Shown: positions 1 through 64,000 of the stretch, one piece after another | Position numbering within the stretch: the first letter of the stretch is position 1 | How the letters are laid out: each line of letters opens with the position of its first letter | From: Eledone cirrhosa | Lineage: Eukaryota | Length of the DNA: 64,000 bases | NCBI GenBank assembly: GCA_964016885.1 | Contig: OZ024743.1 | Coordinates: forward strand, 328,662,001 to 328,726,000 | Direction: 5' to 3' | Notes under the pieces: generated by a model | Told to the model about the DNA's origin: nothing | What the model saw: the letters and a program-made list of their open reading frames with translations, nothing else | Databases searched by the model: none | Made by a program: the position numbers and the translations under genes

Positions 1-21
1 CGCGTTCCAAACATTTCCTTT

Positions 22-23
<2 letters not shown>

Positions 24-112
<89 letters not shown>
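24..112. repeat. (CA)n microsatellite
   Basis: Pure CA dinucleotide run. Confidence 0.95.
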
Positions 113-114
<2 letters not shown>

Positions 115-131
115 TTAAGTGTTTGAGTCTG

Positions 132-163
<32 letters not shown>

Positions 164-164
164 C

Positions 165-690
165 AGTTATGTATGTGCATGTGTATATGTTTCTGTATCT
201 ATACACGTGTATATGCAACCATTAATGCTAAATTTCTGAAATGTTTTACATATATTTACAGTTCCATTAATTAACTAGCAATTTCTTAACTAGTCGTGTT
301 CTTTCTGGTTCTGCGAAGACCAGCTTCTCAAGATTTGTACTGAGGCAGTTGCTAACATATCCCAGAGCCCCAATAATCACAGGTACAAATCTAAAGGTAT
401 AGTCAGGGTGGAGTATCTACAGATTCCTCATTAGTTCAGCAGAAATGTTCTCCTTTTTACTAATCTTTAGAATTATATTGATATTTGCTGGGCAGATGAT
501 TTGTAACACTGAATGCCTTCTTTCCCACCACTGTGAATGCCTTCTTTCCCACCACTGTACTAGCCTTATTTTCCCTGTCCCATATCACTATGTCTGGTTT
601 GTTCTGTTTGCATTTTATTGGGGTTTTAACAGGAACATTCCACCAATACTCTTCCATATTGTGTATGTATAGGTCCTCCACGTCACTGTA
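165..690 (-). mobile_element. 5'-truncated, degenerate R4/Dong-like non-LTR retrotransposon (family A, REL endonuclease end)
   Basis: ORF 460-681 EYWWNVPVKTPIKCKQNKPDIVIWDRENK matches the C-terminus of the 1400-2629 ORF. Has a small internal tandem duplication and borders a TATG-rich tract. Confidence 0.85.
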
Positions 691-864
691 TTATGTATGT
701 AAGTGTATATGTGTGTATATGTATGTATGTATGTATGGATCGATGGATGGATGTCTGGATGTATGTGTGTGTGTATGTATCTATGTATGATGTAGGTATG
801 CGTGTATATATGTATGTATGTGTGTATATATGTATGTATATGTGTATGTATGTATGTATGTATG

Positions 865-895
<31 letters not shown>

Positions 896-1168
896 TTGTA
901 TGTATGTATCTATGTGTGTGAGTGTGTATGTATGTATAGATATGTATGTGTGTGTGTGTGTGTATATATATATTATTATTATTATTATTATTGTCGTTAT
1001 TATGTTGTTTTTTTCGTGCAATGGCAATACTCGATAACGAGGGAGCAGCCATCATCATGTATGTATGTATGTATGTATGTATGTATGTATGTATGTATGT
1101 ATGTATGTATGTATGTATGTATGTATGTATGTATGTATGTATGTACGTATGTATGTATGTATGTATGT

Positions 1169-3676
1169 AATTATGTTCTTCTGGTTTTATAATTTCACAA
1201 AGTTTTACCAATAGAGAGAGAGTCGGTTTCTAACATAGACACAAGACTCTCTCATTGGAATTGACACAACATCAACTAGGTAGATATGTATGCATGCATG
1301 TGTAGATATGGATGTTATTGTATGTGTGGATGTGGATGTTTTGAGTTGTATGTGTGCATGTGTTTATGCTCTGTATCTGTACATGTGTATATGCAGTTAT
1401 TAGATGCAACATTTTTGGAATGTTTTACATATTTTTACTGTTCCATTAATGGATTGTACTTGTAATTTCCTAACTAGTTGTGTTCTTTCTGTTCCTGTGA
1501 AGCTCGGCTTCTCAAGTTTTGTATTGAGGCAGTTACTAACATATCCCAGTTCCCCAATAATCGCAGGCATAAATCTGAAGGTGTAATCAGGGTGGAGTAT
1601 CTGCAGATTTCTCATCAGTTCTGCATAAATATTCTCCTTTTCGCTAATCTTTGATATTATATTGGCATCTGCTGGGCAGCTAATTTCCACTACTGTGCAT
1701 GTTTTCTTCTCCCTGTCCCATATCATAATATCTGGTCTGTTATGCCTGCATTTTATTGGGGTTTTTACTGGAACATTCCACCAGTACTCTTTCATATTAT
1801 GTACATGGATGTCTTCCACTTTGCTGTAACTTTTAATGTGTTTATTGTCGGGGCTATCTTTTTTACGAACTGCATTGTACAGTGTTTTGGCCACTATATC
1901 ATGCCTCATAGGTAAATAGTACAGCGATGACATATTTGGACAGCTGCTGATGACATGGGTGATATCCTCGATGTTAGTTCTGCAGAGTCTGCACTTGTTA
2001 TCACATCTAGGTGTTTTGCCTGCATCCCTATCTCTTTTGTGAATCAGGTATTTAGTGCTAATCTCCTGTTCTTGGATTGAAAAAGCGTATCCTTCAAAGT
2101 GGGAGCCAATATAGCGGTTGTTGGTCCAAGATAGACTACTTTCCTTATCTATATTACTCTCACTCTGGAGCTTCCTGGCAACATATCCATGCATGATTTT
2201 TTGCTGATAGGCATGCAGTTTTTCATCCATGGATTCACTGCGATACTGCTGAGCGACATCCCTGGGTGTGAGTTTTTGATTATCACACAGGGAATATCTC
2301 TCAAGGAGTTCCTTCCCAACTCTCATGATCTTATCTGTTTCATGCAGATAGACTTGCTCGAGAAGCGGGCTCCTACGCTTCGAGGTTCGTAGATGTTGTC
2401 GGATAGATATGATGCAACATTCAAATGTTGTCTGGACTGATGTTAGGCCTCTGCCTCCCTGCTTACGTTTCAAGTAAAGGCGGTCTATGTCACTGTTGAT
2501 GTGGAAGTTTCCGGTGTTGTTCAGTATTTTTCGAGTTCCAACATCAACTGTTCGGATTTCGTCTATCGTCCAATTGAGTATTCCAAACGCTGGTGTTAGG
2601 ACAGGCACAGCAAACACAATGTGAGCCACTGTTTTGTTTTGCGCAGAGAGTTCCGATGACCAGATCTTTCTTAATCAGGTGTAGTATTCCTGGTTACGCG
2701 TTCTTTATTACAGATACCATTATAGGATATGTTCTCATCTATCCCCAGGTATCTGTAGCAGTCCTCATCAGATATCGGTGAAACAGTTAGGCCATTGATG
2801 ACAATGTTGTTAGATTGGGTTGTTGTTTTTCCCCGCTTTACAGTCATGTATGAGCATTTATCTTGGCCAAACTCCATTCCTATATACTTTGAGAACGTTG
2901 TAACCAGGTCAAGACTTTTATTCATCCCATCCATGTTCTTGGCATAGAGTTTCAGATCGTCCACAAAGAAATTATGGGTTAGGTTCGTATTTCTGTCCTC
3001 CTGTGAGCCAATGATGTATCCCTCACATTTCTTGAGCAGAAAGGACAAGGGGTTTAATGACAAGATGAATAATATCACAGAGAGACTGTCCCCCTGAAAT
3101 ATACCCCTGCAATATTTTATTTTATCAGTGAAAATAGAGTCCTCCCTCTCTGTCTTTAACCTTAGGATAGTAGCCCAAGAAGAAGTCAACTTCTCTATGG
3201 CTCTGACAATAATGTCTGCGACTTTAGCAAGTTGGAGGGCCTCTATCATCCAAGAGTGGGGAACAGAATCGAAAGCTTTCCTGTAGTCCAGAGAGACTGT
3301 AGCCATATTCCTCCTAAGTTGTCGCATCTCCGACATCGCAGTTTTGTTGATTAGGAGTTGTTCAGCACATCCCCAAACCCCTTTCTTTCCAGCTGCTTGT
3401 TTATTTGTGATGATGTTATTATTTTCACAGTGATCTTGGAGGAATAGGTTCAGGCAGGCTGTATACATCTTATACATCAGGTTCTGGCATGCAATGGGTC
3501 GGTAGTTTTTTGCCAAGTGGGTGTCTTTGTTCTGGGAGACCAGTAATGTTTGTCCTAATGTCAACCATTCTGGTATAATCATATCTTGTTGGTAGAGGTC
3601 AGTAAGATACTTCCGATAGAATATCAGTTTTTTGTACCAGTAGCCGACAATCATGTCTCTTCCTGGTATTTTCTTA
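1169..3676 (-). mobile_element. R4/Dong-clade non-LTR retrotransposon (family A): RT + CCHC zinc finger + REL endonuclease; 5'-truncated, frameshift near 2690
   Basis: RT motifs NYRPIAC, DYRKAFDSVPH, GIFQGDSLS, FFVDD, YRYLG (2671-3654). CRLC..HVISSC, RHD and RPDIMIWD..VEISCP (1400-2629). Both ends abut (ATGT)n. 3'UTR is shared with the copy at 42752. Confidence 0.92.
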
Positions 3677-3710
3677 TGTATGTATGTATGTATGTATGTA
3701 TGTATGTATG

Positions 3711-4675
3711 TTATCTCTTTCTCTTAATTTCGAGCATATTTTTTTGACGGTTGACAAGGTTGTAAAAGAAAAGAAATTGTCATCCCTTGAATCGCAAGAA
3801 TTTTTTTGCAAATTTTGAAGGTGCCAGCTTCGCAGCCATTTGTAGGGTATGAATTAGGGAGCTGCGCTCTTTGTCCGCAAATCCAAGTTCAGTCATACTT
3901 TGGTCCAAGCGGGTTGGTATATAACCCGTAGCTCCAATAATGATGGGTATGAAGCTAAAGGTGTATCTTGGATATTGGATTTATAAACTCCTCATCAATG
4001 GTCCGTAGATGTTCTTCTCCTCCTATATTTTTTTGACAACGTTTACATCAAGTGGGCAGCTGATCTCCACAACAGAACACGTTTTCAATGTGTGGTCCCA
4101 AACAACAATATCAGGCCGGTTTTGCTTTAATTTGGTGGTAGTTTTTATTTTCAGGTTCCACCAGTATTCCTTAGTGCCATCTGTCTCAATATATTCTTCC
4201 TCGTTTGTTTTCAATTTTGTTTTCCGAAGTGCGTTCCAGATGGTTCTAGCTATCCTATCGTGTCTCATGGGGAGGTAGTAGCGAGATGACATTCTTTCGC
4301 AGCTGGCAACAATGTGGCTTACATCCTCGATCTTTGTTTTACATAGCCTACATTTATTGTCAGCTGATGGCCCTCCCCTTTTGTGCAGCAGATATTTGGT
4401 AGGGAGTTCTTGTTCCTGTATTGCATAGAGATATCCCTCAAGGTGTGATGTCATAAACTTGTCGGAACTCCATGCCAGGCTTTTTGAGTGGTTTATCCCC
4501 TCTATGGTCTGTGTTTTACGTCTCAAGTATCCATGCACAACTTTTTCTGTAAATTGGTCAATTTTTTCATCTTGTTTGAACATTGAATAGGATCTTCCGA
4601 TTTCTCTGGGTGAGAGATTTATATCAGGCTTTATTCCATATCTCTCCTCCAGATCAGTGGCTATTCTGATGATAT
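3711..4675 (-). mobile_element. 5'-truncated R4/Dong-like retrotransposon, second family (B)
   Basis: AIQEQELPTKYL, CRLCKTKIEDVSHIVASC, RHD and RPDIVVWD..VEISCP, with in-frame stops near the C-terminus. 3'UTR is unrelated to family A. Both ends lie in (ATGT)n. Confidence 0.9.
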
Positions 4676-4763
4676 GTATGTATGTATGTGTGTATGTATG
4701 TATGTATGTATGTATGTATGTATGTATGTATGTATGTATGTATGTATGTATGTATGTATGTAT

Positions 4764-5217
4764 GGGCAAGGGAGCTCTTAAGAGTCAATAGCCATCCCAA
4801 ATCACCGGGAGAGATGACCCCTTAGCCTTTGTCAAGGCAGAATTCTAGGAGAAGGAAAACTCTGATATAACACCTGCAACCCTGATGGTATCCAATGATG
4901 TTGACTTGTTCTTCTTTTTGGTAAATATCATCTTGGTTAAGAGAGTGGGACTGGCTTTGTGCAGTGCCTTTGCTCACTATAAAAGCTTCACAGCACAGGC
5001 ATTGCTTTATATCTGGAGATCTCTCTGCACTTGTCATCACATGGTACCATGGGCCCTGCACTATGTGTCAATAATGGTCACAAGTGTAGTCTTTATACCA
5101 GAGTTTTCAAGTCGCTGGCTGGACTAAAAAGTCACATTCGTTCAGCGCATCGGTAGGGGTTCTCCTACATGGATATAAAGTAGTGGCCGTACTCGAAAAC
5201 GAGTTGGCAGCCACCAT
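4764..5217 (+). mobile_element. Non-autonomous RTE-like retroelement (family C), 5'-truncated, with (ATGT)n tail
   Basis: Near-identical to 5267-5620 and 43410-44018. Ends ctcg-aaaa-cgag..gcagccacc followed by (ATGT)n. Contains ctaggagaaggaaaactctga, which I recall as typical of RTE 5' regions. Confidence 0.7.
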
Positions 5218-5266
5218 GTATGTATGTATGTATGTATGTATGTATGTATGTATGTATGTATGTATG

Positions 5267-5620
5267 TATATAACACCTGCAACCCTGATGGTATCCAATG
5301 ATGTTGACTTGTTCTTCTTTTTGGTAAATATCATCTTGGTTAAGAGAGTGGGACTGGCTTTGTGCAGTGCCTTTGCTCACTATAAAAGCTTCACGGCACG
5401 GGCATTGCTTTATATCTGGAGATCTCTCTGCACTCGTCGTCACATGGTACTATGGGCCCAGCACTATGTGTCAATAATTGTCACAACTGTAGTGTTTGTA
5501 CCAGAGTTTTCAAGTCGCTGGCTTGACTAAAAAGTCACACTCGTTCAGCGCATCGGTAGGGGTTCTCCTACATGGATATAAAGTAGTGGCCGTACTCGAA
5601 AACGAGTGGGCAGCCACCAT
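5267..5620 (+). mobile_element. Second, shorter family C copy in tandem
   Basis: Direct repeat of 4866-5217 with the same 3' end and tail. Confidence 0.75.
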
Positions 5621-5759
5621 GTATGTATGTATGTATGTTTGTATGTATGTATGTATGTATGTATGTATGTATGTATGTATGTTCATGTCAGAAGTTTCAC
5701 ATTTTTTAAGATTCACTCCAGTGAATGGTGGAATATTTCCAGTTATCTTCCTTAAACGA

Positions 5760-6279
5760 AAACAACAACACCAAAATCAACAACAACATCAGCAACAACA
5801 ACAACACCAAAATCAATAACAAAACAGCATCAACATCAGCAACAACAACAATAACAACACAAAACCACAAAACCAAGATCAGCAACAAAAGCATCAGCAA
5901 CAACAACATAAAAAATAACAACAACAACAAAATCAAGACCAACACAACAACAACAACAACAACAACAAAATCAACAACAACAACAAAAACAACAACAACA
6001 ACAACAACAACAGCAGCAACAACATCAAAAATAATAACAGAATCAACATCAGCAGCAGCAACAACTATATCACAACTACAACTACAGCAATAACATTAAA
6101 ACCAATAACAGCAACAACATCATCATCATCAACAACAACATCAAAAACAACAACAAAATCAAAACCAACACAACAACAACAAAAGTAATAACAACAAAAA
6201 AAAACAACAGCAACAATATCAAAAACAATAACAGAATCAGCAACAACACAACAACAACTAGCGACAACATTGTCAACAC

Positions 6280-6310
<31 letters not shown>

Positions 6311-6696
6311 CTCCATTCTCCAAACAGAACACCAACACACCACCAACACCACCACCACCACTACCACCACTACCACCACCACCACCACCACCACCACCAC
6401 CACCACCACCACCAACACCAACACGCCACGACCACCACCACCACCACCACCACCATCAACAACAACAACAACACTCCATTCTCCAAACACAACAACACCA
6501 ACACCATCACCACCACCACAACACAACACCAACACACCACCACCACCACCACCTCCACCAACAACAACACTCCATTCTCCAAACACAACACCAACACACC
6601 ACCACCACCAACACCACCACCTCCACCACCAACAACAACACTCCATTCTCCAAACACAACAACACCAACACCACCACCACCAACACCACCACCACC

Positions 6697-6728
<32 letters not shown>

Positions 6729-7007
6729 CAACAACACTCCATTCTCCAAACAACAACACCAACACCATCACCACCAACACAACACAACACCAACACACCA
6801 CCACCACCAACACAACACCACCACCACCACCACAACCTCCACCAACAACAACACTCCATTCTCCAAACACAACACCAACACACCACCACCACCAACACAA
6901 CACCACCACCACCACCACCACCACCTCCACCAACAACAACACTCCATTCTCCAAACAACAACACCAACACCACCACCACCAACACCACCACCACCACCAC
7001 CACCACC

Positions 7008-7039
<32 letters not shown>

Positions 7040-7177
7040 CACTCCATTCTCCAAACAACAACACCAACACCATCACCACCAACACAACACAACACCAACA
7101 CACCACCACCACCACCACCACCACCACCACCAACAACAACACTCCATTCTCCAAACACAACACCAACACACCAACAC

Positions 7178-7208
<31 letters not shown>

Positions 7209-7251
7209 CTCCATTCTCCAAACACAACACCAACACACCACCACCACCAAC

Positions 7252-7283
<32 letters not shown>

Positions 7284-7319
7284 CACTCCATTCTCCAAAC
7301 ACAACAACACACCACCACC

Positions 7320-7350
<31 letters not shown>

Positions 7351-7990
7351 CAACACCAACAAGACCACCACCTCCACCAACAACAACAATCCATTCTCCA
7401 AACACACCAACACCACCACCACCAACACAATACAACACCAACACACCACCACCACCACCACCACCACCAACAACAACAACACAACACCAACAACACCACC
7501 ACCTCCACCAACAACAACACTCCATTCTCCAAACACAACAACACCAACGCCACCACCAACACCAACACAACACCACCACCACCACCACCTCCACCAACAA
7601 CAACACTCCATTCTCCAAACACAACACCAACACACCACCAACAACAACAACACAACACCACCACCACTACCACCTCCACCACCACCACCACCACCTCCAC
7701 CAACAACAACACTCCATTCTCCAAACACAACACCAACACCCTACCACCACCACCACCACCACCACCAACAACAACACTCCATTCTCCAAACACAACACAC
7801 CACCACCAACACCACCACCACCAACAACAACAACACTCCACTCTCCAAACACAACACAACACCACCAACACACCACCACCACCACCAACAACAACAACAC
7901 TCCATTCTCCAAATACAACACACCACCACCACCACCACCACCACCACCACCACCAACAACAACAACACTCCATTCTCCAAACACAACACC

Positions 7991-8021
<31 letters not shown>

Positions 8022-8171
8022 CCCCATTCTCCAAACACAACACCACCACCACCACCACCACCACCAACAACAACACTCCACTCTCCAAACACAACACAAC
8101 ACCACCAACACCACCACCACCAACACCACCACCAACAACAACACTCCATTCTCCAAACACAACAACACACC

Positions 8172-8202
<31 letters not shown>

Positions 8203-9197
8203 CTCCATTCTCCAAATACAACACACCACCACCACCACCACCAACAACAACAACACTCCACTCTCCAAACACAACACCAACACAACACCACCAACACACC
8301 ACCACCACCAACAACAACACTCCACTCTCCAAACACAACACCACCACAACACCACCAACACCACCACCACCACCACCAACAACAACACTCCACTCTCCAA
8401 ACACAACACCAACACAACACAACACCACCACAACACCACCACCACCACCACCAACAACAACACTCCACTCTCCAAACACAACACCAACACAACACAACAC
8501 CACCACAACACCAACACCACCAACAACAACAACACTCCACTCTCCAAACACAACACCAACACAACACAACACCACCACAACACCACCACCACCACCAACA
8601 ACAACACTCCACTCTCCAAACACAACACCAACACAACACAACACCACCACAACACCACCACCACCACCACCAACAACAACACTCCACTCTCCAAACACAA
8701 CACCAACACAACACAACACCACCACAACACCAACACCACCAACAACAACAACACTCCACTCTCCAAACACAACACCAACACAACACAACACCACCACAAC
8801 ACCAACACCACCAACAACAACAACACTCCACTCTCCAAACACAACACCAACACAACACAACACCAACACAACACCACCAACACACCACCACCACCAACAA
8901 CAACACTCCACTCTCCAAACACAACACCACCACAACACCACCAACACCACCACCACCACCACCACCAACAACAACACTCCACTCTCCAAACACAACACAA
9001 CACCACCACAACACCACCACCACCACCAACAACAACACTCCACTCTCCAAACACAACACCAACACAACACAACACCACCACAACACCAACACCACCAACA
9101 ACAACAACACTCCACTCTCCAAACACAACACCAACACAACACAACACCACCACAACACCAACACCACCACCAACAACAATACTTCATTCTCCAAACC
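5760..9197. repeat. Compound CAA/CAC repeat array with recurring anchor ACTCCA(T/C)TCTCCAAAC
   Basis: Dozens of copies of a fixed anchor separated by variable CAC/CAA tracts. Accounts for the 980-aa low-complexity ORF. Confidence 0.92.
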
Positions 9198-9325
9198 AGA
9201 AAGGATCCCTGATCCCTGAATCTATAGAAAGTGTTGTAATCACCAAGTCGTTTGTTTTCTGGCAGGAATTTCGGCAGATAATTCTGTTATGGTGAGAATG
9301 TGTGTCAGAAGAATTTATTGTATTA

Positions 9326-9957
9326 ATAATTGTTTCTACTTTTGGCACAAGGCCAGCATTTGCCCAGTACATTACTGGTACTTTATTTTATCGACCCCGT
9401 AAGGATGAAAGGAAAAGTTTACCTCGGCGGGATTTGAACTGAGATCGTAAAGGGACGTAACTCTATGCTGCAAATATATAATTGTTTCTACTTTTGGCAC
9501 AAGGCCAGCATTTGCCCAGTACATTACTGGTACTTTATTTTATCGACCCCGTAAGGATGAAAGGAAAAGTTTACCTCGGCGGGATTTGAACTGAGATCGT
9601 AAAGGGACGTAACTCTATGCTGCAAATATATAATTGTTTCTACTTTTGGCACAAGGCCAGCATTTGCCCAGTACATTACTGGTACTTTATTTTATCGACC
9701 CCGTAAGGATGAAAGGAAAAGTTTACCTGGGCGGGATTTGAACTGAGATCGTAAATGGACGTAACTCTATGCTGCAAATATATAATTGTTTCTACTTTTG
9801 GCACAAGGCCAGCAATTACTCAGTACATTACTGGTACTTTATTTTATCGACCCCGTAAGGATGAAAGGCAAAGTTGACCTCGACGGGATTTGAACTCATA
9901 CCGTAATAGGACGTAACTATGCTAGAAAGCATGGCGTCCAACCCTCTACCGATACTG
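9326..9957 (-). mobile_element. Tandemly amplified tRNA-derived SINE: three 152-bp partial units plus one longer copy
   Basis: attgtttctac recurs at 9329, 9481, 9633 and 9785. Confidence 0.88.
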
Positions 9958-9977
9958 CGTATTAATAATATGATGAG

Positions 9978-10197
9978 GGCGGTAGATTGGCAGTATCGGT
10001 AGAGGGTCGGACGCCATGCTTGCAGCATAGAGTTACGGCCCTTGTCATTCTGAGTTCAAATCCCGCCGAGGTTAACTTTGCCTTTCATCCTTACGGGATC
10101 GATAAAATAAAGTACCAGTCACGCACTGGGGTCGATTTAATCGACTTACCCCTCCTCTCAAATTACTGGCCTTGTGCCTATATAAGAAACCATTAAT
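9978..10197 (+). mobile_element. Full-length tRNA-derived SINE (dominant family of the window)
   Basis: Box A TGGCAGTATCGG (9988), box B GAGTTCAAATCC (10052), conserved core gcctttcatccttacggg..cgataaaataaagtaccag, and a TAA/ATT-type tail. At least 15 copies or fragments in the window. Confidence 0.88.
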
Positions 10198-10659
10198 AAT
10201 ATGATGTACTTGAGTATTTCTTGAAGTACGTGTGGCTGTTAGGTGGCCTGGAGTGTGTTATGTTTGTGCTAGAGAGAGGGAGAAAGGGAGGGATACACAC
10301 ACAGAGACACGCACACACACACACGCACGCACACACACACATATATATACATATACATAGATTCATGCATATACGTACATATACGTATATGTATATATAT
10401 ATACGTATATGTACGTATATATGATGTTGCTGTTGTTGTTGCTGTTGTTGTTGTTGCTGATGCTGCTGTTGCTGCTGTTGTTGGTTTTGATGTTGTTGTT
10501 GCTGCTGCTGCTGCTATTGTCTTTGGTGTTTTGTGTTATTACTGTATATATATATATGCGCGCGTGTGTGTATATAAAAGGTAAACAGAAATAACAAAGC
10601 AATATATAATATATTGCTTTGTTATTTCTGTTTACCTTTTATACACACATTCACACATG

Positions 10660-10864
10660 GTGTCTTATATAGGCACAAGGCCAGCAATTTTGGAGGGAGG
10701 GAAAAGTCGCTGAAATCGACCCCAGTACGTTACTGGTACTCTATTCTATCGACCCCGTAAGGATGAAAAGCAAAGTTACCCTCGGCGGGATTTGAACTCA
10801 GAATGGCAAGGGCCGTAACGCTATGCTAGAAACATGGCGTCCAATCCTCTACCGATACTGCCAA
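10660..10864 (-). mobile_element. SINE copy
   Basis: Reverse complement of the 9978-10197 family. Confidence 0.85.
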
Positions 10865-10948
10865 TTAATAATAATAATTGCTTCTACTTTTGAATAATAG
10901 TAATGATAATAAATAAGAGAGACAGTTTTATTCGTACATCCCTATTTT

Positions 10949-11020
10949 ATTCGTTATACGTATTTCGAAGATGTAAGGTAGTTATATAATATCTGCCTTA
11001 CATGTTCCCTTCAGACAAAT
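10949..11020 (-). ncRNA. Type I minimal hammerhead ribozyme motif (A9G variant)
   Basis: AUUUGU-CUGAAGG-[15-bp stem II, 2 mismatches]-GAAA-U-ACGU-A-UA-ACGAAU, followed by AATAAA. Confidence 0.7.
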
Positions 11021-11490
11021 ATACAAACGAGATGTAATATTCCATTGATATGTAGGAACTACTAATCTATTTTTTTTATTTTTTTATATTTCCGGACTAG
11101 ATTTTATTCACTTAGATATGAATTTTAACTTTAGATATTTGTACTTTGATGGTGATGTTATGATGTATCTATATATTTATGAATGGTTAATTAATTATTT
11201 GATGGTTTAATAAATATTATTTACGGATGTTTTAACCTATTATTTGCGGATGTTTTAACCTACTCTGCGGAATGTCATATTTTGTGTAAACAAGTATTAA
11301 ATGTGTCAAAGCGTTTATTAATAATTTTGTGCCTACTATTTATGACGTGTAAAGTCTCTGAAGTAGAGAGATCACACCCTGAAGATATAGATCCATTTAT
11401 TCCGCACCGTCATAAAGTACATATAAGAAGAAATGTTGACGGAAAATTCACATATGTTCAAACTTCTCACATAATATACGATAAGAATAT

Positions 11491-11538
11491 TTAATGTTTG
11501 ATAAGCTTGATATAACTATCGAAACCGGTAATAGTTGA
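11491..11538 (+). ncRNA. Degenerate minimal hammerhead motif (U3-A8 core)
   Basis: UUGAUAA-G...C-GAAA-CCGG-UA. Stems I and II are imperfect. Confidence 0.45.
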
Positions 11539-11906
11539 GAAAATTTAAATGTACTTAATGTAACAATTATAAAATTATTTATTCCGTCGGATTAAGTATA
11601 CTTCTGTGCTTTATCACTCCCGTTGGTGGCATCCCTTTCTGCTTAGTTTTGGTTATGTTAGGGGTGTAGCCGTACTCACCAAGTTTCGCCTACTGCGAAT
11701 TGGTGAAGGTATGTGTGAGTGTGTATGTATATTTAAGTATATTTAAAAGATTATTTCTTTCTTTAATCCAACACAATGAATAATTTGATTATTGTTACAA
11801 TAAGTGGGTTTATATTTTGTCAAATATTACCGGTTTTACATATATATATATGTATATTCCACACACACATACACAAACACACACGCGCGCACACACACAC
11901 ACACTC

Positions 11907-11982
<76 letters not shown>

Positions 11983-11983
<1 letters not shown>

Positions 11984-12853
11984 TAGCTGAGGTACCCGGC
12001 TTCGCCCGGGAGAGCAGTTAAAAGAAGACGGATAAAAGAAAACGACTGTATTGGATGTGTTGTCTGGTATGAGGTGAGACCGTAATGTGTGTGAGAGAGA
12101 ACGAGAGAGAGACATTAAAAAAACAAACAATAAAACTTCCTTATTAGGCTGGGAGAGTATTATAGAACCCTATTATAGAAAATCATCAACTCGATTTAGT
12201 ATTTCGCCATCCAGTGTGACAAGATTTCCAGTTTCTTGGTTTAGTGATATGTACTCTGTCTTGGTAACATTTATGTGTAGACCAATGCTACCATTTAATC
12301 GGTAAAATTAATTGTGAAATAAACACAGTCAGTATGATCTTTTTCAGCTCCAAAGGACGTCATCTGAAACACAGCAATATATCGTATAACATTGCTTCTG
12401 AAGTGTTTAGTCGTTAGTACGGACTGTAAATAGTATATGGATAAAAACGGGGGGGGGGGGGGGGTAAATTAATTTCAAATAGTACCAACTCTTCTTTGTT
12501 CTGTAAAATCAAAGACTGTAAAACGAATTTATAAAAGCTAACGCAATGTGTTAGACCTTCCTATAGATCAAAGGATCTATCGTTTAAGACGTTTCTAGAC
12601 TTTCGTGGGACGTTACTCTCTCTGAATATCTAACACTTTAATTGTTTCTCTCTCTGTATAACGGCCTATTTCTCTCTTTGTCTCTCCTTCTGTGCCTCTC
12701 TCTTTAGATGTGTGTGTATGTATTTATGTGTGTAAGTGTGTGTGTGTGTGTGTGTGTAGCTTTCGTGTGATTCAACCAACCAACCACCCAACCACCCAAA
12801 CAACCAACCAACCCACCAATAAACATCTTTCTCTCTTTTATATTATATATAGA
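11983..12853 (-). mobile_element. Non-autonomous Helitron
   Basis: - strand starts TC(TATAT) and ends with hairpin cccgg-gcgaag-ccggg then CTAG. Inserted between A and T. Confidence 0.85.
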
Positions 12854-12889
12854 TATATAAATAGGTGTATAATTGAAGGACACAAAACG

Positions 12890-12962
12890 TTAGCCGGTCT
12901 TGGAATAGAACCCAGTATTTTAAGTTCGTGAATCTGACACACTAACCACTGGGCGACACGTC
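12890..12962 (-). mobile_element. tRNA-derived SINE head or tRNA pseudogene
   Basis: gtcgcccagtggttag...gggttctattcc gives box A/box B-like motifs. Acceptor stem does not pair. Confidence 0.5.
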
Positions 12963-13239
12963 TTTACACGTAAAATTTCTTTTATAAACAGTGAAAATAT
13001 AGAAATTCACTCTCACCTTCCTTTAAGATTTCTGGAGACTTAATAGGTGTCTTATCTTGATGAAATGATGAGATAATTGATGAAAAATGTCGGAAGAACG
13101 GAGGGCGTCGACGAATTACTGTCTTAAAATATAACCTAGTGTGGAAGAAAGAATTTATACAGGAGAAAGGAAGGGAAAATAAAACGAAAACAAGTTATTA
13201 CATTAGGTTGAAAATAAGAATATTCGGAGTTTTATGTGT

Positions 13240-13560
13240 TTAGTAAGCTACTTGATCTGAGATTGTGTGTTGTACATGTTTGGCAAGTGACTTGATCTAT
13301 TTTGTTGTATATGTTTCACAAGTGACTTAATATAAGACTATGTTGTACATGTCTGACAAGTGATTTGATCTGAGCTTAAGTGTTGTACATGTCTTGCAAG
13401 TGACTTAATCTGTGACTGTGTTGTATATTTTTGGCAAGTGACTTGATCTGAGACTGTATTTTGTAACTAAAACTATTACATCATGGAAGAACCATTTTAG
13501 CCACAGTTGTACATGTCTTACAGGAGACTTGATTTGGGACCGGGTGTTGAAACTAAAGCA
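13240..13560. repeat. Degenerate ~38-bp minisatellite
   Basis: Repeated caagtgacttgatctgaga..tgttgtacatgt. Confidence 0.75.
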
Positions 13561-14059
13561 ATTTCATCGTGAAAAAGTCATTTTTCTTATTCGATAACAC
13601 AAAAACTATTAAATTCTCTTATTTCTTGTGGCATACATTTTTATAGTAAGCTACCGTATATATAATTTTTCCAAGATAAGAAAGAAAGAGAGAGAGAATG
13701 AAAGAGAGAGAGGGGGAAGAAAGAATGAAAGAGAAAGGGGGGGGGGGAGAAAGAATGAAAGAGAGAGACAGAGAGAGAGGGAGAGAGGGATAAGAAACTG
13801 TTACAACATATAGCAAGAATGATAAACTGTTCTTATAAAATCAACAACAATTATGTTTATGTGGTGGATTGTCGGTGTTCCCAGAGTTTAAACACCGAGG
13901 TCGATAGAATAAAAAAAATATCTGCCAAGTATTGAGGTCGATAAAATCTACTTATACTTTCCGCCATCTTTGCTGGCCTTGTGCCGAAATTAAAAACCAT
14001 TGTAGACGTATGTGATAATTCCAGTAATTAGGGGAACAATAACTACGATCTCATAACAA

Positions 14060-14509
14060 TAACAATGGTTTCTGATTTATGCACAAGGCCAGGAATTTTA
14101 GGAGAGGGGAAAGTCGATTAAATCAACCCCATTGCATTACTGGTACTTTATTTTATCGACCCCGGAAGGATGAATGGCAAAGATAAGATAGGCGGGATAT
14201 GAACTCAGAATGTAAAGGGCCGTAACTCTATGCCACGAAACATGGTGTCTGACGCTCTACCGATACTGTCAATCCACCACCCTTAACATATGATAATGAT
14301 TTCTAAGGCACAAGGCCAGTAATTTTTTTTGTGGGGTCGATTAAATTGAGCCAGTACGTGACTGGTACTTTATTTTATCGACCCTACAACGATAAAAGGC
14401 AAAGTTAACCTCGGCGGGATTTGAACTCAGACCGTAAAGGGCCGTAACTCTATGTCGCGAAGCATGGCGTCCGACCCTCTACCGATACTGTCAATCCACC
14501 GCCCTTAAC

Positions 14510-14551
<42 letters not shown>

Positions 14552-15080
14552 GTTTCTTATATAGGCACAAGGCCAGCAATTTTAGGGGAGGGGAAAGTCG
14601 ATTTAATCGACCCCAGTGCGTGACTGGTACTTTATTTTATCGACCCCGGAAAGATGAAAAGCAAACTCGAGACCTCTGGGATTTGAACTCGAAACGTATA
14701 AAGCCAAAATAAATGCTGCAAACCATGCTCTAATGATTCTGCCAACCCACCGCCTTCTTGTGTATGTAACGGAAACTCCCGATGGAGTTGTAGGGGTAAT
14801 GTAGTGACATACGGCATCTCTTGGGATCTTTAAGACTAATCTGACCCTTCTCCAGGTCTGAACACTGTAAACTTTCTCCAGGGAGAGAAGAAGTGATAAA
14901 GAGACATAGAAGAAGAATCAACTCAGTACCAGACTCTTACTATATTTATCGACTTCGAAAAGGTGAGAGGCAAAGTTGACTTCGGCGGGATTTGAACTCA
15001 GAACGCAGAGAGCGGAAACGAATACCGCAAAGCATTCTATTCGATGTTCTAAGAATTCTACCAGTTGGCCGCCTCACCGC
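14060..15080 (-). mobile_element. Cluster of four head-to-tail SINE copies
   Basis: Copies near 14065-14282, 14297-14503, 14548-14755 and 14920-15075, with a (TAA)n tail at 14510-14550. Confidence 0.85.
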
Positions 15081-15836
15081 CCTCATAAAAACAAGTTAAT
15101 AATAATCGAACCTACAGCTAACGAGTACACATTGTTAAGAGATCAAATACAGTTAATAACTTAGAATACGTAGCTATATAATTGCACTGAAGTGATAGCC
15201 ATGTTTGATAAGCTACCATATGTAGTTATTTAATTACCTTGAATTGGTAGCCATGTTGGCGGCAGATATATTAAAATATTCACATATATCATAATGGAAT
15301 ATTAAAGGAGGGTGACGAGTGCTAGAGAGATAGTATCATAGTGATTTTAAAAAAAAAAGAAGATAATAATTAATGAAGAAGAGTTATAATTAGAGGCAGA
15401 AGGAGTATAATAGGAAATACTGGGTACCATTTGGGAAATGGCAGAGAGTTTTTACATCAGCACTCTGCCATCGGTTCGTTTATTGAAGCGAAATATGTAA
15501 TACAATCACATACACACATACAGCATCGAAAGACTGGTGTAGTGGTTCTGAGAACAATGAGGCTTTGCAGATGTTCAATGCGCATTGACAATGGAAAGGC
15601 GCTCCCGCTGAAGTTAGAAGAGAACTATTGACCTTCAGGAGAAGCAGCGACCCCTGATTGTATTCAGCAACCGAAACAATATGTAGTACACCAAATCCAA
15701 TGCTCCTAGGGGCGGCCCTGGTTCTTCTTATTTGCGAGTGTAAACTCGGCAAGATTAGATTAGATTAGACATAGTCACATAGTCCGCAAACACAGCGAGT
15801 CAAATACACACACACACACACACACACATATATATG

Positions 15837-15916
<80 letters not shown>

Positions 15917-16113
15917 CCTGATTAGTTCTTTCGTTACTTTGGTATTGTATGGTTGGGTTTTGCCTACCGCAATTTTCAATTTGTCAAGCTATTTAAACGT
16001 ATGTTATTACTCTAAGGACTTACTCTTATTGAGTGCTTTGCTACTCATTCCTTATTGTAGGTCGACTTTGCTTGGCCACAGCCAAAGCTTCGATTTTATT
16101 AAGCTTCCACTTG

Positions 16114-16149
<36 letters not shown>

Positions 16150-16188
16150 ATAGATGTGAGAAAAACCACAGACCCTCCATCTCAACTC

Positions 16189-16228
16189 TACTTTTGAAAA
16201 GCAGAAGAACTGCGAAACCGGTAAAGTA
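16189..16228 (+). ncRNA. Type I minimal hammerhead ribozyme, U3-A8 core variant
   Basis: UACUU-UUGAAAA-GCAG-aagaa-CUGC-GAAA-CCGG-UA-AAGUA. Stems I and II are perfect, loop III is palindromic, AATAAA follows immediately downstream. Confidence 0.78.
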
Positions 16229-16687
16229 ACCAAATAAATATATATATTTTTTAAAAAATAAGACACCAGTTGCATTTTCGATTTCATCTTTTTTTCTTTA
16301 TACTTTCACTCGTGTAGGACACCTCGGTTATTTTTCATTTTGTAAAAAAAACCTCACTTTCTAATATATCTATATATATATAGCCGGCTATTTCCAGTGA
16401 ATGTTTTTATCATGTTTGCCAACTCTGCAAGACATTTTAGATCATTGGTTGGGCTAAAAAACCACATTCGATCGCAGCACTGTTAATATAATGTGTGTGT
16501 GTAATCTTTTTTTATCGTGCAATGGCAATACTCGATAACGAGGGGGCATTGCTGAGAATAAGTAAGTGACATAGTCAAGTCATAGTGAATGGTCTTCAAA
16601 ATGTTTTTAATTAAACATACAGTATATTGCCAAATATACTATACATACATTCATGTATACATTGCTATTTCAGAGCACCAATACTTA

Positions 16688-17570
16688 TTAGCCGAATTAC
16701 CCGCACCTTGCTGCGTTTCACACTTTTTTTTGTAAGAAAATGATGATTGATTTTAAATCAGTGATATAATTTATGGAGAAAAACTCTGCATTTCAATATT
16801 ACTCAATGTAAAATGTCATGCATGAACAATTGGAAAACATTTTTTGTAATATATCAAATCAAAATTATATTATTAAATCTTATTCTTATTTTGTTTCTTG
16901 TAAATAATTTTTTTCAAAATATCAATTCAAAACTTTTGTGAATAGGCATCATATCTTGTCATTTACTATGGTTTAAATTTCATATAAATCGAAGGGAAAC
17001 ATTTTCATCGGAGGGTTGTGCCTTCGGGGAATCCTAATAGGGGTTGAAATTTGTTGAAATTTTATGAATAGACATATCTTGTCATTTTAATCGAAGGGAA
17101 AATATTTTCAGCGGGGGTTTTGTGCCCCCGGGGAACCCTTTGATTAAAATGAAATATACTTATCCAAATACACTGGGTAATGTAGTTTCAGAATATATAT
17201 GGTTATGGGGGTCAATCTCCAAAACCATAGGAGGAGTTCGTGAAATATTGTTCCATTTATTGGCAAAACATTTCACTATAGGGGGTTTAACTCCCATTAG
17301 AGTGTCTTGATATTATTGAAATTTGCTGAAATGTTGTGAATAGGCATCATATCTTGTTATTTAACTATGGTTTAAATTTCATATAAATCGAAGGAAAAAA
17401 TTTTCAGCGGGGTTTGTGCCCCCGGGGACTTTGATTAAAATGAAATATACTTATCCAAGTACCCTGGGTAATGTAGTTTCAGAATATATATGGTTATGGG
17501 TGGTTATGGGGGTCTATTAGGAGTAGTTCGTGAACAGACAGACAGGAACTACAACTTATATATATATATA
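16688..17570 (-). mobile_element. Non-autonomous Helitron (same family as 54682-55037)
   Basis: Near-identical to the 54682 copy, which retains the CTAG terminus. Has internal tandem duplications and a ctgtctgtctg subterminal motif near the 5' end. Confidence 0.75.
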
Positions 17571-17779
17571 TCGTAATCCCTACCATGGTTTCATATGGGG
17601 AAGAGTGTTTATTCTTCGGGGGAATTAATTCTTGAAAATCTAAGAGATATTGACCAAGAAATCATATATATTGTTCCATTTGCCGAGGCAGCATGCTGGT
17701 ATAAAAACACGTGATCAAAAATCCCTTAGCTTATTAGGACTATATGACAGGCTTATAATGTCGCTAGAAACAGCAGTCA

Positions 17780-18300
17780 ACTCGACAAATTGAGGAGTAA
17801 TATATATATACCTGATCCATATAACAACACTAACTCAAAAGATGTTCTGAAGGATAATATTTTGATTTTTCTAGGTAGATATTTCCATATTGTTCATTGC
17901 GACCCAGACTTTGGAAATTCTAATGTCAATGTCCCTTTTGATGAACTCACCCTACTGCCCAAATATAGAAAATCATCAGCTCAATTTAGTATTTCGCTAT
18001 CCAGTGTGACAAGATTTCCAGCTTCTTGGTTTAGTGATATGTACTCTGTCTTGGTAACATTTATGTATAGACCAATTTTCCTGGCAGAGAATTAGACTTT
18101 ATGAAAAAGTTCTTGATCATGATCAATGTTATTTGATAGAAGAGTTATGTTATTAACAACATCTGTATCACATATAACAGTTGGTGGGTTTCGCTTACTT
18201 CTCCTTTGTGTCAATGTAAAGCCGAGATCCACAATGGCTTCCCTCATGGAATAGTCCAGAGCGATTTTGAAAAGATATGGTGGTGCCAATGTGTCACTAA
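17780..18300 (-). pseudogene. Degenerate RTE-clade reverse transcriptase fragment
   Basis: DTLAPPYLFKIALDYSMREA..LGFTLTQRRSKR..ICDTDVVNNITLLS (decayed FADD motif), then IGLYINVTKTEY..DDFLYLGS..VLLYGS. Confidence 0.8.
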
Positions 18301-18498
18301 GTAGAATCTATATTATTGCTGACATGAGAGGGTGTTTTAAAAGAATTGATATAAATCTTTGTTAGATACATGTATAAACTTACAGTTGTAAATAAAAATC
18401 TCATTGAAAAAACTTTCATATATTTGCATAACACACAAAAGAATATATTTCTATTTTCTAAATATTTATATCAATAATTTTCGGAGGCTTGTTTGGTT

Positions 18499-18696
18499 AT
18501 GACGTCATTAAGTATGACATAGAATCGACTGGATTAACTTATTTTTCACCAAATATTCTAATTAATATGCTTGCTATTTGATAGGGAAGAATGGAATAAT
18601 GAGCACGCCAAGTCAGTATGATGTCATAGAAATCCGATCACGTGGTCAGCTTTAAAATGTTATAAAAGGCGAATTTCTGGTTGGCTTCAATCAGTT
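18499..18696 (+). promoter_or_regulatory. Pol II promoter of the protamine-like gene: CRE, CRE-like site, E-box, TATA, Inr
   Basis: ATGACGTCAT 18499-18508, ATGATGTCAT 18618-18627, CACGTG 18639-18644, TATAAAAG 18661-18668, TCAGTT 18691-18696. TATA-Inr spacing is canonical (~31 bp). Confidence 0.75.
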
Positions 18697-18757
18697 CCGA
18701 CCGCCTTGGTTTCGAGAAATCTTAATTCTTTTTTTGGTTATCTTTCCTTCATCGACG

Positions 18758-19129
18758 ATGATTTTGAAAGATAAAGTTCAGACGCTGGGCCGCAAATTTC
18801 TGGGCTCCATCAAGAGATGCCGAACGCCTTCAGTTGCCGCCGGCTATAGGCGTCGGAGAATGGCCTCTAACCGTAAACTCAATCAACAGAGTTTGTTGGA
18901 TGGAGGATTCAGAAGAACTAGGCGGCGTGTACCACGTGCACGTAGTGCTAAGCGTAGTAGACATAGAAGTAAACGACGTCAAAGCCGAGCGATTCGCGGT
19001 GGAAAGGGACGTTGGAGAAGTAGCCGTAGTAGGAGGCGCCGAAGTAGAGTTGGAGGAAGGAGACGAAGGAGGGGAAGAAAGGGAGCAAGCCGAAGCCGAA
19101 GCCGAAGACTATTTGATTCATCAAGCTAA
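18758..19129 (+). CDS. Protamine-like / sperm nuclear basic protein precursor (123 aa, intronless)
   Basis: First ATG after the Inr. Arg/Ser/Gly-rich with Arg clusters (YRRRR, SRSRRRRSR, GGRRRRRGR) encoded by mixed codons rather than a microsatellite. GC-rich island. AATAAA at 19193. Alternative ATG at 18860. Confidence 0.78.
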   Translation: MILKDKVQTLGRKFLGSIKRCRTPSVAAGYRRRRMASNRKLNQQSLLDGGFRRTRRRVPRARSAKRSRHRSKRRQSRAIRGGKGRWRSSRSRRRRSRVGGRRRRRGRKGASRSRSRRLFDSSS

Positions 19130-19192
19130 CCATTTTAACCTCACCTGAGTCAATGTAGTCTTCACCTTTCTTGACTGTTAATAATCAGTAGA

Positions 19193-19240
19193 AATAAACA
19201 CCTACAGTTAAAATTTGGTCGTTTTTATTTTTTTCTTGGT
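19193..19240 (+). terminator. Poly(A) signal plus downstream GT/T-rich element; duplicated at 19373-19416
   Basis: AATAAA followed ~20 nt later by ggtcgtttttattttttctt. Confidence 0.7.
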
Positions 19241-20023
19241 CAGTTTTGGTCAAGTTAAGGAAGCGCAGAGGCATTTTTTTCTTAACTAATCGAAGGTCAG
19301 TTTTGCTGCAAGTACGAAATGCGCTCCAGGGTGGACGCCGCTAAAGGCCTTTCTTGACTTTTAATAATCAGAAATAAACACCTACAGTTAAAATTTGGTT
19401 GTTTTTGTTTTTTCTTATCCCGTGAGAGTTGAGAATATTCTGCACAACTTGATGTGAAGGTTTCTGCTCGATCAAAAGCTCCCCAGGCTGATGACATTAT
19501 GGGAGATCCAGCTGGTTTCCTCCTAACCCAGGAGTGCTTGGTTCATCCCTTTGAGCCAGAGAATCTGTGAATATTCTGCTCAGGTGCATTACAAAGCATT
19601 TTTTTCTTATGGGTGTGATGTTGTGGGGTGGAGAGTTTCTGTATATTACAGGTGTGTAGGCATGGGTGTGGTGTGGTGGGGTGGGGAGTTTCTGTATATT
19701 ACAGGTGTGGTATGGTGGAAGTATACGGAATCATATACAGTATGTTTATGGAATTCTTCTTCTTCGGATGAACTTACTCCTTTGCTGCTAAGCTTCCGAA
19801 GAATATTCCAGAAACGGTGCTGGTAGGTTTTCTCCCTTCGTTCTCGAAGTCAACCTCTTCAACGGTCTTCCGCTTACACAACTTCCGTCCACTTCAAGCA
19901 CTTGTTTATACACCATTTTCCCTCTTCTGCATCACATGTTCATACCAGCGCAGTATTTCCTCTTGTACAATACAACTCGTTCCCTTTTCAGCTCATTTGT
20001 CTGTCTATCATTCATATGTACAT

Positions 20024-20211
20024 TATTGTTTCTACTTTTGGCACAAGGCCAGCAATTATCCCAGTGTATTACTGGTACTTTATTTTATCGACCTCGTAAG
20101 GATGAAAGGCAGTTAACATCGGCGGGATTTGAATTCAGACCATAAAGGGCCGTAACTCTTTGCTGCAAAGCATGGCGTCCGACCCTCTACCGATACTGCC
20201 AATCCACCGCC
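20024..20211 (-). mobile_element. SINE copy (inverted partner at 20873-21052, + strand)
   Basis: Match to the dominant SINE family. Confidence 0.85.
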
Positions 20212-20548
20212 TTTTCATGTGTACATTATACGCCAAGTGAACATCCTTGCCTCATTACATTCTAGTCGTTAAATATCTACATTCAAGGTCTGTCTCGTTA
20301 TCAGGCAGTATTGCAGCTTATGTATAAACACACAACCTGTGCTTCAGTCTGAAAAAGAAACTGTTACCAGCTGAGCTAAAGCTTTTGGAACACTGCTGAT
20401 TAGGTTACCTAGGTAACAAAACCCAACAAATAATTCGTTGGGAGCTGTCATGGCATTTGAGAGGAGTCTGTGTGCTGTTAACACTTACTGATCCTGTGCA
20501 CTTATTACATATGAAATCTAACTTCATTAGCTTGCTTGCAATCTCACC

Positions 20549-20690
20549 GGAGCCGCATGGCTTAATGGTTAGGATGCTGGACTTGCAATCATAAGTAGTC
20601 GGTTCGATTTCTGGCCAGGGTGTTGCGTTGTGTTCTTGAGCAAGACATTACTATATTTTACGTTGTTCCAGTACACTCAGCTATACATGA
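20549..20690 (+). mobile_element. Second tRNA-derived SINE family (V-SINE-like)
   Basis: Box A tggcttaatggttag, box B ggttcgatttc, then gttgtgttcttgagcaagaca. Related copy at 27245-27520 (-). Confidence 0.65.
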
Positions 20691-21119
20691 CAAAAAAGTA
20701 CAATAATAGAAATATTATACGTTATAAAATAAATAGGATATGTTGGTCTCAATATGTAAACTAAACCAATTCTGGTTTTTTTAAATATCAACGGGGACAA
20801 CCTAGAAAAATTACCAATTTTCCACCCCCCGCACCCCCCCCTACCAATTTGGGACTTAAGAGTAGACCATTCGGATTGGCAGTATCGGTAGAGGGTCGGA
20901 CGCCATGCTTTGCAGCAAAGAGTTACAGCCCTTTATGGTTTGAGTTCAAATCCCGCCGAGGTTAACTGCCTTTCATCCTTACGGGGTCGATAAAATAAAG
21001 TACCAGTAATACACTGGGACAATTGCTGGCCTTGTGCCAAAAGTAAAAACAATTTTTCACCAGATTTACTTAGTTTTGAGATATAAATACATATTTATAT
21101 ACACACTATACTTTATACA

Positions 21120-21440
21120 CATACACTACACCACACACACTCTACTTTTTATACACACTACACCACACACTCTACTTTATACTCACACTACACCACACAT
21201 TATACTTTATACACATACTCACACTACACCACACATTATACTTTATACACATACTCACACTACACCACACATTATACTTTATACACATACTCACACTACA
21301 CCACACACTCTACTTTATACACATACTCACACTACACCACACACTCTACTTTATACACATACTCACACTACCCCACACACTCTACTTTATACACATACAC
21401 TACACTACACACTACTTTATACACATACACTACACTACAC
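21120..21440. repeat. ~30-bp minisatellite
   Basis: Unit tactttatacacatactcacactacaccacac.. repeated. Confidence 0.85.
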
Positions 21441-22148
21441 ACACACCACATTACACGCACACTATATTACACACACAATACATTACAGTGTGTGTGTGAG
21501 TATACATGTGTATGTGTGTGTATATACATTGTGTGTGCGTGTATACATTGTGTATGTGTGTGTGTGTGTGTGTGTGCAGAGATAACAAATATACCTAGCA
21601 GACATCTCTTCTGAAAGGTGTTCCTTCTTCGAATCCAATAATCAGTAACTTGCCATATATCGATTACTTCAAGTCAATTGATTTTTGTGACATATAACAC
21701 ACGCTGCCCGCTCTCACTTCCCCACTACCAGAAACACACACAAAAAAAACAAAAAACAATACATATAAATAAATAAAAATAATAACACAATTACACGTTT
21801 TGTTTTTGTTTAATATATAATTGAAATATAAGTTTTTATTAATATTTATATATTTTATTTATATATATATATATATTTATTTTACTTTCAGTTTTGTCAC
21901 TATTCATTCAACCCTTCTTTCTTTATTTCTTTTTCTTTTCTTTTCTTTTTCTTTCACACGCTCAATCATCCGTTTCTTGTGCTTTTATACACATTACATT
22001 CAATATCTTTCTTTTTAAGCCATTCTCTCTATCACACTCATCGTTTTAAATATAATCTCTATGCATTATTTTTTTTATATAGATTTAATAAAACATTTAA
22101 AATTATATACATATACATATATATATATATGTATATATATTCTTTCTA

Positions 22149-64000: not shown

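Follow-up and report, generated by a model that had tools for sequence, protein, structure and literature searches.

A single-copy open reading frame of an octopod probably encodes a pro-protamine cut after hydrophobic-Gly-Gly motifs

A single-copy open reading frame (ORF) in the octopod Eledone cirrhosa encodes a small Arg-rich protein that, on balance, is best read as a pro-protamine cut after a hydrophobic-(x)-Gly-Gly motif, at least to drop a 50-residue leader. The ORF was found in a window, i.e. the whole stretch of DNA that was analysed, of 64,000 nucleotides (Table 1). That it represents a real gene is very probable, and its product is likely to be a sperm basic protein; the processing pathway proposed below is a reading of the sequence and is held with less confidence. 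Whatever the number of cuts, the gene is a concrete target, present in a single copy, for which peptide masses are predicted.

Table 1. Sequence features of the protamine-like locus, numbered from the first nucleotide of the window
Feature	Position	Strand	Remark
Perfect CRE palindrome TGACGTCA (distal)	18500..18507	+	2 in window, 9 in 464 kb
CRE-like site TGATGTCA (proximal)	18619..18626	+	sequence motif
E-box CACGTG	18639..18644	+	sequence motif
TATA box TATAAAAG	18661..18668	+	sequence motif
Initiator-type TCAGTT	18691..18696	+	predicted transcription start = A at 18693
123-aa ORF, predicted pro-protamine	18758..19129	+	14.6 kDa, net charge +46
Leader segment 1, residues 1-29	18758..18844	+	10% Arg; ends VAAG (single Gly)
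Arg run YRRRR, residues 30-34	18845..18859	+	sequence
Leader segment 2 from Met35, residues 35-50	18860..18907	+	net charge +1; ends LLDGG, predicted main cut site
Basic unit A, residues 51-82	18908..19003	+	32 aa, 3.96 kDa (3,960 Da), 44% Arg; ends AIRGG
Basic unit B, residues 83-100	19004..19057	+	18 aa, 2.20 kDa (2,201 Da), 44% Arg; ends RVGG
Basic unit C, residues 101-123	19058..19126	+	23 aa, 2.79 kDa (2,791 Da), 44% Arg
Out-of-frame 10-codon ORF, Met1-Met35 interval	18817..18849	+	sequence
Poly(A) signal AATAAA, then T-rich stretch	19193..19198	+	sequence motif
Duplicate of 3' end region (19165-19233)	19348..19413	+	90-96% identical; second AATAAA at 19373

The frame had been proposed, with its position and length, in a sequence-only reading of the same DNA, and both the ORF list and the sequence confirm it as 123 codons running from ATG to TAA. 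It specifies 40 Arg (32.5%), 18 Ser and 12 Gly, and Arg and Lys together make up 40% of the product. The share of Arg is 10% in residues 1-29 and 6% in residues 35-50, and reaches 43.8% in residues 51-123, together with 19% Ser, 10% Gly and a net charge of +35. This second part contains Arg runs of 3-5 residues, 16 RS/SR dipeptides, a single histidine and no cysteine. This layout, a low-Arg leader ahead of a 44%-Arg tail, speaks for a pro-protamine. The ORF draws on all six Arg codons, with an effective number of 4.9, and contains no more than two short tandem runs; it is therefore not a microsatellite artefact. Elsewhere in the surrounding 464 kb, ORFs with at least 30% Arg are all ERERER-type runs derived from AG repeats. 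Met1 is the first ATG past the predicted transcription start and has an A at -3. The second Met segment pointed out earlier is present and in frame. With A at -3 and G at +4, Met35 (at 18860) lies in a strong start context, stronger than that of Met1, and is preceded by the out-of-frame ATG that opens the 10-codon ORF.

The protein contains three Gly-Gly pairs (residues 49-50, 81-82 and 99-100), each with an aliphatic residue one or two places ahead. Four glycine linkers had been listed at first; these three stand, and the fourth, VAAG|Y, has a single Gly. Three plain Gly-Gly pairs are mildly unusual in shuffled sequences (P 0.04). For the aliphatic-(x)-GG pattern, occurring three times, 200,000 shuffles give P 0.0008 over the whole protein and P 0.0007 for the two internal sites, looser hydrophobic sets give P 0.004-0.010, and conditioning on the number of GG pairs gives P 0.010-0.013, the larger values being the fairer ones because the pattern was chosen after the sequence had been seen. 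The recurrence of the hydrophobic-Gly-Gly motif, as originally noticed, thus goes beyond chance at three sites over the range P 0.0008 to 0.013. It is not a by-product of recent duplication, since the units have no DNA-level similarity beyond that of codon shuffles (0 of 10 segment pairs, P 0.13-0.88), and internal duplication as the source of the repeat is unsupported.

The three sites differ in their local charge. When Arg residues are counted in the 8 positions before the last two linker residues and in the 8 positions after, LLDGG separates 0 from 5, whereas the counts are 4 and 3 for AIRGG and 5 and 6 for RVGG. The latter two therefore interrupt a continuous R/S tract and open no Arg block, and the proposal that such linkers precede Arg blocks holds for LLDGG and fails for AIRGG and RVGG. 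In terms of the rule for the adenovirus protease, (M/I/L)xGG|x in an excerpt of PMC4246237, LDGG and IRGG are matches, and RVGG and VAAG are not.

Of the alternatives to a processed precursor, the one that survives best, although we consider it unlikely, is a sperm nuclear basic protein in which the Gly-Gly pairs are flexible turns, and which is trimmed elsewhere or persists uncut as a protamine-like protein of 14.6 kDa. Salmon protamine keeps an uncut Gly-Gly ahead of its last Arg run; the literature searched contained no passage giving that sequence. Moreover, the two internal sites break up Arg tracts rather than begin them, the RVGGGG and LRAGKGK stretches of the ribosomal protein uL4, which are not cut, show a weak alignment to this region (E 0.019), and a 14.6-kDa product with 40% R+K fits the protamine-like class (6-40 kDa). 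Flexible turns fit less well with the sharp neutral-to-basic boundary placed exactly at LLDGG, or with the aliphatic residue before all three pairs in a region that is aliphatic-poor, although the latter could also arise if a turn had a hydrophobic anchor next to it.

The size of the predicted products bears on the same choice. Protamines are given as 3-10 kDa and protamine-like proteins as 6-40 kDa in an excerpt of PMC11607694; the predicted mature chain of residues 51-123 (8.9 kDa, 43.8% Arg) lies within the protamine range and the whole product outside it. The segment ahead of this chain, residues 35-50, has the features of a leader, with nearly neutral charge (net +1), LLDGG at its end, and Arg rising from 0 before the site to 5 after it. 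N-terminal cleavage of precursors is common among vertebrate and invertebrate protamines, squid included, according to the part of PMC12216123 available. Squid protamine contains up to 80% Arg (PMC11607694, excerpt), and a tail with 44% Arg, far below this value, counts against a pro-protamine. By size, composition and leader-Gly-Gly layout, the predicted protein is nevertheless likely to belong with the cephalopod pro-protamines. The first suggestion of a protamine-like gene is well supported by composition, by the leader and basic tail, by the promoter motifs and by the octopod host.

It is improbable that the gene is real but encodes a small basic protein with no role in sperm, such as a nucleolar or RNA-binding RS-type protein or the precursor of a cationic defence peptide, induced through CRE. 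The CRE is not testis-specific, CRE and TATA motifs being general, and the RS/SR dipeptides of residues 51-123, 16 in number, would suit such a protein; Pfam detects no RNA-binding or other domain, however, there is no long hydrophobic N-terminal stretch fit for a signal peptide, and the absence of relatives would be more in keeping with a reproductive protein that evolves fast than with a housekeeping one.

A full promoter and a poly(A) signal had been proposed, and motifs of these kinds (CRE, E-box, TATA, initiator and AATAAA) are present. No donor of the types GT[AG]AG, GTAAT or GTATG lies within the ORF; both promoter function and the intronless structure that had been put forward are predictions read from the sequence. 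Transcription is predicted to start at the initiator A (18693), 32 nt past the first T of the TATA box. Among 1,730 ATG ORFs of at least 40 aa in 464 kb, 19 have TATA plus initiator, 19 have CRE and 223 have AATAAA, and the three signals occur together in 2 of the 1,730, namely the present ORF and the shadow ORF in its +1 frame, the criteria being standard consensus motifs chosen after the locus was seen. In mouse protamine promoters, CRE sites act via CREM-tau, as stated in an excerpt of PMC2853129. A pyrimidine tract and a branch-point-like TTAAT just 5' of the ATG might pass for a splice acceptor, and AG dinucleotides follow at 18769-18781; between 18693 and the tract, GT donors are of weak types only. 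A second copy of the 3' end region, poly(A) signal included, lies 180 nt downstream and provides a second possible 3' end. Upstream of the promoter, two diverged copies of a unit of about 290 nt lie at 17044-17534.

The +1 frame (18768-19148, + strand) is acidic and stop-free, and includes an 82-aa ATG ORF from 18900. It is stop-poor by construction, since 71% of the second codon positions of the Arg frame are G.

Searches for relatives were blank and returned none of the cuttlefish T1/T2 or squid precursor sequences. In 5.8 billion clustered proteins, none of 473 candidates was a near-length relative and none of 7 a shorter one; an exact protein look-up gave no match, no relative was found among 1.84 billion representative proteins or, with the whole protein and residues 35-123 as queries, in the ESM Atlas, none of 599 metagenome contigs carried one, and no Pfam family matched at E up to 1. 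The PF00260 profile found nothing in the genome of the species itself, and nothing in the controls either. Such blanks are weak evidence because the protein is low-complexity and fast-evolving; they fit what an unannotated protein of this kind would be expected to give. The gene had been called probably unannotated, which holds as far as the protein collections go, the protein and its relatives being absent from them. Among PDB sequences there were four weak matches, the best being uL4 at E 0.019, and solved structures gave no histone match at E up to 10. Kinship with uL4 was rejected as compositional: the alignment consists of two overlapping pieces that are out of order, and its best stretch has E 1.8.

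Within the species' own 3.0-Gb genome, protein queries (residues 1-123, 35-123 and 1-58) and a DNA query revealed no paralogue, the sole other match being weak (E 1.83) and containing a stop codon. Hunts by promoter pattern gave 14 other matches in the first round, all without a protamine-like ORF, and 122 in the second, where none of the 89 examined had one (23 of the remainder were unlisted and 10 repeat-like rows were left out); a third returned five loci, again with no protamine-like ORF. By coding pattern, one hunt returned nothing, another gave 28 other matches, all without a protamine-like ORF, and a further one was swamped by microsatellites. These hunts were narrow and leave room for other protamine genes in the genome.

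That the frame has no function, being a chance ORF, a decayed retrocopy (of ribosomal L4, for instance), an internal exon or a shadow of the +1 frame (18900-19148), is the least probable explanation, for the acceptor-like tract before the ATG, the 126 codons of the +1 frame without a stop and the weak uL4 match that could be cited in its favour are set against TATA plus initiator, CRE and AATAAA flanking the ORF, donors that are weak only, a +1-frame ATG that is the fourth after the predicted start, uL4 pieces that are out of order and overlap, and own-genome searches that find this locus alone apart from the match with a stop.

Several other elements were observed around the locus and elsewhere in the genome. 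A SERTA-domain gene (PF06031), a single ORF at 22149-23498 on the - strand, is a convergent neighbour 3 kb from the protamine-like gene; the first 210 residues of its protein are 95% identical to those of Octopus bimaculoides and O. sinensis and 91% identical to that of Argonauta, which places the host among incirrate octopods. The gene is a good synteny anchor toward orthologues. Between these genes, a sequence of at least 128 nt recurs in inverted orientation (20078-20205 and 20873-21000, with 96% complementarity and 667 nt between the copies, in a scan ending at 21000) and has the appearance of a small non-autonomous transposon. Broken ORFs at 1400-4583 and 42965-43291, both on the - strand, resemble by eye the reverse transcriptase and endonuclease parts of non-LTR retrotransposons. 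On own-genome contig C5 (12.55-13.13 Mb, L121-L129), nine copies of a CRE-TATA-initiator unit are identical over the first 230 nt past the initiator and are mostly about 17 kb apart or clustered, and diverged copies occur at C4 235.18 Mb (L130) and C3 83.8 Mb (L131). In copies L121 and L130 a pyrimidine-rich acceptor-like site is followed by AATAAA. The C5-type unit shows neither a clear ORF nor an Rfam match at threshold, has folding z-scores of only -1.5 and -0.9, and is possibly a multi-copy non-coding or short-peptide gene. No convincing alignment links it to the protamine-like locus, and their kinship was rejected. On contig C2 (11.077-11.083 Mb, L186-L210), a tandem unit of 54-59 nt carries one perfect TGACGTCA per copy.

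The following pathway is proposed for the predicted pro-protamine. The CRE, TATA and initiator motifs would drive transcription in spermatids, after meiosis, and translation would begin at Met1. Disorder is to be expected in a protamine-type chain, and the 14.6-kDa precursor would bind DNA. Its weakly basic 50-residue front would temper this binding and aid import and deposition, in the manner of mammalian pro-protamine 2 (pro-P2), where the cleaved part is needed for both (PMC9258737, in the part available). After a possible earlier trim near Gly29, a cut after LLDGG (Gly50) would yield a 73-residue, 8.9-kDa, RS-rich protamine with 44% Arg and a net charge of +35, with a predicted mass of 8,915 Da if the tail is otherwise uncut and before modification, and this freed chain would condense sperm DNA. 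The protease that acts at LLDGG may do so after AIRGG and RVGG as well; provided that the first cut is real, we give these internal cuts about an even chance. IRGG mimics the motif at the end of ubiquitin. As to the enzyme, we guess from likeness of motif alone that a cysteine protease specific for di-glycine, either a deubiquitinase or an enzyme of SENP/Ulp1 type, is the likeliest candidate. SUMO proteases cut after Gly-Gly, as stated in a SUMO protease abstract.

The original proposal went further, towards a polyprotein. Further cuts would then give peptides of 32, 18 and 23 residues, with masses before modification of 3,960, 2,201 and 2,791 Da, a reading that we hold only tentatively. In its full form, in which a deubiquitinase- or SUMO-type di-glycine protease acting at the three marks would release three equimolar mini-protamines, it seems equally doubtful. 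Its main argument is that IRGG would serve equally well as a site once the leader is assumed to be removed by a Gly-Gly protease. It would also have precedents, since several sperm proteins arise per precursor in insects and, going by reference titles, in Mytilus and liverwort. Against it, units B and C (2.2 and 2.8 kDa) fall below 3 kDa, RVGG lies outside the stricter motif and the internal sites are not charge boundaries, and uL4 has uncut Gly turns beside hydrophobic residues in basic stretches. Should processing stop at removal of the leader, this would be a new pro-protamine of an ordinary, though useful, kind. Cuts at the internal marks as well would make it a protamine polyprotein whose units share a single di-glycine signal, and which protease matures pro-protamines would become a directly testable question; such a polyprotein would explain the set of small protamines of octopods and point to the class of the maturing enzyme.

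The literature searched contained no paper on an octopod protamine gene, older cephalopod papers, which possibly list matching peptides, being outside its scope. No paper among the matches listed dealt with di-glycine processing of protamine precursors, and an O. maya testis paper and its supplementary files named no protamine transcript. Protamine genes are mostly missed by annotation, a statement made for insects in an excerpt of PMC12216123.

Among known systems, the predicted protein can be compared with several basic precursors that are cleaved. The adenovirus core proteins pVII and pre-mu are basic DNA-binding precursors cut at (M/I/L)xGG|x (PMC4246237, excerpt), a rule that two of the three Gly-Gly sites fit here, whereas RVGG and the single-Gly VAAG do not; these proteins are viral and unrelated, and the analogy is one of chemistry alone. 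Insect protamines become mature proteins by extensive cleavage of precursors (PMC12216123, in part), and, going by the titles of references, the H1-like protein of Mytilus and the H1-derived protamines of liverwort likewise arise by precursor cleavage, their precursors being of histone H1 types. The present protein differs from the Mytilus and liverwort precursors in that its candidate sites share one di-glycine motif and that it has no winged-helix domain; it is therefore not an H1-derived protamine-like protein, although its size and R+K content (14.6 kDa, 40%) would fit.

With mammalian pro-P2 it has in common a precursor with an N-terminal part, which is cleaved in pro-P2, and CRE-containing promoters. 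There is no sequence similarity or Pfam match between the two, however, the tail here has no Cys and one His, and Gly-Gly sites are not known in mammalian pro-P2. Octopus sperm contains several small protamines rich in Arg, Ser and Gly (Po1-Po5 in O. vulgaris), with which, as with the protamine of E. cirrhosa itself, the present protein has an octopod host in common. The latter protamine is described as cysteine-containing in an excerpt of PMC12216123, and since residues 51-123 have no Cys, the protein is not of the Eledone cysteine-rich type.

The decapodiform pro-protamines, namely cuttlefish spermatid protein T and that of Loligo, are alike in being from cephalopods and in carrying a leader ahead of an Arg-rich tail. 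Cuttlefish and squid pro-protamine leaders end in Gly-Gly, the cuttlefish protein T being converted from T1/T2 to Sp1/Sp2, and a protamine gene of Loligo opalescens was reportedly described by Lewis et al. in 2004. Processing of the squid precursor removes a short leader from an Arg-rich tail (legend of Fig. 3C in PMC12216123). In the octopod protein, by contrast, the predicted leader is 50 residues long and divided into two segments by an Arg run, and the tail is 44% Arg (up to 80% in squid) and contains two extra hydrophobic-Gly-Gly motifs.
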